This document shows positions 1 through 64,000 of a DNA stretch of 64,000 nucleotides, piece after piece. How positions within the stretch are numbered: the stretch's first letter is position 1; every line of letters starts with the position of its first letter. The notes beneath the pieces are model-generated. The model was not told the DNA's origin. It worked only from the letters and a program-made list of their open reading frames with translations, and ran no database searches. Source of the stretch: a virus; the IMG/VR virus record IMGVR_UViG_3300013093_000020; one strand, given 5' to 3'. A program made the position numbers and the translations under genes.

Positions 1-298
1 GGAAGCAGGCATCTTTGCATTCGCGGCGGCTATGGATGCTCAACGCCGTAATTCAAACAATAAGAGCCTTTACTCACAAGAACAGGTTCGCAAGGCAGTC
101 ACAGCAAGAGACTTGATTGATACAGCCTTTGCCTACACTAAACTCTACATCAACTATCGCAAGACATTCATTGCCGTTAAGGCAGAAGGTGCTCGCCGCA
201 AAGATAGCATGGCACGAGAAGTCCTAGCCCTGTTTGAAAGCAATGGGTATGGTGTTGTATCTACGCCACAAGGGCTTATTGTTCGAATTGACAAGTAA
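1..298 (+). CDS. Hypothetical early protein, probably 5'-truncated by the window edge
   Basis: ORF 32..298; the frame is open from position 2 to the ATG at 32 and there is no SD, so the real start is probably outside the window. Confidence 0.6.
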   Translation, partial: EAGIFAFAAAMDAQRRNSNNKSLYSQEQVRKAVTARDLIDTAFAYTKLYINYRKTFIAVKAEGARRKDSMAREVLALFESNGYGVVSTPQGLIVRIDK

Positions 299-316
299 GC
301 CCAAATCAGGTATAAT
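288..316 (+). promoter_or_regulatory. sigma70-type early promoter P1
   Basis: TTGACA (288-293), 17 bp spacer, TATAAT (311-316): perfect consensus. Confidence 0.92.
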
Positions 317-347
317 ACTAACATCAACAGCAAATAAGGAGCGAACC

Positions 348-1031
348 ATGTTTAAATTACTCAGTACAGCGAATCCCAAAATCCAAAAAGGCACCAAGCT
401 GGGCTATCTCAGCTTCATCCTACACCTTGCGCCAGCAGACTTGAGCGGCTACAATACCTGCCCTAAGGCCACAGCAGGGTGCAAGGCCTCTTGTCTTAAT
501 ACAGCAGGCCGTGGTGGCATGTTCCGCAAGGGCGAGACAACGAACATGATCCAAAAGGCTCGTATACGCAAGACTGAGTATTTCTACAAGGATCGCACCA
601 ACTTCCTAGCAGACTTGAAAGCAGACATTGAGAAGGCCATTAAGATGGCTGACAAGCTGAACTTGAAGCCAGTGTTCCGCTTGAACGGTACCAGTGACTT
701 GAGCTGGGAGAAGTACGGCATCATTGAACAGTTTCCCCAAGTACAGTTCTATGACTACACCAAGGTCTTGGGCCGTAAGATTGCTCACTTGCCCAACTAT
801 CACTTGACCTTTAGCCGTGCAGAGAACAATGAAGCTGACTGCCTTAGAGCGCTGACCGAAGGCATGAATGTGGCCACAGTGTTCGATCGGATCCCAGAAG
901 GTGTGTTTTCAGCAGACGAAACAGATCTGCGCTTCTTAGACGGCAAGAAGGGTGTTATTGGACTCAAAGCCAAAGGTCGTGCTAAGAAAGACTACAGCGG
1001 CTTCGTTATCCGCATCCAGGAGGCAGCATGA
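348..1031 (+). CDS. Gene product 88-like (Gp88 family) Cys-cluster protein
   Basis: Start reassigned from 234 to ATG 348 (downstream of P1, RBS AAGGAGCGAACC). Motifs CPKATAGCKASC, FRLNGTSD, FYDYTK, DxRFLD, GLKAKG recalled as typical of the phage gp88 family. Confidence 0.7.
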   Translation: MFKLLSTANPKIQKGTKLGYLSFILHLAPADLSGYNTCPKATAGCKASCLNTAGRGGMFRKGETTNMIQKARIRKTEYFYKDRTNFLADLKADIEKAIKMADKLNLKPVFRLNGTSDLSWEKYGIIEQFPQVQFYDYTKVLGRKIAHLPNYHLTFSRAENNEADCLRALTEGMNVATVFDRIPEGVFSADETDLRFLDGKKGVIGLKAKGRAKKDYSGFVIRIQEAA

Positions 1032-1093
1032 TATTTTGGCTGGTAGTGCTGGCAATCTTCTTGATCAAGGTGGCATTAATACAACACCTCTAG
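1028..1093 (+). CDS. 21-aa hydrophobic micro-peptide MIFWLVVLAIFLIKVALIQHL (not in the ORF track)
   Basis: ATGA overlap with the upstream stop, GGAGG SD just upstream, single TM-like stretch, fills the gap to P2. Confidence 0.5.
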   Translation: MIFWLVVLAIFLIKVALIQHL

Positions 1094-1094
1094 G

Positions 1095-1123
1095 TTGACA
1101 AGATGCTGGATCGAGACTATAAT
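1095..1123 (+). promoter_or_regulatory. sigma70-type early promoter P2
   Basis: TTGACA (1095-1100), 17 bp, TATAAT (1118-1123). Confidence 0.92.
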
Positions 1124-1156
1124 AGTATTTTAAACAGTTAACAAAGGAGCGACACT

Positions 1157-1486
1157 ATGGTAACAGCAGAACAGATCCAAACAGGCATCATCCAAGCCCG
1201 TGCAGAAGCAACCAAGTTCTTTTACGAGCGACTTGGCGGTGTTGATCAATTTGCCTGTGGTTTTGGTTGGACAGAAGTCTATGTAGATCGTACCAACTCA
1301 AAGCAGGCCAAAGAGTTGATCCGTGCAGGCTTCCGCAAGGACTACAAACCAAAATGCCTGACACTGTGGGATCCAGCAGGCTTGCCTGTACAGAATGTAG
1401 ATGTCAAAGAAGTGGGTGCCACGGCATTGGCCACATATCTACAGGCGCTGGGACTCAAGGCCTACGGTTGCAGCAGATTGGACTAA
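1157..1486 (+). CDS. Hypothetical early protein (109 aa)
   Basis: Directly behind P2, RBS AAAGGAGCGACACT-ATG. Confidence 0.8.
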   Translation: MVTAEQIQTGIIQARAEATKFFYERLGGVDQFACGFGWTEVYVDRTNSKQAKELIRAGFRKDYKPKCLTLWDPAGLPVQNVDVKEVGATALATYLQALGLKAYGCSRLD

Positions 1487-1492
1487 ATGGCG

Positions 1493-1521
1493 TTGACAGG
1501 GCCGCAAGGCCCTGTTATAAT
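1493..1521 (+). promoter_or_regulatory. sigma70-type early promoter P3 with an embedded GCAA-tetraloop hairpin
   Basis: TTGACA (1493-1498), 17 bp, TATAAT (1516-1521); ACAGGGCC-GCAA-GGCCCTGT at 1496-1515. Confidence 0.9.
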
Positions 1522-1552
1522 ATTAACTTAAATACTTTATACAGGAGCGTAT

Positions 1553-2431
1553 ATGAGCAAGGTAGTTACCAGCAAGATGTTATTGGCCCTACAGGCAGAA
1601 CACAAGAGCCTAGAGCAAGAGCCCGTAAAGAAGAACTTGAACGAAACAGACGAAGAGATCATGCAACGATTGAGCGATCGTTTTGAGATCCTAGAAGACA
1701 TGACCCGTGCTGTTAAGAAAGGCGATGTCAAAGCCATGATCGTAACTGGCCCTCCAGGAGTAGGCAAGAGCTTTGGTGTAGAGAAAGTACTCAGCAAGCA
1801 TGATGTGTTCGCTAATGTAGCACAAGACGGCAAGTTGAAGAAGTACGAAGTAGTCAAAGGTGCTATGAGTGCATTAGGACTCTACAGCAAGCTCTATGAG
1901 TACAGCGACCGGAAGTCAATACTAGTGTTCGATGACTGTGACTCAGTGCTGTTAGATGACTTGAGCTTGAACATTCTAAAGGCAGCATTGGACTCAGGCA
2001 AGCGGCGTATGATCCACTGGAACACAGACAGCAGGCTTCTTAAGGATCAGGGTGTGCCCAACAGCTTTGAGTTCAAGGGCGGTGCTATCTTTATTACCAA
2101 CATCAAGTTCGAGCACGTCAAGAGCAAGAAGCTGAAAGATCACTTGGAAGCCATTGAGTCACGCTGTCACTATCTAGACTTGACCATTGACACAGAGCGT
2201 GAGAAGCTCCTCCGTATACGACAAGTAGTACGCGACTGTGGCATGCTTGATGACTATGACTTAGAGGACTATGCCAAAGCAGAAGTAGTAGACTTCATTG
2301 CAGACAATGCGAGTCGTATGCGTGAGCTCAGCTTGCGTATGGTGCTTAAGGTAGCAGACATACGAGTAAGCATGCCTGCTAAGTGGAAGGCTGTAGCAGA
2401 AGTAACCTGTATGCGTAACACAAGAGCGTGA
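1553..2431 (+). CDS. AAA+ family P-loop ATPase
   Basis: Walker A GPPGVGKS, Walker B ILVFDDCD, FITN sensor, SR arginine finger; RBS CAGGAGCGTAT-ATG. Confidence 0.85.
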   Translation: MSKVVTSKMLLALQAEHKSLEQEPVKKNLNETDEEIMQRLSDRFEILEDMTRAVKKGDVKAMIVTGPPGVGKSFGVEKVLSKHDVFANVAQDGKLKKYEVVKGAMSALGLYSKLYEYSDRKSILVFDDCDSVLLDDLSLNILKAALDSGKRRMIHWNTDSRLLKDQGVPNSFEFKGGAIFITNIKFEHVKSKKLKDHLEAIESRCHYLDLTIDTEREKLLRIRQVVRDCGMLDDYDLEDYAKAEVVDFIADNASRMRELSLRMVLKVADIRVSMPAKWKAVAEVTCMRNTRA

Positions 2432-2440
2432 GAGTTTTAA

Positions 2441-2580
2441 GAGCCCCAAGAGGCTCAGTGTCTAGCCAACGATTCGCTCCCGGTAACTAGACACACTTAA
2501 AAGGCACCATAAGCCCGATTCGCTCCCGGCAATGCCTTTTTAGGTCCCCTGGCTACTATGTTGGTCAGGGGATTTTTTTT
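2441..2580 (+). ncRNA. Putative structured small RNA / 3'UTR RNA with two hairpins displaying the same loop (CGAUUCGCUCCC)
   Basis: Stems GTGTCTAG/CTAGACAC (2458-2494) and AAAAGGCA/TGCCTTTT (2499-2540) are unrelated in sequence but each encloses an identical CGATTCGCTCCCGG (2470-2483, 2516-2529); followed by an intrinsic terminator. Confidence 0.7.
2545..2580 (+). terminator. Rho-independent terminator closing the early region
   Basis: TCCCCTGGCTA/TGGTCAGGGGA stem (G-U pairs valid on +) followed by T8. Confidence 0.88.
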
Positions 2581-2701
2581 GGTCATCGGCATATGGTGGG
2601 GCCGGCATATATGTCTTTAACTACGGTATGCAAACTTTTGGGCATGCAAAAAGGTGGGTAAGAGCTAAAAGGCCACCATGAAAGTTTAAGTACTTTACTG
2701 C

Positions 2702-2796
2702 AATTTTTAGTGCGCCCAAAAAACTGGCCAGCTAGGACCCATTCTGGGATCAAAATTTTTTGCGCAGTATTTTTTTTTATCGTGTAGGACCCATTC
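2702..2796. repeat. Degenerate 52-bp-period direct repeat in a non-coding region
   Basis: TAGGACCCATTC at 2733 and 2785; AATTTTT..TGCGC at 2702 and 2754. Confidence 0.65.
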
Positions 2797-2832
2797 GGCT
2801 ATATACATTTATCGTACACAAGGATTGAAGCC

Positions 2833-3090
2833 ATGAATCAAAATTGTATCACAGTGCCTGCTACTAATACGCCCTATCAAGAATATATACAGCGTGATGG
2901 CCGCTACTATCGCTATGATCCAGATCTAGACTGTTTCTATCGTGTATATGATGACTCAGCTAATGCTGAATTCATTAAAAAGCATGGTTGGATTGTGTAT
3001 ACTGTGATATTGGCTGCCGTGGTATTTTGCATGGCCTGTGTGTTTATTCCCGAAGTAAATGCTTGGGTTAAAACCTTGCCCGCTGTCTAG
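2833..3090 (+). CDS. Small membrane protein (C-terminal TM helix)
   Basis: AAGGA SD; hydrophobic segment WIVYTVILAAVVFCMACVFI. Confidence 0.7.
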   Translation: MNQNCITVPATNTPYQEYIQRDGRYYRYDPDLDCFYRVYDDSANAEFIKKHGWIVYTVILAAVVFCMACVFIPEVNAWVKTLPAV

Positions 3091-3309
3091 ATGGACACTC
3101 ACTTGATTATTCCCCGATTGATCACTGCTGTACTCAGCATATTCCAAGCTGCCAGCCTGCGTGATCGTCTTTATCAGTCCCAACAGCGTGTAGAAGTCTT
3201 GACTCTAGCTCTAGAAGACATTGAGCGTATAAATGCCAATTCTGCCAATCCCAATGCACTTATAGCAGGTATCTGCTCGAATTGTGTTACTCAGCGTCGG
3301 GACGGCTGA
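3091..3309 (+). CDS. Hypothetical protein (72 aa), coiled-coil-like
   Basis: Abuts the previous stop and ends exactly where the convergent gene ends. Confidence 0.5.
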   Translation: MDTHLIIPRLITAVLSIFQAASLRDRLYQSQQRVEVLTLALEDIERINANSANPNALIAGICSNCVTQRRDG

Positions 3310-3945
3310 TCACAAAGTCCACGCTTGATTGGCAGCAAACAGTTCATTAACAGCTTCGTTGGTACGCTGATATTCTGTGGCCACACCCTCTAAGCTCACA
3401 TGCCAAGCATAGAATTTAGTCTTGGGATACTCTTGTTTAAGCTCTAAAAAGCTGGTTAAATTAGGCACAGCATCATCATACATTATGGCCTTGGTATAAC
3501 TGTGTTGATTCAGCAAGTCTCTGATGATCTTCTTTTTCTTTTCTTCTGTCTGCATACGGCCTGTGATATTACCTGCACGATACACATGTACACGATTCAT
3601 GTCTACTCCATATTTGCGGAATGTGTCCAAGAACAGTTCACGATCGTTGAAGTCTGCACGAGCAGTAACCATTACTACCCGATTGCCAGTAGCAATGTCT
3701 TGTTTAAGCTGATCAATCATGGGTATAATTGGGCGGGCGTTGGCAAAAAATTCTCTGGCATCACGGAAATCACCAAAGTCAAATTCTTCTCCGGGTTTCA
3801 GCTTGTAGTGTGTAAATTCGTGGCTGTTTAAGCTGTGCTGACGTTGACCATGCTGTAACACATGCACACGAGTCTGTGTATGCACTAAGGTGTCATCTAT
3901 GTCAAATATCACCAGTTTGGTGGGCTTTATTTCGTGGGCTCGCAT
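3310..3945 (-). CDS. HAD-superfamily phosphatase (PseT/polynucleotide 3'-phosphatase-like)
   Basis: Motif I FDIDDTL, motif II VTAR, Lys patch, motif IV MYDD...NL; likely start ATG 3945 (TGATG overlap), N-terminus MRAHEI. Confidence 0.85.
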   Translation of the reverse strand: MRAHEIKPTKLVIFDIDDTLVHTQTRVHVLQHGQRQHSLNSHEFTHYKLKPGEEFDFGDFRDAREFFANARPIIPMIDQLKQDIATGNRVVMVTARADFNDRELFLDTFRKYGVDMNRVHVYRAGNITGRMQTEEKKKKIIRDLLNQHSYTKAIMYDDAVPNLTSFLELKQEYPKTKFYAWHVSLEGVATEYQRTNEAVNELFAANQAWTL

Positions 3946-4883
3946 CAGTCGTCCTTGTAGGGCAGCCATGCTGGCCGTTGATTGGGATCATAGGGCTTGA
4001 CGGTGCGCGGTTTCTTTGCGGGAAAATTAGTGGGTGGTGGTGTGCTGGCCACACTAGATCCAGCATCGGTGATTGAATGTATTTCAGCACTTTCCCGTGC
4101 GGCCCATTCTTCAGCGGCTCGTTGGCTGGGAAAATACTGGCTGAACAGTCTGTAGGTGCCAGCACGGCGATCATACCAACGCACTCCAGCAATAACAGGT
4201 CGCTCAATGGTTTGTACAGCAGTCTTTTCAGCTGCGGGTATCAGTGCTTTGACTCCGGTCTTGACCACATCGCCGGCCCAGCCTTCTTGTTGGGGAGCAG
4301 GATTACCTGCGGTGCTGTAGTTGCGCACAGCGGCACGAGCATTGGCAGCGCCTTGATGTCCTGTGATGCGCTGTCGGCCTTGATTGATCAGCGTGCCCAG
4401 GGCCTGTACGATCATGTTTTTAAGTTCAACTAAACGCTGTTGTGTACCACTGGGATCGCGCTGTAGATCTAGAGCCAGTGATGCAGGCTGCCCAGTTCGA
4501 CTGTCTACATAGACTCCGGCATAGGCATCGTTGGTGATCATGCCAGCCATTAGGGCTAGACTGGTCAAAGGTGGTGTAAAAGCTGATGCTGCTGTCATGG
4601 CACTGTCAGCATAGTTGCCCTGTGCTAGATCCCATGCGGCCCAGGTCAGTGTTAGTATAGTGCCTAGTCCAGGAATAGACCCCGCAGCTGACTGTGCCAG
4701 TTTAGGCAAGTTGCGCTTGATTATGGCGGGAATCACCTGTTCAGCATTAGTGACCAAGGTGCTGAAAGCTCGGTATTGGCCCACTTGACCAGCTACGCCT
4801 TGTGCGGCCTGCGCACCCGCTTGATTGGTTTTAGGATAGTGCAGTTGATTAGTGTCTTCGCTGACGATTTCGATAATTCTCAT
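3945..4883 (-). CDS. Hypothetical Ala/Gly-rich helical protein, possibly an internal head/ejected protein
   Basis: ORF 3945..4889; ATG 4883 lies 7 nt after TATAAATA; N-terminus MRIIEIVSE; hydrophobic helical hairpin IPGLGTILTLTWAAWDLAQG. Confidence 0.65.
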   Translation of the reverse strand: MRIIEIVSEDTNQLHYPKTNQAGAQAAQGVAGQVGQYRAFSTLVTNAEQVIPAIIKRNLPKLAQSAAGSIPGLGTILTLTWAAWDLAQGNYADSAMTAASAFTPPLTSLALMAGMITNDAYAGVYVDSRTGQPASLALDLQRDPSGTQQRLVELKNMIVQALGTLINQGRQRITGHQGAANARAAVRNYSTAGNPAPQQEGWAGDVVKTGVKALIPAAEKTAVQTIERPVIAGVRWYDRRAGTYRLFSQYFPSQRAAEEWAARESAEIHSITDAGSSVASTPPPTNFPAKKPRTVKPYDPNQRPAWLPYKDD

Positions 4884-4890
4884 AGTCACT

Positions 4891-4908
4891 TATTTATAGT
4901 GATAAGTA
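4891..4908. promoter_or_regulatory. Back-to-back T4-like late promoters
   Basis: TATAAATA on - (4891-4898) and a TAAGTA variant on + (4903-4908), each a few nt before an ATG. Confidence 0.7.
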
Positions 4909-4912
4909 ATGT

Positions 4913-5110
4913 ATGGATCAATATTCAGCGTCAGTAAACACAGTACAACCTGGGGTCAGTCCGGTGGGATCGCTTCAAGATCGTGATCATCAACAGTTGC
5001 GGGATCATGTGCGCAGGCTAGAATCAGAACTGGCCTTACAGCGTAGGCACATGCGACGACTGGAAGCTGTCATAGAAGAACTACGAAGCAGAGTCAACGG
5101 CAGAGACTAA
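4913..5110 (+). CDS. Small coiled-coil protein
   Basis: Heptad pattern LRDHVRRLESELALQRRHMRRLEAVIEELR; fills the gap between - strand genes. Confidence 0.65.
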   Translation: MDQYSASVNTVQPGVSPVGSLQDRDHQQLRDHVRRLESELALQRRHMRRLEAVIEELRSRVNGRD

Positions 5111-5364
5111 CTGTACTCTAATAAGAACAAGGTACGATGTTTGTCGTATTTAAAAGCCACTGATATGTCGTAGCAGTCTGTGGCCATGTTCCAAGCCCAA
5201 CGGCTGTACTTGCTGCCCACATACTGCTGCAGCCAAAATTCAACTCCGGTGATGCCCACGATCCAATCAAGTTGCTCAAGAGCTCGTCCCGGCCATGCTA
5301 TGTTAGCTATGTACTCAAAGTCATGTAGCACTGGAACATAATCCCAGTTACGATAAGTGGGCAT
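5107..5364 (-). CDS. Hypothetical aromatic-rich protein (85 aa)
   Basis: TAAATA 4 nt before the ATG; stop overlaps the convergent stop. Confidence 0.7.
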   Translation of the reverse strand: MPTYRNWDYVPVLHDFEYIANIAWPGRALEQLDWIVGITGVEFWLQQYVGSKYSRWAWNMATDCYDISVAFKYDKHRTLFLLEYS

Positions 5365-5390
5365 ACAGTATTTAATGCTATCGCACCAAA

Positions 5391-5480
5391 TCTTCCGCTT
5401 ACGCTTCGCGTAGCTATTAATCTACCGCTGCAGCTTCGCTGATCTAAAATTTTTCCGCTGCCGCTTCGCGATCTAAGCTC
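5391..5480. repeat. Three 30-bp direct repeats, each carrying a GCGAAGC mini-hairpin on the - strand
   Basis: Units start at 5391, 5421 and 5451 with consensus CCGCTknnGCTTCGC; inverted repeats TACGC-TTC-GCGTA, CAGC-TTC-GCTG, CGC-TTC-GCG. Confidence 0.85.
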
Positions 5481-6120
5481 GTCCGACTTGAACTGGAGCA
5501 TTTACACGGCTTACGATATCACTGGTAACTGCTTGTACTATGTCAGCGTGACCGGCCTGTGAAGTCTTTGGTGTGCCGCCTTTGGGCTTATAACCACCTT
5601 TGACTTGACCGTTGAGTTCGTCGGGATTGTAGTAGTTAACATATGGCCCGCGGATACTGCCTTCTATGGCGGAGAGTTCACCTGCATGCGGTGCTATCAG
5701 TATGGTCAATGTTGGTGGGGGGTTTGATACTTTGCTGAGCTGTATGGCTGTACTAGCGCCTTTTGAATAACCTATGACGTACAAGAATTTAGGTTTCTTT
5801 TGTGCTATCAACTGCTGTGCGTTCTGTATCTGTGTGTACTGCAAGGCAACACCATTGAGCTTTTGTGCCAAGGTAGCACAGTCCATGTTGCCCTTGAACT
5901 GATCCCCATGCATGCCTTTGAATACGATAACCAGTTTATCTTCTGAGTTAGCAGATGTAGTTGAGTCTTTACCACCGCCGGGTGTGGCGTTATTTGCTGC
6001 CACCTTTGGCGGATCGCTGGGAGTTACTGGTTGGCCATTGTCGTTACGATCTACACCGTCACCGGGTGTTTGTCCCCAGTTGTGCCATTCTATTTCACTT
6101 AATATTTCTCTTACTCGCAT
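5473..6120 (-). CDS. alpha/beta-hydrolase (lipase/esterase-like) with an N-terminal MRVREILSE leader and low-complexity linker
   Basis: Nucleophile elbow VIGYSKGA (GxSxG), candidate Asp in NPDE, candidate His in AGHADI. Confidence 0.65.
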   Translation of the reverse strand: MRVREILSEIEWHNWGQTPGDGVDRNDNGQPVTPSDPPKVAANNATPGGGKDSTTSANSEDKLVIVFKGMHGDQFKGNMDCATLAQKLNGVALQYTQIQNAQQLIAQKKPKFLYVIGYSKGASTAIQLSKVSNPPPTLTILIAPHAGELSAIEGSIRGPYVNYYNPDELNGQVKGGYKPKGGTPKTSQAGHADIVQAVTSDIVSRVNAPVQVGRA

Positions 6121-7430
6121 TATGCTATCCTATACCATGTTGTTGCTGATGCACGATACACATACTTAAATGCTGAACCGTTACTTACAGGTTGTGAATA
6201 TGATGTCACAGCTGGAATTACAACACCTGTACCTGCTAGGAGATTTAGATTACCTCCAGCTAGGCTAAAGCTAGTGATCTGCCCATCTATGGGACTTGAT
6301 GGGAAATTGATAAAACAGCTTTGATTGGCTTGAGTAGTTATCACTAGGACATTATGGCTCAGCGTTGAACTCAGTGTGGCTACATTGCTGGCACTGACCA
6401 CTGATATGTAGTTGACCTGTTTGTTTTCCAGGGGGTTAAGGCTGATCTGCCCAACCGATCCTGTGGTACTAGATACCTGTATTGTAGTGCCGTCTAGGCT
6501 TACACCCCCGAGACTACCTGCTGTTAAGTTGGCTGCTGGTAGCGTATATGAATATGTGGCTGTGGCAACTCCATTATTGACTACTATACTAGTGCCATCT
6601 ACTTTGATACCACCTAGGGTGAACTGACTGGCAGTGGGCAGAGTGTAGGCCGTAGCTGATATAACGCCACCACTTATAGTAATCGAAGATCCGTCTATCC
6701 TCACACCACCTGTGACCGAGACTGATGCTGTGGGCAACACATAGGCTGAGCTTTGTATGCTGCCATCTTGGAATGTTATGGCTCCTGATCCGCCTTGAGT
6801 TAACACCAAGTTAGTGGCATTCAGCGTACCAAATGTTGGGCCACCTGCGGCTGCTCCTACTACCCATGTTACTGCCTGCGTGAATGTTTGCCCAGCGGAA
6901 TCTACCACAGTCAGCGTTAAAGTACCTGAGCCTGCCACCGTAGGCGTACCTGATAAAGTAATGCTGGGCACTGAATTTAGTGTGCCCAAGAACATGCCTG
7001 TGGGATATATGCCGGTCACCGCAGTAAAGCTATAGGGTGCTAGGCCGCCTGTGGGCACAAATGTTATGGCCAAACTGTTGCCAGTGACTGCTAGGAAACT
7101 TGTAGGAGTTAGGCCTGTAAGTGCAGGTGCTGTGACTCCGGGCCATGATATGGTTATATTATAGTAGACTTGTGTGTCTGTCAACGGTACAGCATCATTA
7201 GGTAATGCGCTGAGGTTATAACCATTTGTGGTCATCAGACTCTGGATGGCAGTATAGTCTGCCTTGGTCCAACGCACCTGTGTTGAAGTATGATTTAGCT
7301 CGCTTTGTTGCTGAATCTGATTAAACACCCATTGATATTGCTCAATCAAGGTCTGCTGAGCAGCCAGGGCTGTGGCTGCGGCATTGGTGGTAATGTTTGT
7401 GGTAGCTTGTGTGGCAGTGAACAGGGCCAT
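6120..7430 (-). CDS. Virion structural/fibre protein with an Ig-like domain and LPTAS..LGG(I/V)xxDG repeats
   Basis: GGLAPYSF..P.G...LSGTPT..G...LTVVDS putative-Ig pattern; three LP(T/A)A repeats; Thr/Ser/Gly-rich. Confidence 0.7.
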   Translation of the reverse strand: MALFTATQATTNITTNAAATALAAQQTLIEQYQWVFNQIQQQSELNHTSTQVRWTKADYTAIQSLMTTNGYNLSALPNDAVPLTDTQVYYNITISWPGVTAPALTGLTPTSFLAVTGNSLAITFVPTGGLAPYSFTAVTGIYPTGMFLGTLNSVPSITLSGTPTVAGSGTLTLTVVDSAGQTFTQAVTWVVGAAAGGPTFGTLNATNLVLTQGGSGAITFQDGSIQSSAYVLPTASVSVTGGVRIDGSSITISGGVISATAYTLPTASQFTLGGIKVDGTSIVVNNGVATATYSYTLPAANLTAGSLGGVSLDGTTIQVSSTTGSVGQISLNPLENKQVNYISVVSASNVATLSSTLSHNVLVITTQANQSCFINFPSSPIDGQITSFSLAGGNLNLLAGTGVVIPAVTSYSQPVSNGSAFKYVYRASATTWYRIA

Positions 7431-7441
7431 GGTAGTCCTTT

Positions 7442-10400
7442 TTAGGCCTGTGCTTCACCCCAACGCAAGATCAAGTTAACATTGGTGTTGGTGCCTGATA
7501 CCTTGAATATGTTAATAGCCAATACGTCAGGTCCATTAGGGAATGTACCTCGTCCGCCAATGGCCGTAGAAGTCATTTCTTTCAATGCTGATAGATCTAA
7601 TGAGTCAGTGTTTCCTGGGTTACTGATAAACGAAAATACTTGTTCTCCTGGAAGAGCATAAGCTGAACCAAATTGGAATGTGATAGTACCCGCAGCGTTC
7701 AGTGTGGTATTAGAACTCTGTGTAAATGTTACCCTGTACACAGTTGTGGATGCAAAAGTACGAGCCTGTATGCCGGCCACGCCAGTGTTAGCTGGGAAGC
7801 TGGTCACGCTGGTGGCCAACTTAGTACCCACGCTTGCTCCACTGGCTAACCAGCTGGTGCCAGTAAAGAACAAGTAGTTAGTACCAGTGTAACTTGCGGC
7901 ACTGCCCTGTGCTGTTACTGTTACAGATTGACTGTTGCTGGCTCCACTGGTGCTGGTAGCGTTGGCGGCTGCACTCATAACAATTCTAGTATAGCTCACA
8001 GTGTTGATAACAATATAGCCTGTGGTAATTGCCGATATGGTCTGTCCACCTGTGATGTATGTTGACAGGCTCAAAGGATCACCTAGCAGTATACCGCTAG
8101 CGGCATAGTCACTGTCAGTGACCAAGAAGTCTGTGCGTCCTGTGCTTAGAGCACTACCATATGTAGCAGTTGCTGCACTGGTACTGGTCACTGAAACATT
8201 ATTTGCACCTGCTGTGCTGGTAGCATTGCCCGCAGCACTCATTGTAATACGAGCATAGCTAGTGCCTGCAATGGTAGTATAGCTAGGTGTAATTCTACTT
8301 ATAGTCTGGCTACCTGTGATATATGTAGATGCAGATAATACATCGTTTAAGGCAATGGTGCTTGAAGCATACGCAGACTGTGTGATCAAGAAATCACTAC
8401 GGCCGGTACTTAATGCTGAATTGTACACCGCGGCAACACTGCTGGTTATGGCAATAGCACCGATGGCAGTATTAGTAGCACTGGTAGCATTGGCATTGGC
8501 ACTCATGACAATTCTTGCGTAGAGTACACCATTAATGGTAATGTAGCTAGGAGTCACAGATGCCACTGTTTGTCCCGCGGCAATGTATGTGGCTACACTC
8601 AATGTGTCGCCTACTGCAATAGGAGTAGTTAAGGCTGCATACGATGCCTGTGTGATCAAGAAGTCATTTCGTGTGCTGTTAAACGCATATTGATATGTAC
8701 CGTTTTGAACTGCCGTTACAGCAGGAGCACTCACAGTCTGTACCACTGGAGCAAAGCCCACTGCGGTCAAACTGTTGGTAGCTGGATCAAATGATCGAGC
8801 TGTGATTGTGGTAGTGAATGCACCTTGTATTGTGGCTGTTGAAGTTGAACTTGAAGCTCCCCAGTTAACAGAACCCCCGCTGGCTACTTGAGCAAAACTA
8901 GGCTGTCCACCAGCTGCAGATGTATTCAAACTGGTCCAAGTAATGTTAGTTGGGTTAGTAGGATAGTTGCTGGGGTTTAACACACCCTGAATAACAATGG
9001 CACCGCCACCACTAACCGAGTCAGATGTGATTGATATATTTTCCAACAACATCTGCGCACGATTTAACAGTTCTCTGTCACCTAGGTCCCCGGTGATCGC
9101 ATTTGACACACTGGGTGCTAGACGAATTAAGAACGCAGTATTGGTAACACCTGATGCAGTAACACCTGTGGCCGCATAGTTAAAAATGTAACCACGGTCA
9201 TTGTCAAAGCCGCCGTCTGTTAAGAACGCTGAACCCCAATGGCTAACGTTTGGTGTGGCAGTCTGTCCAATTAATATTAATCCTGTATTGACTGGCAGTA
9301 CTGATGCAGGGTTTCCGCTGAATGTGCGACTAGAACCCGCAGCAAATTGTGTAAATGAACTACTGCGAGTTAGGCCAGTTAATGTGTTTGTAGTTTTGCC
9401 AGTATATGTGATTAATTCACCGTCAGCCCAAATTGTGCCCGCTGAGGGGAATAAGCTAGCATCTACCACAGTTAATGTAGTATCAGTGGCGGCGGCTGCA
9501 ACTGTGGTCTGTGTTCTTGGACCTTCGTTACTGACTTCGTAGCGCACTGGCTGGTTACCAGAACGCATATAAGCTTCGGTGTTGACGTTTGAGTTTTTGA
9601 TACGATGTACAGTTATGTAGTTACCTTCTGGACCGCGTAGTTGCCAATCAATAAAACCGGCACCATACCATGTCCATTGTACGCCTACCATTTGCATTTT
9701 GCTGACATTTAACTTGTATCCGCTGGGATTAAATGGTCCATTTGATCCGTCACAACGATCAATGTTCCATTGGCTTTGTGGAGCCAATTTATCTATGGTT
9801 TTAACTGCTTTAACACCACTGTAGCCATTTGCACCGCGATAGTCGGGGGTAACATAAATTTGAGTGTCACTGACTACACTAGACACAACATGCGTCATAC
9901 CTTTAATAACAATACGATCACCTTCAGCTAACTGGCTCAAGAAACGAGTGTTAGATCCAACAATACTGTTTGAATCAGGAGTTGCTGTAATTGTTCCAGC
10001 TGTTTGGAATGTGCTTGAACGATATCCAACAGCTACAGTTTGACCGTCATACTGCCAATACTGTCCGTTTTGTTCATCATATGTACCAGCACGAACAGTA
10101 GAACCATACCAATTAACTAAGCTCACTGTACATGGATCTACAAATGATGGTGTTGTGCTTGATGGCACACTTGTGGTCACATATTGGAAATTGCGTTCAT
10201 CAACGATGCCAGTCACTGTAAATGTACCGTTAAATGCCGAATCATTACAGCCGGTTATAGTGACTATAGCCCCAACTTGAAGTCCGTGATCAGTGTCATC
10301 AGTGGTTACAGTCACAGTAGCTCCTACTGTTAGACCCGATGCTGAAAAACTTCTGATATCATAACTAGGAGCAAGCAACAGGCCTGTATTATAATTAATA

Positions 10401-11563
10401 GCCTTACCAGACTGATAACGAATATACTTCTTGCTCATACGAATTGCTTGAGCGCCGTGAGCAGGACCGCCAGTGCCTAATTGTACTCCGCCATCAAATG
10501 GTCTGTGTACATAGAAGCAGTCTGGGCGAGCATATACAATGCCAGTTAGGGTAGTACTAGTATCGATAGTTCCTGTGGCACGAGCAGTATAGGTCAATGT
10601 GTTATTAGTAGGAACTGATTCAACAAAAAATGGACCTGCTGCGTATTGATGATTAGTGCCGCTAGAACTAATTGTCACCGTGATTGTATCGCTTGGTACA
10701 AGTCCGTGAGCAGTTAGAAATGTCACAGTAATTGTCGAAGGCGAGTTAGAATTGTTAACGCTGAAACTTGGACTACCGATGCTAGCACCTGAATAGAAAC
10801 CGCCCTTGCGTAACTGTGTGTATGCTGAACTTAGTAAATCTCCATTGTTCACACCAACTTTGGCTTTGGCATAGTATGTAAGAGAGTTTGTTGTAGGTAC
10901 TGTATTGATAACAAATGTACCTTCTGCACGACTAAAACCTAAAATGGTATTTAGATATCCTTTAACAGTGATTGGTGTACCTACACTAAATCCGTGAGCA
11001 CTGACTGTGGTTATTGTAATCAAACTTTCACCTGTGCCACCCGTACCACTCGAAGCATCTGTGGTAACTGTTAGCACTGCGGTGTCTGTCCCCGGTATTT
11101 CATAGATACTAGGATAGCCGCGCATTAGATCAAGTGTTTGCCACTTGGTAGGTTGTAGTCCATACTCAAAGTCAGCGTCAAGCATTGACTGTGGAGGTGA
11201 CACACGCTGGCGTTCAAATGCGTCTGTACTAATGCCAGTTTGTTTAACGAATTGAAATGGCGCTTCAAAAAATATCTGTATTGTATCAGTAGAACTCATT
11301 GTAGAAGTATCTACTGCTAGGGTGATAGTGGTTACACCATCTGTGTTTTGTAGAACTTGTGGAAAAGCCGCGGTATTTGCTCTAGAAAAACTTATGGCAG
11401 TGCCAGCAAAATTACTATCTGCAAAATTGTAGATAATAATGTTTTTTGTGGTGTTTGTTATTACTAATAATTGTTGTAGGTCATATTTTCCAGGTACTTG
11501 TATATTACCAATGCCTGCGGCTCCTGGTGTAAACACATACTGGACGATTCTGCTTTTTGCCAT
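7442..11563 (-). CDS. Large beta-rich virion structural protein (1373 aa) with three ~75-aa C-terminal repeats
   Basis: TAAATA at 11581-11586 and GGAG SD; HGF/HGL..GD..IT repeats; three R.DFL(I/V)T...YARI.MSA repeats; Thr/Ser/Gly-rich. Confidence 0.75.
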   Translation of the reverse strand: MAKSRIVQYVFTPGAAGIGNIQVPGKYDLQQLLVITNTTKNIIIYNFADSNFAGTAISFSRANTAAFPQVLQNTDGVTTITLAVDTSTMSSTDTIQIFFEAPFQFVKQTGISTDAFERQRVSPPQSMLDADFEYGLQPTKWQTLDLMRGYPSIYEIPGTDTAVLTVTTDASSGTGGTGESLITITTVSAHGFSVGTPITVKGYLNTILGFSRAEGTFVINTVPTTNSLTYYAKAKVGVNNGDLLSSAYTQLRKGGFYSGASIGSPSFSVNNSNSPSTITVTFLTAHGLVPSDTITVTISSSGTNHQYAAGPFFVESVPTNNTLTYTARATGTIDTSTTLTGIVYARPDCFYVHRPFDGGVQLGTGGPAHGAQAIRMSKKYIRYQSGKAINYNTGLLLAPSYDIRSFSASGLTVGATVTVTTDDTDHGLQVGAIVTITGCNDSAFNGTFTVTGIVDERNFQYVTTSVPSSTTPSFVDPCTVSLVNWYGSTVRAGTYDEQNGQYWQYDGQTVAVGYRSSTFQTAGTITATPDSNSIVGSNTRFLSQLAEGDRIVIKGMTHVVSSVVSDTQIYVTPDYRGANGYSGVKAVKTIDKLAPQSQWNIDRCDGSNGPFNPSGYKLNVSKMQMVGVQWTWYGAGFIDWQLRGPEGNYITVHRIKNSNVNTEAYMRSGNQPVRYEVSNEGPRTQTTVAAAATDTTLTVVDASLFPSAGTIWADGELITYTGKTTNTLTGLTRSSSFTQFAAGSSRTFSGNPASVLPVNTGLILIGQTATPNVSHWGSAFLTDGGFDNDRGYIFNYAATGVTASGVTNTAFLIRLAPSVSNAITGDLGDRELLNRAQMLLENISITSDSVSGGGAIVIQGVLNPSNYPTNPTNITWTSLNTSAAGGQPSFAQVASGGSVNWGASSSTSTATIQGAFTTTITARSFDPATNSLTAVGFAPVVQTVSAPAVTAVQNGTYQYAFNSTRNDFLITQASYAALTTPIAVGDTLSVATYIAAGQTVASVTPSYITINGVLYARIVMSANANATSATNTAIGAIAITSSVAAVYNSALSTGRSDFLITQSAYASSTIALNDVLSASTYITGSQTISRITPSYTTIAGTSYARITMSAAGNATSTAGANNVSVTSTSAATATYGSALSTGRTDFLVTDSDYAASGILLGDPLSLSTYITGGQTISAITTGYIVINTVSYTRIVMSAAANATSTSGASNSQSVTVTAQGSAASYTGTNYLFFTGTSWLASGASVGTKLATSVTSFPANTGVAGIQARTFASTTVYRVTFTQSSNTTLNAAGTITFQFGSAYALPGEQVFSFISNPGNTDSLDLSALKEMTSTAIGGRGTFPNGPDVLAINIFKVSGTNTNVNLILRWGEAQA

Positions 11564-11583
11564 TTAATTCTCCGATTCTTTAT

Positions 11584-12246
11584 TTATGATAGTGCCGCTG
11601 CCATGGCAATTGCCAATGATTTAATATTTGTTCCGCCAATTACCGCGGTTGGTGCTGTTAGTGTACCTGTAAATGTTGGACTATCTATTGGTGCTTTTAA
11701 GGCGTCTGATGCTGTGGTTGCATACCCATTTAGTGTGGTAGTTAGACTAGAACTAGTTACATATGAACCTAAAGTGGTTGTTAGACTAGAACTAGTTACA
11801 TATGAACCTAAAGTGGTTGTTAGACTAGAACTAGTTACATATGAACCTAAAGTGGTTGTTAGACTAGAACTAGTTACATAACTTGACAAAGATGCCGTAG
11901 TGGCCAAGGGTGCGATTGCCGATGCAATTGAACTGTTAACACTTGCTGTGGTTGCCAAGGGCGCTGTTGCTGTAGATATTGCTGAGTTTCTGTTAGTAAC
12001 TTCGGTCGAAATAGCTGTAGATATTGCTGAGTTTCTGTTAGCGACTTCAGTTGCAATCGCTGAATTTATGTTAGCTTGGCTGGCTAAAACTCCCGATCCA
12101 CCTTTGGTAACTCCGTCAAAAATTCTAAGTGTTTTGAGATCAGCATCATAGAAAATCTCACCAACTGTAAAAGTTTGAGATGTTAATACATTAGAATGAT
12201 ATTGTTGTAACCTAATGCTACGCTGAGGTACTATTGATTGTGACAT
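11584..12246 (-). CDS. Short fibre/coiled-coil structural protein
   Basis: N-terminal GEIFYDADLKTLRIFDGVTKGG fibre-anchor-like motif, 11-aa and 13-aa repeats, APIDSPTFTGT motif, C-terminal AIAMAAALS. Confidence 0.75.
   Translation of the reverse strand: MSQSIVPQRSIRLQQYHSNVLTSQTFTVGEIFYDADLKTLRIFDGVTKGGSGVLASQANINSAIATEVANRNSAISTAISTEVTNRNSAISTATAPLATTASVNSSIASAIAPLATTASLSSYVTSSSLTTTLGSYVTSSSLTTTLGSYVTSSSLTTTLGSYVTSSSLTTTLNGYATTASDALKAPIDSPTFTGTLTAPTAVIGGTNIKSLAIAMAAALS
11735..11880. repeat. 39-bp tandem repeat (~3.7 copies) encoding YVTSSSLTTTLGS
   Basis: GTTAGACTAGAACTAGTTACATA at 11741, 11780, 11819 and 11858. Confidence 0.95.
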
Positions 12247-12295
12247 AATGAGATCCCATTTCTAGTAGTATTTACCAAAAAACAGAAGCTCACTA

Positions 12296-12757
12296 TTATT
12301 CTGACTTGCTGTAATATTTATAGTTAACGCTAGTTGGGTTTTCACGATGTACACTGGCGCCGTTTTTAAGATGAAATCTTCGAGCTAACTCTGTTTGTGG
12401 GCTTAGAGTCACAATCGCTCGAATGTTTTCTGCGTATTCTTTTAACAACCATTCTGCAGCAGCTTTAATTAATTTTTGACCTGCACCTGGTTTATAACTC
12501 CAGATAGTGTAAAAAACAGCTACCTTTTTATCTTTGCCCATTTCTACAAGATCATCTTCGTCTTCGGGGACTTCGGATAACCATTGCATACAGGTAGCGG
12601 CAAGTATTTCTTCGCCAGCTTTTAATAGAAGAATTTCAGCAGCATCATTAATGCGTTGCTCTAGTGGAATATGCGGGCGGACTGGATCATCCTTTATAAC
12701 CTGAGCTAAAGGATCATTCCTGTCTGTTAATCGCATAAATTCCACTTTACTCTCCAA
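12296..12757 (-). CDS. Putative GNAT-fold acyltransferase-like protein
   Basis: AVFYTIWSYKPGAGQKLI resembles GNAT motif A and ARRFHLKNGA resembles motif B; TAAATA at 12770-12775; true start probably GTG 12745 or ATG 12736. Confidence 0.45.
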   Translation of the reverse strand: MESKVEFMRLTDRNDPLAQVIKDDPVRPHIPLEQRINDAAEILLLKAGEEILAATCMQWLSEVPEDEDDLVEMGKDKKVAVFYTIWSYKPGAGQKLIKAAAEWLLKEYAENIRAIVTLSPQTELARRFHLKNGASVHRENPTSVNYKYYSKSE

Positions 12758-12789
12758 TTATTATATGGGTATTTATCTCATACCTAAAA

Positions 12790-14205
12790 TTATAAGTCGT
12801 CGCTAGGTAGATTGTTTAGAAGTTCTCTTAATTTTGAACTTTCAACTGTGGCCTTGACCTTAGGTACATGGGATCCTTCTGACGGATCATCTTGTACGGT
12901 TGAGCGTTGTTTGATCTGAGCCAATAAAGTTGAGCCGGCACTTTGACTTGCAGAGTTACCATAGCCGTCCTCTTCGGCTAGATCAGTTATTCTCAAACTA
13001 TCAATATTAAAATCCAAATCAATCTTTTGTCCAACCCCGCTTGAACTACGAGTTTTCATTAGCTGAATTTGATAGCGTCCACGCTCACGCATAGCACGAC
13101 TTGTAAAAATACCAAACACATTGTCTGCTGTTTGAATCTTACTCAGGCCTCCTGAGATATGACTATGATCAAATTCAACTTCTTCTACAGCACCACGATT
13201 TAACTGTGCCGCAGTTACAAACACACAGTTCTTTTCTACTGCCAAATTACGCAATTCTTCCGAAACATATTTGTCTTTAATAAACAAATCTGCTGGACTA
13301 ATTTTCTTACTTTGCGGCATTAGCAAGTCCAAGTAGTCTACTAATAGTACATCTACTTTACGATTTGTCTTAATTTCATATTCTTTAAGATAGCTTCGTA
13401 AGTCATTTGCGGTCTTCCCAGACGGCATATACTTGACTTGGTAACTTCCTGATTTTTTCCCAATTACTCTGACCTTCATTTCTACTTCGTCTAGATTTTT
13501 AAAAATCTCACGAGTAGCCATACCTGTTACCATGGCATCCATACGCATTGATACAAGTTCTTCACTGAGCTCTAATGTTAAGTAGACTACATTAAGCCCT
13601 GCCAACGCCCAGTTTATGCCCAAATTAGCCAAGAACAAGGATTTACCTGCTCCTGATCCGCCAGCAAAAATGTTAAGTTCTCCACGGTTCATTCCTCCGA
13701 ACAATTTGTCATCAACGCTCTTCCATCCAGTTGATACTTGCCCGTTATTGTCCTTGATCTTCATAAGTCTAGCACGGGGATCTAACCAGTAATCTGTACC
13801 TAGATCTTTCTGCAATCCTACTTGTATCGCTCGTTTAATTTTATCCTCAACACTTCCGTATTCGCCCTTTTCAAGCATGTCAGCTGCTTCTAAGATAGCT
13901 CTCTCGAGGCCTTTGTGACGAGTAAATGTTTCAAAATCATTTAATAGCCAGTCAAAGTGCTCTTCTCGAAGATCTTGCGGAACTTTAAATGTCTGACCTG
14001 TTGCGGCATTTACGATTTCTTCTGTAGGCACAACATTATGGTCTTCTACATATTTGTTGATAAATTCTGCCGCAGTTTGTAGTCTGCGATCAAACAGAGT
14101 CGAATCAAAAATACTTTGACAGCGAGCAAATGTTGCGGCATCAGCCAACATCATTTCTAAATAAACTTTTTGTATATCGTATCCGTATTCTGTATTTTGT
14201 GTCAT
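12790..14205 (-). CDS. gp41: DnaB-like replicative helicase (T4 gp41-like)
   Basis: Walker A GGSGAGKS, TLEL, LLVDYLDL, TAAQLNR, TAD, KTR motifs. Confidence 0.95.
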   Translation of the reverse strand: MTQNTEYGYDIQKVYLEMMLADAATFARCQSIFDSTLFDRRLQTAAEFINKYVEDHNVVPTEEIVNAATGQTFKVPQDLREEHFDWLLNDFETFTRHKGLERAILEAADMLEKGEYGSVEDKIKRAIQVGLQKDLGTDYWLDPRARLMKIKDNNGQVSTGWKSVDDKLFGGMNRGELNIFAGGSGAGKSLFLANLGINWALAGLNVVYLTLELSEELVSMRMDAMVTGMATREIFKNLDEVEMKVRVIGKKSGSYQVKYMPSGKTANDLRSYLKEYEIKTNRKVDVLLVDYLDLLMPQSKKISPADLFIKDKYVSEELRNLAVEKNCVFVTAAQLNRGAVEEVEFDHSHISGGLSKIQTADNVFGIFTSRAMRERGRYQIQLMKTRSSSGVGQKIDLDFNIDSLRITDLAEEDGYGNSASQSAGSTLLAQIKQRSTVQDDPSEGSHVPKVKATVESSKLRELLNNLPSDDL

Positions 14206-14221
14206 TCTATTATTATACTTG

Positions 14222-15694
14222 TTAATTAAAAACTTTCACACCGTAATGGCGTTCAAAGTTTCTTGCATCAATATGGTCATTTACCATAGGCTGACCTTTT
14301 ATATTAAGACTTGTGTTCAGTAGCATAGGGCATCCGGTCCTAGCATACCAGATTTCTAAGAGTTCTCTAAAAGGTCCCCCATCTTTTGGAATAGTCTGTA
14401 CGCGACTAGTTCCATCACGATGCACGATAGCAGGATAAAGATCAGGATGCCTACAACGAGCGATGACCTGCATATACCTACTATTATCCCAACCGCGAGG
14501 CATATCAAAATACATATCAGTAAGCTCTTCGAGTATAGCTGGAGCAAAGGGTCTAAATTCTTGTCGTTGTTTGATTGCATTTACTTTATCCTTTATGTCA
14601 TCACCGCGTGGATCTGCTATTAAACTTCTATTGCCTAATGCTCTTGGACCAAATTCAGCACGACCTCTAGCCAAGCCGCAAATTTGATTTTGTGTAATAT
14701 ATTCTACAATTTCTTCATTAGAAGAACGATAACCCATGTCATAGCCTAAGAAATTATTCGACCAATCGGTATAGTCTTTCCAATGCGGATTGTGTGCTAA
14801 TACTGTTCCTATAGCACTACCAGCATCGCCCGGGTTAGGGTAAATCCACGTTTTACCGTAGTATTCTCCGGTCAATCTATTGGCACTACAATTCAAGGCA
14901 CAGCCACCCATTAGAACTAAATTGTCGCTGTCTACCATTAGTCTTGCCTTGACCAATATCTCATCAAGCCACTCTTCATATATACGCTGAACCGAAGCTG
15001 CAATGTCAAAACTATCTTTGATTATTAACTCGGGTGCCCAATCCATACAACCCCTATGAAGGTTTCTTTTCATTTTGAAACTGTCATAACGCCCTTTAAA
15101 GAAATCTTCATACATACGACCAATATGTTTATCGGCATCACCGTATGCGGCCATACCCATTAAAATATATTCGTCCTCATTAGGTTTCAATCCTATTCGC
15201 TGTGTCATAGCACTATAGAATAATCCCATGCTGTATGGGTAAGATTTACTAAATCGTTTCTTTAGTTTAGTTCCCTTTCCTTCCCAAATAGTAAATGTTT
15301 CGAATTCACCAATAGCATCTATTACTACAACACACGCATCATTGAATCCACTTGTATAGTATCCACCGGCGGCATGACTGAGATGATGGTCGGTATAGAT
15401 AATGGGCGCATTAATTTCATACCTAGCCATGTAAATATCGATATCATTATCACGGGCTTTCCAACCTTGTCCTGCCCACCATTGACGTATAGTTTTCTTA
15501 AAAGGCTTTTCGTACCAATATACACGGTCGGGATGGCCAAATCGTTTAGCATCCGCTACGATTTCTCTACACAAATCTCTGTCATTTTTATTACCGCTAT
15601 AACGCTCGCTATGACTGGCAAAAGCTAGTTTTTCGTCAGCAAATACTGCCAATGCCGCATCGTGGCTATTTGCACTTATTCCCCAACTGATCAT
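14222..15694 (-). CDS. Carbamoyltransferase (NodU/CmcH family)
   Basis: HDAA, ERY, HHLSHA, DAIGE, MGMAAYG, GGCALN, GDAGSAIG, EFGPRALGNRS, RPFAP, LLNTSLN motifs. Confidence 0.95.
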   Translation of the reverse strand: MISWGISANSHDAALAVFADEKLAFASHSERYSGNKNDRDLCREIVADAKRFGHPDRVYWYEKPFKKTIRQWWAGQGWKARDNDIDIYMARYEINAPIIYTDHHLSHAAGGYYTSGFNDACVVVIDAIGEFETFTIWEGKGTKLKKRFSKSYPYSMGLFYSAMTQRIGLKPNEDEYILMGMAAYGDADKHIGRMYEDFFKGRYDSFKMKRNLHRGCMDWAPELIIKDSFDIAASVQRIYEEWLDEILVKARLMVDSDNLVLMGGCALNCSANRLTGEYYGKTWIYPNPGDAGSAIGTVLAHNPHWKDYTDWSNNFLGYDMGYRSSNEEIVEYITQNQICGLARGRAEFGPRALGNRSLIADPRGDDIKDKVNAIKQRQEFRPFAPAILEELTDMYFDMPRGWDNSRYMQVIARCRHPDLYPAIVHRDGTSRVQTIPKDGGPFRELLEIWYARTGCPMLLNTSLNIKGQPMVNDHIDARNFERHYGVKVFN

Positions 15695-15804
15695 TTATAG
15701 ATAAACGGATCTCTCTTCCGTAGTTCCTCTAATTTTCTTTTAAATGCAAGATGTTCCTGCCATCGACGCCACGGATATAAAAAAATGTCAAATATTCGTT
15801 TCAT
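15691..15804 (-). CDS. 37-aa micro-protein MKRIFDIFLYPWRRWQEHLAFKRKLEELRKRDPFIYK (not in the ORF track)
   Basis: Start overlaps the primase 3' end; stop forms ATGA with the carbamoyltransferase start; fills the gap exactly. Confidence 0.75.
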   Translation of the reverse strand: MKRIFDIFLYPWRRWQEHLAFKRKLEELRKRDPFIYK

Positions 15805-16795
15805 ATTGTTTAAACCATTGTTTTGCATGCAATCTAATCTTCAACGCATTTTTTTCTTTGCTATTGATAATTAGCCATAGTGTAGCTAACCTTCCTAATT
15901 TTTTCACAGCATCATTGATGTCTTTAACATTCTCAGGCCATTCTGGCATGCTAACTGACCATCCAAATTCTATTGCCTGTTCTACTGTTTTTTCACCTGC
16001 TTCGTCACGATCGGGTACTAGTATAATTTCTCTGTGCAGCTGTTTTAACAACCAATTTTGGCTATCCTTAATTTCACTGCCTAACAATGCACAGCCATCT
16101 ATACTGATAGCATCAAACGGACCTTCGCTAACGATCACAAATGTCCGGTCGTGTGTTTGACAATCGAGATTAAACACATATCCTGGTTGTTGTTCGCTGA
16201 TATATTTAGGTTTAGCATCACCAACTGCCCTGGCAGTATATCCTACAACTATGCCATCTTTATAAAAGGGTACAATAATTCTGTTACTAAACCCTAGCTG
16301 CTTAGTCCAGTAAAAAGGATAATCATGTATACCAAGTCCTCTATCAGTAATATATTTTACTGCATAGTGAAGCCCGTCTGGTATCGAATAACCATCGTCA
16401 GTTAATTTTAAAAAGGTGGCCCACTCGTCAAAACTACGACTACCGGGCGGTAATTCTCTAGCATTAAATTTTGGAATTATATCTATAGTTTGGTCTGACC
16501 CGGAATCACTAAGCCTAAGTGCTTCAATTCCAAGTTTATTGATCACATCATCTGGCATGTTAAGGTCGCGCATAAATTTACGCATCTTTTGACTAAGTGC
16601 TCTGCCAGGTTGCCAGCTTGCTTTAAATCCACAATTAAAGCAATGATAACTAACAGCATCACCTGCATTGAATATTAATCCGCCACGTTGTCTTTGATCA
16701 TCACAGCATACAGCATCAAAACTTATCCAGCCGCTCGGAGTTTTTTTACGCTTACTAGGTAAGAAGTTTAGAATAGTATCCGTGATTAGGCTCAT
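15788..16795 (-). CDS. gp61: DNA primase (T4 gp61-like)
   Basis: N-terminal Zn ribbon (CC..YHCFNCG), RIIVPF, KY, TOPRIM EGPFDA, DRDEAG, KDINDA. Confidence 0.92.
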   Translation of the reverse strand: MSLITDTILNFLPSKRKKTPSGWISFDAVCCDDQRQRGGLIFNAGDAVSYHCFNCGFKASWQPGRALSQKMRKFMRDLNMPDDVINKLGIEALRLSDSGSDQTIDIIPKFNARELPPGSRSFDEWATFLKLTDDGYSIPDGLHYAVKYITDRGLGIHDYPFYWTKQLGFSNRIIVPFYKDGIVVGYTARAVGDAKPKYISEQQPGYVFNLDCQTHDRTFVIVSEGPFDAISIDGCALLGSEIKDSQNWLLKQLHREIILVPDRDEAGEKTVEQAIEFGWSVSMPEWPENVKDINDAVKKLGRLATLWLIINSKEKNALKIRLHAKQWFKQYETNI

Positions 16796-16801
16796 AGCCT
16801 A

Positions 16802-16830
16802 AGTATACTAGGAAACTGTAACAGAGTCAA
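16802..16830 (-). promoter_or_regulatory. sigma70-type promoter for primase (leaderless geometry)
   Basis: TTGACT-17-TATACT; ATG 6 nt after the -10 box. Confidence 0.8.
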
Positions 16831-17896
16831 CAGTTCCGGAGTAATTTGTTCCCGTTACAAGGAATGTATTATTTCCAGAAATACTTGTTCCAGTCCAATT
16901 CATGGCTGCGATTGAACTCACATAATAACTACTGGCAATGCCAGGTTGATTAACTGCTGTAACTGTAAGTATAAGATCATTAGTGCCACTTACTCCGCCT
17001 AATTGGCTGCCGTCAATTTTAATCAAGGCCCCTACACCATAGTTTGTACCACCAGCAACGATGCTGACACCATAAACTCCGGTTGGACTTTGGGTCACAT
17101 TAAATTGTGCGCCCAATCCTGGGAACAAAGTGGTTTTGTAACTAACTCTAAAGTATTTGTAATTGCCTACTGGAATATTTGATCCGAATGGTATAATTCC
17201 AGTATATAGATTTGGTTGATTGATCCAATTCCATGACCCAAATGGTTGCCCGGCCTTAGTCCAACTTGATATCGATACAGTGTCAGTTGTTGCAGCGTCC
17301 AGCCATATCTGTCCTGAAAATCCAGTAACATGGATAGCAAAGTTCATTGTTGAAGTAGTTACAGCTTCATAATATACTGCAGGTATTGCAGATGAATGAT
17401 ATGTAGGATTTCCCAAGTAGTCAACTTCTGCATAAAAATCAGAATACACTTTATCGGGTCTTGTAATAGGCAGAGCGTGATCAGCAACATCTATAACTCC
17501 AACAGCATTGAAATTTGTGTCGGTGTAAAATAATACAGCATTACCATGTAGATCAGAACCTGTAATTGTATATTTCAATTTTTGTAACTGTAGATTTTCA
17601 ATATCAGAGTTTAAAATTTTTGCTGTTGCTATACCCTGGATTGAAGTATTAGTCAATGAGTAACTGGCAACTGCTTTGTCTGAGTAATCCATGATATTAA
17701 GAGTTAGTCCTGTATACTGAGTCAGATCTAATCTTTTTTGATCAGTATTCATTATTTCAAATTGAACTGTGTTGTCGATACCATTATAAATTTTTACTGT
17801 TCTTGCGTACACTTGTCTATACTCCGTGGTGAATCCTGCCAAGTCTGCAATGATCTGCACTCGGTTTGGATATAAATAACTTTGGATTTTTTGCAT
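16808..17896 (-). CDS. Putative virion/baseplate-associated structural protein
   Basis: Late TAAATA (17914-17919), AAGGA SD, beta-rich composition, GGTNY...IDGSQLGG..ND module. Confidence 0.6.
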   Translation of the reverse strand: MQKIQSYLYPNRVQIIADLAGFTTEYRQVYARTVKIYNGIDNTVQFEIMNTDQKRLDLTQYTGLTLNIMDYSDKAVASYSLTNTSIQGIATAKILNSDIENLQLQKLKYTITGSDLHGNAVLFYTDTNFNAVGVIDVADHALPITRPDKVYSDFYAEVDYLGNPTYHSSAIPAVYYEAVTTSTMNFAIHVTGFSGQIWLDAATTDTVSISSWTKAGQPFGSWNWINQPNLYTGIIPFGSNIPVGNYKYFRVSYKTTLFPGLGAQFNVTQSPTGVYGVSIVAGGTNYGVGALIKIDGSQLGGVSGTNDLILTVTAVNQPGIASSYYVSSIAAMNWTGTSISGNNTFLVTGTNYSGTVDSVTVS

Positions 17897-17918
17897 TTGG
17901 CAATCCTTTACTATATTT

Positions 17919-18293
17919 ATGGCAAAACTAAGAGAAGACGTAGAACAAAATTTACCCTATATTTCTGTGCTTAACTACGGTAGCGAAGAATATGTAGGTA
18001 TCATAATCAATCAAGATCAGTATGTAACTAGTTTCTACGATCTAAATTCCTTCCGCACTACAGAAGAAAAAGCTAAGTTTTTAGAAATAGGCGAAATATG
18101 GTGGTGGGAATCAAATCGTCAATTTCCTATTAATATCTTTTGTAGAAATCAAATAGGACCATATGCTTATGCTATTAAAACATTCAATAGTAAAGATGTG
18201 CGTGTTATACTAGGGCCTGTAGTTAATTTGATGAATCTAACAATGAAGCGTGTTAAACGCAAAAGTGTACAACTGGTGAGAAAACCTCGTTAA
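17919..18293 (+). CDS. Hypothetical protein (124 aa)
   Basis: Intact ORF between - strand genes, TATAAATA on + at 17871-17878, WWWESNR motif. Confidence 0.75.
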   Translation: MAKLREDVEQNLPYISVLNYGSEEYVGIIINQDQYVTSFYDLNSFRTTEEKAKFLEIGEIWWWESNRQFPINIFCRNQIGPYAYAIKTFNSKDVRVILGPVVNLMNLTMKRVKRKSVQLVRKPR

Positions 18294-18868
18294 CTATATT
18301 CATAACTAATCGCTTCGCATATTTGATTCATTTGCACAATAATAACATGTGCATAGGCAATAGCATGTGCCTTTTTAAAATAATATTCATCACCTTCTGG
18401 TTTCGTCCACACTTCTTTCATTACTGTAGTCCAGTCGTTCCCAATCAAATAGCGTTTCGCCGGTCTTATCATAGCTAGGACCGCAGCTAATTGTTCCACG
18501 GAAGTAGGGCAAGTCTTCCTCAGAATATCCCCGTGCCCGTTTAAATGAAATAACAGATTCACAAATTCGTCTTGCAATAGTAGATCCCATAATGGCTCCC
18601 TGTTCATTAATTCGTTTAAATGTTCTTTACTTTTTATATTTTCATATACACTTACATTCAAAAAATCTACCTTAAAATATCCCCTATCCTCTGCAGACTT
18701 GTAGTCAATAGTACTAATATTTGTAAACGGATCGTGCGGAACATCAGTACAGTATACTCCGGAATTATGTTTTTTAAAAACGCCATTTTCTTCAATGGCT
18801 GCTGTGACATGTTTAATCACCCTGAGCGCCTTTGATCTATCTGCAAAGTCGATATCGATATCTGGCAT
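18290..18868 (-). CDS. dnaE: Minimal DNA polymerase III alpha-like (C-family) catalytic core, 192 aa
   Basis: PDIDIDF, HNSGV, GYFKVDFL, LAMIRP and YFKKAHAIAYA match DnaE PDxDxDF, HAAGV, GLxKxDFLG, ALYRP and FNKSHAxAY in the correct order. Confidence 0.85.
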   Translation of the reverse strand: MPDIDIDFADRSKALRVIKHVTAAIEENGVFKKHNSGVYCTDVPHDPFTNISTIDYKSAEDRGYFKVDFLNVSVYENIKSKEHLNELMNREPLWDLLLQDEFVNLLFHLNGHGDILRKTCPTSVEQLAAVLAMIRPAKRYLIGNDWTTVMKEVWTKPEGDEYYFKKAHAIAYAHVIIVQMNQICEAISYEYS

Positions 18869-19563
18869 TATATATTTGATTCCCTAACTATCTGTTTAAC
18901 AAAGTCTATATCGGCTGGCAGACTTCGAAACTTTTTTAACCAAAATGGTATATCCATGACCACACTAATTGCACTTAGTTGTTCATCACTAAATTTTTTG
19001 ACCATGTCCTTGCCACTTGTACAGTTTAAAACTAGCCACGGACTTACTTTGCCATCTCTGATATCAAATGTAGCTCGACTTAAACTAACATAAAGAAAAT
19101 AATGATTCCATTGTGCTTGGTGTTCTTCAGCCCATGCCATCATATGATTTATCGTTCGTTGTAACGCCACTTCTACTGGTTCTTTTTTAATTAAATCTAC
19201 TACATACTTGTCGTATAATTCTTCCCTACACCAATGATCTAATTTAACTCCGCTAGTGACCACATAGTCAATAAATCTGTCCGGATACAAGGGATTGACA
19301 TTAGAAACGAAACTACCAAACTTAACAAAAGCATTATAGTAAGGACTTTTACTAAACTCGTCATAGGTTTTATCTCCATTAGTATTTTTTTGAAGATGTT
19401 TATAAAATCGGTTAAATGCATCAAATGCTAAAACCACATGTTTCTCACTTTTAGATAAAGCTCTACGCTTCTGTTCACATACATGGACAAACAGAGTTTT
19501 TTCTCTAGTGAATTTGTGATTGCAAAATTCACAAACGAATGGTTGTTCTACTAAAGACATCAT
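18868..19563 (-). CDS. Hypothetical protein with an N-terminal Zn finger
   Basis: CEFC-x12-HVC; translationally coupled to both neighbours. Confidence 0.75.
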   Translation of the reverse strand: MMSLVEQPFVCEFCNHKFTREKTLFVHVCEQKRRALSKSEKHVVLAFDAFNRFYKHLQKNTNGDKTYDEFSKSPYYNAFVKFGSFVSNVNPLYPDRFIDYVVTSGVKLDHWCREELYDKYVVDLIKKEPVEVALQRTINHMMAWAEEHQAQWNHYFLYVSLSRATFDIRDGKVSPWLVLNCTSGKDMVKKFSDEQLSAISVVMDIPFWLKKFRSLPADIDFVKQIVRESNI

Positions 19564-20036
19564 TTTAATTTCTTAGCGATTGTTGCCTCATCCCAGCCAT
19601 ATTGCCTTGCTAGATCTTTTACTTCTTTATCCGTACTCATCTTAGCCAGTAATTCCAATTCTTGATCACACAAGTCTGGCCTAAATTCTGCTAATAATTT
19701 CTCTTTCTTTGTGCCACCAGCTTCGCGTTTTTTACCAATCCATTCATGATAGAACTTTTTCTTGCCATCATAACTACACATACACAACAATATCCATAGC
19801 AATTTAGGATGCTTACTCAATGAGCTCCAATTTTTATTGAAATACTCATTAACTGATAATACAAAATGCTCTTGTATTTCAGTACTTTCCCCTTTGGCAT
19901 TACTGATGTATCTATTTAATATAAAAAATTCGTTCTTAAGACTCTTCTGTTGCTCCGGATCCATAGCGTCCCATAGTTCTCGCACATTTTGATCCACAGC
20001 AAGAATTTTTTCTTTAAGTTCTATTTTTTCACTCAT
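19560..20036 (-). CDS. Putative clamp-loader small subunit (T4 gp62-like)
   Basis: FFILNRYIS..VNE..N....KKFYHEWI pattern resembles gp62; replication-cluster context. Confidence 0.5.
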   Translation of the reverse strand: MSEKIELKEKILAVDQNVRELWDAMDPEQQKSLKNEFFILNRYISNAKGESTEIQEHFVLSVNEYFNKNWSSLSKHPKLLWILLCMCSYDGKKKFYHEWIGKKREAGGTKKEKLLAEFRPDLCDQELELLAKMSTDKEVKDLARQYGWDEATIAKKLK

Positions 20037-20655
20037 CTTTAGGCCTCAATACTGCATCAAATGCCATTACTGTTCTAGTACCTTCGCCTTCCCATGGATA
20101 TACTGTATGCGGTAAGTAACTAGGAAATAATACTATTGTGCCCACCTGCGGTGTATATTTCATAGTATCGTTCATTATAAACTTAGTCACATCTTTAGAT
20201 TGAGGCATACGGAATAACAGTTGGCTATCTGATTTTGCAGAATTGGGCGAAAGATCAGGCGACTTGATATACATATTTCCGCTAATATTACCGCCGGGGT
20301 GATTATGCATTTCTTGATAATCTCCGGCTGTTTGTTGAATAGTCCAAATGCTAGTTACTACTGGTTTGCAATATTTTAATTCCTCGGCGCCACTTTGTTG
20401 AGTAACAATTTCCATGTATCCTTTGCAACATTCTTCTAAGTAATCTACCAACCATTTTACATCTAGATTTAATTCATTCGGATATACTTGTATCTGTTGT
20501 CCCCCACGAATGCTTAGTTGCGGATTACCTTCGTCATTTAATTCGGGATGCAAATGTAGATTTTCTGTTAATGAATAAATCTGGCTGAATGTAATAGGCG
20601 GAATATTATCTATAGCCATAATTACAGGCTGGAAGTAAGCAACCTTAATTGTCAT
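20029..20655 (-). CDS. Putative 2OG-Fe(II) oxygenase (TIGR02466-like)
   Basis: HNH..ISG..Y, LFPSYLPHTVYP, RTVMAFD. Confidence 0.85.
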   Translation of the reverse strand: MTIKVAYFQPVIMAIDNIPPITFSQIYSLTENLHLHPELNDEGNPQLSIRGGQQIQVYPNELNLDVKWLVDYLEECCKGYMEIVTQQSGAEELKYCKPVVTSIWTIQQTAGDYQEMHNHPGGNISGNMYIKSPDLSPNSAKSDSQLLFRMPQSKDVTKFIMNDTMKYTPQVGTIVLFPSYLPHTVYPWEGEGTRTVMAFDAVLRPKDE

Positions 20656-20944
20656 TGTATTTTTCCTTACTTAATTTGTATATCATTATAGCACGGTCTA
20701 ATGCTCGTTGTAAAGTCACATTGACCTTTGCTTCTCTCCGAATATTGCCCCATAATTGATCTTCTCTCATATGATCAATCAACGGGCGTCCGTCAGTTGT
20801 GCGGGGATCAAAGTTAGGATCATCTATCTTATAATCCCAACCTATGGCATGTCTAGTACTAGGATCTGATCCAAATTCCCTAGCATAAGTCACGCCGTCG
20901 GCCCTCTCATAGATATATTTGACACCTGGTTTGAGACTTCCCAT
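20645..20944 (-). CDS. Hypothetical protein (99 aa)
   Basis: Coupled ORF within the operon. Confidence 0.75.
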   Translation of the reverse strand: MGSLKPGVKYIYERADGVTYAREFGSDPSTRHAIGWDYKIDDPNFDPRTTDGRPLIDHMREDQLWGNIRREAKVNVTLQRALDRAIMIYKLSKEKYNDN

Positions 20945-21450
20945 TACAATATCTTATCCAACTGAATAATTTCGCTCTGTCTAGAAATTTCTTTGACAAA
21001 GTACACACAATTTGGTTTTTCTCCGTCTTCGGTTGGTACTGCTAACAGTTGTCCATTTTTCATCTTCGGGAAATACCATTTGACATCGTTATAAAAATTT
21101 ACAATTTCAATTTTCTTAAATTCCATTCTGAATGAACTTAGTGGATTAAAACATAATGCTTCAAATCCTCGATCATTTAGACTGGTCAATGGCAAAATTT
21201 CAATGTCACTTGACGAGCTCGAATCGCCAACTGCAATACACCAATCAATTGGCATTGTGACTTCGTCATTACCGATGCGTAATACCATTGCAGGAGAATT
21301 AAAACTTTCTAAAAATATCAATGGCATGAAAAAAAAATCAGGTTCTTTAGGCTCGCTGTTATCTAAAACTGCGAATCTTGTATTTTCATCTACTTCATCT
21401 GGTAAATCATTCAATGAGAATGTTTTGTTATCTAATGTTAATATTTTCAT
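20944..21450 (-). CDS. Hypothetical protein (168 aa)
   Basis: Coupled ORF downstream of uvsW. Confidence 0.8.
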   Translation of the reverse strand: MKILTLDNKTFSLNDLPDEVDENTRFAVLDNSEPKEPDFFFMPLIFLESFNSPAMVLRIGNDEVTMPIDWCIAVGDSSSSSDIEILPLTSLNDRGFEALCFNPLSSFRMEFKKIEIVNFYNDVKWYFPKMKNGQLLAVPTEDGEKPNCVYFVKEISRQSEIIQLDKIL

Positions 21451-21453
21451 CTC

Positions 21454-22920
21454 TTATTTTTGCCAGTCTACTTTTTCTAAAGTAAACGGATATTTGGCAT
21501 CCTTGTAAAATTTTTTCCTCGTTGTGAGGTGGCGCTTGGCAAATTTACAAGTCGAAGTTAGATCCCAGATTTGTACGAAGTCTTTGTCTTCGGCTCTTCT
21601 AATACCGCGTCCAATAGATTGGATAACGCGGACAAAGCTCTTTCCGGGTTCCAGAAGAACCAAATTAAAGATCCGAGGAATATTAATACCAACAGCAGCT
21701 ACACCATAAGTCGCCACAGTAATTTTATTGTCACTGGTTGCATGTTCCTTATATTCTTCTTTTCTCTTTGTTCCCTTAACTTCGCCTGAAATAAACACAG
21801 CGTCGTCTATCATTTCTGTTAATAATTTGCCTGTATCGATCCTATTAACTAGGATCAGTGTATTGCCTGAATCCGCTAAGCCTTTGACTAATCTACTAAT
21901 ATATGCCACTCTATCTTTGTTTGTAACGAGATACTTTAATTCGTCTTGGTACGATTTAAATTCTGGTAAATCTATCATTTGTAACACATTTACATGAAGA
22001 TTACTAAGGATACCCATCTCTTGTAGTTCATGTGCTTTGATACCACCAACCACCGGGCCAATACTGGCAAAGATAGGTTGAGCTTCAAAATCTTCCTTAG
22101 GTACTGTACCAGTTAATCCCCAACGAATAGGTGCATTACACATATTTTGTGTAAGTAAATTTTTTAATACTTCTGCTTTGGCCATGTGTACTTCGTCAAC
22201 AATGACAGTTTGTACCCCATCTAAAAATTCGGCAAGTGTTAATATTTCTTGTTCAGAATTTTTAGATTTTTTGTCTAAAATATTAAGACTCTGCCAAGTA
22301 CAAATTGTGTGTGTTTTGTTTAGATCTTTTCGATCACCATAGTAAACACCAACATCCAACCCAACATTAGTATAGTCTTCTTCTGTCTGCGTTACTAGAT
22401 CTTTGTTAGGCACAATTACAATAGTGCGACCATATTTTTCAGCACAGTGACTCAATGTAGCTGTCATAATGGTCTTACCTGCTCCGGTTGCTACTTCTTG
22501 TAGACTCTGTGTGTTAGTGAAAAACCTATTAACTACTTCGACTTGATCGTCACGCAAAGTGATAGGTTGTCCAGCAAACCTATGCCCCTCAGGCCATACC
22601 TTACCTTGATCGGCCCAATATGTATTGGTTATCGGCTCGAAGTGGATTTTACTGGTTTTTCTATGATCATCTAATTCATCTACATCAATGCCCATACTGG
22701 CTAGTATCTCAAGGCACTTTTCTAATTGGCTCAAATAACCATTACCACCGAGACCAAACATACTGACCTTTCCATCCCAACGGCCTAGTTTGTATGCCGG
22801 TCTGTATCTTGCTGTCGGATCCTCATATTTGAAGGTGTTGGCTAATTTCTTGCGAGCATCTAGTGGCAAGTTTTCAAATTTAATATTAACTTCGTCTTTA
22901 ATAACTAATCTTATTGCCAT
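21454..22920 (-). CDS. uvsW: SF2 DNA helicase UvsW
   Basis: WDGK, LRDDQ, ATGAGKT, DEVH, GLTGT, GINIP, QSIGRGIR. Confidence 0.93.
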   Translation of the reverse strand: MAIRLVIKDEVNIKFENLPLDARKKLANTFKYEDPTARYRPAYKLGRWDGKVSMFGLGGNGYLSQLEKCLEILASMGIDVDELDDHRKTSKIHFEPITNTYWADQGKVWPEGHRFAGQPITLRDDQVEVVNRFFTNTQSLQEVATGAGKTIMTATLSHCAEKYGRTIVIVPNKDLVTQTEEDYTNVGLDVGVYYGDRKDLNKTHTICTWQSLNILDKKSKNSEQEILTLAEFLDGVQTVIVDEVHMAKAEVLKNLLTQNMCNAPIRWGLTGTVPKEDFEAQPIFASIGPVVGGIKAHELQEMGILSNLHVNVLQMIDLPEFKSYQDELKYLVTNKDRVAYISRLVKGLADSGNTLILVNRIDTGKLLTEMIDDAVFISGEVKGTKRKEEYKEHATSDNKITVATYGVAAVGINIPRIFNLVLLEPGKSFVRVIQSIGRGIRRAEDKDFVQIWDLTSTCKFAKRHLTTRKKFYKDAKYPFTLEKVDWQK

Positions 22921-24086
22921 TTTAATTTTTTCGTTAGTACAGGTTCTGCATCAGACCAAGTAATGATCAAATCACAATTATTTGTAAACACACCAGTTTT
23001 TCCAAACTGGTTAGAAGGTGATAAAAATATGGTGCTCATAGGTTGCCACCCATTTTTTAGGAAAAATTTTGGAATTTTCCCCATTTGCGCACCTATGATT
23101 TTTGTATGCGAATCTAATGTTACATTATAATGTTTATCAGCAATAATTTTATTAAATTCTTTGCCAATAGTGTTATTGTTCAATCTAAAGTAAATTCCGA
23201 CACCGTCAAAAATTCCATTTTTTTCCAGAATTTTTGACAAATTTTCCAAATTTTCTAAATTTTGCTTTTCGTCATAATTGTCAAAAATCAACATGACCGG
23301 TAATCTACGCAAATTTATCAAAGATTTTAAAATTTCATCTAACGACCATGTTTTTTTATCAAGCCATAAACAGACGTCTGATCTGTTGGCGATAATTTCG
23401 GTCAAATTTTCTGGATTTTTTTCGGATTTTTCTGCCCTATAATTATAGCGTATGCTACGGTCAACAATGACATTCTGGTCAATCGTAGTTTCTAGGCCTA
23501 GGTCACTAATAATATGTTTTTGAAAGTTACTATGAGCAAAGTTTGTGATCAGAAACTGATCTCTAACTTCGGCTTCAGACCAAGATTTTATAGTTTCATA
23601 GTAATTTTTGATATTTTCTTGTATTTCAAAATCATAGACATTTGCTAGTTCATACATAACTACAATATTTTTTTCTGTAAGTTCTGCTGTATGAAATTTT
23701 GGATTTTTTGTATAAAATTTTGTAATTTTTTTATGTACTTTGATCAACTGGTCGCTGAATTCAGGATAGTAAGTGAATTCAAACACTAATTCTTGTTCGG
23801 TGTTGATATAAAATTTCTTATACTGCTCTACAGGCCTAAAACTCTTGGACCATACAGGAGCTTCTAAGATTTTTTCAATATATTCCTTACCGCATGGAAA
23901 TGATTCGGATTGATTTTTTAAAATTTTTATTAACAGTTCGCCTTGGCGTTGTGTTAGAAAGATATTACTGGTGACAATCTTGATCAAACTGGATAAAACT
24001 TTGTAATCTCGGCTTGGTAATTTAGATTTTACCGATTCAAAGTCATTGTTTGCAATTTCAATTAAAAGTTGATCAACTGTTGGCAT
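22911..24086 (-). CDS. Hypothetical protein (391 aa)
   Basis: Long ORF heading the uvsW operon. Confidence 0.8.
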   Translation of the reverse strand: MPTVDQLLIEIANNDFESVKSKLPSRDYKVLSSLIKIVTSNIFLTQRQGELLIKILKNQSESFPCGKEYIEKILEAPVWSKSFRPVEQYKKFYINTEQELVFEFTYYPEFSDQLIKVHKKITKFYTKNPKFHTAELTEKNIVVMYELANVYDFEIQENIKNYYETIKSWSEAEVRDQFLITNFAHSNFQKHIISDLGLETTIDQNVIVDRSIRYNYRAEKSEKNPENLTEIIANRSDVCLWLDKKTWSLDEILKSLINLRRLPVMLIFDNYDEKQNLENLENLSKILEKNGIFDGVGIYFRLNNNTIGKEFNKIIADKHYNVTLDSHTKIIGAQMGKIPKFFLKNGWQPMSTIFLSPSNQFGKTGVFTNNCDLIITWSDAEPVLTKKLKWQ

Positions 24087-24093
24087 GTTAGTA

Positions 24094-24122
24094 AGTATAC
24101 ACTAATGTTTTTTAAAAGTCAA
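24094..24122 (-). promoter_or_regulatory. sigma70-type promoter of the uvsW-dnaE operon (leaderless geometry)
   Basis: TTGACT-17-TATACT; ATG 7 nt after the -10 box. Confidence 0.8.
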
Positions 24123-24183
24123 GCCACAAATAAAAAAGACCTTATATAATTATTTAAGGCCTTTTAGACATATTTTGGTGAAA

Positions 24184-24939
24184 TTAGTTTTTTCTTTCTA
24201 TATCGTCTTCAGTGCAACTTGGACCGTACTGTATTTCGACAATCCTGCATGGCTCATCAAATGGGTTTGTTAATTGATGCCATTCGTTGGCAGGAACTTT
24301 AAACTCTTCATGCATTCTTAATAGAGCGGGTGGCATACTATATCCGCCTGCCATTAAATTATTTGCTACTGCCGACCCTTCGCTTACAATCCAGTATTCT
24401 GCACGAAATTTATGTCGTTGCATACTGAGCCGTTGACCTGGATTAATGGTCAGTTCTTTGACTTTCATGCCAGGTACTTCATGCAGCACTCGATAATATC
24501 CCCACGGACGCTCGGTTTTAGGTGATTTCCATTCTTCTAAAATCCAGCTGGAGGAATTTTTCTTATTTTCACCGCCAACACCAAATTTAAACAGTACATC
24601 CGTTACTAACATTTCTGGAATATTATTTGCAGTACGGTCACCGCCGTTGGCAAATATAATTTCGTGATTAGGAAAGATATCTTTGACCTTCTGTATGGCA
24701 TCTGTGGCTGTTCCGTCAGTATCGTCAAAAGAAATAACACGATCTACTACATGCATGGCTGTAATAATCGTTGCTCGTTCTTCCCACGGCATGAATGCAC
24801 GGCCTTTTTTACGATTAAGCCAATCATCGCTGTTCAGTCCGACAACTAACTTGTCGCCTAATTCTCTTGCAGAATTAAAGTATGCAATATGCCCCGAATG
24901 TATGGGATCAAAACCACCTGTACATAAAACTATTTTCAT
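24184..24939 (-). CDS. Cytidylyltransferase-like domain fused to a mannose-6-phosphate isomerase type II cupin
   Basis: TGGFDPIHSGH (HIGH motif), GLNSD, FANGGDR, NSSS; then ERPWGYY, LSMQRH..RAEYW, H.L.NP, EIQYG..EDDIER. Confidence 0.9.
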   Translation of the reverse strand: MKIVLCTGGFDPIHSGHIAYFNSARELGDKLVVGLNSDDWLNRKKGRAFMPWEERATIITAMHVVDRVISFDDTDGTATDAIQKVKDIFPNHEIIFANGGDRTANNIPEMLVTDVLFKFGVGGENKKNSSSWILEEWKSPKTERPWGYYRVLHEVPGMKVKELTINPGQRLSMQRHKFRAEYWIVSEGSAVANNLMAGGYSMPPALLRMHEEFKVPANEWHQLTNPFDEPCRIVEIQYGPSCTEDDIERKN

Positions 24940-25391
24940 ACACTAGCATCTTCCATTCCTGCAACACGCAATTTTACAATATTTGTAATTTGCCATTGCT
25001 TTTGGTCGAAGCCTTTAATAACTCCAAGCCATTTGTTGCGTAGCAAAGCAAATTCGTTGATAATTTTCTCCATATCAACAACATCTGCCTCGCCTTCACA
25101 AAATTTTTCGCAGTCTCTAGAGCTTAATGATCGTTGATAATTCTCAAGATACTTTCTAAAGAAACTACTTTTAAGTCTACGCAGTTCTATATTAAGGTAT
25201 TCTAAAATTGCCTCAATTTCTTGAAGTTGACCAAACCGATGTTCAACAAGGCCCGGCATACTAGCGGCAGCTTTTTCAATATTGCCAGTTAGTTTTGCTT
25301 CTCGCCTAGCATCCTCAAGCTCTGATTCAAAATATTCCACTGCTGGCGGAATATTAGATATATCTTTGGCAATTTCAGTATACCAACCCAT
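24936..25391 (-). CDS. uvsY: Recombination mediator UvsY
   Basis: Helical; YLENYQRSLSSRD, KQWQITNIVKLRVAG; next to uvsX. Confidence 0.85.
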   Translation of the reverse strand: MGWYTEIAKDISNIPPAVEYFESELEDARREAKLTGNIEKAAASMPGLVEHRFGQLQEIEAILEYLNIELRRLKSSFFRKYLENYQRSLSSRDCEKFCEGEADVVDMEKIINEFALLRNKWLGVIKGFDQKQWQITNIVKLRVAGMEDASV

Positions 25392-25627
25392 TAAAACTCC
25401 AATTCGTCAATGTCATCACTATCATCATCGCTATCTTCATCAAGATAATAGTCAATAGCATGATCAAGAACAGGGTCAACTCCTATAGCACCTTGCATAA
25501 TCCTGTCAGTAGTTCCAAAATCTGCTAATAGCTCTACATAACGCTCTGCTACAGTTTCGACAACCTTTTTATCAATATAATCTGCGAATAGTAACCAAAC
25601 GTCACCTATTTGTGTTTCACTCAACAT
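25391..25627 (-). CDS. Small acidic protein
   Basis: Coupled between uvsX and uvsY; Asp/Glu-rich tail. Confidence 0.75.
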   Translation of the reverse strand: MLSETQIGDVWLLFADYIDKKVVETVAERYVELLADFGTTDRIMQGAIGVDPVLDHAIDYYLDEDSDDDSDDIDELEF

Positions 25628-26672
25628 TTTCTTCTGTCTCCTCTGGAATGGTAGTTGTTGTAGGTTTAATGTGATAATTCTTCATTATCATATCTAATTT
25701 ATCATCTTTCCATTCTTTTCGGTAAAATAAGAATTCTTCTCCGGTAGTAGGATCAATATATTTCAATCTGTTTCCTTGCTGAACAAGTATACCTTGTTTC
25801 TCTAACATATCAACCATACCGCTGTAAGGATTCATACCGGTTTCATATGGAATCTTAATTTGTACAGTTTCAAAAGGTTTAGCGTAACGAGTTTTCATAA
25901 TCTTACAAGCTGCACGGATACCGTTTACTTCACTTGTCTTGTTACCTTCCTCGTCTTCTTTCAACTTGAGCTTTTTCATAGCAACAACGATAGAACTTGC
26001 GTAAACAAATCCTTGTCCACCTGAAATCTTGTCATCTGGATCAAACATGTCTTGGCTTGCGTATGTATGATTAGTTGCTACCAATCCAACATTTAGGTTA
26101 CCAAACATGTTAACACAATTACGAACAAGTGCTGTCAGTGCTTTGGGCTTACGACCCATGTCACCTTTCAAATCACCAGCTTCAAACTGATTAACATCTG
26201 TCGGCGTTAACAACATACCAAGGCTGTCTATGACAAAGAGGACCTTTGGACGGTCAGTCATTTCCTTGTACTCTTTACAAAACTCATTGATGGTTTTTGC
26301 AACATCATCAATCATAGCCATGTTGAGTTTAAGCAGTTTATCTTCGCTAGTGTCTACGCCTAGATCATGCAACCATTTTTCATCAAGTGCATTTTCACTA
26401 TCGATTAAGATAACATAGATACCTTGTGCTTGTGCATTACGGATTAAATTTCCAGAACAGATAAATGATTTACCTGCACCAGATTCACCAGCAAATACAG
26501 TAACTTTACCAAGTGGGACACCTTTATGGAAATCGCCACTAATTAAGTAGTTCAAGGTATAATTGCCTGTACTGACCCAATCTGTAGGATCATTAAATCC
26601 TACACCGAGACCGTCAATTGACTTAGTCAAGGTTTTTCTAAATTTTGATAAATCGAAGGCTTTTGTAGCCAT
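25617..26672 (-). CDS. uvsX: RecA-like recombinase UvsX
   Basis: GESGAGKS, IDSENA, VIDSLG, TNHTY, ISGG; start reassigned to ATG 26672 (SD TAGGAG). Confidence 0.95.
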   Translation of the reverse strand: MATKAFDLSKFRKTLTKSIDGLGVGFNDPTDWVSTGNYTLNYLISGDFHKGVPLGKVTVFAGESGAGKSFICSGNLIRNAQAQGIYVILIDSENALDEKWLHDLGVDTSEDKLLKLNMAMIDDVAKTINEFCKEYKEMTDRPKVLFVIDSLGMLLTPTDVNQFEAGDLKGDMGRKPKALTALVRNCVNMFGNLNVGLVATNHTYASQDMFDPDDKISGGQGFVYASSIVVAMKKLKLKEDEEGNKTSEVNGIRAACKIMKTRYAKPFETVQIKIPYETGMNPYSGMVDMLEKQGILVQQGNRLKYIDPTTGEEFLFYRKEWKDDKLDMIMKNYHIKPTTTTIPEETEENVE

Positions 26673-26693
26673 AATTAATTCTCCTAAAAAGAT

Positions 26694-26730
26694 AACTCGG
26701 GCGTACAACTAGGTTGCAGGGGCCCGAGCC
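26694..26730 (-). other. Stable intergenic hairpin between gp32 and uvsX
   Basis: GGCTCGGGC...TGCAAC-CTA-GTTGTA...GCCCGAGTT on - strand (G-U pairs consistent with -). Confidence 0.65.
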
Positions 26731-26736
26731 AAGTGC

Positions 26737-27711
26737 TTACTTCTGACGATTGCGAATCATTGCCAAGATGTCTTGGGCACGACTATCGCCTGCAGCCGCA
26801 TCAGCTTTTGGTGCTGGTGCTGTAGTAGTTTTAGCTACTGATGCGGGCTCATCATCACCGCTATCATCATTAGATGATACTCTAGGAGTTGCTTTATTTG
26901 GATCGCCAGTATTTTGGCTCATTCCAGCTGGTTTGAAATATTGACCCCAACGATCCATATCAAACGCTTCGCCTTCTACGCTGGCGTCGAACATTTCTTT
27001 CATAACCTTGAGTTCAACCTCAGTTGGTTTCTTAGGTAAGAAATCGCTTAGATTAAACAGGCCATGTTGTTTAATTGCTGCCTGTTCAGTGTCGTCTAGA
27101 GGACGCTCACGACGGCTCCAGCTTGATGTTGAATAATCAGCATAACCGCCTTTGCTACCTTTCTTCATACGGAAATCAATTCCGTGTACATAATCAGTTG
27201 GCAAATCTTCTAATTCTGGATCCATCAAAGCTGACTGGATTAGTTTGAAAATCTGGGGACCGATAATGAAACGACGAATTGGATTTTCTGCCTTTTCTTG
27301 TTCCTTTAAGCCGTCTTCGACAACAAAGCCTTGGAAAATGTATGAACGCTTTTTCCAATACTTACGACCCATTTCTTCTAGACTTGGGTCTTTGAACCAT
27401 GGACGAACTTCACTTAGGATCGGACATACTGAACCATCGTTATACATTTCAACGCAAGGTACTTGTACTGTTACTGCTTTGCTATCAGACTCACCTTTAA
27501 TTCCAGCGAATGGCAATTTGATCATTGCTCGTTCTGCCCAGAAAAAAGTGTTATTTTCGTTACCGTCGGGTAAGAATCTTAGAATTGATTCTCCGCCTTC
27601 TTTTAGATTCCAGAATGGATATATTGAATTGTCGCCGCTTGAGCGATTGTTGTCTGAACCGCGCGATTCAGCTTCTTTTAATTTTGCGCGAATTTCTGCC
27701 AAAGTTGCCAT
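26737..27711 (-). CDS. gp32: Single-stranded DNA-binding protein (T4 gp32-like)
   Basis: LRFLPDG, CP, RKYWKKRSY, DF..KK..KGGYADYSTS; acidic/low-complexity C-tail; next to uvsX. Confidence 0.92.
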   Translation of the reverse strand: MATLAEIRAKLKEAESRGSDNNRSSGDNSIYPFWNLKEGGESILRFLPDGNENNTFFWAERAMIKLPFAGIKGESDSKAVTVQVPCVEMYNDGSVCPILSEVRPWFKDPSLEEMGRKYWKKRSYIFQGFVVEDGLKEQEKAENPIRRFIIGPQIFKLIQSALMDPELEDLPTDYVHGIDFRMKKGSKGGYADYSTSSWSRRERPLDDTEQAAIKQHGLFNLSDFLPKKPTEVELKVMKEMFDASVEGEAFDMDRWGQYFKPAGMSQNTGDPNKATPRVSSNDDSGDDEPASVAKTTTAPAPKADAAAGDSRAQDILAMIRNRQK

Positions 27712-27775
27712 AATAATTCTCCTGTATTAGCCTTTGTGTGCTTTATGTGCCTATTATTTGTCTTAGAACCTACTA

Positions 27776-27827
27776 AAACAAAAAAGTGCATATACCTAAG
27801 TATACGCACTTTTATTTATATCTGCAA
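27776..27827 (-). promoter_or_regulatory. Overlapping terminator hairpin, late promoter and sigma70 promoter upstream of gp32
   Basis: AAAAGTGCGTATAC-TTAG-GTATATGCACTTTTTT hairpin; TATAAATA at 27813-27820; TTGCAG-17-TATACT at 27827-27799. Confidence 0.7.
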
Positions 27828-27854
27828 GTTTAATTTTGCCTAAATCTGAATAAT

Positions 27855-30068
27855 TTATCTGGATAATTGAATTATTCTTGCCAATATAGGATCGTCTGTA
27901 TAGCTGATGCTTTCATGTTGTGGATAGCTATCGGGATTTTCCTCAAACTCTCTCGATGTATCTTGTCCACTTAAATGCATTATGTCGCCCAAATCATCGT
28001 CGCGGTGATGTGTATTACTCGGTGGATCAATTTCATCAATCTTATGGAATACTTGTTCCATTTCATCGCAAGCAGGTTCCCCGTGTTCATCACACATGTC
28101 TGGAAACTCCTTAGCCAACATAATTTTCACACGCTGACCGCCTAGTGGGAATTTGCCTTTTTCCTGGTCAAGGAACCCGGACACAAATTTCCAAATACCT
28201 TCTGGTGTTGTAGTATCATCATATCCAAAATCTTGTGGCTCCATTCCTGCTTCAGCAATAATTTCAGCAATAGTTCTAACTTTATCACCAAAATCTAATT
28301 TCGTTTCTAGTTTGGCGCCTGCCTTCTTAGCTTTTTCAACTGCCTGCTTGATACCCCGTTGTGCGAGATCTTTGGCATGGCTGTGTGCTGTATGTTTAGC
28401 GCCACTTTTGTCAACAACATCGCCTTTGGCTTTTCTGTATGGTGGATCAAATGGGATATCGTCTTTCTCTTCAGCGACGGGTGTCGGAGTTGGAGGAACT
28501 CCGCCTGCGGCACTAGGATCTGCAGGTGCTGGTTCTGGAGCAGGTGCTGGTTCTGGAGTAGGTGCTGGTTCTGGAGCAGGTTCGGCTGCATCGCTGCCTT
28601 TACCGATACTATCTAAGTCTAGCATATCCAGAATTCCCGGTACTGCTAATAGTTCTTGATGTTGCTCTAGCCAAGAAATCATACTACTTCTTGCATCTAG
28701 ATCTGGTGGCAATTCTGCCAACATATTATAAAATCCTTGACCATGTCCTTCTGGGCTAATGATATCATGCAATACACCTAAGTCTGTTGCACTTGGATAA
28801 TACTCTTTGCTTAAGACTTCGTCTTTTAATTTGTGAGCAGCTGCTTTGGCTACCTCAGGATCGTGGCTGAATAAATCATGATTCTCAGCTAACAAACTCT
28901 CCATAAATGCTTCATACTGATCTTCTGGATCAATACTTTCTTTCTTGTGACTCTTATAGCCTTTGTTTTTCATCCAGTTAGCTAGTGCATATGGATTATC
29001 AATTTCTGTATGCTTCTTCATACCTTTGACGGTGCCTTCCCATCCTTTTGGTGCTTTTTCGGCAAGCAAGTCGTCGGCATTAATTTCAATCACTGGTAAT
29101 TCTGATTCGTCAATAAATTTATAAATGTAGGGAAATACATCTTTTAAATCTTCATTAAAGGTACGGATTGTTAATCTATCAACTAGATCATTTACAATAT
29201 CTTCTGGAATTATTTGAGCCTCGGTTTCTTCAAAACTTTCAGCAAATGTTTCATAGTAACCAGTTTTTTGTAATTGCTGTACTTCACTCTTAATATCGTC
29301 AATTCTATCTGCTACGCGACTAGTAACATTACTCATGGCTTCGGATAATTGATCCTGGCGGCTAACAAAATTTTTAAATTTGCGTAGACTAGCCAATTCT
29401 TCACTTAGGCCCGTAATATATTTTCCAATACCATCATATGGATGACCGCCATGTTTAATATGTTCAGCTAGAGCGCGAGCCCCATTAATATGTTTTGCTG
29501 GATAGCGGAATCGTTCGCCTTGTGCATTTTCAATATAAATGCTATCAATATGCATCGAGCGCCCTGCGGCTAATTCAGTATTAATAGGTTGAGTGTGTTT
29601 GATTACTAAGCGAGCTTCGCCTAGATCTTGGTAACTAATTCTACTAGTACCATACAACTTGTTTTCCATGATGGGTTCTTCCTTGCGTTTAGCCTGAAAC
29701 TTGTAGTCTCTTTTATCTAAATTACTCTTACCTAGATTTTGTATATCAAAATTTAATAGGCGATCTTTTGCAAAACTTCTAAATGATCTAATAAATTTAT
29801 AAGCTCCACGATGTGGGTTGCCATTTTTATCATTTACTAGGTCGCCGCTGACTTGTACTACTACACCTTCCTTTTCATCTAAGGTGATAGCAATAGTACC
29901 CAGTGGTTTTTCATTTTCTACATATTCAAATTCAAAAAAACGAGTCTTAGGAATATCATCCTTTTTACTCAAAACTTCAGCATTTTCATCACCGATTTTA
30001 ATGTCTTTGAAACGGGTCTGTATTTTACCGTATAGTTCTTTAGCAATGGCGTCGAGATTAGTGTTCAT
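27855..30068 (-). CDS. Large acidic head-associated protein (prohead core/internal protein candidate)
   Basis: ORF 27855..30098; ATG 30068 is 4 nt after TAAATA; Glu-rich with many LxE/FxE sites, PEPAPA linker, C-terminal LARIIQLS. Confidence 0.6.
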   Translation of the reverse strand: MNTNLDAIAKELYGKIQTRFKDIKIGDENAEVLSKKDDIPKTRFFEFEYVENEKPLGTIAITLDEKEGVVVQVSGDLVNDKNGNPHRGAYKFIRSFRSFAKDRLLNFDIQNLGKSNLDKRDYKFQAKRKEEPIMENKLYGTSRISYQDLGEARLVIKHTQPINTELAAGRSMHIDSIYIENAQGERFRYPAKHINGARALAEHIKHGGHPYDGIGKYITGLSEELASLRKFKNFVSRQDQLSEAMSNVTSRVADRIDDIKSEVQQLQKTGYYETFAESFEETEAQIIPEDIVNDLVDRLTIRTFNEDLKDVFPYIYKFIDESELPVIEINADDLLAEKAPKGWEGTVKGMKKHTEIDNPYALANWMKNKGYKSHKKESIDPEDQYEAFMESLLAENHDLFSHDPEVAKAAAHKLKDEVLSKEYYPSATDLGVLHDIISPEGHGQGFYNMLAELPPDLDARSSMISWLEQHQELLAVPGILDMLDLDSIGKGSDAAEPAPEPAPTPEPAPAPEPAPADPSAAGGVPPTPTPVAEEKDDIPFDPPYRKAKGDVVDKSGAKHTAHSHAKDLAQRGIKQAVEKAKKAGAKLETKLDFGDKVRTIAEIIAEAGMEPQDFGYDDTTTPEGIWKFVSGFLDQEKGKFPLGGQRVKIMLAKEFPDMCDEHGEPACDEMEQVFHKIDEIDPPSNTHHRDDDLGDIMHLSGQDTSREFEENPDSYPQHESISYTDDPILARIIQLSR
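28522..28580. repeat. 18-bp tandem repeat encoding a PEPAP(A/T) linker
   Basis: G(C/T)AGGTGCTGGTTCTGGA x3. Confidence 0.9.
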
Positions 30069-30078
30069 GTAATATTTA

Positions 30079-31674
30079 TCATATATGTGACGAAACAAAT
30101 ATGGGCAACGGAGCTACATAGTCTTCATCGAAACCGTCACCGCTGCTTATTGTATCAAAAACTTCGGGATCCCACTCACTTAGTACAGCAGACATTCGTA
30201 CTATAAGTAGACTTGCGCTGACAAGATCATCATGGTTTCCTTCCTTGGCCTTAAATGTCACACCTTGGGCAGTATAACCTTTAAGTTCGCTAATAAATGG
30301 TTTGCTGTAGATTTTCATCTTGTTTTCTTCAATGAGAAACTTGAGCCTACTACAAGCTGATATTTTAGTCGAATGTGTTGTATTAAATCCTTTACGGAAT
30401 TTGCGAACATGTCCCTTTCGAGCAGGTTCGCTTAAGAATAAACCTGGAAAACTTTCTTCTCCTAGATCAGATATAACAATTAGGGCAGCTTCCCCGACGG
30501 TGTTATTTTCAACACTCCAATAGATTTTGTTTCTGTTTTCTGCACCTATCTGATCGTGTATATAATTTATTATATCTCGAAATATTTTAACTTGTCCCTG
30601 CACTGGTGTGATATTATGATGCCATTCGGCGCACTGTGTCATACTCGGTAATTCAAATACTTGTATACCCGCGTAATCCCCGCCTGTACCTAAACTAGGA
30701 TCTAAGGAAATTAGATATATGTTTCCAGGAGTAGGTTTTTTATACCAACGGACTTGCCCCATCCTAAAGATAGGATCTTTACCAGTCATTTCAGCTAGTT
30801 TAAGACTGCTAACTAATGTTTCGTCATAGACTAAGAATTCACATCCATACTCTCGACGGAATCTTTCTTCGCCGATACGACCCATTTCAGCCCTTTTCCA
30901 TTCTTCATCTCGATCTGGGTGCTCATGCCACTCAGCGAGAAATCCAAAAAATCCGTTGATACCTGTACCATCTGTTTTTTCTTCTCCGAACTCGTCAAAT
31001 TTATTTTGACTTTCCTTCCATATGGTGGCAAATGTATCTTCGTCACTATTTGGCGTTGATGTAATAATTGCTTTACCGCCAGTAGCTAGTGTAGGTGAAA
31101 TTGAAGTCCAAAATTCTTCAGCAATATTAGGTTGCACAAATGCAAACTCATCACAGTATAGTAGTGATATGGACATACCACGACCAGTAGTGCCTGTGGT
31201 TGTTTGGCTTACTATACGGCTACCATTATCAAATTCTATACTGCCTTTATTATAACTTACTACTCCGCTACGAATATAATCTGGGCAAAGCTCATATCCA
31301 TAGCGTATGCGTTGCATAATTTCCTGTGCGCCTGTGTATTTGTGTGCGGCTACTAATACTGTTTGATCAGGATGGAACATGGCATACCATAACAAGTATG
31401 CAGATGCACATGTAGTCTTACCACTCTGACGGGGCAACATGTTTATGTTAAATCTATGTCCATGATAACTATCTAGTAATCTTTCCTGGTAGCTAAAAGG
31501 TTCAAATAATAGTTTACCTTTTACCGGATGTTGAATGTGAAAGAAATTTTTAGCAAAATAATGATGACCTGTTAGGTCATCAGAACACATCATCAGATCT
31601 GTTAACTGCTGTTCTGTAAATTTTTCTTTTGTATGCGCCTTTTTAGTTAAGACGCCATCTAAGCTCTTTGACAT
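30079..31674 (-). CDS. gp17: Terminase large subunit (T4 gp17-like)
   Basis: PRQSGKTT Walker A, LYCDEFAF Walker B, ITSTPN, FRREYGCEF, nuclease DPSLG..GD, ENN, HDDLV. Confidence 0.97.
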   Translation of the reverse strand: MSKSLDGVLTKKAHTKEKFTEQQLTDLMMCSDDLTGHHYFAKNFFHIQHPVKGKLLFEPFSYQERLLDSYHGHRFNINMLPRQSGKTTCASAYLLWYAMFHPDQTVLVAAHKYTGAQEIMQRIRYGYELCPDYIRSGVVSYNKGSIEFDNGSRIVSQTTTGTTGRGMSISLLYCDEFAFVQPNIAEEFWTSISPTLATGGKAIITSTPNSDEDTFATIWKESQNKFDEFGEEKTDGTGINGFFGFLAEWHEHPDRDEEWKRAEMGRIGEERFRREYGCEFLVYDETLVSSLKLAEMTGKDPIFRMGQVRWYKKPTPGNIYLISLDPSLGTGGDYAGIQVFELPSMTQCAEWHHNITPVQGQVKIFRDIINYIHDQIGAENRNKIYWSVENNTVGEAALIVISDLGEESFPGLFLSEPARKGHVRKFRKGFNTTHSTKISACSRLKFLIEENKMKIYSKPFISELKGYTAQGVTFKAKEGNHDDLVSASLLIVRMSAVLSEWDPEVFDTISSGDGFDEDYVAPLPIFVSSHI

Positions 31675-31687
31675 GCTGTTATTTACA

Positions 31688-31717
31688 CAAAAAAATAGAC
31701 CCCTTGGGGTCTATTTG
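31688..31717 (-). terminator. Rho-independent terminator
   Basis: AAATAGACCC-CAAG-GGGTCTATTTTTTT on -. Confidence 0.85.
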
Positions 31718-31751
31718 GCACCTTGGACAGGGTGCTAACTGCGACGAATTT

Positions 31752-32738
31752 TTATCGTTCCATACGAGCATTATAATCGTTACGCATTTGTTCATCACGA
31801 TCATTCATAGCTTTTAGTCTTTTCTTAGCAGATTCATCGCCTGCTTTTGCTTTCTTTTCAAGTTCTGCTCTATGACTTGCCTTAATTCCACGAGCATGTT
31901 CTGCCCCTGCTGAATTAGGATTATATGCTTCATCATATTTGTTATACTTGTCACGGACTTTGTCTAAGTCTTTGCCTTCCTTACCAGCTTTAGCAAGTGC
32001 TTTCATACCTTCTTTACCGTATTTCATAACACCTTTAGCAGCACGGCTCATTGTTCTTTTTTCACCGTCCGCTTCTTTAATAGACTGATAATGATCAGTT
32101 AGCCTCTGCACCAATGCCTCCATCTTAGGAGCACCGCGAACTAGTGTATTCTGACGTTGTGCATGCGATCCAAGATTACCGGAAAGATCATCTCCGCTTT
32201 GGGTTATCTTTTCAATGCCGTATGTTATCGGATGTGGTTCATTATTCCATTCTTCTTCAGTTGGACTATATTTCTGTGGATGGTCATCCGGTAGTGTTTC
32301 AGTATGTAGTACATCACCACCGTGTGCATCTGTAGGACTAAAGTCGTCTTCATTACCAGGAATATCCATAGCACCGCCCACTTCATCAACTCCGTGACCC
32401 TGTTGGATAGCTTGTAATTTTTGCAACAAATCTCTAATTTCAGGATGTGCCTGCATTAGTTTTTCTTCTTCTGCAGGATTTTTTGGTATGATCCAATTTT
32501 TATCATCTTGCGGAATCTGCCAATTAGGTTCACCTTGTGCATCTAACTCACCTGGGTGAACATCTAAAGTTTGATCAGGATTTTCTTCACCTAAACTTAA
32601 ATGGCCACTATCTCCTGTTTCTGCAGGTGTTGCAGGAACGCTCGGAGTTGTTCCTATAGCCTGTACTGGTGGTTGCATAGATTCACTAACTGGTTTATCT
32701 AACGCACTTATCTTTACTAATAAATCTTGAAAATTCAT
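31752..32738 (-). CDS. Charged low-complexity protein, probable internal head protein
   Basis: Acidic N-half and basic C-half (GKEGMKALAKAGKEG); head-gene context. Confidence 0.6.
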   Translation of the reverse strand: MNFQDLLVKISALDKPVSESMQPPVQAIGTTPSVPATPAETGDSGHLSLGEENPDQTLDVHPGELDAQGEPNWQIPQDDKNWIIPKNPAEEEKLMQAHPEIRDLLQKLQAIQQGHGVDEVGGAMDIPGNEDDFSPTDAHGGDVLHTETLPDDHPQKYSPTEEEWNNEPHPITYGIEKITQSGDDLSGNLGSHAQRQNTLVRGAPKMEALVQRLTDHYQSIKEADGEKRTMSRAAKGVMKYGKEGMKALAKAGKEGKDLDKVRDKYNKYDEAYNPNSAGAEHARGIKASHRAELEKKAKAGDESAKKRLKAMNDRDEQMRNDYNARMER

Positions 32739-33364
32739 TATCTTGCTCCCTTAGTTGGATCGGGTACTTTGACCTGCTTGGTAAAAAGATTCTTAATATT
32801 AATCTTTGATTCTACTTGTTTAGCAGGAGTTTCGCCGCTGTGTTGAGGAGCACCTTTAGCTAGGATATGATCATTAACTCCAGTATACTGCTCGCCTTCA
32901 TGCTTAGTTTTTGCTAATTCTTTTAAAAATGTCATGACCCATTTATCACCGACCATGTCTTGATGATTGCTTTCTTCATAGTCTTTACCTAGCAATGCTT
33001 CTTCGGTCGGCTCTGCATGCTCATGATTAATTTCAATCTCGTCTTGTTCTTTTAGATTACGGACTTTGATCCTATCTTCGGCAATTTTTAATTTTGATGC
33101 TATTTCATTTCGAACTTGCATACTAGTTGCGGGATATGATGTAACAATGTCAAAAATGGTAACATTGGTGTTTTTATGCTCAGGAAAGTCCATGTGCATC
33201 TCTGCTATAGGCAAACGCTTGCCGGCAGAACAGCTAACAACTCTAAACACATCGAGTGCTCTGGCGATGTCTTTGTTAAAGCTTCGGTCTAAATCTCCGG
33301 CAATTTTTATCTTAAATTCGTAGATTTTATGGCTATCTTGCAAGTATACTGAAAATGGTTTCAT
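32738..33364 (-). CDS. Hypothetical late protein (208 aa)
   Basis: TAAATA at 33384-33389 and AGGA SD. Confidence 0.75.
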   Translation of the reverse strand: MKPFSVYLQDSHKIYEFKIKIAGDLDRSFNKDIARALDVFRVVSCSAGKRLPIAEMHMDFPEHKNTNVTIFDIVTSYPATSMQVRNEIASKLKIAEDRIKVRNLKEQDEIEINHEHAEPTEEALLGKDYEESNHQDMVGDKWVMTFLKELAKTKHEGEQYTGVNDHILAKGAPQHSGETPAKQVESKINIKNLFTKQVKVPDPTKGAR

Positions 33365-33386
33365 AAGTGTAATCCTAGTACTATAT

Positions 33387-33866
33387 TTATTTCATATTCT
33401 TTAATTTTTCTAGTAGGCTATTACGATCGCTAACAATAAAGCCATCCCCTGGAATCGTAACACTATCATCTACACTAGTTGATTCTTGGTCTAACTTTAG
33501 TTTTTTAAGCTGTAGATCGACCATTTTTAATTTTTTATCTAATTTAGCACTCTTAGCACTGATCGCATGACCTAGCATGCTAGCTGCAACTTCAAACAGG
33601 CGGCCACTGAATCTAGCTTCAACATTCATACCTAAATCCATAATATCGTCATAGGCGTCTTCGGCTTTTTTTGCCAGTGCATCTAGTTCTTGATCACCTA
33701 AATCACCTAGACCTTTCACTTGCGGCAATGCAGCTGAAATTTTATCAAACTCAGCCATATTCCTTAAAAATGGTTCAGGTTTAGGTGGAATAATTTTTTG
33801 CTCATCAGCTTTGATAATTTTTTTACTATCAGGTAGATTGAGAATTTCTTCAAGTTTCTTTGTCAT
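33387..33866 (-). CDS. Putative terminase small subunit (gp16-like)
   Basis: Helical 159 aa; RLFEVAASML resembles the gp16 R..EV...L segment; near gp17; TAAGTA 5 nt before the ATG. Confidence 0.55.
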   Translation of the reverse strand: MTKKLEEILNLPDSKKIIKADEQKIIPPKPEPFLRNMAEFDKISAALPQVKGLGDLGDQELDALAKKAEDAYDDIMDLGMNVEARFSGRLFEVAASMLGHAISAKSAKLDKKLKMVDLQLKKLKLDQESTSVDDSVTIPGDGFIVSDRNSLLEKLKNMK

Positions 33867-33874
33867 GTTATTAC

Positions 33875-34312
33875 TTATGCCATTCCGCCTTGGTGGAAAA
33901 TATCATTTTCATTAATTACTCTAAAAACAATATTTTGTTGTTTACACCAATGTTGTGCGCTAGCCCATTTGGCTTGATTTTTTACAAACTGAGCTTGATT
34001 ATATTTGTTCTTGCCGACTCGTTCAAGTATTGTTTGACTAGCAGGTTTAATTTCAATTAGCTCAACGTGTTGTTTTCCAAATTTATCAACATACTGGATG
34101 AAAAAATCCGGTACATAGACAGTTTGTCTGCCAGATAGCGGATCTCTATAGGGTATTTGTACTGCTTCACTGGCCCATTTAAGAATGCTTTCATTAGTAT
34201 CACACATACGCATGAAGTGCCATTCCCAACTGCTACGATATATCGGAACCTTGTTACCGACATATTTTTCAGGATGTGTTAGTTGGAATCTGCCACGAGC
34301 AAATTTTGCCAT
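33875..34312 (-). CDS. gp4: Head completion nuclease (T4 gp4-like, TnsA-like PD-(D/E)xK)
   Basis: PEKYVG, YRSSWE, WASE..IPY, YVPDF, IEIKP, NQAKW. Confidence 0.92.
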   Translation of the reverse strand: MAKFARGRFQLTHPEKYVGNKVPIYRSSWEWHFMRMCDTNESILKWASEAVQIPYRDPLSGRQTVYVPDFFIQYVDKFGKQHVELIEIKPASQTILERVGKNKYNQAQFVKNQAKWASAQHWCKQQNIVFRVINENDIFHQGGMA

Positions 34313-34313
34313 G

Positions 34314-34682
34314 TTACACCAAGATATTTCTAGACTCGTACAAATTTGAAACAGGTGCTATCCTATATCCTAGCAGGCTAGTTTTTTCTCTATAACTGTT
34401 TAAAATTTGTGCAACAACTTGGCTTAATGCAAGATCATTAAGGCCTTTAAGTGTATCTACCACAGACATGACGTTGACATTTTCTGACTTGGCTTGATTT
34501 AATAAAACTATGGCTGTGCTACGGGCACTAGATGGATCAAATCCTTTTTTCGTAAAGAACCCTACTACTGCATCTATTTGTTCTGCTGGAAATGTAACTT
34601 GATTTTGATAAAATTTATCAAAGATTTGTTTAACTGCAGAATCACTAGATGTTTGTGTTTGTATTGGTAAATTAGTTTGCAT
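34314..34682 (-). CDS. Hypothetical protein (122 aa)
   Basis: Coupled ORF in the tail/head operon. Confidence 0.75.
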   Translation of the reverse strand: MQTNLPIQTQTSSDSAVKQIFDKFYQNQVTFPAEQIDAVVGFFTKKGFDPSSARSTAIVLLNQAKSENVNVMSVVDTLKGLNDLALSQVVAQILNSYREKTSLLGYRIAPVSNLYESRNILV

Positions 34683-34683
34683 A

Positions 34684-35673
34684 TTATGTTAACCTAGTAT
34701 TCTTTGCTTCATTAGGAGTATTAGTATTTGTTGACTGCGGGAATTTAACTCCCTGTGTTCCGTTGACCGGAGCAGAAGTATCACCAGAAGGCTTTACTCC
34801 ATTCACAGGCTGATTAGAGATGGGCAAATTATTTTGATTGTAACTACCGATAGTATCATTGATATTCTGCACAAAATTATATGCATTATCTTTGACTCCT
34901 TGCACATTAGCCCAGGTCGAAGTTCCTGGATTTTCACCGATTAGCGGACTAGGTGTTTGATCATAGTTGGTATCTGCAAATCCTTCTGGATATTCTAAAT
35001 TCATATCTCCTGACGAATACTCAACTGCTTCATATGCTATAGTCATAGTATTGTCAGCTGTAGAATTTTGACCATATTCCATCTTATTATGATTAAATGC
35101 TGTAATAATAGGATTTATAATTTTATAGCAAACAAATTCATGTCTAGCCATCTGATAAATTTTTATATAATTAAAAAATGGATTAGTGCTTCCGTTATCT
35201 AGACCGTATGGTGTGGGCTTTGCACTAGCATAGGCCTGTGTTGCATTCCTAGCAAATGCCCCTGCCACCGCTGCACTATTAGGATCAGCGAAATAGTAGC
35301 TATAATAATTTTGCCATAATTGATTAATAAGACCCATGTTGTCATCATGGAACACTAAATTAATGGGCTTATAACTCTGTATGTATTGGACATTTTTCTT
35401 ACGGTTATATTGATTTAGCGTATCAATTTTAATTTCATAATTAGGTAGATCTGCACTTTTAACTAACATACCTATAGTATTATTATAATTTTGCGATAAT
35501 GTTATTGTTGATAGTGCAGCCTTATTAATACTAAAATAAGTATGGAATAAAAATTTATGCTTAGGTGCAAATTGGAATTGATTATCAACAAATAGTCGAG
35601 CGGCATGCTTCCAGTCTTTTAATACTGTAGTAGATGTTTCTTTTAATAATTGATTAGGTGTAAATCCGGCCAT
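34684..35673 (-). CDS. Tail-tube-fold protein (gp19/gp54/gp48-like baseplate-tube junction)
   Basis: KSADLP, NQYNRK, YKPINLVFHDD, tube-fold pattern ending IAYE; adjacent to gp19. Confidence 0.7.
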   Translation of the reverse strand: MAGFTPNQLLKETSTTVLKDWKHAARLFVDNQFQFAPKHKFLFHTYFSINKAALSTITLSQNYNNTIGMLVKSADLPNYEIKIDTLNQYNRKKNVQYIQSYKPINLVFHDDNMGLINQLWQNYYSYYFADPNSAAVAGAFARNATQAYASAKPTPYGLDNGSTNPFFNYIKIYQMARHEFVCYKIINPIITAFNHNKMEYGQNSTADNTMTIAYEAVEYSSGDMNLEYPEGFADTNYDQTPSPLIGENPGTSTWANVQGVKDNAYNFVQNINDTIGSYNQNNLPISNQPVNGVKPSGDTSAPVNGTQGVKFPQSTNTNTPNEAKNTRLT

Positions 35674-35719
35674 GTAAATATTTAGTGTTAAGAATTAAGT
35701 ATGTAGTTAATGATTAGTC

Positions 35720-35749
35720 ATAAAAAAGCTCGCCTTAGCGAGCTTTTTA
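35720..35749 (-). terminator. Rho-independent terminator after gp19 (potentially bidirectional)
   Basis: TAAAAAAGCTCGC-CTTA-GCGAGCTTTTTTA. Confidence 0.88.
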
Positions 35750-35752
35750 TTA

Positions 35753-36373
35753 TCATATACCGCCGCCAGTTGCGTTGGTACCTATAGTTCTCGATGTTGC
35801 TGCTGCTGCGCCACCACTTGTTTGTAAAGCGTTGTCAAACTGCACAGTTAAAGAAATCATTGCAGGAGTCATTTCACTGTATTTGATTTCACTATAGTCA
35901 ACATCAGTTAGATAGCAACCATAACATTCCCATGTTTCTAAAACATTAGGAGCTAATGCACCGTTACCACCATCAAGCATTTCAATGCGTAGTGTAAACT
36001 TATAGTCGCCACCTGAAGCTGCGCTCGACTGCTCAAAGAAATCAAATTGTTTCTGTAGTTGTTCTCCGACTAGTTTGCTGACAGCACCGGTAACATCGTC
36101 ACGGACCATAACCTTAAGAGGTTGCCATTTTGGTTTACCTGCATAATGGATCTGACTATTGTAAACCTCAATAACTTTGTCTTCAAACTGTACATGAGGG
36201 CGAGCCGCATCTTGTACTTGCTTAGTCATTTCAGTTGTCGGTGTACTTGTACCAAAATTTTCAAAGTTTAATCTGAAGCGATACTTCAGCTTTGGCATCA
36301 ACATACCTTGGCTAGTTGCGCTTTGGTCTGATGCCAGTGGTACTGTAAACTTACTTAATGATGAAATTGCCAT
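35753..36373 (-). CDS. gp19: Tail tube protein (T4 gp19-like)
   Basis: PKLKYRFR, YAGKPKW, RDD, LETWECYGC, ISLTVQFDNA; follows the sheath gene. Confidence 0.9.
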   Translation of the reverse strand: MAISSLSKFTVPLASDQSATSQGMLMPKLKYRFRLNFENFGTSTPTTEMTKQVQDAARPHVQFEDKVIEVYNSQIHYAGKPKWQPLKVMVRDDVTGAVSKLVGEQLQKQFDFFEQSSAASGGDYKFTLRIEMLDGGNGALAPNVLETWECYGCYLTDVDYSEIKYSEMTPAMISLTVQFDNALQTSGGAAAATSRTIGTNATGGGI

Positions 36374-36394
36374 TTAAATATTCTCCGTAATTTA

Positions 36395-39300
36395 TTAAGC
36401 CGTTCCGGTAGCCGCCGCAGCACCTAGTGCTTTGATCGCGCCAGTGTTCTCTAAACGGATTGGAATGTAGATGAATTCTGCGGCTTTAACCGGTTCAATG
36501 GCAACATCCAAATATAACTCACTAGCGTCAATGACTGCTGGTGGATTGTTGGTTGTGTCACAAACTGTGATAAAGTCATATAATGCTCGTTGACTTACTA
36601 ATTCAAGCAATAGTGTATCAGCATGGCCTTTTAGCTCATTGCGAGTAATAGTATCGTTTGGTTCAAACACATATGGTTTAGCCAATGTAGCAAACAAACG
36701 ACGTAGATATATTACTAAACGAGCAACATTAATACGATCTAATGCACTAGCAACTAACTGTCTAGTGTACTGTCCGTATGCAACTAGGCCAACACCTGCA
36801 AGGTATGTAATTGGATTTACATGAACTGATGCTAGTGTATCGCGTTGTCCAGTATTTAGAGATACTGCTTGGAATTCTCCAGTAGCATCAACATATCCTG
36901 CCGATGTTGCATTAGTGATAATGCCACGACGTGTTCCTGCTGGTGCATACCATGGATAGCTAACTTGATCGCTCAGTGCTATTGTGCGTAGCATCATGTG
37001 ACTTGGTGGAACAACGATGTTATTGCCTAGGTTATCTGTAGCATAACCCCATGGATAGTACACACCTAAATTAGAACTTGTTGTTAGCAATCCTTTTTCG
37101 CCGTCTGATGCTGCATTAGCCGCATTACTACCCCATGCATATAATGATGTTGCATCTGGTGTTAGTCTTGCAGGAGCATCTGCTACTACAAAACAATCCT
37201 GTCCGCGATCAGTTGATAAACTAACTAGATCTGGGATAAGTTCAGTGTATCCAGGTGCGGCAAGTAGATTAATGGTCAATGATTCTTCGTCTCTCATTGC
37301 TTGACTGCTTTCTATTAGAGCTTTCATGGCAGTAACAACAATTTGTCGTTGTGAATGACGACCAAACGAACCAGAACCATCTGCTTGATTAGCTGATGCT
37401 GTAACCCAACGATCGCTGAAATAATTAGTCATTAATTCTTGATTGTTGTAATTAGGATTACGGCTATTTGGATTAATATAATTTCTTACATATTTTTTAA
37501 CATTAAAACTAGAACGGCGTGTATTCCATAACAACATACCTTTTGGATATAGTGTTGGACTTGGGCAATCAAAATCAACAAAGTTACTTATCAACAAGGC
37601 TTGTATAGTATCTGGAGTGCCAGTTGCATTTGCACCAGTTACAGTCCAGCGAGCATCTGCAAAAATTATACCATTTGGTGATGTGTGATCTGCATTATTA
37701 ACAGCTACCCAAACTTTACTTAGATAATTCCACTTGTATAGCTTAGGGAAATGTTCTAAGTCGCTGCTGTCAATCCACAAATCACCATTTTGTAATTGAG
37801 AACCATTGCTCTGTGTAGTTGGTTGAGTAGCACTGATAATAGGTCCATTAGCATCTGTTCTTTGTGATGCATTGCTATTGTAATATGGACTAGTTGAGGT
37901 CAAATATCCAACCCACTTAGTTCCGTCGTTGATCATAATATCAACATCGGTAGTAGAACTATCATACCATAAAGTATTTGTTGCTGGAACTGTTGTTGGT
38001 GCAGTTTCACTAGGAGTAGCTAAACCACTTCCGGCAACTTGGTATTGCCATAGTGTTGCAACAAAGCGTCCTGTTGTACCGCTATAGGCATTATAAAAGT
38101 TTGTTGCTGTGCCTGGAACAAATAACTTAGTAATTGGTGTATTTGTACCGTCGATGAAATAAATTTCACCACCTTGCATGTGTGTTAGTGTAATGCTATT
38201 GTTAGAATTAACTTGCACACTTATATTTGTGCCAACTGGTAGTTGGGCACTTATAGCTGCAGCTAATGTGTTAGCGTCGGCACTTGTTCCTGCGGCAGTA
38301 AACGATACAGTTGTTGAGTTAACAAGATTGCTATTACCAGCAGCTGATTCGCTGATAGTAAATGTATTAGTGCCAGAAGTTAGTGTGCTAGATCCAATTA
38401 TAGAACTAGTTGTGATAGTTGGACCAGCCGTCAATCTTTCAAAAATTGTAAAATCTGCTATAGCAGGGCTGGCATCAAATGTATTATATTTCACATAGAT
38501 AGCACCTGCAGCAAGATTGATACCGCCACCTGTTGGATCTAAAGCTGCTAAAGCACTTTGATTATTAGCATATAAATTTGTTACTAGCGTGGTCCATTGG
38601 CTAGTAGAAGCTGAATATTTATTGACAAAATAATTAGCACCGGCATTGGGGCTAGTTGTCTTAACCCAAATACTACCTGTTGGAGCCCCACCTACAGTTG
38701 ATGAAAGGGTCGCTGCATCGTAAACAGGTACACTAGTATGTGGACTGATCGTCAATTCTGGAGCTATATATGTACCTGCTGTAACACCCATAGTAGATAA
38801 TGGAGTTCCATTACTATTAGCTAATGCAACGCTAACGCCAGTTGAATAAATTTGTAAGAAGCCACCTACAACAGCTGCTGAAATACCAGCCGTGGTTAAT
38901 GTTGAATTACCATTAATTGCTGTAGCTAAAGTAGTTAAAGACAGCCCTGTAGTTACTGCTGTCGAATTAACTGTAATAACATCAGTATTTAAAAATGTAA
39001 CACTACCTGATGCGATAGTGCTAGTAACTGTTGGCCAACTAGCAGCCCAAGCAGGAGTTCCTACTTCAACCCAAGTTCCAGCTGCAGTATTTGTCGCTGG
39101 TTTTTTATACCATAATGTATTAGCACTTGTTACAGATACTATTGCATAATCACCGATGGCACCATAACTTGTTACTGGTGCATACTTGTTCGACACCAAC
39201 ACAGTGTATGCTGAATTTGTAATAACTTTTAAATTGTTAGCAGTTTGTTGATTGTAAAATGATTGTCCACCTGACAGTGCTGATCCAGCCTGCCATTGGA

Positions 39301-39739
39301 ATACACCCCATTGTGTGTTGGCAGTATTAAGCCATAATGTACCATCTGCAGGAGGGCCTGCTGGAGATGTGCCACTTGGTGCCAATGCATCTAAATCAAT
39401 GTCTGCACGAACAACATACGCACGATTGCTTACACCTAACAAACTGTATGCTGCTTGCAGTCCGTATTCATTAATTTCGCTAGCATGAATAGGATTATTT
39501 TCTGCGTCAACTTGGAACATGGGTGTTCCAAATGTATCTGATAAATCTTTTTGGCTAGTTAGTAGGTAAACTTTGCCTGCGTTTGATTTCAGTGTGCCCG
39601 GTGCGATCGTGCCCGCAGCATTGGTTTTATCTTGTGCTGAAGCAACAACAACTAGAGGTACTGTTCCAGGTGCTCCTGGTACATAAAAACTTTCATCTAT
39701 AACTGTTACGCTTACACCTGGTGAATTTAATGTGGCCAT
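36395..39739 (-). CDS. gp18: Contractile tail sheath protein (T4 gp18-like) with a large central insertion
   Basis: SPGVSVTVIDES N-terminus; YYPW, VPPS, PWYAPAGTRRG, NPI, LDRINVARL, FEPND, PVKAAEFIYI; TATAAATA at 39771-39778. Confidence 0.95.
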   Translation of the reverse strand: MATLNSPGVSVTVIDESFYVPGAPGTVPLVVVASAQDKTNAAGTIAPGTLKSNAGKVYLLTSQKDLSDTFGTPMFQVDAENNPIHASEINEYGLQAAYSLLGVSNRAYVVRADIDLDALAPSGTSPAGPPADGTLWLNTANTQWGVFQWQAGSALSGGQSFYNQQTANNLKVITNSAYTVLVSNKYAPVTSYGAIGDYAIVSVTSANTLWYKKPATNTAAGTWVEVGTPAWAASWPTVTSTIASGSVTFLNTDVITVNSTAVTTGLSLTTLATAINGNSTLTTAGISAAVVGGFLQIYSTGVSVALANSNGTPLSTMGVTAGTYIAPELTISPHTSVPVYDAATLSSTVGGAPTGSIWVKTTSPNAGANYFVNKYSASTSQWTTLVTNLYANNQSALAALDPTGGGINLAAGAIYVKYNTFDASPAIADFTIFERLTAGPTITTSSIIGSSTLTSGTNTFTISESAAGNSNLVNSTTVSFTAAGTSADANTLAAAISAQLPVGTNISVQVNSNNSITLTHMQGGEIYFIDGTNTPITKLFVPGTATNFYNAYSGTTGRFVATLWQYQVAGSGLATPSETAPTTVPATNTLWYDSSTTDVDIMINDGTKWVGYLTSTSPYYNSNASQRTDANGPIISATQPTTQSNGSQLQNGDLWIDSSDLEHFPKLYKWNYLSKVWVAVNNADHTSPNGIIFADARWTVTGANATGTPDTIQALLISNFVDFDCPSPTLYPKGMLLWNTRRSSFNVKKYVRNYINPNSRNPNYNNQELMTNYFSDRWVTASANQADGSGSFGRHSQRQIVVTAMKALIESSQAMRDEESLTINLLAAPGYTELIPDLVSLSTDRGQDCFVVADAPARLTPDATSLYAWGSNAANAASDGEKGLLTTSSNLGVYYPWGYATDNLGNNIVVPPSHMMLRTIALSDQVSYPWYAPAGTRRGIITNATSAGYVDATGEFQAVSLNTGQRDTLASVHVNPITYLAGVGLVAYGQYTRQLVASALDRINVARLVIYLRRLFATLAKPYVFEPNDTITRNELKGHADTLLLELVSQRALYDFITVCDTTNNPPAVIDASELYLDVAIEPVKAAEFIYIPIRLENTGAIKALGAAAATGTA

Positions 39740-39850
39740 TACATAGTCTCCATGATTACTATTCTATTTGTATTTATAGTATTCTGGATATTATCGCCCG
39801 ATTAGAGGCCACAAAAAGGGCAAGAAAAGGTGCGGTTTAGTAAATAATCA

Positions 39851-40186
39851 ATGCGTCCATTGTGTATTTGCGGCCAAAGACCTGCCGCTATAAATTATTA
39901 TAAAAACGGAAAGGCCTATTATAGAAGGCTCTGTGAGGCATGCCTCCAAGGCGGAGTATATGCTGGAATACCGCGCTGGCAAAGAGCCGGGTATCAAATT
40001 AAAGCAACCTGTGATAAATGCGGTTTCAAATCTCCTCACAAGGAAGTATTTAATGTTTTCCATGTTGATGGAGATCTGAATAATTGCAAATTGCCAAATT
40101 TAAAAACTGTATGTGCTAACTGTGCTCGAGTCCTTCATAAAGAGGGAGTTCGGTGGCGTCAAGGGGACCTTGTCCCTGATCTATAA
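39851..40186 (+). CDS. HNH/Zn-finger endonuclease-like protein
   Basis: CxC..CxxC, CDKCGF, HVDGDLNN...NLKTVCANC; TAAATA 4 nt before the ATG. Confidence 0.8.
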   Translation: MRPLCICGQRPAAINYYKNGKAYYRRLCEACLQGGVYAGIPRWQRAGYQIKATCDKCGFKSPHKEVFNVFHVDGDLNNCKLPNLKTVCANCARVLHKEGVRWRQGDLVPDL

Positions 40187-40805
40187 TTGTCAGAACTTGC
40201 TTGTATAACTCGTCTATAGTTCCGTTATTTTCTAAAACATAGTCAAATTTAGTGCCAACCCAAGCAGTTTCACTAGCGTGGATATTTAATTTTGACATAC
40301 GACTTTTAGCAAGGGCATAGTTCATACAGCGATCGCCAGCGTTCATGTCGGCAGCATCTCGATACCATTCTGGCTCAGGTCCTCGTTTTACACGGATTAC
40401 GATACCGCCCGCTTCTTTGATACTTTTAATTTCATTGGGGAAACGGCAATCGCTGATCACAATGTCATCTTTTGAGTTGCGTAGTTTGTTCTCCAACGAA
40501 GCAATCCACATATCATCGTGGAATCCGTTACGACATACTTCTGTGCCCCAATGTTGTAGTACCCAGCGAGGGGTAAGATTGGGCATATCTAAACGCTGTG
40601 CCCACCATGTATCTACTTGTTCTCGCCATTCACGGGCTTGTTTTGTGCGGCCTTCCAACATGGTTCTATCCCAACCAAATACTGCTGACACAGCATCTTT
40701 AAGGCTATTGGCAAAACTTTCTCGTCTGTAACCATGGAAATTTGTGAGATAGTCAGCAATGGTATCTTTGCCGCTACTAATAAAACCGCATACACCTATA
40801 ATCAT
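40116..40805 (-). CDS. gp1: Deoxynucleoside monophosphate kinase (T4 gp1-like)
   Basis: IIGVCGFISSGKDT, SFANSLKD, PR..LQ.WGTE, ISDCRFPNE, HASE. Confidence 0.93.
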   Translation of the reverse strand: MIIGVCGFISSGKDTIADYLTNFHGYRRESFANSLKDAVSAVFGWDRTMLEGRTKQAREWREQVDTWWAQRLDMPNLTPRWVLQHWGTEVCRNGFHDDMWIASLENKLRNSKDDIVISDCRFPNEIKSIKEAGGIVIRVKRGPEPEWYRDAADMNAGDRCMNYALAKSRMSKLNIHASETAWVGTKFDYVLENNGTIDELYKQVLTIIDQGQGPLDATELPLYEGLEHS

Positions 40806-40827
40806 AGAACCCCCGTAAAGTAGTGCT

Positions 40828-40856
40828 AGTATATAACACTTTTATTACGAGGTCAA
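40828..40856 (-). promoter_or_regulatory. sigma70-type promoter for the dNMP kinase
   Basis: TTGACC-17-TATACT. Confidence 0.75.
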
Positions 40857-40863
40857 GAATTTT

Positions 40864-41634
40864 TTAGCCTTGTACCCAGGTATATGGTATGCCGCCGCTT
40901 TCCAAATTAATAATTTCTTTTTCTAATTTGTCTAGCTCAGTCTGTGCTTCTTGTTTCAGTGCTGTACCATTTAATTGGATTGGGCTCTGTGGGCCTGCAA
41001 TAGATCCAAACTTAGAACGAGCCTCGCCTAGCATTTGTTTACATGTGGCCAGTGTAAAGTCTCGGAGCCATTGTTTGGCATAGATGTCTTGTAGTAAAAC
41101 CCAGTCGGGGCGATAGTTATAGGTGCGGATTAACACTTGTTCACCGCTGGCAAACGGCCTTTGTAGGATAGTTAAGATATGAGTTTGTTGCTTCCATTTA
41201 TATTCAATATAACTACCAAACATACGACCTACAAGCTTCTGATAACCTGCAAACATATCGTATGTGGCCAGCCCGCCCATCATAGTGCCGCTCAACAAAT
41301 AGGTATTAGTGTATGCTAAGTTAAATGGTTCAAACAGCGTTCCACCTGCACCTAGGCCGGTCCTAGAACCGATGCTTCTACGGAAAACTTCACGGACTTC
41401 AATGACTTCGTCGGGTAAACGATATTCGTTTACATCTTGTATAAGTTCTAAAAACATGAAACTTTCTTCAACAGCATTAGAACTACGCTGACGATAGCGA
41501 TTAAGTGCTCGATCTAGAGCAGTTTCGTAGTGTACGGGATCTAGCTCGACTTCGACCATACCGTCGCCAAGCATGGTTTTAGTATAGTCAAATACTGCGT
41601 TTCTTTCTTTAGTAGCTGGGTTTTCATCAGACAT
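40864..41634 (-). CDS. gp13: Neck protein (T4 gp13-like)
   Basis: LGDGMVEVEL, W...(F/Y)TLA..KQ.LG..RSKF, LNG..L..EA..E. Confidence 0.88.
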   Translation of the reverse strand: MSDENPATKERNAVFDYTKTMLGDGMVEVELDPVHYETALDRALNRYRQRSSNAVEESFMFLELIQDVNEYRLPDEVIEVREVFRRSIGSRTGLGAGGTLFEPFNLAYTNTYLLSGTMMGGLATYDMFAGYQKLVGRMFGSYIEYKWKQQTHILTILQRPFASGEQVLIRTYNYRPDWVLLQDIYAKQWLRDFTLATCKQMLGEARSKFGSIAGPQSPIQLNGTALKQEAQTELDKLEKEIINLESGGIPYTWVQG

Positions 41635-41651
41635 TCTTAGCTCTCCTTGTA

Positions 41652-41671
41652 TATTTAGCTATCGATAAATA
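41652..41671. promoter_or_regulatory. Divergent late promoters for gp13 and gp14
   Basis: TAAATA on - (41652-41657) and on + (41666-41671). Confidence 0.75.
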
Positions 41672-41678
41672 TACTACT

Positions 41679-43124
41679 ATGCCAAGAATAAGCCTTTACA
41701 AACCTAACTACGGTGTCGATTACAAATATATGGATCGAACTATCTCAGAGTCGTTTACTTTGGGTGGGACCGACATGTATTATCATAAGTTGCTAGGTAC
41801 GCAAAATCCCACAACTGCTTCAGCTGATCAGCCTACTTATAGTACTCAAAGTCCCAGTAATATACAAGACTTGTTGCTGTTAGAAAATCGCGATCGTGTT
41901 TACGATACTAGCATATACAGACTCCGTGGGCACTATACTGTTCAGTCTCTTGATTGGAATTTAAGCCAATTTGGTCTACTACTAGATTCAGATCAAATTG
42001 CTATCACAGTGCATATTAATGATATCGTAGCTATTATTGGTCGCAAACCCATCAGCGGTGATGTCTTTGAGCTTCCACATTTGCGTGATGATTTTGCCTT
42101 AAACAATTTAATGTATGGCATGCCGAGATACTATGTAGTTACAGATGTCAATAATGCTAGCGAAGGTTATTCAGTCACATGGCAACCTCATTTATATAGA
42201 CTCAAGTGCAAAAAGATGACCGATAGCCAACAATTTGCACAGATACTTAATTTGCCAATGACAGATGCTAATGGTGATCCTGTACCAGGTGTTACACTTC
42301 GTGATGTCCTAAGCACACAATCGGCTGACCTAACAATTAATAATGCTGTTATAGCACAAGCTGAAACAGATGCGGCACAGAGTGGATATCAGACTCGTCA
42401 ATTTTATACACTGGCAGTAGATCCTACAACAGGTAAGCCTGTGATCAACACTGCTGATACTGAAGAATTAGATACCAGTATCGAATCAGTGAATCTTGAA
42501 ACCAATTCAGACTCCGGAGTTCCAGTTAGAACAGGATATACAGGCTACTTAGTAGGTGATGGATACCCGGCTAATGGTTATGCCTTTGGATTTGGTATAC
42601 AATTTCCAGAGCATCCTATTAAACATGATTTTTTCCTAAGGGTGGATTTTGCACCTAATAGACTATTTCAGTTCAATGGCACTGCATGGGTCGTATCAGA
42701 GGATGCTGTGCGAATGAATATGACCAATAATGATTCTCGTCAAACACAGAAGACCAGCTTCATTAATAATACTGACTATATCTATAACAGTAGTGTATTA
42801 CAAACGCTTGTCGAGCTTACAGTTGATCAACATCAAATTAATACACTCACACCGTATGAAGCCAGTTATGGTAGTGTACCATATGTAGGTTTAAAACTAG
42901 GTACTTATCAGATGAACTTTGCCACTGCTGATTATCCAGGACAATATGTTATCACGACTTATACCTACAATGGCGGAAGTTACCTTCAAATTAATTTACC
43001 AGTAGTCAACGGTCAACAAACACTCATACCTTACAATGGACAATGGACCTTAGGGCTATATACAAACAGAGAAGCCGTAAGACAAAGTCTTAGCCAGGCT
43101 CTTAGACCTAGGGCGGATCTATAA
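41679..43124 (+). CDS. gp14: Neck protein (T4 gp14-like) with a C-terminal extension
   Basis: G.D.YY, LSQFGL, GRKP.SGDVFELP, YRLKC; between gp13 and gp15. Confidence 0.75.
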   Translation: MPRISLYKPNYGVDYKYMDRTISESFTLGGTDMYYHKLLGTQNPTTASADQPTYSTQSPSNIQDLLLLENRDRVYDTSIYRLRGHYTVQSLDWNLSQFGLLLDSDQIAITVHINDIVAIIGRKPISGDVFELPHLRDDFALNNLMYGMPRYYVVTDVNNASEGYSVTWQPHLYRLKCKKMTDSQQFAQILNLPMTDANGDPVPGVTLRDVLSTQSADLTINNAVIAQAETDAAQSGYQTRQFYTLAVDPTTGKPVINTADTEELDTSIESVNLETNSDSGVPVRTGYTGYLVGDGYPANGYAFGFGIQFPEHPIKHDFFLRVDFAPNRLFQFNGTAWVVSEDAVRMNMTNNDSRQTQKTSFINNTDYIYNSSVLQTLVELTVDQHQINTLTPYEASYGSVPYVGLKLGTYQMNFATADYPGQYVITTYTYNGGSYLQINLPVVNGQQTLIPYNGQWTLGLYTNREAVRQSLSQALRPRADL

Positions 43125-44620
43125 TGCAATGGTTTTATGACGGTCAGATACGCAGATATCTTACACAAACAATTAGAGTTCTAAGTAACTTTGTAGTCAA
43201 ATACAGTGACGGTACACTTGTACAAGTCCCAGTGATCTACGGAGATCAAGACCGACAAGTCGGTGCAATTATTAATCAAAACAGTGCATCTGCTTTGCAA
43301 AGTGTGCCTAAAATGGCTGTGTACATTTCCGGTTTAGAACTTGATAATACTAGGCTAGCCGATGCTACTTATATCAATAAGTTACATCTAAGAGAAAGAG
43401 ACATTGATCTAACGAGTAATGCCTATACACAAGGGCAAGGTCGTAACTATACCATTGAACGGGTAATGCCTACCCCGTTTAAATTAACCATGAAGGTTGA
43501 TATATGGGCATCCAGCACAGATCAAAAATTACAAATACTCGAGCAAGTGCTTGTGCTGTTTAATCCTGCACTTGAGATACAAACTACAGACAACTATATT
43601 GACTGGACTAGTCTTAGTGTTTTAAATGTTTCGCAAATAAATTGGTCCAGCAAGCAAGTTCCAGTGGGTACAGATACCCCTATTGACATAGCCACCATTA
43701 CTCTTATTGCACCGATATGGTTAAGCCCGCCTGTTAAAGTTAAACATCTTGGTGTTATCACTCGTATTATTACCAGCATCTACGCTAATCAAGAAACTGA
43801 TAATAATAATTATATTGAGGGATTAGGTCAGCCGTTAGCAGGTCCTACAACATCATTTAAGGATTTATTAGACAGGAAAATAACCACCATTACCGATTAT
43901 AACATACAAGTCTATAATGGCCAAGCTGTGCTTTTAGATAAAACTAATGCAGATGTTCCTCACGAACCTACACTAGATATTCCCGTAGCTAGTGGACCAT
44001 TGCATAATTGGGTAGAATTATTTGAACAGTATCCGGGACAATATATCGCCGGGGTAAGTAAGATTTATCTTTATCAACCAAATGGAACGCAGGTGGTCGG
44101 TACTATAGCAACTAATCCCTTAGACGGCACGCTATTGACTATTAACTATGACATGAATACTATTCCTAGTAATACGCTGATAGATAGTTCAGGTCGATTC
44201 GGTACAGATCCTAATTATGATCAAGGTACCAATTATAGAACTAATAGTCCAGGAACATTTGATGCAATCATAGATCCTTATAAAACTTTCCCAGGCGACG
44301 GTATAACTAACCTACAAGCTGGAGATAGATTTTTAATTATAGAAGATATAGGGCATGCTGATGGACGAACTTATATCGACAACGCAGGCCATACACAAGC
44401 AGGAGTAGCAGCCTGGGGCTCCTTAAATGCTCATGCTAATGATGTTATAGAATGGGATGGAACTCAATGGAATGTAGTATTTAATAGTGGCCAAGAAAAT
44501 TCCACCATAGTTTATCAAACGAATATATATACTGGAGTACAGTATGTCTGGAATGGCACACAGTGGGCCAAATCGTTTGAAGGCGACTATAGGGCAGGAA
44601 ATTGGAGAATAGAACTATAA
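43124..44620 (+). CDS. gp15: Tail sheath stabiliser/terminator (T4 gp15-like) with a C-terminal extension
   Basis: FYDGQIRRY, VPVIYG, P.M, MPTPFKL, QKLQILEQVLVLFNP. Confidence 0.88.
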   Translation: MQWFYDGQIRRYLTQTIRVLSNFVVKYSDGTLVQVPVIYGDQDRQVGAIINQNSASALQSVPKMAVYISGLELDNTRLADATYINKLHLRERDIDLTSNAYTQGQGRNYTIERVMPTPFKLTMKVDIWASSTDQKLQILEQVLVLFNPALEIQTTDNYIDWTSLSVLNVSQINWSSKQVPVGTDTPIDIATITLIAPIWLSPPVKVKHLGVITRIITSIYANQETDNNNYIEGLGQPLAGPTTSFKDLLDRKITTITDYNIQVYNGQAVLLDKTNADVPHEPTLDIPVASGPLHNWVELFEQYPGQYIAGVSKIYLYQPNGTQVVGTIATNPLDGTLLTINYDMNTIPSNTLIDSSGRFGTDPNYDQGTNYRTNSPGTFDAIIDPYKTFPGDGITNLQAGDRFLIIEDIGHADGRTYIDNAGHTQAGVAAWGSLNAHANDVIEWDGTQWNVVFNSGQENSTIVYQTNIYTGVQYVWNGTQWAKSFEGDYRAGNWRIEL

Positions 44621-45051
44621 CTGATCGTATTGTTTGTAGCGGAGCTTTGTTCTACGCCAAAAATACACGACGGTTTTTACTACTACAAAAAGCTCGAGGG
44701 AAGCATCAGGGAACTTGGGGATTAGTAGGCGGTACTAATATTGAAGGAGAAACAGCATGGCAGGGTCTCCAGCGTGAAATTAAAGAAGAAATTGGTAGTG
44801 TTCCAAAAATAATTAAAACAATACCTTTGGAAACATTTGTCAGTAATGATAAAGTTTTTAATTTTCACACATACTTGTGTGTCATATCAGACGAGTTTGT
44901 ACCTATACTAAGTAGTGAACATATGGCATGGGCATGGGCAACATTAGATTTTGCTCCTAAGCCAATACATCAAGGCCTGCGAAATAGTTTTACTAACAAA
45001 ACTATTAAAACCAAACTTCAAACAGTATTCGATCTAGTTGAACTTATTTAA
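44602..45051 (+). CDS. NUDIX hydrolase
   Basis: WGLVGG...GETAWQGLQREIKEEIG Nudix box. Confidence 0.92.
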   Translation: MENRTITDRIVCSGALFYAKNTRRFLLLQKARGKHQGTWGLVGGTNIEGETAWQGLQREIKEEIGSVPKIIKTIPLETFVSNDKVFNFHTYLCVISDEFVPILSSEHMAWAWATLDFAPKPIHQGLRNSFTNKTIKTKLQTVFDLVELI

Positions 45052-45625
45052 AGGCTGGACCGGTAATCCATGCTACTAAGCTATAGCGAATCCCCTTTGT
45101 AACTGGTTGAACTCCGTGTAGCAAGTAGCTTGGAAAAGCTATTAATTTTCCTTGCTCTTTAGGGAGAATTTCTGGTATGGAACTAGTTTGTAAAATTAGT
45201 TCACCGCCTTCGTAATCATCCGGAGAGGATAGTTGCAAGGTCATTGATAACTTTCTAATACTTTGGTCAATTGATTTATCTAAATGTAAATCATATTTCC
45301 CCCCAGGTGCTGTATATTTTGTAAATTGTAAACCTTCTGCAAACCCAAAAAGATCAAACTTAAAAAAATTATCGTTAAGCCCGTTAGCAACATCAGTTAG
45401 CCTTTCAAAAACCCACTGTGCATCTGGTGGGAACAGCCAAGATATTTCGCTATCTCTAACGGTTTGATCTTCTCCCCTAACTATTCCAGAATTAAAGTTT
45501 TTAGAATTCCCTAATTCAATAATTTTTGCGCATTCGTCGGGACTAAACACATTATTCCAATAAGCCCAATTTTGCACATGTTCTGGCTTAAGTGCCCATG
45601 TTGTTAAAAGTCTGTCTTTGCTCAT
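45044..45625 (-). CDS. 2OG-Fe(II) oxygenase (PKHD/prolyl-hydroxylase-like)
   Basis: HLD, RKLS, YEGGEL, FPSYLLHGVQPVTKGIRYSLVAW. Confidence 0.92.
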   Translation of the reverse strand: MSKDRLLTTWALKPEHVQNWAYWNNVFSPDECAKIIELGNSKNFNSGIVRGEDQTVRDSEISWLFPPDAQWVFERLTDVANGLNDNFFKFDLFGFAEGLQFTKYTAPGGKYDLHLDKSIDQSIRKLSMTLQLSSPDDYEGGELILQTSSIPEILPKEQGKLIAFPSYLLHGVQPVTKGIRYSLVAWITGPAFK

Positions 45626-46230
45626 ATGCCTATCCTTGGATATACTGTAATATCAAATGCTATTGATTGCCGTATCCCTGTAAATTCTTGCGGCGGAACA
45701 CTATGCATCAAATATGAAGGGAATAATATTAAAGTTCCTTCCTTAACAGGAATCCACCATGTTGAAGAATTACTTGTATTATATGTTTTTATATTTTTAA
45801 ATTTTTGTCTAAAACCATAGTCTGCAGGATTGTGAAAAATAATTTTTCCAGATTCTCCGGGACAATTTATATAATAAGTTCCGCTGTATGAATATCCATA
45901 ATGGGAATGTGGAGTTAAGTTCCCGCTAGATTCTTGTTCATTTAACCATATGTTTGGAATGTCAACTTCGTAACAATCATCAAGTCCGTTAGCTTGCATG
46001 AACTCAATGGTTGTTTTTTTTATAAAATTTATTAAAGGTCCAGTCCCATCAAAATTTAAAAAATTCCACCCTATATTTGCGTGGCCTGGGGAATACTCTT
46101 TTAATGTAGTTCTAAATCCGTTTTCTTCGTAATCATATTTGGGACAAGAATCAAATAGAGATTTACCGTATTCAATAAATTCAGTGTTAATGCAAGTATA
46201 GATAGGTATAGGAAATAACTGATGTATCAT
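45622..46230 (-). CDS. Putative 2OG-Fe(II) oxygenase (TIGR02466-like)
   Basis: WLN, PHSH..SGTYY, LFPSYLMHSV, RQSIAFD. Confidence 0.88.
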   Translation of the reverse strand: MIHQLFPIPIYTCINTEFIEYGKSLFDSCPKYDYEENGFRTTLKEYSPGHANIGWNFLNFDGTGPLINFIKKTTIEFMQANGLDDCYEVDIPNIWLNEQESSGNLTPHSHYGYSYSGTYYINCPGESGKIIFHNPADYGFRQKFKNIKTYNTSNSSTWWIPVKEGTLILFPSYLMHSVPPQEFTGIRQSIAFDITVYPRIGI

Positions 46231-46778
46231 CTTATATTAGGTCCAGTTAACCATATAGAAATTGATGAACGAGTGCCTTTAGTGACGGGAGTAACGCGAT
46301 GAGGAATCCATCCTGGAAATATTAACAGGGTTCCTGCGTTGTCCAATTGATGTATATGTCGAGGTCCGCCACTTAGAAAAAGTTCAAATTTGCCGCCTTC
46401 GTAAGGTTCAGTTGAAGTGTTTAATATTACAGTTAATTTTGTATCATATATTTCATTTATATGACCGTCATAATGCCAATCATATTCGCCTTGGTTTTCT
46501 TCATGATACTGATTAAAATTTACACATGCCATTTCTCGCATAGTATACATATCAAAACCAAAATATTGTTCATTTATTAGTCTAGCATATTCTTCTAGTT
46601 TGCCAAGATATTTTTTAGCATCCTTCCAATGAGCTAATCGTACATTAGCAGTTTTAGTTGCACCTTCTGCAGGATTATGAAATAATTCACACTCTGCATG
46701 GTCTCTTATTAAATTATCATTTAATTCTTTACATTGTTCTACAGTAAACATAGAAGCGTGCCAATATTGATATTTCAT
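46227..46778 (-). CDS. 2OG-Fe(II) oxygenase (PKHD/prolyl-hydroxylase-like)
   Basis: WHYD, YEGGKF, FPGWIPHRVTPVTKGTRSSI. Confidence 0.9.
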   Translation of the reverse strand: MKYQYWHASMFTVEQCKELNDNLIRDHAECELFHNPAEGATKTANVRLAHWKDAKKYLGKLEEYARLINEQYFGFDMYTMREMACVNFNQYHEENQGEYDWHYDGHINEIYDTKLTVILNTSTEPYEGGKFELFLSGGPRHIHQLDNAGTLLIFPGWIPHRVTPVTKGTRSSISIWLTGPNIR

Positions 46779-46780
46779 AG

Positions 46781-47308
46781 TTATTCCGGTTGTAATTCAG
46801 CGTACACTGATAAGATAAATCTTGATTTGCCGTCCGGACATACTTGTCCTCGATGTGTATGAGTCCAAAATGTAGGAAAAATTATCATCCTTCCTTTTTT
46901 AGATAAAATTACTTCTCCATTATAGAATTCAGTTCCACAATTATGATTAGACAAATATACCAATGCACATAATATACGATAGGGATTTTTATATTCGTGT
47001 TCATGATGCCATCCACTAAAAGAATAGGATGGCGGAAAATGCTTAAATGCATAAGGTTGCATTAGCCAACGAGTATTTGTTAATTTTAATTCTGGATATA
47101 AATTAACATAATCTGCTACAATTTTTGAATTTAATTTATTTAAAATTTCTGCAATGTTGGGAGTTATGAACGGATAGTTAAAGTAATTACTTTCATATCC
47201 TAAATGAGTATTTAGATGATTGTCAAATGGAATTGAAACACCCTCAATTATGAGGGTGTCACATTCTTGTTCTGCAAGAGCATTGTCAATTGTTAGAATA
47301 TTTTGCAT
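46781..47308 (-). CDS. 2OG-Fe(II) oxygenase
   Basis: WHHE, R...LVYL, GTEF, FPTFWTHTHRG. Confidence 0.85.
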   Translation of the reverse strand: MQNILTIDNALAEQECDTLIIEGVSIPFDNHLNTHLGYESNYFNYPFITPNIAEILNKLNSKIVADYVNLYPELKLTNTRWLMQPYAFKHFPPSYSFSGWHHEHEYKNPYRILCALVYLSNHNCGTEFYNGEVILSKKGRMIIFPTFWTHTHRGQVCPDGKSRFILSVYAELQPE

Positions 47309-47339
47309 ACAACTATGTATGCCTAATACTGACTATCTC

Positions 47340-47675
47340 TTATTTTTCTGGGTCAACATCAGTCCAATTTTTGATGTCTTCATGCCACCACCACATGCCA
47401 GTTGTAGGCATTGGAACCGGTGGTTCCCAGTTACAAGTGTTTTCATCTAGTATCCAAGATGGATATGGTTGTGGATGATAAAATGCATCTCTATCTTTAT
47501 CATAAATCATGCCGCGAGTCGCCATATTTTTTCTATGGAGTGCTGTGCCGCCAGATCCATGCCATGTTTCTAGCCATGTTCCACCATGGACAGCCGCTTC
47601 TTCTGGAGTAGCGACTATTACTTGTGTTACGACGTTATTTTCGTCTAGTTGTGCTGAATATCTAATTATGCTCAT
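47340..47675 (-). CDS. Small partner protein of the glycine-rich fibre proteins
   Basis: AQLDENNVVTQVIV, RKN.A..G..YD..RDAF..PQPYPSWILDE..C.W.PPVPMP; coupled to the Gly-rich genes. Confidence 0.75.
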   Translation of the reverse strand: MSIIRYSAQLDENNVVTQVIVATPEEAAVHGGTWLETWHGSGGTALHRKNMATRGMIYDKDRDAFYHPQPYPSWILDENTCNWEPPVPMPTTGMWWWHEDIKNWTDVDPEK

Positions 47676-48667
47676 ATGTAGTACCTTATAATAACTGCTC
47701 CCTGGCAGCCTCCGCCACTGTATCGTTGATCTCCACCAAGTCCACCGCCACCTGATCCAAATGTTTGACCATCACTAGGTCCGGTTTGACCAGAACCTAA
47801 ACCTCCATTGAATTCTAATGATGCATGGCCGCCACCGCCTTGACCGCCGGGCCCAGGCCATGTCATAGCTGGCCCTTGGACTCCGCCGCCGCCGCCTGCG
47901 GCAACCATATACCCTAATTCTGCAATCATAATGCCGGGCCCGCCTCGGCCGCCGCCTGGACCAGCACCAGAATTCACTGCTGAATTTCCGGCTCCACCTG
48001 CGCCGCCACCTCCGGCAGCAACATAATTACCGCTAGCGCCGCTAATTGACCCGTTGACATAATTAATACCGTTACCTCCGGGATAACCTTGTCCTGGTGT
48101 ACCTGCACCACCTGCGCCGGTGCCATAACTGCCGCCTCCTCCTGAACCATACGACCCACTGCCTCCGTGAGCTGTACTATTTCTATTTCCTTCACCGTTG
48201 CCACCTCCACCTCCATAAGCGGTAATTGTAGTTCCTGCATAGGTGAATGTAGTGTTGTTACCGTCACTGTAAGTACTGTCAGTTGGGCCGTATAATGCCG
48301 CGCCACCTGCGCCCACCGAATATGTTGCTGTGGCATATGATGAATTATAGTTAAATGTAGTCCAATTAAGAACGCCACCAGAGCCACCGCCACCTGCAGC
48401 TGTTCCAATTCCGCCAGCAGCTCCACCACCAATTAATAGGACATCCCATGTAGTAAGGCCACCAGGAACAGTCCAAGTAGTGCCACTAGTTAAAACAACT
48501 ACTCGCTTACTACTCATGTTTACCCAACCTGTACCGTTATAATATTCTGCAAAACCTGTTGTAGAATTATGTCTTAACATACCAACCGTTGGGGATGGTC
48601 TATTACCTGTTGTATCAGACGGTAATAAAATACCTTCGTTGCCTAATGATGTTGATGTGTTTGCCAT
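47672..48667 (-). CDS. Glycine-rich virion adhesin-like protein, paralog 3
   Basis: N-terminal LPSDTT.NRP..GM.R.NSTTGFAEYYNGTGW module; poly-Gly tracts; C-terminal G.VIIRY. Confidence 0.8.
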   Translation of the reverse strand: MANTSTSLGNEGILLPSDTTGNRPSPTVGMLRHNSTTGFAEYYNGTGWVNMSSKRVVVLTSGTTWTVPGGLTTWDVLLIGGGAAGGIGTAAGGGGSGGVLNWTTFNYNSSYATATYSVGAGGAALYGPTDSTYSDGNNTTFTYAGTTITAYGGGGGNGEGNRNSTAHGGSGSYGSGGGGSYGTGAGGAGTPGQGYPGGNGINYVNGSISGASGNYVAAGGGGAGGAGNSAVNSGAGPGGGRGGPGIMIAELGYMVAAGGGGGVQGPAMTWPGPGGQGGGGHASLEFNGGLGSGQTGPSDGQTFGSGGGGLGGDQRYSGGGCQGAVIIRYYI

Positions 48668-48675
48668 ATGTTATC

Positions 48676-49632
48676 TCAGTTATAATATCTAATAACGACT
48701 GCGCCTTGTGCGCCTGCACCTGAAGGAAAATTCCAATCACTGCCACATCCGCCACCGCCTGCACCAAATGCTTGCCCTCCGGTCGTAGCATAAGAACCAT
48801 ACCCGGTAGCATTACTACCTGTACTTGTGCCGGGTCCGCCCCCGCCAAGTCCGCCTTTCCCCGCCCATTGACGAGCTTGCGTTCCGCCACCGCCACCACC
48901 AGCTACTGCAAACCCCAATTCAGGAATAAAAATACCTGGTCCGCCGCCGCCGCCACCATAACTGTCTCCGGTATTGCCAGGACCGCCCGCACCACCGCCA
49001 CCTGATCCTATCCACGGGTTAGCTTGATTTGTTCCTGAACCGCCGGGGTAACCTTGGCCTGATGTTCCCGGGTTTGAGCCGCCTGACCCATATGATCCGC
49101 CCCCACCCGAACCAAATGTTCCTGATTGGGTTGTGTTTCTGTTACCTTCTCCCTGGCCGCCACCTCCGCCATAGGCGGTAATTGCAGAACCTGCATAAGT
49201 GAATGTAGTATTGCTTCCGTTGTTATAGATTGTATCGTTTGAACCACTAATACCTGCACCACCTGCACCTACTGAATATGTTGCTGTAGTATATGAAGAG
49301 TTGTAGTTAAAGGTTGTCCATTGTAGTACTCCGCCAGCACCGCCTCCACCAGCAGCTGTTCCAATCGATCCAGCACCTCCACCAGCAATCAGCAACACAT
49401 CCCATGTAGTAATTCCTGGAGGTATAGTCCAAGTAGTACCGCTAGTTAATACAACAACTTGTTTATTTGCTCCGGTGACCCAACCGGTGCCATTATAATA
49501 TTCAGGAAACCCTGTTGTGGTATTAATTCTATGTTGGCCAGCAGTACCTGTTGGTCTGTTTGTTGTTGTATCTGCTGGAAAAGTAACTGCTTGGTTACCT
49601 AAAACTACCGAATTGTTGACTGGAATTGCCAT
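48676..49632 (-). CDS. Glycine-rich virion adhesin-like protein, paralog 2
   Basis: Same architecture as its neighbours. Confidence 0.8.
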   Translation of the reverse strand: MAIPVNNSVVLGNQAVTFPADTTTNRPTGTAGQHRINTTTGFPEYYNGTGWVTGANKQVVVLTSGTTWTIPPGITTWDVLLIAGGGAGSIGTAAGGGGAGGVLQWTTFNYNSSYTTATYSVGAGGAGISGSNDTIYNNGSNTTFTYAGSAITAYGGGGGQGEGNRNTTQSGTFGSGGGGSYGSGGSNPGTSGQGYPGGSGTNQANPWIGSGGGGAGGPGNTGDSYGGGGGGPGIFIPELGFAVAGGGGGGTQARQWAGKGGLGGGGPGTSTGSNATGYGSYATTGGQAFGAGGGGCGSDWNFPSGAGAQGAVVIRYYN

Positions 49633-49644
49633 AGTTTATATCCT

Positions 49645-50616
49645 TTACAGTATATATCGTATTACAACACAACCCTGGTACCCAGCTCCAGTTGCACAAT
49701 AGTCACTGCCACATCCACCTCCGCCTGCACCAAATGCTTGCCCGTCTTCAGCCCATAGGTAGCACCCGTTACCGTATCCTGGATTAGCTGCAGTACCGTC
49801 TTCATATGTGGAAGATCCCCTGCCACCACCACCTAAACCACCGACTCCGCCAGTTTGAAAGCCTTGTTGGCCACCCCCACCCCCACCACATACTGCCAAA
49901 CCTAATTCAGCAATAAAAACTCCATCCCCGCCTTTACCAGGTCCGTAAGGATTGTTGCCTTGAGCTCCAGCGCCTCCAGCGCCTCCACCTCCGCTACTTG
50001 GCCACGGATTAGCTTGATTTGATCCGGCACCTCCCGGATAACCTTGACCAGATGTTCCAGGTGTTGCCGAACCAGTTCCGTAACTGCCGCCTCCACCTGA
50101 ACCAAATGTGCCAGTACGACTAGTATTTCTTTGTCCTTCACCGTTACCACCACTTCCGCCATAGGCAGTGATTGTAGTTCCTGCATAGGTAAATGTGGTA
50201 TTGCTTCCGTCATTCCAGGTCGTATCTGTAGTACCAAATAAAGAAGCACCACCTGCACCTACTGAATATGTTGCTGTGGCATATGAAGAGTTGTAGTTAA
50301 ATGTAGTCCAATTTAATAATCCGCCTGCACCACCACCACCACCACTTGATCCAACTCCGCCTGCTCCGCCACCACCAATTAATAGGACATCCCATGTTGT
50401 AAGACCACTAGGGACTGTCCAAGTTGTTCCACTTGTTAGCACTAGCACTTGTTTATTAGCTCTAGTAACCCAGCCTGTGCCGTTATAAACTTCAATAAAA
50501 TTAGTAGTAGTATTGAATCTAGTCATTCCGGCAACAGGACTAGCTGGCCTATTTGTAGTCGAGTCTGAAGGAAGGGTAATTGATTCATTACCTAATACTG
50601 TGTAATTATTTGCCAT
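49645..50616 (-). CDS. Glycine-rich virion adhesin-like protein, paralog 1
   Basis: Same architecture as its neighbours. Confidence 0.8.
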   Translation of the reverse strand: MANNYTVLGNESITLPSDSTTNRPASPVAGMTRFNTTTNFIEVYNGTGWVTRANKQVLVLTSGTTWTVPSGLTTWDVLLIGGGGAGGVGSSGGGGGAGGLLNWTTFNYNSSYATATYSVGAGGASLFGTTDTTWNDGSNTTFTYAGTTITAYGGSGGNGEGQRNTSRTGTFGSGGGGSYGTGSATPGTSGQGYPGGAGSNQANPWPSSGGGGAGGAGAQGNNPYGPGKGGDGVFIAELGLAVCGGGGGGQQGFQTGGVGGLGGGGRGSSTYEDGTAANPGYGNGCYLWAEDGQAFGAGGGGCGSDYCATGAGYQGCVVIRYIL

Positions 50617-51655
50617 TGATTATACCTTTTAACGTCTCTACTTCTGCTCGCAACTCTTTAATTGCTTCAATTAATAGTGGAGCAAATCTATCATATTGGA
50701 CTGTTAAATATTTACTGTCAATAGGTGCTGGTGGTACAATTTCTGGCAAAACTTTTTGTGTACTTTGCGCACTAACACCAACTTCGCGTTTTACAGGATA
50801 TCCCAATGCTTGTGCTGTTTCATTAGCTTCATAATAGAATCCTTCTAATGAACATACTTTATCTAAGGCGTTTTCAATTTGACCTAAACGAGTTTTTAAA
50901 TTGTCATCTGAATAGTAAGCTGTTATTTGTCCAGTAGCACGGATTTCGCCTGATGTGCCGCTTGCTGATGTACCAACACCTAAGCTAGTTGTTTGCAGGT
51001 TAGTTAAAATGCCAACTGAAGTAATTGATGTTTGTGCAGCTGTGTTGATTGTTCCAGTAAATGATGTTGCTGTTACAGATCCACCAAAATTAGCCGCTCC
51101 ACTTGCGCCTAACCCGCCAGTGATGACCACAGTACCAGTACCAGTAGTTGTACTAGCAGTACCTGCTGAAAATGTAACTTGCCCTGTAGCAGTTAAAGCT
51201 AAAAAGCTACCTGCAGCTTTTGTAGTTCCTCCGACAGTTACATTATCCATTGTACCTGTACCAGTACTTGTTAATGTAATTAACCCACCTGTAAGACTAC
51301 TTGCACCGTTGACTGTTAATGCACTAGTTACAATGGGTCCACCATCTTCATTTAAAATAATATAGTTTGTGCCGTCTGACACAATTTCAATTGTTGCTCC
51401 AGCTGGTAGTGTTTGGCTTGATGTGCCACTTGACCCGCTACCGTTAAAAACACCTGTAGGGCTAGCAAGTGTTATTACGCCGCTAGTTGAATTGAAAAAT
51501 TGTTGTAGTTGTCCCGGAAATGATGCAGGGGGCGGAACAGTAACCGTATACGGAGCTGTTCCAGTTAACTCAGTAAATGCTCCTGAGTTAGGTGTCGCAA
51601 TAGTAGCAGTTGTACTAATGCTACTGCTTGTTTGTGTCGAGTTATATCTTGCCAT
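50606..51655 (-). CDS. Tail fibre protein with C-terminal intramolecular chaperone (peptidase S74)
   Basis: YYSDDNLK cleavage motif, GVSAQ..LPEIV, Y....PLLIEAIKEL coiled coil; MARYN N-domain shared with 56433..57365; TAAATA at 51683-51688. Confidence 0.88.
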   Translation of the reverse strand: MARYNSTQTSSSISTTATIATPNSGAFTELTGTAPYTVTVPPPASFPGQLQQFFNSTSGVITLASPTGVFNGSGSSGTSSQTLPAGATIEIVSDGTNYIILNEDGGPIVTSALTVNGASSLTGGLITLTSTGTGTMDNVTVGGTTKAAGSFLALTATGQVTFSAGTASTTTGTGTVVITGGLGASGAANFGGSVTATSFTGTINTAAQTSITSVGILTNLQTTSLGVGTSASGTSGEIRATGQITAYYSDDNLKTRLGQIENALDKVCSLEGFYYEANETAQALGYPVKREVGVSAQSTQKVLPEIVPPAPIDSKYLTVQYDRFAPLLIEAIKELRAEVETLKGIINGK

Positions 51656-51778
51656 GTTTTAGTCTCACAGTGGTATTCAATGTATTTATCGAAATACTAG
51701 CTTTACGCTTTATGGCTTTAAGAAAGTGCCAATATTAGATATTTATCTTAGCGTAAGCCCTGTGAGCACTAACACATG

Positions 51779-52477
51779 TTATTTGTAAGTTTTGTCTTGC
51801 CAAAATTCCTTGCGATATCCGCCTATAATATGTGTTTCATGTTGCATACGCTGACGTTCTTGATCTAGCAAATCTTGTTCAGTTTCGCCGACAATTTTAC
51901 TGGTCCAATGATCTCTAGAAAAGGGAATTATTTGACAAAGTGGGTCACCTTTTTTAATTTCTAGGGTGGTGTATTTTTTCATTACAATAATAAAATGTAC
52001 ACGCTGATAAAACACATCGGTGTCAACAACACCTTCGTAGACTTTGTGATTTAGTTCAGGGCGCCATTTAGGATTAGTAATCAGGGTGCTAGTTCCCTCA
52101 CTGGTCTTTATAGTCCAGGGGGTAATAATACGGATAAACACCTTCTCGTCTGTGGAATCAAATTGATATTTTTTACTCATTTCTGGCGAGAAAATATCAA
52201 ACATAGGCGGTTTCCAATTAGTTTCAACCGTATTTTGTCCGTCTTGTTTAAGATGTATGGAAAAATCACACCATGAAGGAACTACATATCCTAGACTAAA
52301 TGCATCTATGATACCAGGACATGTTTTCATAGAAACATTTCCTGCTACCGAGTCATTGTTTTCGTCGGATTTTAATGGCATTTTACTAAACCACTTGGGT
52401 ATAAATGAGTTTGCAGGTACTGGCTCTGGGATAATGCCAATTAATTTTGGATCTGCTCGGAATTCTATTTGGTGCAT
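51779..52477 (-). CDS. Hypothetical protein of a family often found among phage oxygenase genes
   Basis: P.PA...IPKWF, MKTCPGIIDAFSLGY, PW.IKT..G, GVVDTD, KGDPLCQIIPF.R, Y.K.FW..K. Confidence 0.75.
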   Translation of the reverse strand: MHQIEFRADPKLIGIIPEPVPANSFIPKWFSKMPLKSDENNDSVAGNVSMKTCPGIIDAFSLGYVVPSWCDFSIHLKQDGQNTVETNWKPPMFDIFSPEMSKKYQFDSTDEKVFIRIITPWTIKTSEGTSTLITNPKWRPELNHKVYEGVVDTDVFYQRVHFIIVMKKYTTLEIKKGDPLCQIIPFSRDHWTSKIVGETEQDLLDQERQRMQHETHIIGGYRKEFWQDKTYK

Positions 52478-52497
52478 GCGTTCTCCACTTTCTTTTT

Positions 52498-52526
52498 ATT
52501 ATATGATATTATCATAATTATGTCAA
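52498..52526 (-). promoter_or_regulatory. sigma70-type promoter
   Basis: TTGACA-17-TATAAT, perfect consensus, on -. Confidence 0.88.
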
Positions 52527-52540
52527 GAAAATCTAGTCAA

Positions 52541-52571
52541 TAAAAAACCCCACCAAAAGTGGGGTTGTTTA
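52541..52571 (-). terminator. Rho-independent terminator
   Basis: AACCCCAC-TTTTG-GTGGGGTTTTTT on -. Confidence 0.82.
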
Positions 52572-52584
52572 TATATAAGAAAAA

Positions 52585-52914
52585 TTAAGCGTAGGTTGCG
52601 TTTTTAAATCTAGCAATTTCGCGAACTAGATATTCATAGCAAACAGTATAAATGTCCTTGGCTTCAAATGTGCTAGGCACATAATAACCATGTTCTTCAA
52701 TAGGTGCATTTCCTGCATCTGCTGATGCTTTATCAATAAATGTTTCAGTTCTAAACTGAATACTGTGTGTACCACGAATAGTAGGTACTGCATCCGGTGT
52801 TAGCGGAGTATTATATGTCGTCTGACGAAATACTTTAACGTCTGTTACACGAGTGTAGCTCTGTGGAGCTGGAACATTAAATCTATTGTCTGACCAATCT
52901 ACGATAAGTGCCAT
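52585..52914 (-). CDS. Small protein, putative fibre assembly partner
   Basis: Last gene of the three-paralog operon; Y.YL....F.NA C-terminus; AAGGA SD. Confidence 0.7.
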   Translation of the reverse strand: MALIVDWSDNRFNVPAPQSYTRVTDVKVFRQTTYNTPLTPDAVPTIRGTHSIQFRTETFIDKASADAGNAPIEEHGYYVPSTFEAKDIYTVCYEYLVREIARFKNATYA

Positions 52915-52948
52915 GTTAAAAATCCTTATATAATTTATTTATCTCTTT

Positions 52949-53566
52949 TTACAGCAGGGCTATTTGGTATTTACCAGTAATACTAGTCACTGGGCTAAAA
53001 TAGTTAGATAGCCATTCTACATCAAATGTTGTTGTAACATACCCACCAAAACTTGCTATTACGGGGTATGTATAGTAGTCAGTATCCACAGTATTTCCGC
53101 TACGGGTTATAGTGCCCAGGCTTAGGGAAGCAGTAGGGCCGCCAGCTACTGAAATTGGATTGTATTGATAAGGAGTCCAATTTCCGCTGGCAGATCCGTC
53201 ACTGTTATAAAAGTAGTCACCAAACCCTGATCCTAGATAGCTGTAACCTCGTATGTAGACTCGGATACTGTTTTGACTCCAGCCGTAGTTAGGTGTGGCT
53301 GTTAATATGGTATATGTACCACTGCCGCTACCGCCCGGGCTTCCGATATTTTTTGTTGCTCTGCGATATACATTTCCGCCACGGGTTATTGAAGGCATTT
53401 CTGTCCAACTGTTGCCAAGACTATATGCAAATGATTGCTGTACATCAGGTACTTGCATCTCGCCAGAACTAGTCCAAGCAAACACCGACCTAGTACCATC
53501 ATTAAATGTAACTGAACTACCGTCACTGGTAACGGTGCCAGGCGTTGATCCTATGTTTAAACTCAT
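52949..53566 (-). CDS. Beta-rich virion protein, ~205-aa paralog 3
   Basis: MSLNIG N-terminus, TPNYGWS, C-terminal PVTSITGKYQIALL. Confidence 0.75.
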   Translation of the reverse strand: MSLNIGSTPGTVTSDGSSVTFNDGTRSVFAWTSSGEMQVPDVQQSFAYSLGNSWTEMPSITRGGNVYRRATKNIGSPGGSGSGTYTILTATPNYGWSQNSIRVYIRGYSYLGSGFGDYFYNSDGSASGNWTPYQYNPISVAGGPTASLSLGTITRSGNTVDTDYYTYPVIASFGGYVTTTFDVEWLSNYFSPVTSITGKYQIALL

Positions 53567-53578
53567 AATTAATCTCGT

Positions 53579-54190
53579 TTAATAAAATACTATTTGGTAA
53601 GGTCCGGTAATACTAGTTACTGGACTAAAATTAAACCATTCTACTTCAATACCTCCACCCGCCCATGAAGACATGCTTAACTGTATGCTACAGTTAACGC
53701 GGCTAGCATCGTCATATGCGCTAGTACCGGAGACAGGAGTATTATCTGTAATAGTTGGAGTGTTTAGGCCAACGCCGCCTGACGGTCCTTGTAGCGTAAA
53801 TAATTGACATTTGTAATCGCCGGCAGTTGACGATATCATATACTTGGCCTGCCCGGCGCCTTGATAATAGTTATTGTAAAGTGTAAATGTACAGTAGTAA
53901 GAGGACCATCCATGGTTAGGAGTTATGGCAAACATAGTTTGATTATAACCTGGGGATCCACCACCTGCTAGATTAGTTTTGTACATTTTATATGTAGTAC
54001 CAAAGCCTTTGATTTCAGAAGTTGAATATTGCCAACCATTACCAAATGAACGACTAGTTGGGTACAGGCCAGTAAGTGTCGGCTTGCCTGTTGAATCTGT
54101 TGTGAAGTAATTAGTTGATGCTGAATTAGCAACTGTAAAATTACCGCTACCATTACCGCTTAACGATGCACCATTAATATTAATACTCAT
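53579..54190 (-). CDS. Beta-rich virion protein, ~205-aa paralog 2
   Basis: MSINING, TPNHGWS, PVTSITGPYQIVFY. Confidence 0.75.
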   Translation of the reverse strand: MSININGASLSGNGSGNFTVANSASTNYFTTDSTGKPTLTGLYPTSRSFGNGWQYSTSEIKGFGTTYKMYKTNLAGGGSPGYNQTMFAITPNHGWSSYYCTFTLYNNYYQGAGQAKYMISSTAGDYKCQLFTLQGPSGGVGLNTPTITDNTPVSGTSAYDDASRVNCSIQLSMSSWAGGGIEVEWFNFSPVTSITGPYQIVFY

Positions 54191-54203
54191 TGTTTATTTC
54201 CAA

Positions 54204-54827
54204 TTATAGTAAAGCAACTTGCCATTTACCAGTGATACTACTAACAAGGCTTTGCACGTTTTGATCAAATTCTAATTCAACACAAACACCTGAATATGCC
54301 GCCACATTATAAGACAAGGTCACATCATAGTATCCACTATCTGGATAACCACCTACCTGCGTTTGTGTGCCTAGTGTAGGCGCGGTTGATCCTTGATATC
54401 CACCAGTCGGTGTTTGCCATGTGGCAATAGCCTGCGAGTATGAACCGCCGCCGCAGTAGATCAACCAAGAGCCTATGCCTAGCCCGTTATATCGATCGTT
54501 GGTTATTGTCATCTTCATAAAGTATTGAGTCCACCCGTCCGACGGGGTAAATCTAAATATTGGGTAATTTACTGCCGAGCCGCCTGTGGTGAATATTTTA
54601 CTAACACGCATGAGCGTAGGAGTATTACCACCCACATAGTATTCGTCGTGAATATTCCAGCTAGTGCCGCCAGGAGCAGATCTACCAGTGACGTTCCACT
54701 GACCCATGCTAACATCGCCGCTTGAATTAGAAGATAATAATGTTGTGCTTGAACCAGATGCAGTTCCCTGTACCGTAAAACTAGTACTACCGCTGCTCAG
54801 TGTGGTTCCGTTTATGTTAAAAGCCAT
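54204..54827 (-). CDS. Beta-rich virion protein, ~205-aa paralog 1
   Basis: MAFNING, TPSDGWT, VSSITGKWQVALL; TAAATA at 54854-54859, GGAG SD. Confidence 0.75.
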   Translation of the reverse strand: MAFNINGTTLSSGSTSFTVQGTASGSSTTLLSSNSSGDVSMGQWNVTGRSAPGGTSWNIHDEYYVGGNTPTLMRVSKIFTTGGSAVNYPIFRFTPSDGWTQYFMKMTITNDRYNGLGIGSWLIYCGGGSYSQAIATWQTPTGGYQGSTAPTLGTQTQVGGYPDSGYYDVTLSYNVAAYSGVCVELEFDQNVQSLVSSITGKWQVALL

Positions 54828-54921
54828 TTATGCGTACTCCGCTGTATTATAACTATTTATCACTTTAGACTATCATCAAGTTTTCCAGCTGTTAAATATG
54901 CTGTTAATATAGGATCCCAAC

Positions 54922-56436
54922 ATGAAAGTGAATCGAGTCAAAGAAATTTGTATTGTAGGAGGCGGAACTGCTGGCTGGCTTACAGCGGCATTTATCAAGC
55001 GTAATTTGCCCATGATAAATTTAACCTTAATTGAAAGCCCAAATATTCCTACTGTAGGAGTTGGCGAAGCAACCATATTAAACTTTGATAAATTTTTAAA
55101 ATCATGTGGATTTGAAAAAGCAGAATGGATGCAGGCTGCAGATGCTGTATACAAGGCCGGTATTTTTAGTCCTAATTGGCGAGGAAACGACATTAATATT
55201 TGGCATCAATTTAGTCAGACTCCCAAGCAAGATCACTTTACCACAGCAGTTGACCTATTTTACAACACAGATTTCAGTGATGAATCATACTATCAACTAG
55301 CGCAGATGGACTATGATACTTGCGTATTGCACAACAAAATCCCCAATGCCGATCAGATGGCCTTTCACCTAGATGCTGTAAAACTTGCTAACTGGGTTAG
55401 TTCAAAAGTTGCACCCCACATTAAACATTATCAAGAAAATGTTGAAAATGTCGTAGTTGAGGACGGTGTAATATCTAAGATATTTGTCACTAATCTCGGC
55501 GAAGTCACAGCAGATTTGTTTATCGATTGTACTGGATTTAAACGATTGTTGTCTGGAGCCCTTCCTGGCAGTGAGTATGTTAATAAATCTTACTGCTTAC
55601 CTAATAATGCGGCCATTGCAACTCCTGTAGAATATGAAAATCCTGAAACAGAAATGAAACCTTATACCACTGCTCAGGCCATGGAACATGGTTGGATGTG
55701 GAAAACTCCGATTCAGACAAGAATAGGCAGTGGATTGGTCTACAACAGAGATTTGCTTGACGAGCAAGGCGCTATTGATTTGTTTGTACAACACTGGGGA
55801 GAAAAGCGTTTAAAGACTGGTGTTTTTAATCGTATCAAATGGGAACCAGAATACAATGCTTGCAATTGGCGTGGCAATGTTGTTAGTATAGGACTGGCTA
55901 GTGGATTTTTAGAACCCTTAGAAAGTACTGGCCTCGCACTAATCACCGACGGTGTTGTCCTATTGCACAACATGATATCTAAATTATTTTACACACAGAC
56001 CGAACGAGATATTTTTAATAATAGACTAGAACTGTTATACGACGATGCCACTGATTTTGTGGGGCTACATTATATGAATAATCAAAGATCGAGTGTATAC
56101 TGGGATCAAGTCCGTGCTAATTGGCGCCCTAGCGAAACTCTGCAAATGAAAATAGATCTTCATCAGGAAGATCTAACAAGACCTCAAAGCACAAATGATT
56201 ATTTAATATTCGGTCATCACAGCTGGAACATCTGGTTACACAGTGTCGGTATCAAAGGTAAACCGACGCCTATACACACTCCTGTGGTAAAAGACATGTT
56301 GATTAATTTCTATTTAAAACATAACAAGTATCAGCACACTAAATGTCCAACAAATTATGAGATTATGATGCAAAATAAGGAAACTATTCTTCACAAACAG
56401 TTTCCTTATGAGCTTGCTAGCGGATTAAAAGTTTAA
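54922..56436 (+). CDS. Flavin-dependent tryptophan halogenase family (PrnA-like) protein
   Basis: IVGGGTAGW, VGVGEAT, catalytic-Lys region VYKAGI, AFHLDA, FIDCTGF, GWMWKTP, GFLEPLESTG. Confidence 0.92.
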   Translation: MKVNRVKEICIVGGGTAGWLTAAFIKRNLPMINLTLIESPNIPTVGVGEATILNFDKFLKSCGFEKAEWMQAADAVYKAGIFSPNWRGNDINIWHQFSQTPKQDHFTTAVDLFYNTDFSDESYYQLAQMDYDTCVLHNKIPNADQMAFHLDAVKLANWVSSKVAPHIKHYQENVENVVVEDGVISKIFVTNLGEVTADLFIDCTGFKRLLSGALPGSEYVNKSYCLPNNAAIATPVEYENPETEMKPYTTAQAMEHGWMWKTPIQTRIGSGLVYNRDLLDEQGAIDLFVQHWGEKRLKTGVFNRIKWEPEYNACNWRGNVVSIGLASGFLEPLESTGLALITDGVVLLHNMISKLFYTQTERDIFNNRLELLYDDATDFVGLHYMNNQRSSVYWDQVRANWRPSETLQMKIDLHQEDLTRPQSTNDYLIFGHHSWNIWLHSVGIKGKPTPIHTPVVKDMLINFYLKHNKYQHTKCPTNYEIMMQNKETILHKQFPYELASGLKV

Positions 56437-57365
56437 AACTGTACGCCTTTTGGTGGAGCTGTTGATGGATCCACTTCTTGTGTTAAAAATTTATAAACTT
56501 TTCCGTTTTTGTTATTGTACAGAAACAGATCTTCTTCACCTTCAACAATAGTGTAATCACCAATACCATTGCTCAATGCTAAGTCGTTTGTGTAGACTGT
56601 GCCCCAACGCAAACTTGATGTTCCTAGACTTTGTCCGCCTGAACTGTTTGGCACAGGAGCTGATGCCCATTGTCCACTGCTGTTGATTGAAAATGCGCTT
56701 GAATTTCCAACTACTAAACTAGTCAAAGTACCTAGACTAGTAATATTAGGTTGCGATGCAGTTTGTATAGTTCCAGTTAATGGTCCACTTAAACTTGTTG
56801 CCGACAATGCTTGGAAACTCGAACTGCCTGCACTTACTGTCATACCGCTAGTAAAAGTAACAGTACTACTTGCTCCCAAGGTTGTAAAAGATCCAGTAGA
56901 TCCACTAATGGCCATGTTGCTAATAGATCCGGCAGTTGCTGGGCTGATTGTTACAGTGCCAGTTCCTGATGGACTAATAGTAACTGTGGCATTTGCCGGA
57001 CTCAATGTAACAGTACTCGTTGCTGAAATAGTAGTTGCGGCTAGTGCGCCGCCATCTTCATTCAGAATAATGTAGTTTGTACCGTCACTTACTATTGTAA
57101 TAGTAGTACCTGTTGGGAATGTTTGAGTGGAGGTGCCACTAGATGCACCTCCAGCAAATACTCCACTCGGTGTACTAAGTGTTAGTGTACCGGTACTTAC
57201 ATTATAATAAGTCTGTGTCTGGCCAGGATACAATGTTGGGTTTGGCAATGTAACAGTATAAGGAGCGGTGCCGGTTAATTCGGTAAATGCTCCCGAGTTT
57301 GGTGTACTAATATTTGTAGTAGTACTTACACTGGTAGATGCCAAGGATGTATTGTAACGAGCCAT
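56433..57365 (-). CDS. Fibre protein, paralog of 50606..51655 with a different C-terminal module
   Basis: Shared ~105-aa MARYN...IILNEDGG domain; LGTSSLRWGTVYTNDLALSN...YTIVEGEEDLFLYNNKNGKVYKF C-terminus; TAAATA at 57385-57390. Confidence 0.8.
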   Translation of the reverse strand: MARYNTSLASTSVSTTTNISTPNSGAFTELTGTAPYTVTLPNPTLYPGQTQTYYNVSTGTLTLSTPSGVFAGGASSGTSTQTFPTGTTITIVSDGTNYIILNEDGGALAATTISATSTVTLSPANATVTISPSGTGTVTISPATAGSISNMAISGSTGSFTTLGASSTVTFTSGMTVSAGSSSFQALSATSLSGPLTGTIQTASQPNITSLGTLTSLVVGNSSAFSINSSGQWASAPVPNSSGGQSLGTSSLRWGTVYTNDLALSNGIGDYTIVEGEEDLFLYNNKNGKVYKFLTQEVDPSTAPPKGVQF

Positions 57366-57399
57366 ATTATTTTCCTATTTTTAATATTTATCTATTATA

Positions 57400-57735
57400 T
57401 TAGGATGTACTTGTTTCAATACCGTAAACAGTAACGTTAACGCCGGTGTTTGATACCCATACCCAGACATAAGGACTTACGTTTGTGCTGTTAGCTGCAA
57501 CTAGTCCAGTACGCTCAAAGACACCGTTACCAATGATGGTAGTTCCATACTCAATAAATTCCTGAGTAGTCGGTGCGCTTGACGAGTTGCTGATAGCTAA
57601 TCTAACCGTAACCGCTGATGCGTTTGTGTTTGTAAAACTGACGTTAAACACTGAATAGTTATTAGCCGGAACGGTATAAACTAAAGTGTTTGTTGATGCT
57701 GAAGGCGCTGTGTTGCCTAATCTTCCTGTTGCCAT
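57400..57735 (-). CDS. Small beta-rich structural protein
   Basis: MATGRLG..VYTVP..N.....VRLAI..IEY..ERTGLV..V.VYGIE; GGAG SD. Confidence 0.75.
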   Translation of the reverse strand: MATGRLGNTAPSASTNTLVYTVPANNYSVFNVSFTNTNASAVTVRLAISNSSSAPTTQEFIEYGTTIIGNGVFERTGLVAANSTNVSPYVWVWVSNTGVNVTVYGIETSTS

Positions 57736-57750
57736 GTTATATAATCTCCA

Positions 57751-60700
57751 TTATCTTTGGAAGAAGAACTGTAATGCCACTGGAGCGCCGTCTATGCCGC
57801 CAGTAAAGTTCATCTTTGCTTTTACAATAATACCAGTACCTTGTATGGTGCTAGTAATTGTGTTTCCTGATACATTTATCGAACCCGATGTTAACGAGTT
57901 AACATTTAATGAGCTCTGACCACCACCAATCTGTGATGTTATGTAACTTCTAATTGCTCGTTGTGTAGGTAATATGTTGTCACTGTTAGCAGTAAAATAC
58001 GGATCTGTTGAGAACTGTGTAATAACTGCTGAACCTGTACCAACGCTTACTGAACCCAATTGCAATGATTGTAAACCTGATAAATTAAATGCGCTAGCAT
58101 TCAATGTTGCTGTACCTGTTGCCTGTTGAACTGCAAACAAGTTACCGACGTTGAAGTTACCGTCTTGGTCAGTACTTGTAAAGAACACACGACCACCATA
58201 ACTACTTAATGTTTGATTTGACTGTATTGCAGAAGCAATGTTTACATTAGGATAGTTTGTGGTTGTTTGATTTCCGGTACCAATGTACAAGAAGTCATGT
58301 CCAGTTAAACGAACCTGGCTATACTTCAGGCGTGTTGTAATTTGTGTTCCGTGTGCTGGAGCCAAATACACACTTAATGCAGGGTTAATCTGGAATGTTG
58401 CTGAATAATTACCTAAAGAACCTACTAAATTATTCACCTGTACTAGTTTGTAGTAACTGGTTGTACCTGTAATAGTAGCAAATGTGACGTTAGCACCCGC
58501 TGTTGGTGCAGAATACAATCCAGTTACATTAACAAAGTTACTTGCCTGATAAATGTCACTGTATCCGTCACCTGCTACTGTTGTTGTAGCAGTGGCATTA
58601 TTGGTACCTCTGTTGCTGAAACTTGGGTTACCAAGAACACCAGTACCTGTTCTAACACGAGTAGGTGCTGTAATAGTTTGGTTAGGATCAGTTATGGTAA
58701 TAATCGGACCTGTAGTGTATGTACCGCCAATACTTGTGGCAGCAGTTAGCGCAGTTCCAGCTGTTGCTGAACTTGTTGTTGATACTGCAAAACTATTGGT
58801 TGTTGCACTTAAACTGCCAGGTACAATATAGTAAATTGTATTAGCTGTTAAACCTGCAGCTGTAGCATTTTGGAATTCTACAGGTTGGCTTACATAAGCA
58901 TTTTCAACTTGATCAACAATTACAATACTTTGTGTAGTTGCATTTACAGTCAATGCTGATGTAGTACCAACTGATGTTGCTGATCCGCCTACAGATGTTG
59001 ATACTGTTAGTGTAGTTCCACTTGCAGAAACAACATAATAAATTGTACCAGCAGTTAAACTACCAACGTTACTTGCAAATGTAATTGGTTGGTTAGCTAC
59101 TACCCCACTAATTGATGCAGAAACTGTAATGTTATTACCGCTTGAACTATTTACAACCATAGTAACTGGAGCATAAGATGTTGTAATTGCACCTTTAGCG
59201 TATCCACTACCTGGTTCGATCATACGAATCTCACTTAGTGCATTGCTTACTACTTTGGTACGAGCCTGTGCTGTTGCGCCTGTGTGTGCGCTAGCAGCTA
59301 CAGTACCACTAGAGTTGCTGACAGCGACAAATAATGGGTTACCGTTGATGTTGCCAAATGTTGCACCTGCCCAGTTTGTCGAACTTCCTGGAGCAGTTCT
59401 AACAGTCCAGTTAATACCTTCTGGACTTGTAGCCCAAACAGTACCTTGTGCTATAGCTAGGAATAATCCTTGACCATATGTAATCTTAGTCCATGTGTTG
59501 CTTGAGCTTAGGATACTTGTCGATGCACCTGAAGCACTTGGTGCTACAGTCCATGTTGTACCATAGTCTAAGCTATATGCAATCTGTCCTGCTGATCCCA
59601 TTGCAACAAAACGACCATTACCGTAAGTTATGCTTACAAATGTAGTATATGATCCGGCAATAGTTCCGCCTGCGGTCCATGTGCTACCGTTATAAACTGA
59701 TGTGACACCTGTTGATGCTAGTGCAACAAACACGCCTGCACCAAACGCAATGCCTACCCAGCTACCGCTACCTAATGTTCCTGGTGCTGTAGAACCCCAA
59801 GTACTACCATCAGTACTGGTAGTTCCGCTTGATGCACCACCGACTGCTACCCATAATGGTGTAGCTGTAATGACACCAAAAGCAATTGATGCAAAGTTGC
59901 TGGCAGGTAATGATGTTGCACTAGCTGTCCAAGAACTACCTAATCCAAGACCTGTAACAGTTTGGTATGCGGCATTAGTGCTTGCACCTGAAATTGCCAC
60001 AAATTTAGCATTTGTGTCAGTTATAGTTATCAACGGTGTTGTTGTATATCCGTAACCTGCTGTTGAAATTGCAATACTGCTTACGCCTGTGTTGGTTAAT
60101 GTAGGTGTACCAATTGCAGTTGTACCTACATAAGTTAGTGTTGCAGTACCGTTACTTTGTGAACCGCTGGTAAATGATGGGCCAGTTGTTGTAAATGTTC
60201 CGCCAACAGTGGCTTGGTACCAATTCTTAACCCCAGTTGTTACATAGTAGTAGTAGTTGTTTAATGTTGCTGTACCACTAGAAGTCCATGCACTACCAGT
60301 AAATGGATCTGCAATGGTTACTGTAGGATTACTTGAGTAGTTTCTACCCCATGTAGTCATTGTAATTGCTGTTACTACGCTAGTATTAGCTGTAACTGTA
60401 GGTGCGCTTGAATAGTTGCTGCCTGGAATTGTTACAGTAACTGATGTAATTGCACCGTTTAAAACTGCGCAAGTTGCTGTAGCGCCAGAGCCGCCGCCGC
60501 CACTAAACACAATGGTAGGAGTAGTAGTATATCCATATCCGCCAGCATTAATTGTAACGCTGACTACTTGACCTGCACTAGTACCAGTACCTAATACTGC
60601 TGTTAAGCTAGCTGATCCTCCACCTAAACCACCAACGGTTACTGTTGCAGCAGCACCTTGTCCACCACCATAAACAACATCAGTCCATGTTTGACTGCTT

Positions 60701-63700
60701 GGTAATGCACCAGCAGTTGTCCATGATTTTCCGTCTACTGAATATGCAGTGTTAGTTGAACCGCTTGCTACGGCAACATAGTTGTTGGATGCAAATGTCG
60801 CAGCTTTCCATGTTGCTGATGCTGGCAATGTTCTGCTAGTTGCAGCATATCCAGGAGCAGTATATGAAATACGAGGTTCAATAATGTATGTTGTAGTCAA
60901 GTTTAAAGATGATGCTATTGCTGTTCCAGGAACAACATGATCCCAACCTGCGGCATATAATGATACTGACTGTGCAGTAGTTGTTGTAATTGCTGTAGTT
61001 AGTGCTGCACCACCACTTGATGTTGCCACATTAAATGTCGTTGCACTAGCAATTGCCTGTACAAAATACACAGTGTTAACAGTTAGTCCGCCAACTGTGG
61101 AAGCCACATAGAATGGCATGTTAACATATAAAGTTGCTGTACTAGCCACTGTAACAGTTGATGGAGTACCTTGTGTAGTAGCAGTAATAGTCAAAGTAGT
61201 AAACGATTCTTTGCCAATCAGCGCAGATTTAGTACCGCTGTTATAGTTGTAAATGTAACCGTATTGTCCAACACCAGAACCAGCAGTTAACAATACTCTC
61301 ATTCCGGTGTATGTATTGCTTAAGCCTGTATCAGCTGCGGCAATTACAATGCTGTAATTATTGCTGTTACTACCTTGTGAAGTATTAGCGGCTGTGATAT
61401 ATCCAGCACCGCCATAACCGTTACCGTTGTTAAGGTCAATTAAACGAGTTTCATATACAGCAGCATCGCGATATTCGTCACCAATAGCAGTTGCATTAAA
61501 ACCACTGCCGTTAATCACATAGGCTGCATTTGAATATGCTGTACCAGCATTTGCATATTCTACACGATAAATTGCGTTTGCTGCATCTGTTACAGTGTTT
61601 GTAATATATGCTTGGTTAGCACGATTGTTTAAGTTAGCATAAAGTGGAGTTTCATATGTGTCAACACCTTCTGCAATAACACCGTATGTACCATATGAAC
61701 TATTACCGTTTGTAGCACGGATACGACCGCCTAGTTCTGCAAGGTAACCCGAGTATCCATAGTAGTTAAACACTGAAACTAGTTCAGTTAATGAGCCAGA
61801 TCCTGTACACCACACACCGATACCATCTGATAAAATTGTAGTAAAGTCGTTTTTAACCATTGACTTATTACCGCCTGCATGTAACGATGCATCAATCTTA
61901 GCACCAGTACATGCTGTACCAAACATAGTAACGTTTTGACTGTAGTGTGAGCGTGTATTCACCCATGCATTTGAGTCCCATGGTCCAAATCCTGGATCAA
62001 GTGATACAAACGCACCAGCTGTTGGGCGTTTTGTGCCATAGCTATTGGCTGCAGTTAATGTTCCTATTAGTCCATTTAAAGTACAATTTCTTAATCCAGA
62101 AGCGTTACGAACTAAGAACATGTTGCTTGTTTGTGAACCATTGATAGAATTGTATAACACTTGTGCATAGCGCAAGCTTCTATAATTACCGGTGTACTGC
62201 AAATCGTAAATAATACCATTTAAGAAATAACCAATATCACTTTGTGCAAATGCTACACTAAATGTATATACAACAGTCATTGCAGGACTTGCTACAGTTG
62301 TTATGGTAAACACGGTTCCATTAGTTGCTGTACCAGTAATACTGCCAGTCGCTGCCGACAATGTTATGCTTGACCCGCCTGCTGAAGTACTTAAAGTAAT
62401 TACTCCAGAACCATTAGTGCTTTGAGTGATAATGTTGGTAATGTAATATGTTGTACCAGATGTGATACCACCTAAACTACCGGTAAACACAACAGTTTGA
62501 CCAACTGCTAAGTTAGTTGTTGAATAGACTGTTACATAGTTTGTTGTTACTGCCGTTGCTGTTGCTGTTACAGCAAAAGTTGGACTTGTGCTAACTGTAA
62601 ACGATGTACTTGACGGCACTGTCATTACATAATAAGTTGTTCCAGAAACTAAATTGCCAACAATCGAAGTAGCAGTACCGGTCATTGTACCAGATGCAGT
62701 TATTAACTGGAACGCAGAACCTCCGCCTGTGTTGCTCACAGTAATATGTGTGCTGTCAGGTATAGTTGAAACATAATATGTAGTACCTGCTACAATATTA
62801 CCAAATGTTGTACCTGAAAACACAATTGGAGCTCCGGTAACTAGACCAGTTGTAGAGTTAACGGTAATTTGATTCGGTCTTGTACCGTCTGTTGACACCG
62901 TTGTTGCAGTAGCAGTGATTGTTATTGGACTAGCTGTAAATTGTACGCTGTCGCCAACTGTTAAATTGTGTGCTGCACTAGTATTAACTACATTACCTGA
63001 ACTAGCTAAACTACTTACAGTTCCACCAAAGTTAGCAGTTAACCATGCTGTAGATTCAGCTTTCAAGAACGGAATGTTAGCACGAATGATTTCAGCACCG
63101 TTAATAGTAGTTAAGGTATTATTATATGTTGTTTGCCCAGCAACTTGTGTAGTGTATCCGCTGATTGAACCACCATTTGACATAAAGTTATTAATATCGT
63201 CAACTAATGAGCTAGCTTGTGCAACTGCACCACTAGCCGCAATGGTCTTGGCTTTATAGGCTAAGAAGTTAATCATGCCTAGTTCAGCTGTTAGTTGGCT
63301 AGAAATAACTGTTTGAGCTGATGTATTTGTAAATCCAAATAGATAAGCATAGTATCTACGGTTGACAATTTGCGTAGCAAAGTTGCTGCCAAACACTAAG
63401 TCATAACTTAATGCATCAACAATATAGCCAATGTCTCGTTGGCAAGTTGCAACTACAAAATTTAGTGATTGATAGTACTTTTGTACCCATGCACTTCCGT
63501 CTAATTGAATCTGTGAGCGAGCTGCTTGTAAGTTTGTGAAGCTTGTTTGTAGTATAGCTGTTGATGAGCCTGTATACGGTGTAACTGTTGAAGGAGCTGC
63601 GCCAGTGTTAATCCATGTATTGATCACTGCTACGCAGGCTGTTGCAAATGTTCCTGCACCTGCACTACCAGCAGTACCTGTTGTTACTTGCGATTGTGCA

Positions 63701-64000
63701 TTACCGCTTTGGGCAGTAATAGCAGTTTTAGTTACAATGTTTGCAATTTCTGATTGTAAGAATGTCAAACTTGCAAGATATGCTGCTTTTGATGCTGATG
63801 AAATAGTTAAATTGTAGTATGAATAGTATGCGCTACCTGCAATAATACTTTGTGTATTACCACCATAGATCATATCATAAACCACAGCATCTAAAATAAA
63901 TCCAATTTGTGTTTGGAAGTTGGTTTGCCCTGATGATCCTAATCCTGTCCAAACACTTGAATAGTTGTTTTGGAAATATTGTGCAACATCGGCTTTGATA
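57751..64000 (-). CDS. Giant multidomain virion structural protein (>2080 aa, start outside the window)
   Basis: Frame stays open from 63885 to the window edge; CQRDIGYIVDA-type helical repeats, beta-helix-like segment, YG.G.FVA..S.DG..WT propeller-like repeats, GxGY...P.V repeats, RLTGHDFL and TSTDQDGNF motifs. Confidence 0.85.
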   Translation of the reverse strand, partial: IKADVAQYFQNNYSSVWTGLGSSGQTNFQTQIGFILDAVVYDMIYGGNTQSIIAGSAYYSYYNLTISSASKAAYLASLTFLQSEIANIVTKTAITAQSGNAQSQVTTGTAGSAGAGTFATACVAVINTWINTGAAPSTVTPYTGSSTAILQTSFTNLQAARSQIQLDGSAWVQKYYQSLNFVVATCQRDIGYIVDALSYDLVFGSNFATQIVNRRYYAYLFGFTNTSAQTVISSQLTAELGMINFLAYKAKTIAASGAVAQASSLVDDINNFMSNGGSISGYTTQVAGQTTYNNTLTTINGAEIIRANIPFLKAESTAWLTANFGGTVSSLASSGNVVNTSAAHNLTVGDSVQFTASPITITATATTVSTDGTRPNQITVNSTTGLVTGAPIVFSGTTFGNIVAGTTYYVSTIPDSTHITVSNTGGGSAFQLITASGTMTGTATSIVGNLVSGTTYYVMTVPSSTSFTVSTSPTFAVTATATAVTTNYVTVYSTTNLAVGQTVVFTGSLGGITSGTTYYITNIITQSTNGSGVITLSTSAGGSSITLSAATGSITGTATNGTVFTITTVASPAMTVVYTFSVAFAQSDIGYFLNGIIYDLQYTGNYRSLRYAQVLYNSINGSQTSNMFLVRNASGLRNCTLNGLIGTLTAANSYGTKRPTAGAFVSLDPGFGPWDSNAWVNTRSHYSQNVTMFGTACTGAKIDASLHAGGNKSMVKNDFTTILSDGIGVWCTGSGSLTELVSVFNYYGYSGYLAELGGRIRATNGNSSYGTYGVIAEGVDTYETPLYANLNNRANQAYITNTVTDAANAIYRVEYANAGTAYSNAAYVINGSGFNATAIGDEYRDAAVYETRLIDLNNGNGYGGAGYITAANTSQGSNSNNYSIVIAAADTGLSNTYTGMRVLLTAGSGVGQYGYIYNYNSGTKSALIGKESFTTLTITATTQGTPSTVTVASTATLYVNMPFYVASTVGGLTVNTVYFVQAIASATTFNVATSSGGAALTTAITTTTAQSVSLYAAGWDHVVPGTAIASSLNLTTTYIIEPRISYTAPGYAATSRTLPASATWKAATFASNNYVAVASGSTNTAYSVDGKSWTTAGALPSSQTWTDVVYGGGQGAAATVTVGGLGGGSASLTAVLGTGTSAGQVVSVTINAGGYGYTTTPTIVFSGGGGSGATATCAVLNGAITSVTVTIPGSNYSSAPTVTANTSVVTAITMTTWGRNYSSNPTVTIADPFTGSAWTSSGTATLNNYYYYVTTGVKNWYQATVGGTFTTTGPSFTSGSQSNGTATLTYVGTTAIGTPTLTNTGVSSIAISTAGYGYTTTPLITITDTNAKFVAISGASTNAAYQTVTGLGLGSSWTASATSLPASNFASIAFGVITATPLWVAVGGASSGTTSTDGSTWGSTAPGTLGSGSWVGIAFGAGVFVALASTGVTSVYNGSTWTAGGTIAGSYTTFVSITYGNGRFVAMGSAGQIAYSLDYGTTWTVAPSASGASTSILSSSNTWTKITYGQGLFLAIAQGTVWATSPEGINWTVRTAPGSSTNWAGATFGNINGNPLFVAVSNSSGTVAASAHTGATAQARTKVVSNALSEIRMIEPGSGYAKGAITTSYAPVTMVVNSSSGNNITVSASISGVVANQPITFASNVGSLTAGTIYYVVSASGTTLTVSTSVGGSATSVGTTSALTVNATTQSIVIVDQVENAYVSQPVEFQNATAAGLTANTIYYIVPGSLSATTNSFAVSTTSSATAGTALTAATSIGGTYTTGPIITITDPNQTITAPTRVRTGTGVLGNPSFSNRGTNNATATTTVAGDGYSDIYQASNFVNVTGLYSAPTAGANVTFATITGTTSYYKLVQVNNLVGSLGNYSATFQINPALSVYLAPAHGTQITTRLKYSQVRLTGHDFLYIGTGNQTTTNYPNVNIASAIQSNQTLSSYGGRVFFTSTDQDGNFNVGNLFAVQQATGTATLNASAFNLSGLQSLQLGSVSVGTGSAVITQFSTDPYFTANSDNILPTQRAIRSYITSQIGGGQSSLNVNSLTSGSINVSGNTITSTIQGTGIIVKAKMNFTGGIDGAPVALQFFFQR

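Follow-up and report, generated by a model that had tools for sequence, protein, structure and literature searches.

The window analysed here, a stretch of 64,000 nucleotides, belongs to a T4-like jumbo phage of about 350-380 kb whose relatives are PA5oct, Atu_ph07 and XacN1. Near its start lies an early block of three genes, each behind its own sigma70 promoter, and the block is closed by a group of hairpins and an intrinsic terminator (Table 1). The last of the three genes encodes an AAA ATPase, and in most clades the 3'UTR element belongs to this gene. This giant freshwater phage is uncultured, and the element is also found in hundreds of relatives; one scan gave more than 590 related loci, and the group is one of abundant aquatic jumbo phages.

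Table 1. Features of the early block and its 3' end (positions in the window).
Feature	Position	Strand	Remarks
sigma70 promoter P1	288..316	+	12/12 consensus
RBS tag GGAGCGAA of the gp88-family gene	338..345	+	8 bp with loop
gp88-family gene, tagged, early	348..1031	+	PF17338, phrog_1617
sigma70 promoter P2	1095..1123	+	12/12 consensus
RBS tag GGAGCGA	1146..1152	+	7 bp with loop
Early gene, 109 aa, tagged	1157..1486	+	phrog_22149
sigma70 promoter P3	1493..1521	+	12/12 consensus; extended -10; spacer spanned by an inverted repeat
RBS tag GGAGCG of the AAA gene	1544..1549	+	6 bp with loop
AAA ATPase gene, T4 nrdC.10-like	1553..2431	+	phrog_1250
Small leading hairpin, AAGAG-type loop	2441..2456	+	present in 10/37 close relatives
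Hairpin 1	2458..2494	+	covarying 8-bp outer stem; 9-nt loop AUUCGCUCC at 2472-2480
Hairpin 2, apex as in hairpin 1	2499..2540	+	loop 2518-2526
Intrinsic terminator, end of early block	2542..2580	+	

An earlier note on this DNA had claimed that the three early genes share an extended Shine-Dalgarno (SD) motif, the tag, which is complementary to the hairpin loops. GGAGCG is indeed present at 338, 1146 and 1544 ahead of the ATGs at 348, 1157 and 1553, with all coordinates correct, and the contiguous pairs with the loop number 8, 7 and 6 as it had counted. The SSB, UvsX, tail tube, neck and sheath genes of the window use GGAGA, as it also said, and of the 12 further SD-led genes called there, none has GGAGCG. 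Over the whole window the motif itself is not enriched (8 observed, 10.3 expected); three of the eight copies are the early RBSs and two are the loops.

The 14-mer that the note had placed on two hairpins is identical at 2470-2483 and 2516-2529, and no further copy with two or fewer mismatches exists in the window (on average 0.10 copies are expected by chance; two or more arise in none of 100 shuffles). The region folds into the two hairpins and the terminator with a z score of -4.1. Loop 1 is predicted to be unpaired with a probability above 0.9, while for loop 2 the ensemble shows partial pairing (0.35-0.37 at three positions). Over 66 loops, CGCUCC is unpaired at 0.87, compared with 0.43 when the flanks are shuffled. 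The expectation that a constant loop is carried on changing stems holds among the relatives, where all 8 outer pairs are altered on both sides, and the stem covariation was reached by 0 of 500 shuffles on four of five measures and by 11 of 500 on the fifth. The closing pairs seen are CCG/CGG, GUG/CAC, GCG/CGC, UCG/CGA and CUG/CAG, and the internal loop of hairpin 1, CCAA/GYAA, is near-invariant. The loop of hairpin 1 contains a candidate YUNR (UUCG) U-turn, a motif which is lost in other clades. There are one to three hairpins in the window's clade and up to four motif copies in the GAGGGC clade. The small leading hairpin is possibly a processing or protein site. Variant loops with a U-tract and an unchanged CCG/CGG closing were also scanned for, with chance matches only; the variant elements use other apices and were located via the AAA protein.

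The duplexes of the loop with the three early RBSs have energies of -13.1, -12.3 and -10.4 kcal/mol, compared with -8.5, -7.9 and -7.8 kcal/mol for the 16S tail, and the GGAGA genes reach about -5 kcal/mol with the loop. RNAcofold values for the early leaders were set aside because loop-kissing lies outside its model. For the P3 transcript, a nested-structure fold, which likewise cannot model loop-kissing, gave intramolecular pairing probabilities of 0.003 and 0.09. The seeds are short, at 6-8 bp, and this was counted against the three-part model given below.

Co-change of RBS and loop was evaluated over about 110 diverged loci of the AAA ATPase gene (111, less than 88% identical). Both were found to change together, as the pairing proposed in the earlier note predicts, with matched states in at least six separate clades; the RBS and 3' element pairs include GGAGCG/CGCUCC, GAGGGC/GCCCUC and GGAGAGAG/CUCUCUCC, among others. 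The longest complement between the AAA RBS and its own 3' region averages 5.82 in the 111 loci against 4.69+-0.12 in permuted pairs (maximum 5.22 in 20,000), and with the GGAGCG clades removed it is still 5.61 against 4.29+-0.18. In G010, a genome of the GAGGGC clade, the orthologous RBS of the gp88-family gene is GAGAGGGCAAACG. CUCC-repeat loops occur only in the sister clades GGAGGAGCA and GGAGAGAG. Discordant loci also exist: L246 combines GCCCUC loops with neighbouring RBSs that mostly read GGAGCA, which leaves bulged pairing only; the AAA RBS of L180 is GGAGCA; and some GGAGCT-led AAA genes have no element. Since both sides change together in at least six clades, base-pairing of the RBS with the 3' element is very likely, and from the sequences we are highly confident that loop and tag pair in vivo.

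The distribution of the tag was counted in three near-complete relatives, G004, G005 and G010, which stand in for the window's own genome. The predicted enrichment at sigma70-led genes was recovered in each (6/49 vs 6/347, 9/50 vs 7/407 and 7/67 vs 3/388), where the gene counts contain homologues and are not independent, and the ORF starts come from a simple heuristic. On the other hand, the claim that the tag is specific to early genes stands within the window but fails genome-wide, as late envelope and lysis genes are tagged too, namely those for holin, CsgF, curlin, DUF4337, a cell-wall hydrolase and a lipase. An N-terminal hydrophobic segment is encoded by 6 of 9 tagged non-early genes compared with 74 of 992 (p 1.5e-5). 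AA directly follows the tag in 133 of 219 cases. In the nearest cultured jumbo phages, PA5oct, XacN1 and RAS14, no tag dominates in the regions read.

A third part was found just behind a late promoter in 8 of 8 large genomes checked, where a site of 10-14 nt is complementary to the loop and upper stem. Seventy-four distinct contexts have the GGAGCG form and 110 the GAGGGC form, with a peak 7-9 nt after TAAATA and the same gene families. Sites of 12-14 nt against the cognate apex number exactly one each in G004, G005 and G010, and the match to the other clade's apex never exceeds 9 nt in these three; the site is also present in G003 and five more genomes, and it changes together with the loop. 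This site explains the invariance of the 14-mer over its full length and not just in the 6-8 nt seed. The cofold of anti-loop and hairpin lies at -27 to -29 kcal/mol, and the complement to the seed behind the late promoter is longer than that of the targets, as in a sponge. A gene-free sponge as the only role was dropped, since the site often doubles as an envelope gene's RBS; it lies away from the RBS in about 40 of 78 GAGGGC cases. In one subclade a late promoter runs antisense from inside hairpin 1 with no ORF (about 16 contexts).

Our best explanation, held with a confidence slightly above even, is that this lytic jumbo phage operates an RNA circuit of three parts. The explanation combines parts, positions, fold, enrichment and co-change, all of which are read from the sequence, with putative roles in repression, as a discrete RNA, as a decoy and in timing. 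The ordinary GGAG Shine-Dalgarno would be extended into the private tag GGAGCG, usually followed by AA, which would mark the first gene after early sigma70 promoters together with a small late envelope and lysis set. The 3' end of the early block would fold into the hairpins displaying AUUCGCUCC, and with the build-up of early transcripts, or of a stable 3' fragment, the loops would pair over 6-8 nt with the tagged RBSs, outcompete the 16S tail and lower initiation. Early synthesis would thereby be damped by negative feedback, in trans and probably in cis too, and premature envelope and lysis proteins would be restrained. Later, TAAATA promoters would produce transcripts with the 10-14 nt complement of loop and upper stem in their first 10-30 nt; these may invade the hairpin and titrate or destroy the loops, so that the tagged late genes would be freed past a threshold. 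The interpretation of the earlier note is, as a whole, partly supported. Of the four outcomes by which it would have been refuted, the two open to computation did not occur. A more specific version, which we hold tentatively and somewhat short of an even chance, is an infection clock that runs on an RNA barcode: a lineage-specific RBS tag would address both early host-takeover genes and late envelope and lysis genes, the early 3'UTR RNA would read the tag and repress both, and past a threshold the late anti-RNA would clear this reader and so serve as RNA antiholin and lysis timer. Tag, reader and anti-reader would have been re-coded together several times. If this is true, the co-recoding could also give heteroimmunity between co-infecting lineages.

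The main alternative, which we regard as unlikely, is that the 3' loops fold back in cis on the 5'-proximal RBS of the same mRNA, as in icaR (PMC3868564); read-through early mRNAs would end at the hairpins with translation mainly during synthesis, and the late sites would be ordinary targets or incidental. The tag is found on 199 of 279 first genes behind a promoter and on 20 of 118 internal genes, a bias that such end-to-end pairing predicts equally well, and in the window P1 and the loops are not separated by a strong terminator. It also fits that in several sister clades the element, of 9-12 nt, overlaps the stop codon of the AAA gene, and its match is mostly to the RBS of this same gene (1-2 genes per locus). 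However, tagged genes also lie beyond the last loop and terminator (19 and 20 cases; G010 20302) or 70-300 kb off, with transcript limits predicted, and for these trans action is needed. Pairing in cis reaches neither them nor a tagged block of G005 closed by a loop-less terminator, nor the late csgF, curlin and holin genes, whose tags switched along with the loop between clades, and it leaves the late anti-loop RNA unexplained. Cis and trans action are compatible, and the former may be the ancestral state.

Somewhat less probable still is activation, whereby the pairing would recycle terminating ribosomes to the start or shield tagged 5' ends from nucleases, and early shut-off would then be signalled by the late anti-loop RNA. 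The tag does go with the strongest early promoters, from which a high output would be expected; element and AAA stop codon often overlap, so that a terminating ribosome would open the element; and a late decoy removing an early-gene activator would be a simple early-to-late switch. Nevertheless, the SD core itself lies within the duplex, which exceeds the SD:16S pairing, the loop-to-SD pairings of C4 and icaR repress, and the holin and envelope genes of the tagged late set would be deprived of their activator just when it is needed. That superinfection exclusion is the main purpose, with a resident RNA silencing a newcomer of the same tag and switches as escapes, seems improbable. The clade-specific pairs, the trans reach and the precedent of C4 in P1/P7 (PMC12197685) agree with it, but one tag is shared over AAA proteins 63 to 100% identical, slower than an arms race suggests; the late envelope tags are not explained by exclusion alone, and the molecular step is identical to that of the three-part circuit. 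A protein or DNA site (an operator, or the target of a RegB- or RegA-like nuclease or repressor) found in both orientations by chance is largely refuted by covariation and very improbable: T4 RegB does cleave the GGAG of early SDs (PMC3014915) and within the clade the loop hardly varies, with chance matches only in variant-loop scans, yet each part keeps a single orientation (sense at SD spacing, the complement in the loops and the complement of the complement after late promoters), all three parts change complementarily between clades and the stems covary as single-stranded RNA. Two further readings were dropped, orthogonal ribosomes because a GGAG or GAGG core is retained in the main tags and stands at the usual SD distance, and a CsrA-type decoy because the loops complement GGA sites rather than copy them.

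An Rfam search of the window and ten homologous loci returned nothing at gathering score, and a weak match to NsiR1 (E 0.038) was rejected, being confined to the terminator. When the element was compared with GenBank phages by blastn, only chance matches of 19-22 nt appeared, a PA5oct-based search for the locus gave no result, no cultured carrier was found, and the HTH-like and histone-like host proteins had no match among cultured phages. The literature search found no account of the system, with an unnamed entry possible in the supplements of two motif catalogues (PMC5737381, PMC10690425).

The element has the predicted properties of an anti-SD sRNA, with an accessible seed, co-change with target SDs and targets on other transcripts. 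In S. aureus, C-rich loops of RNAIII and RsaE seed pairing on SDs; these have generic UCCC seeds and extended second contacts, and their sequence and context are unrelated to the phage element. C4 is a processed cloverleaf, a fold which the phage element lacks along with any C4 Rfam match. The likeness is that of a phage RNA whose loops pair in trans with the RBS region of phage mRNA, and in C4 this sequence-specific pairing underlies heteroimmunity (PMC12197685, PMC8201110). C4, however, serves one target operon in temperate phages, whereas here simple hairpins of a lytic jumbo phage would address 10-16 genes in two temporal classes. The alphaproteobacterial Cuckoo, CcsR1-4 and alpha-r14 sRNAs are similar in that 2-4 neighbouring hairpins present one pyrimidine-rich anti-SD loop on variable stems, as here, and CcsR is cut from a 3'UTR upstream of a terminator (PMC4615179, PMC8034643). 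Their loops are the generic CCUCCUCCC, while AUUCGCUCC fits a private tag that the phage has on genes of its own, and the two change together; the DUF1127 neighbour of Cuckoo (CIN1 subgroup) is replaced by the AAA ATPase, the Cuckoo/CcsR Rfam model does not match, and only the phage has a dedicated late anti-RNA. In S. aureus icaR a 3'UTR motif pairs with the gene's own SD and blocks initiation (PMC3868564). The AAA RBS is likewise complementary to its own 3'UTR, and the elements of the sister clades resemble this arrangement, but icaR is a single gene with neither shared tag nor anti-RNA. In the T4 RegB system early mRNAs likewise bear a mark in their SD (GGAG with a 3' extension) for class-wide inactivation (PMC3014915, PMC1702504), but RegB is an S1-dependent protein nuclease by which late mRNAs are spared, while the reader proposed here is RNA and late envelope genes are tagged. 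Prophage AgvB neutralises GcvB as a target mimic (PMC12197685), the role proposed for the late site, although AgvB opposes a host sRNA and here both RNAs would be the phage's own, timed apart by promoter class.

The natural series of tags, loops and anti-loops supplies ready compensatory pairs, and so the model can be tested by reporters without phage culture; synthetic circuits may also gain small orthogonal translational repressors from it. In T4-like phages, post-transcriptional timing of whole gene classes is known to operate via proteins (RegB, RegA) and local RNA structure. The sequence features described here point to an undescribed three-part RNA timer of infection, and, if true, a new regulatory logic would be at work, in which an RNA reads a re-codable RBS tag and is countered by a late antidote of its own.

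The RNA element formed by the hairpins at the end of the window's early block is real and widespread among phages. The earlier note's description of this block is borne out in the sequence: a loop 14-mer is duplicated, and all three genes led by perfect sigma70 promoters carry the GGAGCG-type extended SD (the tag), which is absent from every other SD-led gene of the window. The three are a gp88-family gene, phrog_22149 and an AAA ATPase of phrog_1250 (T4 nrdC.10 family). The remainder of the window holds T4-like SSB, UvsX, helicase, terminase, neck and tail genes; an SD was found in only about 15 of 66 called genes, and many late genes (2833-63873) look leaderless, with the ATG 4-7 nt past the late promoter TAAATA. 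The closest cultured relatives are jumbo myoviruses including PA5oct, Atu_ph07 and XacN1 (40-50% identity), and near-complete related records measure 345-383 kb. Four related phage contigs, L242, L244 (PBPT01000016.1), L245 and L246, one of them 335 kb long, had been assigned to MAGs from unrelated bacterial phyla, and this binning does not reveal the phage host.

Locations of features in the window and in related phage loci (L-numbers)
Feature	Location	Remark
Perfect sigma70 promoters	window 288, 1095, 1493	each leads one GGAGCG-SD gene
Loop 14-mer, two copies	window 2470, 2516	chance mean 0.10
Strong terminator	window 2542-2580	closes early block
Inverted repeat across -35/-10 spacer of P3, promoter of the AAA gene	window 1497-1516	could be operator or transcript-end hairpin of upstream gene; similar repeats in some early promoters of G005, a relative's genome
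Possible weak hairpin at AAA RBS	window 1539-1554	tag in its loop; not general among tagged RBSs; would allow loop-loop kissing
Small hairpin, AAGAG-type loop, upstream of hairpin 1	window 2441-2456	recognisable in 10/37 close relatives; putative site of processing or protein binding, where the RNA's 5' end may be set
93-aa membrane protein family (phrog_18771)	L039:1459-1740 (minus)	very common late-site carrier in both clades
Curli secretion module (CsgF, CsgG, curlin repeat protein)	L199:1-1124, L532:5079-7176	under late promoter
Cold-shock-like gene	in L197:1-866 and in L198:700-913	adjoins late site
What looks like a tmRNA gene	L197, minus strand, about 330-620	beside late site

Among 98 distinct AAA loci, the loop was found behind the AAA stop codon in 75, in one to three copies; the AAA gene of the remaining 23 is internal to an operon, and in the members inspected the hairpin ends that operon three genes further on. 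The loop reads AUUCGCUCC, rarely AAUCGCUCC, in the AAA loci of the window's clade, and is closed by an invariant G-C pair, after which the pairs vary with compensation. When 11 copies of hairpin 1 (window 2458-2494) were aligned, 8 of 8 outer pairs had changed on both sides and slid controls collapsed, and in the computed fold the seed is unpaired at 0.87 compared with 0.43 with shuffled flanks. As an RNA structure, the hairpins are conserved. The UUCG of the loop would fit a YUNR U-turn, which presents the bases after it for fast pairing (PMC6562991); here these would be CGCUCC. The YUNR motif is not retained in other clades. In further lineages (L015, L035, L118) the same hairpin stands behind a small Ala/Lys-rich early gene whose RBS has no tag, and therefore the element has passed from one host gene to another. 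The HTH-gene clade (L007, L008, L044, L057) has another short conserved motif, CCGGCACTC, which directly follows the terminator, ahead of the next sigma70 promoter.

Loop and RBS were also found to co-vary between related phages, since distant AAA relatives, located via phage contigs binned in MAGs and via two more scans, have other tags with matching 3' elements. The tag GAGGGCA is matched by UGCCCUC, GAGGGCUA by UAGCCCUC, GGAGAGAG by CUCUCUCC, GGAGGAGCAA by UUGCUCCUCC, GGAGUAACUA by UAGUUACUCC or a G-U variant of it, and GGAGCUA by UAGCUCC, while in L392 the match extends over 12 nt. Such matched states occur on at least six separate clades of a quick tree. Over 111 loci of less than 88% identity, the longest RBS complement to the locus's own 3' region averaged 5.82 compared with 4.69+-0.12 for permuted pairs, and none of 20,000 permutations, which ignore kinship, exceeded 5.22. 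By clade, where the AAA gene has no such tag the adjacent element is mostly missing too. The exceptions are L246, which keeps GCCCUC loops with GGAGCA in most neighbouring RBSs, L180, whose AAA gene no longer has the tag at its RBS, and, among GGAGCT-led AAA genes, some that lack the element. In genome G010, of the GAGGGC clade, the orthologous gp88 RBS has switched as well, and so have the late genes for CsgF and curlin, which record coordinates place over 300 kb away from the loops.

Three near-complete genomes show the cognate tag more often at sigma70-led genes than at other genes (G004, 6/49 vs 6/347; G005, 9/50 vs 7/407; G010, 7/67 vs 3/388). Within early islands it marks 199 of 279 first genes behind a promoter compared with 20 of 118 internal genes, and AA directly follows it in 133 of 219 cases, so that the match reaches eight pairs; these counts include homologues and are not independent events. 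Contrary to the earlier note, the tag is not early-specific, because it is also carried by envelope genes outside the early region. Two gene classes are tagged, and the non-early class is mostly envelope (6 of 9 tagged genes, compared with 74 of 992); among its members are a GTA_holin_3TM holin, DUF4337, CsgF, a curlin-repeat protein, a cell-wall hydrolase, a lipase and a nuclease. The curli module of L199/L532-type jumbo phages is a recurrent bearer of the tag or of the anti-loop site.

This anti-loop site came from the 14-mer scan, which also found the reverse complement close behind TAAATA. A scan made for this site yielded 74 distinct contexts of the GGAGCG form, mostly leading csgF, the 93-aa membrane protein or DUF4337, and several lie 14-50 nt upstream of a second, tagged RBS. 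In about 16 of the 74, the late promoter is within the 3' arm of hairpin 1, antisense and with no ORF behind it, and inheritance of one or two events may account for all of these cases; since leaderless late genes of the window start 4-7 nt past TAAATA, the antisense RNA would start at the apex complement. The GAGGGC clade has a counterpart, AGAGCGUGAGGGC, in 110 contexts with a peak 7-9 nt behind TAAATA, which again sits on the 93-aa and CsgF families and, in about half of the contexts, is 15-57 nt away from the start codon. G004, G005 and G010 have exactly one TAAATA-proximal window each with a 12-14 nt match to their own apex, and none of their TAAATA-proximal windows matches the other clade's apex over more than 9 nt. 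The late site is also present in genome G003 and five further genomes, doubled in two of them. The upper stem is as invariant as the loop although early RBSs do not contact it, and we account for this by the late site, which matches it. Among named clusters, YvrJ comes closest to phrog_18771 (score 0.89), which is no more than a lead, and we infer a holin-like protein.

Judged from sequence, pairing between loop and tag is very likely. The computed binding of the loop to the three window RBSs (-13.1, -12.3 and -10.4 kcal/mol) is stronger than that of the 16S tail (-8.5, -7.9 and -7.8), and it is about -5 for GGAGA-type RBSs; the late site is computed to be able to open the hairpin (-27 to -29). 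Pairing of the loop with an RBS in cis is likely at work beside trans action, as it fits the first-gene bias of the tag; several sister clades have an element that overlaps the stop codon and finds its main match in the RBS of the AAA gene itself, a form that may be ancestral. Tagged genes past the last loop or far away would require action in trans. It is also possible that the pairing activates, in which case the late RNA would become an early shut-off signal.

Known systems work alike in part: the Cuckoo/CcsR RNAs in architecture, C4 RNA in targeting, icaR in the cis form and the AgvB sponge in the late part. The phage element belongs to none of them, because it has no Rfam match and differs in both loop and context. 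No published description was found in a literature search that did not reach uncurated motif catalogues, and the system suggests antisense anti-SD control in a form for which we found no described equivalent. As to its effect, we lean slightly towards a repressive three-part timer. In the simplest reading, build-up of the hairpin RNA would repress the tagged RBSs, and late transcripts would then remove it, giving envelope and lysis proteins a sharper start. T4 has the same need, met by RegB and an inhibitory structure on the lysozyme mRNA (PMC3014915).

Follow-up and report, generated by a model that had tools for sequence, protein, structure and literature searches.

A short DnaE-like gene in a T4-type replication module

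The 64-kb window analysed here, the whole of a stretch of DNA from an uncultured giant T4-like lake phage (IMG/VR record IMGVR_UViG_3300013093_000020), contains an intact 192-aa open reading frame at 18290..18868 on the minus strand that carries the catalytic motifs of the bacterial replicase DnaE, and it raises the question whether so short a protein is part of a polymerase, an enzyme put to another use, or a remnant. The comparisons below make it quite probable that the frame encodes the C-terminal unit (hereafter the C-unit) of a phage-specific minimal two-gene Pol III alpha, a C-family polymerase of the group 2.2 (T4-related) jumbo phages. The gene and its relevant neighbours are as follows.

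18290..18868, minus strand: C-unit (Mg2+/template-binding) of the probable split minimal Pol III alpha; second palm half with D3/D5 and K66/D68, and cut-down fingers with RP135-136 and FKKAH164-168
18868..19563, minus strand: p231, a 231-aa protein in which one classical C2H2(C) zinc finger (aa 6-28) precedes a confidently predicted two-part all-alpha body; TAATG-coupled, conserved next to the C-unit within this phage clade
19560..20036, minus strand: p158, a 158-aa conserved neighbour; no Pfam family, a weak match to PHROG 11758 (no known function), homologues in Paride and Phosso
20944..21450, minus strand: p168, 168 aa, directly downstream of UvsW; PHROG 11279, no known function
17919..18293, plus strand: p124, 124 aa, convergent; PHROG 11637, no known function; tail-to-tail overlap with the C-unit gene; found at the equivalent place in Phosso, Paride and 121Q
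21454..22920, minus strand: UvsW-type helicase, bounding the conserved module on its upstream side; 47-50% identical to the helicases annotated in Paride and 121Q
15788..16795, minus strand: DnaG/gp61-type primase (context)
12790..14205, minus strand: DnaB/gp41-type replicative helicase (context)

The product starts MPDIDIDF, and its motifs follow one another in the order in which they occur in DnaE: PDIDIDF at residues 2-8, HNSGV at 34-38, KVDFL at 66-70, IRPAK at 134-138 and FKKAHAIAY at 164-172. The gene closes a tightly packed run of minus-strand genes that is opened by the UvsW-type helicase gene. Its ATG lies in a TAATG at 18866-18870 and shares one base with the stop codon of the p231 gene, a start/stop overlap from which we take the two genes to be coupled, and its 3′ end overlaps the convergent gene by 4 nt. 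The initial annotation had listed these motifs as all present and in order within an intact, coupled reading frame, without giving the strand; the translation of the frame and the TAATG overlap bear this out, and the strand is minus.

The surroundings are those of a T4-type phage, with genes for DnaB, primase, UvsW, UvsY, UvsX, gp32 and terminase in the window, and Phosso, Paride and 121Q share the gene order UvsW – p168 – (p158) – p231 – C-unit – convergent p124 – structural gene – primase – DnaB. In 121Q a DnaQ-like exonuclease adjoins UvsW; the window encodes no equivalent. Two genes look like lineage-specific insertions, since neither has a tblastn match in the corresponding loci of Phosso, Paride and 121Q. 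One is a 2OG-Fe(II) oxygenase gene (20029..20655, minus strand; PF13759, E 6e-21) lying inside the otherwise conserved segment from UvsW to the mini-DnaE gene, and the other is a 490-aa frame (14222..15694, minus strand), carbamoyltransferase-like by eye, located between primase and DnaB, two genes that directly neighbour each other in those three phages. Elsewhere in the window we note a gene of the tryptophan halogenase family (54922..56436, plus strand; PF04820, E 1.4e-92) among genes for tail-fibre-like glycine-rich proteins, and a very long tail-sheath protein of 1,114 aa (36395..39739, minus strand) in which the match to the sheath C-terminal domain is confined to the last 100 residues; tail-sheath proteins of such length are typical of giant myoviruses.

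Relationship to known C-family polymerases

The C-unit matches PHROG 11778, annotated as 'DNA polymerase', over residues 3-186 of its 192 (E 4.5e-69), and its match to PHROG 405 (DnaE, 1,190 positions) is weaker. It misses the gathering score of the Pfam family DNA_pol3_alpha (PF07733), scoring 12.3 bits against a cut-off of 23.9 with residues 1-24 alone aligned. When the single sequence was searched against the PDB, colinear pieces aligned with M. tuberculosis DnaE1, and a profile built from 85 diverse representatives found E. coli Pol III alpha (2HNH) at E 4e-6. The profile alignment places K66 and D68 on K553 and D555 of E. coli alpha, R135-P136 on R639-P640, and FKKAH on FNKSH at 756-760; D3 and D5 correspond to D401 and D403.

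A protein of this description has been published. From genome comparisons, Iyer, Anantharaman, Krishnan, Burroughs and Aravind (2021, Viruses 13:63; PMC7824862, sections 3.4.1 and 3.5) described a 'minimal split Pol III alpha' whose N- and C-units are encoded by distant genes in the group 2.2 jumbo phages, phages that also have a family B polymerase. To judge from its alignments, the window gene is a well-conserved member of this already published family, which is present in PHROGs (C-unit, PHROG 11778; N-unit, PHROG 11127): as in the systems described in those sections, it is a stand-alone form of about 190 aa that starts at PDxDxD and is located in a T4-related replication module. Compared with the family as set out there we see nothing essential that differs; the window copy belongs to an uncultured phage of fresh water, and its identity to the copies of cultured phages does not exceed 55%. 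What the present analysis adds to the account in those sections is a rare unsplit form of 375 aa, a list of invariant residues, and a structural mapping onto alpha residues 403-781. We found no bench or biochemical test of any split minimal Pol III alpha in the literature searched.

Conservation and selection

The C-unit gene is found by tblastn in 96 phage records, and with the exception of one 94-kb record the matches listed are jumbo phages of 280-490 kb, including Phosso, Atu_ph07, and PA5oct-like and RaK2/121Q-like phages. Identity to the copies in Phosso, Atu_ph07 and the PA5oct-like and 121Q-like phages is 42-55%, and none of the matches listed exceeds 55%. Metagenomic relatives are more numerous, with more than 546 in IMG/VR (the nearest 83% identical) and 433 matching cluster representatives in a search of 1.8 billion proteins, where most of the full-length ones listed are 185-215 aa long. 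All 81 copies that were extracted (80 relatives and the window's own) are intact, with lengths of 186-193 aa. D3, D5, K66, D68, R135 and P136 are invariant among the 85 diverse representatives, which span 29-61% identity, and the opening M1-P2-D3 is invariant in the 26 closest relatives that were aligned.

Codon comparisons across the homologues, a check that the initial annotation had proposed, gave dN values of 0.15-0.28 with saturated dS, and a dN/dS of about 0.1 where it could be estimated, a figure that is rough because of the saturation; four outlier pairs in the set were mis-extracted frames. There is no sign of decay, and at the level of these codon comparisons the C-unit is shown to be under purifying selection.

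A separate feature of the gene is a nested open reading frame on the same strand, at 18390..18590 in frame +2, which runs for 66 codons from an ATG and 78 from stop to stop. In synonymous resamples of the C-unit gene the longest open stretch averaged 30 ± 10 codons, and only 0.1% of them reached 78. Of 80 IMG/VR relatives, 78 keep the nested frame open over 58 codons or more; it usually starts MG(S/F)T there and contains a conserved ...TLSDWERLDY... stretch.

Structure of the C-unit and the parts of DnaE that it has lost

An AlphaFold2 model of the C-unit has a mean pLDDT of 78, with residues 71-190 placed at high confidence and the palm half, residues 1-70, at moderate confidence only (pLDDT 50-70). 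DnaE structures rank first in a Foldseek search with this model, albeit weakly (E 0.023). The best 15 matches in VIA-align are all C-family polymerases, either DnaE or PolC, with Z scores of 5.4-8.3, after which the scores fall to 3.4, and model residues 3-190 map onto E. coli alpha residues 403-781 (Z up to 8.3). Taken by itself the modelled C-unit forms an incomplete palm.

The features held in common with bacterial DnaE/Pol III alpha (E. coli 2HNH; M. tuberculosis DnaE1, 5LEW) and with PolC (3F2B) are the Pol-beta-type palm with three catalytic Asp residues, the K-x-D motif, the RPG and FNKSH motifs of the fingers, their colinear order, and a similar fold. The differences are of size and content, the C-unit having about 190 aa where the bacterial enzymes have 1,100-1,400, and lacking the PHP domain, the thumb, some 90 residues of the fingers, the beta-clamp motif, and the HhH, OB and tau-binding parts. 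Everything before DnaE residue 401 and past about residue 781 is missing. The internal reductions are seen in the spacing of the conserved residues: D5 and K66 are 61 residues apart compared to 150 in E. coli, from which we deduce the loss of the thumb, with a loop of about 16 residues in its place; and R135 and F164 are separated by 29 residues compared to 117, which points to a partial loss of the fingers by a deletion of about 90 residues. The N-terminal half of the palm, which in bacterial DnaE is part of the same chain, is a separate protein in the split phage form.

The N-unit, the family B polymerase and a natural fusion

A PF07733 search of Phosso, Paride and 121Q revealed one further above-threshold locus in each genome, a 169-180-aa frame ending ...GVGRGSSVASY...DEFL(N/K). 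Three IMG/VR relatives of 223-300 kb, with C-units 69-76% identical to that of the window, each encode a 168-aa counterpart that ends ...KYNLDWQDFLR and is located more than 160 kb from the C-unit gene. An N-unit at a distant locus is thus present in all six large relatives examined. It belongs to PHROG 11127, is about 170 aa long, carries the GRGS motif, and matches PF07733 positions 13-97; the point at which the protein is split lies exactly between DnaE 'FERFL' and 'PDIDIDF'. Neither a motif search (GRGS and variants) nor tblastn with three N-units located one within the 64-kb window, and its presence in the window's own phage is accordingly deduced from the relatives.

A family B polymerase was found in four of the five relatives checked, namely in two of the three IMG/VR genomes (about 890 aa in each), in 121Q and in Paride; the contig of one relative is 300 kb in length with 83% completeness. 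None was seen among those frames of the window that a general scan covered. In having a distant N-unit gene and an accompanying family B polymerase, the close relatives of the window gene resemble the systems reported in the sections of PMC7824862 cited above.

The two halves also occur in one chain. Three unsplit metagenomic proteins, P0118 (375 aa) from the search of cluster representatives and P0151 and P0152 (376 aa) from a follow-up search, are encoded on ENA/Logan contigs of 2.4-5.9 kb. Residues 79-180 of P0118 match the N-unit (E 1e-19) through GVGRGSS...KEFIK, and residues 189-370 match the window's C-unit (E 4e-36) from ADFDID onwards, with a linker of about 8 residues between the parts. 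The three proteins are 78-100% identical to each other, and on this basis represent one small lineage; the fused form has no close relative in IMG/VR. A natural fusion counts as 'Rosetta stone' evidence for joint action of its halves, and this rare one supports a functional pairing of N-unit and C-unit, as far as sequence can indicate it.

These results settle the two parts of an earlier suggestion differently. The proposal of a split C-family polymerase with a partner encoded elsewhere in the genome fits best, in agreement with the distant N-unit genes and with the fusions, and the accompanying idea that the adjacent frames might be the partners is not supported, these having no similarity to DnaE.

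Cyanobacterial DnaE offers a parallel, as it too is a C-family polymerase made from two distant genes (DnaE-n and DnaE-c). The cyanobacterial halves are split by an intein and are joined by protein trans-splicing. The phage halves, in contrast, have no room for an intein, the N-unit ending at ...DFLR and the C-unit starting at MPDIDIDF, and from this we infer that their assembly must be non-covalent.

The neighbouring genes

The protein encoded immediately upstream of the C-unit, p231, contains a single finger of the eukaryotic C2H2 style (PxxCxxCxxxFxxExxLxxHxC; matched by profile to designed and PRDM9-type fingers at E 1.7e-8), which is the only part of it to match anything in a sequence search of the PDB and which suggests that p231 may bind nucleic acid. 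The model of p231 has a pLDDT of 91.5 and an all-alpha body, for which Foldseek returned no hit at E ≤ 0.001; the best VIA match, to helical bundles like the AAA+ lid, has a Z of 5.1. We therefore rejected p231 as a piece of DnaE, since neither sequence nor structure searches show any similarity. The initial annotation had named p231 and p158 as possible partners, and for neither is it supported that it is a missing DnaE piece: p231 consists of the finger and a helical body, and p158 has no Pfam hit. The description of p158 as gp62-like is likewise without backing in Pfam or PHROGs, its one match being the weak one to PHROG 11758.

p231 is widespread: 93 records of phages from this clade have it, compared to 96 with the C-unit, and its metagenomic relatives are extremely abundant, numbering 5,614 cluster representatives at an E of 1e-5 or below. 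Among 80 IMG/VR loci scanned, p231 is directly coupled upstream of the C-unit in 25 and another gene occupies that position in nine; the remaining loci yielded no called upstream frame longer than 150 aa that ends where the C-unit starts, several of these loci having cut flanks. 121Q, Phosso and several IMG/VR relatives have inserted genes that separate p231 from the C-unit.

A comparison of p231 with the T4 helicase loader gp59 (PF08993/PF08994; PDB 1C1K) gave nothing in Pfam and an hhalign probability of 0.6%, and 1C1K aligned with the p231 model at Z 3.6 with an rmsd of 12.4 over 165 residues. In a BFVD search, 'helicase loader' models appeared at ranks 5 and 10, with probabilities of 0.5 and 0.3. 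The gp59 families of Pfam have no hit anywhere in the genomes of five relatives. That p231 might be a divergent gp59-like helicase loader is a weak lead from these model comparisons.

How the split polymerase might work, and alternative explanations

In the arrangement we favour, the C-unit supplies the half of a Pol-beta-type palm that holds the metal-binding Asp residues, where one strand bears D3 and D5 and a second bears D68, together with shortened fingers, and the N-unit contributes the other palm half with the GRGS motif for binding the nucleotide triphosphate. The N-unit ends, at ...KYNLDWQDFLR, exactly where DnaE would run on into ...PDIDIDF, and non-covalent assembly of the two would be expected to complete one active site. 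The assembled pair could then carry out templated DNA synthesis, with DNA binding that could be poor or altered because the thumb and much of the fingers have been lost. Its role would plausibly be that of an auxiliary polymerase beside the family B replicase of the phage, in repair, in primer extension, or in the synthesis of one strand.

The shortness of the gene could instead be read as decay, the frame being what is left of a once full-length phage or host dnaE, which would account for a product six times shorter than DnaE and for a PF07733 score below threshold. This is exceedingly improbable given the near-constant length of the 81 intact copies and of most of the full-length proteins listed among the 433 representatives, the invariant catalytic residues, the low dN/dS, and the coupling of the start to the upstream gene. 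The earlier argument that retention of the motifs speaks against a pseudogene is upheld by the intact homologues and the three invariant Asp residues, and on these comparisons a pseudogene is excluded. A functional protein need not be a templated polymerase, and we have considered whether the N+C pair, or the C-unit alone, could be a repurposed nucleotidyltransferase of the Pol-beta superfamily, which might add tails or make a signalling nucleotide, or an inactive decoy directed against the host replisome. Such a role, which would be consistent with the absence of the thumb, clamp-binding and OB modules required for processive replication, with the family B replicase already present in the phage clade, and with the incomplete palm of the C-unit modelled alone, is nonetheless very unlikely in our view. 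The segment retained outside the palm is the fingers, with the RPG and FNKSH motifs of replicative DnaE invariant or nearly so, the module lies between the primase-helicase and recombination genes, and the invariance of the metal-binding Asp residues argues against a decoy.

A further explanation extends the two-gene polymerase rather than replacing it, and holds that the mini Pol III is larger and has several subunits, p231, p158, p168 and the convergent p124 standing in for the lost thumb, DNA-binding or clamp-binding functions. The module order kept in Phosso, Paride and 121Q speaks for it, as do the TAATG coupling of p231 here and its place directly upstream in 25 of the 80 loci, the nearly equal numbers of phage records with p231 and with the C-unit, and the nucleic-acid binding suggested by the zinc finger. 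However, the genes inserted between p231 and the C-unit in several phages weaken the case, co-distribution may merely reflect genes that belong to the shared core of the clade, and the structure of p231 is unlike any part of DnaE, and we consider such an enzyme unlikely. Returning to the two-unit polymerase itself, a bolder proposal is that the N+C pair, about 360 aa in all, is the smallest functional C-family DNA polymerase and forms the core of a machine with p231, p158, p168 and p124, dedicated to one defined task at the fork beside the family B enzyme. Candidate tasks for such a machine at a T4-type fork would be primer extension, lagging-strand synthesis or recombination-dependent synthesis. 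We put this forward as speculation, and think it rather unlikely.

If that proposal were true, the rare unsplit form of 375 aa would be a ready-made single-chain version of the smallest C-family polymerase. A working two-chain enzyme of about 360 residues would show how small the catalytic core of the bacterial replicase type can be, and a working mini Pol III would, following the sections of Iyer et al. (2021; PMC7824862) cited above, model the ancestral state of that type. If the pair is active, many abundant giant phages of lakes and guts would run two unrelated polymerase families side by side.
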